NCBI GenBank assembly: GCA_000388065.2
Contig: KB932204.1
Reading direction: 5' to 3' (one strand)
From: Fonticula alba ATCC 38817
Lineage: Eukaryota > Protista > Nucleariida
DNA: 7,628 nucleotides
The stretch's first letter is position 1, and every line of letters starts with the position of its first letter. The notes under the pieces are model-generated. The model ran no database searches and was not told the origin of the DNA. It saw nothing but the letters and a program-made list of their open reading frames with translations. This document shows, one piece after another, positions 1-7,628 of the stretch. Position numbers and translations under genes: made by a program.

Positions 1-382
1 CCACTCGACGCCCCCCCCCCCCCCCGCCGCTCGGCGTCGCACCGTCGCCGGAGCCCGAGCGCGCGCACGGGCGTGCTCCGCCCCGGGGGATGACGCGTGA
101 GCCGTGGCGCATGCCTGCTCTTCCGGCACCCCGGGGTGGAGGAAGCCGCGAGGAGGGGGCGGGGGCATCGGCGCCAGCCACAGGCCCCGGATGCCGGCGG
201 CCGCGCGGGGGGGGGGGGGGGGGGTGTCGCAGGCGCCCCCGAGCAGGGTGTTGGTTTGTAGGAACCGGCCGCCCATGGGTCGGCCCCGAGCCGCAAATGG
301 GCGCGTTCCCCCCCCGGGGGGCGCGGCCGCGGCGGGAAACGCATGGCCGGCCCGCCAGCCAGGGGTGCTGGCTTTCCCCGCC

Positions 383-414
383 GGGAGGGGGGGCGCGGGG
401 CGGGGCGGGGCGGG
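383..414 (+). promoter_or_regulatory. Tandem GGGGC GC-box-like / potential G-quadruplex tract in the upstream non-coding region
   Basis: GGGG-C-GGGG-C-GGGG-C-GGG at 397-414, preceded by further G runs. Function is not shown by the sequence. Confidence 0.3.
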
Positions 415-1120
415 CGACGCGGCGGTGCTTTGCCGGCTGCTGGTTCTTCCGCCTTTGGCCGCGGACAACCGGCAGGGCGGGGGGGCCGCCCGGGGACGTT
501 ATTTTTGGCCCGGCCGAAAATGGCAGGCGCAGCGCACCTCCGCACAGACGCGCGCACCTCCGGGGCGGCACACATACTCACGATCGGGCCGGGCTCGGCC
601 GGGTGCCTTTTCCGGGACTCGGCTCCTCGGCCAAAACGGGCACAGGCCGGCCAGGCCTACCCAAGTGGGGGCCGGGCCGGGATATTCGTCCGCACATCAT
701 TCTGTCCGAGGGGAGGGGGGGGGTGATACGTCCCATTTATTGGCGCAACGGGGCTGCTCCAGGGGGGGGGGGGAGCAGAAGAGAACCGAGCAGGTTCCGA
801 GAGGCCCCCGGCCACCGGGCGGCCCGGCATCAAGGAGGGGGGGGGGGCACCCGCCGGGCCCGCACCACTCCGCCTCGCGAGATCGAGAGATCGCCCCCGG
901 CACATCGGGCGAGCCGGGGGGGAGGGGTACACAGCCACATCACCGCCCCCCGGCCGGGCCCCCGAACCGGGGTGTTTATTTTTTTTTCTTTTGGCCGACC
1001 GTCCTGCCCCGGTGCCGGGGCCTGTTTGTGCCATTGCTCCTCTCCCGCCTCCCTCCCCCATTTGTCCCGCACATTTCCGTCCACCATCCCCCTTTCGCCT
1101 TCCATCCCCTCTGCCTGCCC

Positions 1121-1872
1121 NNNNNNNNNNNNNNNNNNNNNNNNNNNNNNNNNNNNNNNNNNNNNNNNNNNNNNNNNNNNNNNNNNNNNNNNNNNNNNNN
1201 NNNNNNNNNNNNNNNNNNNNNNNNNNNNNNNNNNNNNNNNNNNNNNNNNNNNNNNNNNNNNNNNNNNNNNNNNNNNNNNNNNNNNNNNNNNNNNNNNNNN
1301 NNNNNNNNNNNNNNNNNNNNNNNNNNNNNNNNNNNNNNNNNNNNNNNNNNNNNNNNNNNNNNNNNNNNNNNNNNNNNNNNNNNNNNNNNNNNNNNNNNNN
1401 NNNNNNNNNNNNNNNNNNNNNNNNNNNNNNNNNNNNNNNNNNNNNNNNNNNNNNNNNNNNNNNNNNNNNNNNNNNNNNNNNNNNNNNNNNNNNNNNNNNN
1501 NNNNNNNNNNNNNNNNNNNNNNNNNNNNNNNNNNNNNNNNNNNNNNNNNNNNNNNNNNNNNNNNNNNNNNNNNNNNNNNNNNNNNNNNNNNNNNNNNNNN
1601 NNNNNNNNNNNNNNNNNNNNNNNNNNNNNNNNNNNNNNNNNNNNNNNNNNNNNNNNNNNNNNNNNNNNNNNNNNNNNNNNNNNNNNNNNNNNNNNNNNNN
1701 NNNNNNNNNNNNNNNNNNNNNNNNNNNNNNNNNNNNNNNNNNNNNNNNNNNNNNNNNNNNNNNNNNNNNNNNNNNNNNNNNNNNNNNNNNNNNNNNNNNN
1801 NNNNNNNNNNNNNNNNNNNNNNNNNNNNNNNNNNNNNNNNNNNNNNNNNNNNNNNNNNNNNNNNNNNNNNNN
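1121..1872. other. Assembly gap (752 N)
   Basis: Run of N, followed by poly-C. It probably hides the 5' exon(s) of the LIM-RGS-PX gene. Confidence 0.98.
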
Positions 1873-1955
1873 CCCCCCCCCCCCCCCCCCCCCCCCGAGG
1901 TCTCCCCTCTTTCCCTCCGCGCCGCCCCCCCCCCCCCCCCCCCCGGTGCACGCAG

Positions 1956-4900
1956 TCTTCGGCAGCACCTCGCCCGAGGCGGCCACCGTCAATGACTTCA
2001 TCGCCCTGCGCCAGTGTGTCCTCGAGCGCCTGAAGAAGCTGGCTCTCGGAGCCAAGCGCATGATCGTCCTGGCCGACGACCTGATCGACGGCGGCTCGCA
2101 CGCGGTACGCGCGTCTCTCCTTCTCCCTCCTCCTCCTCCTCCTCTCTCTCTCTCCCTCTCGCCTGACCGTCCTCCTCCTCCCACCCTCGGCGGCACACAG
2201 CACGCCCTCGGCGACGGCCACGGCCCCGGCAGCCCGGCCCACGGCGGGTACTACAGCGACAGCGAGGAGGAGCTCGACGAGGATGACGAGATTTGCCACC
2301 TATGCTCGCTGCCCATCCGGCCGCAGGAGCCGCGAGTGCTGGTGGACGAGCCGGCCACCGGGCCGGCTACCGGCGCCTCGACCGACTCCATCGACGACGA
2401 CCCCCTTGCCAGCCCCCCCCTGGCGCCTCCCCATCAGCAGCCATCGCACTCATCCATGAGCCTGGCCGCCGGGGGCGTGTACATCCACATCCACTGCATG
2501 CGGTGCAATGTGTGCGCCGCGTCGCTGCTGGAGGCCCCCTTCTCGCTGGACCAGAATGAGCGCGTCCTCTGCGTCGGCTGTGCGTGCCCTTTTCGATTTT
2601 GCCCCCCTTGCGCAGGGGACGCCCCTTCCGGCGGGAGATCGCCGGGCCCGGCGCGAGGGGGTCTCCCCTTGCCTTGCCCCCTTTTGGGGCTGCCTCGCGC
2701 CTGGACATGCCAATCGCTGACCCAACCACCACCACCGCCGCCGCCGCCGCCGCCGCCGCCCGGCTCCTCGCGTGGCTCAATGCACGTCCGCAGGCTCGCC
2801 CAAGTGCCACCAGTGCCACCAGACCATCCTCCGGGACCTGGTGCAGGCCTTCGGCCGGACCTACCACGGGGATTGCTTCCAGTGCTACCAGTGCCACCAG
2901 CCGATGAAGTCCTCGCCGCAGTGCTCCTCCTCCGGGCTCGGCGGGTCCAACGGGACCCCCGGCTCGTCGCAGCATTTCTACCAGCAGTCCGGCCAGCCGA
3001 TTTGCTCGCGGTGCATGTCCAATCGGTCGGTCTTCATCAAGCGCGCCTTCCCCGAGGCGGACGAGCTCCTGCGTGCGTGGTCCTGCCCCCCCCCCCCCCC
3101 TCCCCCCGGCCGAGTGCCCTCCGGCTGGCTCTTCCCCCGGGGCTTCTTTTTTTTTTTTCCCCTCCCCTTCCTCTCGCGCCCTTGCTCGCGCTTCCCCCCT
3201 CGTGCACATCCTCACACGCGGCCACGCACACATGGCCCCCCTCGGCGGCGACCATACCGACAGACACCACGCCCCCGACGCCGACCGATGCCGATCCCAG
3301 CATGGACGAGGCCCCGCTGACGCCGACCACCGCCGAGTCCGACCACTTCATTTCGCTGTCGGACTTCCAGCACGGGTCCGTGTCGAAGCTCCCCCGGTCG
3401 GACTCCACCCTGTCGGTGATGACCCCGCGGCCGTCGTCAACCATGGTCTTCAATCTGGCCAACTCCCGGACGCTGGAGGGGTACGCGCCGCCTCTGCCTC
3501 CCTTCCCCTTCCGAAGTCTCCCTTTGCTTGCCTCCTTCTCTGGCCCTCCTCCATCGAGCATGCACATGTACTGACGCGCGGAGCCGGCGACATCGCCCTC
3601 CCTGCCACCCCCGCCCGCCGGGGTCCCGTGCTTGTGTGTGTGTGTGTGTGTGTGCGTCTGTGTGTGTCCCCGCAGTGTTCTCAACTCCGAGCAGGGGACC
3701 GACTACTTTGTCCGCTTCTGTATCGAGGATTACTCGGTGGAGAAGATCTTCTTCGTGCTGGACCTCCGCCAGTTTGAGACCGTGCAAAGTGCGTTCCTGA
3801 TGTCGCCCCCTCGTCGTCGGCCATGCTCCCTCTCGGGCCCTCGGCCAGACATACTCACCGCTGTGGGTGCCCCTTCCTTTGTCCTCCCCCCCCCCCCCCC
3901 CCCTTGCCATGACATGCAGTCGCATCTGCGTCGGACCTGCACCTGTACGCGACGACCATCTTCCACAAGTATCTCCGGCCGGATGCCGAGCTGGCGGTCG
4001 ACGTGCCGCTGGACCTGCGGATGGACCTGTTCAAGGTGATCGAGTCCAACCGGGTGAGCCGGTCGATGTTCCAGCGCGCGCGGGCCCTGGTGTACCAGCA
4101 GCTGGAGGACGAGGTCTTCCCGAAGTTCTTCTACAGCATTCTCGGCCGCCGGTACCTGGAGAGCATTGAGTTTGATGACAACGGCGAGGTGTCTCTGCGT
4201 GCGTGTGACCTCTCGTTCTTCTTCCTCTTCTTCCTTTTTTCTCTCCCCCTTCTCCGTCGCTGCCGCTGCCGCTGCCGCTGCCGCTGTGGTGGCGCGCGCC
4301 CGGCGAGGCGCGGGGCTCGCACATCTCGCACAGACAACTGACCGGGGGACCACTTGCGCAATCGGCTCGACGCGTAGTTTCCCTTGCCCAGCGCCGGAAG
4401 CCGGCCTTCTCGGACATCGAGGCCGCCGTGTCGATGGCCAACCTGTCGGCCTCCAACCAGGCCTCCGGCATCCCGAACACGGTGGTCATCGTCGGGGCCA
4501 GCGTCCGGACATTCGAGCGCCGGCGCGACCCGGACAAGTACTATGTACGTGTTGCTATGCATGGCCGGCCGGCCGGCCATCCTGTCGGCGCGCCTCGTGC
4601 TCTGCTGACGTGTGTCTCCCCCTCCCCTCCTGTGTCCTGCCCGCCGCTGTGTGTGTGTGTCTCTCTCTCTCTTTCGGGTTTCCTCTTGCTCTTTCCTTTT
4701 GCACGCACGCGCGCACAGGCGTACGAGGTCGTGGTCCACCGGGCTGTCTGCCGGCAGCGGCCCGCCCCCGTCGACGCCAACTCGTCTCAGGACCAGGCGA
4801 TCGCCATCACGACCATTGGCGTGTACCGCCGGTTCAGGTACGGCCTCCCCCTTTGTCTGCCCCGGCTGGCGTGTGCCTCCCATGCCGGTGTCTCCCCCCT

Positions 4901-5303
4901 GCTCTTCTTCCTCTTTCTCATCCCCCCCCCCCCCCCCCGTGGTGTATCTGATCCCGACGCCGCTGACCGTGCCCATGACACTGGCCACGCCCTGCCCCCG
5001 CCGCCGGCCAAATGCAGCCAATTCTTCCAGCTCCACCAGGCCCTCACCAAGCAGTTCCCCCGGCTGGTGTTCCCGCCCTTCCCGCCACGCATGAAGTTCG
5101 GCCGGAGCCAGGTCCAGCGCGTGACCGTCCAGAGGCTGGCCCACCTGGATGTGTACATGAAGGGACTGATGCAGCTGGCCGAGGTGAAGACCTCGGCCCG
5201 GCTGTTGGAGTTCCTCCACCCATCGGACGACGACATTCAGAACTACCGCTTCAACAAGCGCCTCAGTGCCATCTCCGTGGACTTCACCCTCAAGTACCAC
5301 TGA
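1956..5303 (+). CDS. Multi-exon gene, 5' incomplete, encoding a LIM-LIM-RGS(RH)-PX signalling/scaffold protein
   Basis: Exons 1956-2104, 2201-2579, 2794-3072, 3264-3480, 3676-3788, 3920-4198, 4378-4544, 4719-4837 and 5018-5303 (stop TGA 5301-5303). All eight introns are GT..AG, with donors GTACGC/GTGCGT/GTACGT/GTACGG and matching phases (0,1,1,2,1,1,0,2). Exons total 1988 nt = 2 nt + 662 codons. Splicing rebuilds domain motifs across junctions: LIM1 last Cys T|GC, RGS TLEG|VLNS, PX RRF-AG|C(Ser)-QF. The first visible exon starts in phase 1 after CGCAG, so upstream exon(s) probably lie in the gap. Confidence 0.9.
2126..2153 (+). repeat. Intronic (CCT)6/(CT)6 microsatellite
   Basis: Read directly in intron 2105-2200. 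Confidence 0.85.
2294..2795 (+). other. LIM domain 1 (spans intron 2580-2793)
   Basis: CHLC-x60-HIHC-MRC-NVC-x18-CVGC has all eight LIM zinc ligands. The first loop is much longer than the canonical 16-23 aa. Confidence 0.8.
2725..2760 (+). repeat. Intronic (ACC)4(GCC)8 compound microsatellite
   Basis: Read directly, between the GCTGAC at 2716 and the acceptor at 2793. Confidence 0.9.
2805..3014 (+). other. LIM domain 2
   Basis: CHQC-x16-HGDC-FQC-YQC-x36-CSRC, including the typical LIM segment VQAFGRTYHxxCFxCxxC. Confidence 0.88.
3470..4161 (+). other. RGS / RGS-homology (RH) domain (spans introns 3481-3675 and 3789-3919)
   Basis: Spliced sequence TLEGVLNSEQGTDYFVRFCIEDYSVEKIFFVLDLRQF...ATTIFHKYLRPDAELAVDVPLDLRMDLFKVI...MFQRARALVYQQLEDEVFPKFFYS follows the RGS helix pattern L..lL....G...F..F...E.s.En..F / I...Y......vni / F..a...v...me....P.F..S. 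Confidence 0.88.
3633..3654 (+). repeat. Intronic (TG)11 microsatellite
   Basis: Read directly, near the 3' end of intron 3481-3675. Confidence 0.9.
4258..4286 (+). repeat. Intronic (CGCTGC) hexamer repeat, about 5 copies
   Basis: Read directly in intron 4199-4377. Confidence 0.85.
4479..5225 (+). other. PX (phox homology) domain (spans introns 4545-4718 and 4838-5017)
   Basis: Spliced sequence ...VRTFERRRDPDKYYAYEVVV...VYRRFSQFFQLHQALTKQFPRLVFPPFPPRMKFGRSQVQRVTVQRLAHLDVYMKGLMQL...LLEFLHP contains the RR(F/Y)SxF..LH..L motif, the PxxP loop, the R..L..Y...L helix and the terminal FL. Confidence 0.9.
4648..4672 (+). repeat. Intronic (TG)6/(CT)6 compound microsatellite
   Basis: Read directly in intron 4545-4718. 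Confidence 0.85.
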
Positions 5304-6275
5304 TGGGGGAGGGGCAGAAGAGGACGGCCAGGGGCGCGTTTTCCCTCCCTCCTCGCTGGTCCCCCGGCCCCCGGCAGTTGGCGGCATCGGGGGAGGGAGG
5401 GACAAGCGCGGCGATCTCCACGTCCGGCCAGTAGTGGCAGGGAGGGGGAGATGCCGTGTGCGTGTATGCGTCCGCGGCGCGCCGCATGCACCCGCATATG
5501 TGTGTCTCTCCGGTTGGGGCATTCCCCCCCCCCCCCCCCCCCCCCTGCCGGGAAGAAGTGTGGCCCATGTATTGTGCGCCCGCGCGGCATCCACCACCGC
5601 GGGCGGCTCCCTTCTCCCCACCCAGCACGGGGGAAGCATGCCCCCCAGCGACCACCGCGCGCCGCCCCCTGTCACAGGGCAAGAGCCAAAGAGAGAGCGG
5701 CAGACACTCGTGCCGTCGTCGTCCCCCCCCCCCCCGTTCGGGGGAAAAATACAACCAAAAGATACACGCGCATGTGTCCGCTTGTCACCCAGGGGGGGGG
5801 GGTTCCTCGGATCCGCGCACGGTGCTGGTGGAGCGCCTCCGGTGTCCGTCGGATCACGTGCAGAAGGGTTTCTTGCCGGGCCATGTGTAACCCCCATATG
5901 CCTGCGTGCGCCGCGGGTTGTCCGGAAAAGAGGCTGCGTCTCCCAGACGCAATCCATGACCTCGCACGTCTGGACTTGTGTGGTGTGTGTGTATATGTAG
6001 ATGCGGGCCTGAGAGCACGCGCGCACAGCCTGCCCGTGTGCGGCCTGGGCCAGGTCTTTTTCTTCCCTTTTCGCGCCCTCCGTGGTGGTGTGCGCGGCGA
6101 TCGCCGTCTGCCAGGGAAGAAGCCCGGCGGCGAGGGACAGTCAGTCGGCAGTATGGCCAAGCCAGGTGGCACCTCGGCGACCGGAAGGCCGGCACCTGTG
6201 CTTGGCATGTTGGCGCCCAAGCCGGGTCCACGCGCTCACTCCGGCCCATCTCGCAAGAGTCCCCCCCCCCCCCCC

Positions 6276-6288
6276 NNNNNNNNNNNNN
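6276..6288. other. Small assembly gap (13 N)
   Basis: Run of N immediately after a poly-C tract. Confidence 0.98.
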
Positions 6289-6330
6289 CGCCCGCCGCAA
6301 GCAGCATAGGCGACGGCGCCTGAGAGCAGC

Positions 6331-6895
6331 ATGTCCGCCGCGGCGTCGATGTTTGCCCCCCCGCCAGCGCCCCTGGTCGGCGGCGCCCCGCCCGGCGGCG
6401 GAGCTCTTCCCGGCCCCGGGGACCCGGCGGCCGCCACCGCCCCCTACACGGATGACTCGCCGGACCTGTCGGCCTCCGAGCGCAACATCGTCACGGCCAT
6501 CGCGGCACTGGCCCTGCCGGACACCCTCGGGCACCACCACACCCTGGACCCCGGGCAGCCGGTGGCCGGGCAGCTGGACGACCTGCCGCTGGTGTCGCGC
6601 CTGGTGACCCTGGCCAATGCGGTGCGCGGCCTCTGCCGCGACGCGCCGGTGCTCGTGGCGCAAGCCGGCTGTGGCGAGGAGGGTGCGTGTTCGCCGCCGG
6701 TCGCGGAAGTCCCACCTTCCGCCGGCTGTCACTGACCCCCTTGCGTATCTCTCTCTGTGTGTGTGTGTGTGTGGGTGTACGTGTGTGTCTGTTTCATTCC
6801 TGCCTGCCGGACGGCCCCAGAACTGGAGGTCCTCCACAACCGCGCGTCCACCCTGCTGGAAGTCCTCCGCGAGCTGGTCAACGATGTGCGCCGAT
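6331..6895 (+). CDS. First two exons of a hypothetical protein (Pro/Gly/Ala-rich N-terminus followed by a predicted helical region)
   Basis: The ATG at 6331 is preceded by an in-frame TAG at 6307. Exon 6331-6682 has coding-like C/G-ending codons. Intron 6683-6820 runs GTGCGT..CACTGAC..CCCCAG in phase 1. The next exon starts at 6821 (E-LEVLHNRASTLLEVLRELVND) and ends at donor 6886 (GTGCGC) or 6896 (GTACGT). No family recognised. Confidence 0.7.
6749..6773 (+). repeat. Intronic (CT)4/(TG)9 compound microsatellite
   Basis: Read directly in intron 6683-6820. Confidence 0.85.
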
Positions 6896-7082
6896 GTACG
6901 TTCCTCCTCGTCCGGTGGCCTGTGTTTCTGTGCATGCAAGCTCAAGCCGCGCCCCCCCCCCCCCGAGCCACCCCCACCCCCCCCCCTACACGCGACCGCC
7001 CCCCCTCCCGCCCCCCGCGCCACCCCCACCCTACCCCCACCCCCCCCAGCCCCCCCACGCCCAACCACCCCACCCCGCCACC

Positions 7083-7527
7083 ATGCCGCCCAAGCGCTCG
7101 ATGGACACCGATGGCTTCGAGAGCTCCCGCATCCGCCGTGTGAAGGTGCGTCGCCCCTCTTGCCTGCCGCCCGCCCTGCTGCTCACGAGGGTGGCTTGCG
7201 CCCACACGTCCCCCCCTCCCCCCCGCACTCACACGCCCACACATCCTCGCCCAGACCGACATGATCTCCAGCGACGAGGAGGACGGCATCGGTGACTACG
7301 AGGACGACTTTGGTGACGACTTCGAGGAGGAGATCATCGTCCGGCGCGAGAGCGCCTTCACCGACGACGATGATGACGATGATGATGGCGACGATGAGAT
7401 GATCGGCAACGACCGCCCGGATGGCACGATCGACATCACCAAGCGCCTCGGCATGTCGACCATCACCCTGAAGGACGACGAGGATGACGACGACGAGGAC
7501 CACGAGAGCAACAAGATCAAGACCGAG
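7083..7527 (+). CDS. Acidic low-complexity protein segment, 3' incomplete; either a separate gene starting at 7083 or the continuation of the 6331 gene
   Basis: GCCACCATG context at 7077-7085. Exon 7083-7145 encodes MPPKRSMDTDGFESSRIRRVK. Phase-0 intron 7146-7254 runs GTGCGT..CTCAC..CCCAG. Exon 7255-7527 encodes TDMISSDEEDG...DDDDDDDD...HESNKIKTE (about 40 of 91 residues Asp/Glu). The next donor GTGCCT is at 7528, with GCTGAC near 7600. Confidence 0.75.
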
Positions 7528-7628
7528 GTGCCTGGCCCGATTGCGCGTCTGTCCCCCTTCCTCCTCCTCCCCGCCGCCACGCACCTTCGGCATCTCTCGC
7601 TGACCTGGGCTGCCTGTGTCTCCCACCC

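Follow-up and report, generated by a model that had tools for sequence, protein, structure and literature searches.

RGS, PX and LIM domains are each well known singly. RGS and PX domains occur together, in this order, in SNX13, SNX14, SNX25 and yeast Mdm1, which additionally carry membrane anchors, PXA and PXC (Nexin_C). Members of the R4 group of RGS proteins (RGS1, 2, 3, 4, 8, 16 and 18) are small single-domain GAPs with a nine-helix fold, while adjacent tandem LIM domains with full sets of zinc ligands are found in the paxillin, PINCH and FHL adaptors. RGS domains shuffle readily (PMC3971589). The SNX-RGS proteins are expected to couple G-protein or endolysosomal signalling to phosphoinositide membranes (PMC7956473, PMC4539980), and the same would be expected of the protein described here, in which the anchors, PXA and PXC are replaced by a helical bundle at the N-terminus and a pair of LIM domains.

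The window analyzed is a stretch of 7,628 nt from Fonticula alba ATCC 38817 (contig KB932204.1), and every exon given below lies on its plus strand. Nine exons join in frame between 1956 and 5303, with exon frames and junctions verified by hand on the sequence. The introns are all GT..AG (n = 8, 96–214 nt), and each of the eight has a GTRCG donor, a YAG acceptor and a CT[GC]AC motif. They are pyrimidine-rich, with a purine fraction of 0.19–0.39 as against 0.43–0.49 in the exons. A database match to the public protein H696_02712 (P0001, 627 aa, "hypothetical protein") revealed exactly the same junctions, and because the join is identical the gene model is not new. Pfam was run exon by exon, while whole-protein analyses used the public P0001, in which LIM twice (39.6 bits), RGS (45.8 bits) and PX (57.0 bits) were recovered, all over the Pfam cut-off; AF2 likewise predicted confident LIM, RGS and PX folds. 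The sequence-only reading that preceded this work had proposed a single LIM-LIM-RGS-PX polypeptide, and frames, splice signals, Pfam and the public protein all agree with it. However, it had also described this architecture as hidden by splicing, which does not hold, as a spliced model with all three types of Pfam domain was already public.

A phmmer search with the RGS exon as query against 1.84 billion representatives gave only 29 matches. With tandem-RGS proteins set aside, the full-length close relatives were P0007, a 709-aa uninterrupted metagenome ORF (on L016), and P0029, a 755-aa protein from the transcriptome of Paraphelidium tribonemae, both LIM-LIM-RGS-PX and with full-length identities of 30–33% (alignment A1). 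Four groups of eukaryotic metagenome contigs (L017-19, L020-22, L023 and L029) carry LIM, RGS and PX ORFs in order on one strand within ~2.5 kb. The first three were colinear over the whole protein by tblastn and have the same type of C-terminus, making them orthologues; for L029 the evidence is the order of the LIM, RGS and PX ORFs. A scan of metagenomes with a degenerate pattern recovered, among the matches listed, only the L020 contig (as L024). The same domain order is thus present in at least seven sequence lineages, two of them of known taxon (F. alba and P. tribonemae), and the architecture, earlier read as lineage-specific, is not confined to this genome. The family seems absent from fungal and animal proteins within the reach of the searches. 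Searches of the ESM Atlas gave no feature match, only structural rows with TM 0.17–0.26. No paper naming or describing a LIM-LIM-RGS-PX family was found in the literature search, and database labels for members read only 'hypothetical protein' or 'PX domain-containing protein', so that the earlier impression that no named family combines all three domains stands. LIM-LIM-RGS-PX is apparently an undescribed, small, unnamed and conserved eukaryotic family.

The order of the four modules is kept between a cellular slime mould from the fungal branch of the tree and an aphelid parasite, and the genomes of the family range from 26 to 68% GC. Conservation of the order across such different genomes implies a selected function, joining membrane lipids, G-protein signalling and LIM scaffolds in amoeboid relatives of fungi. 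The explanation we favour, and consider rather probable as a whole, is that of one nine-exon, 5'-truncated gene for a soluble protein of this unnamed family, without a membrane anchor and arranged as N-terminal four-helix bundle, LIM, LIM, disordered linker, R4-like RGS, linker, PI3K-C2alpha-like PX and conserved C-terminal helix. Through its PX domain the protein would attach to membranes of the PI3P type, for instance those of endosomes, phagosomes or macropinosomes. There the RGS domain would bind activated G-alpha, perhaps with inefficient GAP catalysis in Fonticula, and the LIM pair and N-terminal bundle would recruit partners of the cytoskeletal or adhesion type. The RGS-PX pair would have come about through domain shuffling, independently of the SNX13/14/25-Mdm1 lineage, in which case the pairing arose at least twice. 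An adaptor role linking signalling, membrane and cortex, as originally suggested, is plausible; the link of the Fonticula protein to G-alpha signalling is putative. The gene offers a testable candidate for coupling chemosensing to adhesion, phagocytosis or aggregation.

The LIM pair occupies exons 2 and 3. Exon 2 (2201–2579) encodes an acidic linker and LIM1, which on its own scored 19.9 bits (profile 15–50), under the Pfam cut-off of 22.9, and exon 3 (2794–3072) encodes LIM2 with 37.1 bits. All LIM1 ligands are present in Fonticula (C47, C50, H111, C114, C117, C120, C139 and C142). The distance from the first CxxC to the HxxC of a LIM domain is usually 16–23 residues; in the atypical LIM1 of Fonticula ~60 residues separate C50 from H111, while the homologues are canonically spaced. 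In the AF2 model a disordered loop of ~44 residues (pLDDT <50, P0001 57–100) splits off the first zinc knuckle, which reached a pLDDT of only 62–71 compared with >90 at P0001 101–143. LIM2 keeps its eight zinc ligands in every sequence of alignment A1, and its finger 2 carries an 18-residue low-complexity insert. The LIM fold was otherwise predicted with confidence (pLDDT 85–95), and in the profile search against PDB the nearest solved LIM domains were those of paxillin, FHL1, PINCH1, TRIP6 and abLIM. Unlike the paxillin, PINCH and FHL adaptors, the Fonticula protein has only two LIM domains, fused to RGS and PX, and the first bears the large disordered insert; LD motifs, PDZ and other adaptor modules were not detected in it. 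An extra in-frame intron within the LIM1 insert (2336–2437) was considered and rejected because its donor (GTGCTG) falls outside the GTRCG pattern, its composition is coding-like and the segment is kept in the public model.

Exon 4 (3264–3480) encodes a disordered Pro/Ser/Thr-rich linker (AF2 pLDDT <50 at P0001 233–296) without a match in the exon-wise Pfam run, and its 3' end supplies a conserved R-T-L-x-G segment that leads into the RGS domain. Helices 1–3 of the latter are encoded by exon 5 (3676–3788) and helices 4–9 by exon 6 (3920–4198). The Pfam RGS match covers P0001 305–418 (profile 2–112), with exon 6 alone giving 30.0 bits (profile 46–112), and the nine-helix fold is supported by the whole-protein score together with an AF2 pLDDT of 93–97. 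Conservation within the family is highest in the RGS, above all in the exon 5 block with its conserved V-E-K-I-F-F motif; the exon 5 peptide alone gave no PDB match. With Foldseek, RGS1, 2, 16, 3, 8 and 4 matched at TM 0.84–0.88 and rmsd 1.5–2.3 A, and the family profile searched against PDB hit RGS18, 2, 1, 3, 16 and 4 at 42–55 bits, so that by sequence no solved RGS domains match better than those of R4 proteins. In contrast to these small single-domain GAPs, the RGS here is embedded in a four-module protein of at least 660 aa.

The residue used as a test of GAP activity also sets it apart from the R4 group. Opposite the Asn present in RGS18 ('evNld') and RGS1 ('qiNid'), Fonticula has Asp; we take this Asn to be equivalent to Asn128 of RGS4, which lies in the helix 5-6 loop and contacts the switch regions of G-alpha. 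Across the family, Asp is shared by Fonticula and L017 and Asn by P0007 and L020; L023 has His and Paraphelidium has Val. In the helix 3-4 loop, the Asn88-equivalent next to a conserved Glu is Lys rather than Asn in all members (pattern alignment). Because the key Asn is replaced by Asp and is variable in the family, and the helix 3-4 Asn is replaced by Lys, GAP activity is doubtful, as is any designation of the Fonticula RGS as an active GAP from its residues. RGS domains lacking GAP activity and serving as scaffolds have been described (PMC3971589). A possible but less likely reading, the foremost of the alternatives, is that the RGS serves as a scaffold without catalysis, like those of axin and the GRKs, and that the protein is a PX-anchored LIM adaptor by which G-alpha is never switched off. 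However, the fold is very near to that of GAP-active R4 domains, the remaining contact residues are unchanged or conservatively substituted (Ser and Glu, together with Asp/Glu and Arg/Lys of helices 7-8), two members retain the Asn, and no part of the family is better conserved. These points speak against a purely non-catalytic role.

Upstream of the LIM domains the gene runs into an N run of 752 nt (1121–1872) with long C homopolymers on both flanks, and the sequence immediately upstream of the window reads N as well. Exon 1 (1956–2104), encoding the last helix of the N-terminal bundle, opens at an acceptor (cag 1953–1955) directly after this gap and ends at a GTACGC donor, and the model has no true start. 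The annotated ATG (2060–2062) sits inside a conserved helix: residues 9–37 of the exon 1 translation match P0007 108–136 (E=1e-5, in a single pairwise comparison), and 27 of the matched residues precede the annotated Met. Because homology continues upstream of the annotated ATG into the gap, the public H696_02712 model is 5'-incomplete and should be flagged as N-terminally truncated by an assembly gap. The homologues have 107–140 residues N-terminal to the segment aligned with exon 1, and a search of the Fonticula genome gave no other match to this region. The gap probably hides the first exon or exons, the start codon and ~110–140 residues of an N-terminal four-helix bundle.

This helical bundle is the fourth module of the family, and in a homologue it was predicted to fold at pLDDT 76. 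Its top structural rows were vinculin tail, p130Cas, CCM3, alpha-catenin, talin and the FAT domains of FAK/Pyk2. The matches had Foldseek E of 0.1–0.7 and VIA Z of at most 12.8, which is in the non-specific range of the tool for helical bundles, and designed helical bundles scored like the vinculin/FAT-type matches. An identity as FAT, vinculin or talin domain is as such a lead only. One may go further and see in the family an ancient module of amoeboid or phagotrophic Holomycota, in which a G-alpha regulator and a phosphoinositide anchor are directly connected to LIM domains of paxillin type and a vinculin/FAT-like bundle, and which was lost together with phagotrophy in fungi. We regard this as speculative and unlikely. 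If it were true, it would constitute an unrecognised direct link from the adhesion or phagocytic-cup machinery to heterotrimeric G-protein signalling.

The PX domain is assembled from the last three exons. Exon 7 (4378–4544) encodes a linker and the first PX strand (alignments A1 and A4; AF2 strand at 473–486), with a conserved F-E-[KR]-R ... K-Y-Y. According to the family alignments, exon 8 (4719–4837) encodes strands 2-3 and an inserted loop and ends in Y-R-R-F. Exon 9 (5018–5303; Pfam PX 45.5 bits, profile 17–83) encodes the PX helices, P-P-F-P-P-R and a C-terminal helix ending K-Y-H. AF2 gave the PX fold a pLDDT of 60–96. The closest solved PX domain is that of PI3K-C2alpha, at 83.6 bits with the family profile and TM 0.83 with 29% identity in Foldseek, while the SNX14 PX reached only 36 bits with the same profile. 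The likeness to PI3K-C2alpha is limited to PX, as the Fonticula protein has neither kinase nor C2 domain.

The basic and aromatic residues of the ligand site are largely kept. The p40phox Arg58-equivalent and the aromatic fall in R-R-F of Fonticula, which lies opposite R-T-F in PI3K-C2alpha; the motif reads R-R-[YF] across the family except in Paraphelidium, where it is R-T-F as in PI3K-C2alpha. In PX domains generally, a Pro loop and a helix-2 Arg take part in ligand binding. The Pro-x-x-Pro-x-Lys loop is kept as P-P-F-P-P-R in Fonticula, with Lys in other members, and the conserved helix-2 Arg precedes L-x-x-Y. The PX of PI3K-C2alpha, which prefers PI(4,5)P2 and not PI3P, has Thr1462, corresponding to p40phox Arg58, and Asp1464, and the presence of these two residues in PI3K-C2alpha has been linked to lost 3-phosphate binding (PMC2292188). 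Fonticula has Arg and Ser opposite Thr1462 and Asp1464 in the alignment, a signature of the 3-phosphoinositide type. The Fonticula PX retains the basic and aromatic residues for 3-phosphoinositides, and binding is predicted from them.

The frame is stopped by a TGA (5301–5303) 24 residues past the PX core, and Pfam found no PXC-like sequence 3' of the stop in 5304–6330. The C-terminal tail is common to Fonticula, P0007, L017, L020 and L023, and the Paraphelidium protein stops at nearly the same position. Neither PXA nor Nexin_C was found by Pfam in P0001, P0007 or P0029. Transmembrane segments were also lacking in these three proteins, with a best Kyte-Doolittle window (19 residues) of 1.11–1.33 where the usual threshold is 1.6, the Fonticula N-terminus being in the gap; in the homologues the N-terminus is an amphipathic helical bundle and not TM plus PXA. 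The early observations of no PXA/PXC frame and no membrane anchors are consequently upheld. The comparison with SNX13 and Mdm1 made alongside them misleads, since the PX belongs with that of PI3K-C2alpha and the RGS with the R4 group.

Could the gene nevertheless be a remodelled member of SNX13/14/25-Mdm1 in which PXA, PXC and anchors disappeared and LIM domains were acquired? RGS precedes PX as in the SNX-RGS proteins, the SNX13 cluster was the first structural row in the ESM Atlas, though at TM 0.26, and the N-terminus of Fonticula is concealed. We judge this decidedly improbable. The PX score against PI3K-C2alpha is more than double that against SNX14, and Foldseek agrees with the profile in ranking a PI3K-C2alpha-type PX and an R4-type RGS first; SNX RGS domains were absent among the best 60 matches of the family profile against PDB. 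Of the 29 nearest RGS relatives, none of the 20 checked by Pfam has PXA or Nexin_C, P0007 and P0029 begin with the helical bundle, and the members all stop ~24 residues beyond the PX core. Additionally, Fonticula keeps its own PXA..PX..Nexin_C gene (C1:3445851-3451597), with the sole Nexin_C of the genome on C1 and the PXA loci on contigs C3 and C1, elsewhere than the gene studied here. Because PXA, PXC and anchors are lacking, PX is nearest PI3K-C2alpha, RGS is nearest R4 and a separate PXA..PX..PXC gene exists, the family, judged by sequence, is not a derivative of SNX13/14/25-Mdm1.

It is scarcely credible that two adjacent genes, one for LIM domains and one for RGS-PX, were fused in error across exon 4: the E3/E4 and E4/E5 junctions border an unconserved disordered linker, a retained intron 3 would lead to a stop at 3318–3320 and exon 4 has an in-frame ATG at 3302, yet P0007 spans LIM, RGS and PX without interruption, the Paraphelidium protein comes from a single assembled transcript, the four further contig groups keep the order at close range, introns 3 and 4 have splice signals as good as those elsewhere in the gene and the public annotation has the identical join. 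Five of the eight junctions in the one-gene model lie inside conserved blocks aligned to P0007 (uninterrupted) and P0029 (transcript-derived), and the alignment crosses them without a gap, save for a single-residue gap at one. The other three (E1/E2, E3/E4 and E6/E7) fall in unconserved linkers. Within the LIM2 (exon 3) and PX (exon 8) regions, L017 has an intron at the same place. Intron 3 may also be spliced alternatively, from a donor at 3077 to an acceptor at 3300, a combination that by its sequence is likewise in frame.

The nine exons, rebuilt using the raw sequence and three-frame translation, lie on the + strand of the window (G000:C4:825777-833404 in the Fonticula genome) at 1956-2104 (E1), 2201-2579 (E2), 2794-3072 (E3), 3264-3480 (E4), 3676-3788 (E5), 3920-4198 (E6), 4378-4544 (E7), 4719-4837 (E8) and 5018-5303 (E9), with the reading frame kept across all junctions. 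When each exon was searched separately against Pfam, E3 matched LIM (37.1 bits), E6 matched RGS (30.0 bits, profile 46-112), E9 matched PX (45.5 bits, profile 17-83) and E2 gave a sub-threshold LIM match of 19.9 bits (cut-off 22.9). Model and Pfam results agree with the sequence-only reading that the nine exons encode LIM, LIM, RGS and PX in frame. That the architecture is hidden by splicing did not hold, as a spliced model with these domains is already public. A protein search with the stop-free frame-2 ORF 1874-3571, scoring restricted to exon 2, returned the single protein H696_02712 (P0001) of Fonticula alba, 627 aa long, listed in databases as "hypothetical protein" or "PX domain-containing protein" and carrying precomputed RGS, PX and LIM annotations. 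Its sequence matches all eight rebuilt junctions and starts at ATG 2060, within E1. This public sequence was used for whole-protein analyses, and in it Pfam recovered every expected domain: two LIMs (39.6 bits), RGS at residues 305-418 (45.8 bits) and PX at 528-601 (57.0 bits).

The Fonticula genome (31.3 Mb, 214 contigs, ~68% GC) has short spliceosomal introns. Those of H696_02712 are 96-214 nt long and pyrimidine-rich, with GTRCG donors in 8/8, YAG acceptors in all and a CT[GC]AC motif in each. Introns 4 and 7 contain (TG)n and (TC)n microsatellites (e.g. 3632-3668 and 4648-4672), a GCC/GCT triplet repeat is found in introns 2 (2738-2760) and 6 (4258-4285), and C/G homopolymers of 12-25 nt are frequent across non-coding parts of the window.

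The RGS exon, E6, was searched with phmmer against 1.84 billion representative proteins and gave only 29 matches at E <= 1e-3; the ESM Atlas gave no usable match. Two full-length phmmer matches share the LIMx2-RGS-PX order, namely P0007 (709 aa), one uninterrupted ORF on a 2348 bp metagenome contig of 40% GC (L016), and P0029 (755 aa), from the Paraphelidium tribonemae transcriptome (PMC6299283; EukProt record with a Trinity transcript name). The short matches are exon-sized fragments from eukaryotic metagenome contigs, L017-19 (57.5% GC), L020-22 (~26%), L023 (44%) and L029 (48%), on all of which a LIM ORF is followed by an RGS ORF on the same strand within ~2.5 kb. A PX ORF was called after the RGS ORF on L017-19, L020-22 and L029 and none was called on L023; with tblastn, the whole protein including PX matched colinearly on L017-19, L020-22 and L023, each match closing with the tail N-K-R-L-S ... 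K-Y-H and a stop. The architecture is thus shared by P0007, Paraphelidium and metagenome contigs, and its framing as one without relatives must be dropped.

Origin of H696_02712 as a chimera of two genes appears very unlikely, judging from these same-order homologues and colinear contigs together with the positions of the introns. Of the eight junctions in Fonticula, five lie inside blocks conserved with the intronless P0007, ungapped save for one with a single-residue gap, and L017 has two introns at the same positions as the Fonticula gene, along with its GTRCGY and CTGAC signals. The L017 orthologue (1750-3160; also on L018 and L019) has GTACGT, GTGCGT and GTGCGC donors and the CTGAC motif. 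These contigs come from three metagenomes, one of them from a bioreactor, the source probably being an uncultured Fonticula-like organism.

Comparison with SNX13/14/25 and Mdm1 was not borne out for either domain. Unlike those proteins, P0001, P0007 and P0029 contained no PXA, Nexin_C or hydrophobic anchor; as first noted, no PXC follows the PX, the stop codon lying 24 residues beyond the PX core and the next 1 kb giving no Pfam match. Against PDB sequences, the family profile ranked the PI3K-C2alpha PX first (83.6 bits; SNX14 PX, 36 bits), and its best RGS matches were the R4 proteins RGS18/2/1/3/16/4 (42-55 bits). Foldseek on the AF2 model likewise gave PI3K-C2alpha PX (TM 0.83, 29% identity) and RGS1/2/16/3/8/4 (TM 0.84-0.88). 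Fonticula has a separate PXA..PX..Nexin_C gene at G000:C1:3445851-3451597 (-), which may be SNX19/Mdm1-like and at which no RGS match exceeded the cut-off. The most likely origin of the RGS-PX pairing in the H696_02712 family is therefore a separate domain-shuffling event. Among the remaining closest RGS relatives, those checked consist of several RGS domains in tandem and lack both PXA and PX; P0005, P0006, P0008 and P0011-P0022 have 2-5 tandem RGS domains in 224-891 aa and no other Pfam domain.

PI3K-C2alpha, the closest PX by both profile and Foldseek, has substitutions Thr1462 and Asp1464, with 3-phosphate recognition lost and PI(4,5)P2 preferred (PMC2292188), whereas alignment places Arg and Ser at these positions in Fonticula. 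From these residues and the family-wide conservation of the P-x-x-P-x-[KR] loop and helix-2 Arg, the Fonticula PX is expected to bind 3-phosphoinositide, the alternative being PI(4,5)P2. The Paraphelidium PX carries an R-T-F form.

The Fonticula RGS has a canonical fold in the AF2 model and plausibly binds G-alpha, but the alignment casts doubt on efficient GAP catalysis: at the Asn conserved in the R4 proteins RGS18 and RGS1, Fonticula and L017 carry Asp, P0007 and L020 Asn, L023 His and Paraphelidium Val, and by pattern alignment every member has Lys in place of the helix 3-4 loop Asn. LIM2 is canonical; LIM1 retains all ligands and in Fonticula encloses a disordered loop of ~44 residues. 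The nearest solved LIMs are those of paxillin, FHL1 and PINCH.

E1 begins at an acceptor directly after the N run 1121-1872. Residues 9-37 of its translation match P0007 108-136 (48% identity, pairwise E=1e-5), mostly upstream of the annotated Met. N-terminal to this segment the homologues have 107-140 extra residues, which align with each other as helices and are modelled by AF2 as a four-helix bundle (pLDDT 76); nothing else in the Fonticula genome matched the P0007 N-terminal region. This upstream homology and the longer, helical homologue N-termini indicate that the annotated start at ATG 2060 is, as judged by alignment, a gap artefact, and that the family has a fourth module, an N-terminal helical bundle. 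In structure comparisons this module ranks closest to the vinculin tail, p130Cas, CCM3, alpha-catenin, talin and FAK/Pyk2 FAT bundles. Because their scores (E 0.1-0.7, Z <= 12.8) lie in a range non-specific for helical bundles, vinculin/FAT-type likeness would be a lead only. A second N run lies at 6276-6288, long C or G homopolymers flank both runs, and the sequence directly upstream of the window (G000:C4:822204-825776; L002 6405-9977) is itself N.

The PX, RGS and LIM features suggest that H696_02712 would be a soluble scaffold, recruited to phosphoinositide membranes and uniting a G-alpha-binding module with LIM and helical-bundle interaction surfaces. Our literature search found no paper naming or describing LIM-LIM-RGS-PX, in line with the initial reading, which recognised no named family combining the three domains. 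LIM is listed once, without comment, among PX-associated domains in a 2010 survey (PMC2837644), and RGS architectures diversify readily (PMC3971589). The novelty of the family is its conserved domain order and not its principle, the component protein kinds being known.

Two further + strand genes in the window, starting at ATG 6331 and ATG 7083, gave no Pfam match. The first has an exon at 6331-6683 with a GTGCGT donor at ~6684 and a further exon at ~6821-6896. The second has exons at 7083-7145 and 7255-7527, the latter extremely Asp/Glu-rich, and extends past the window end.
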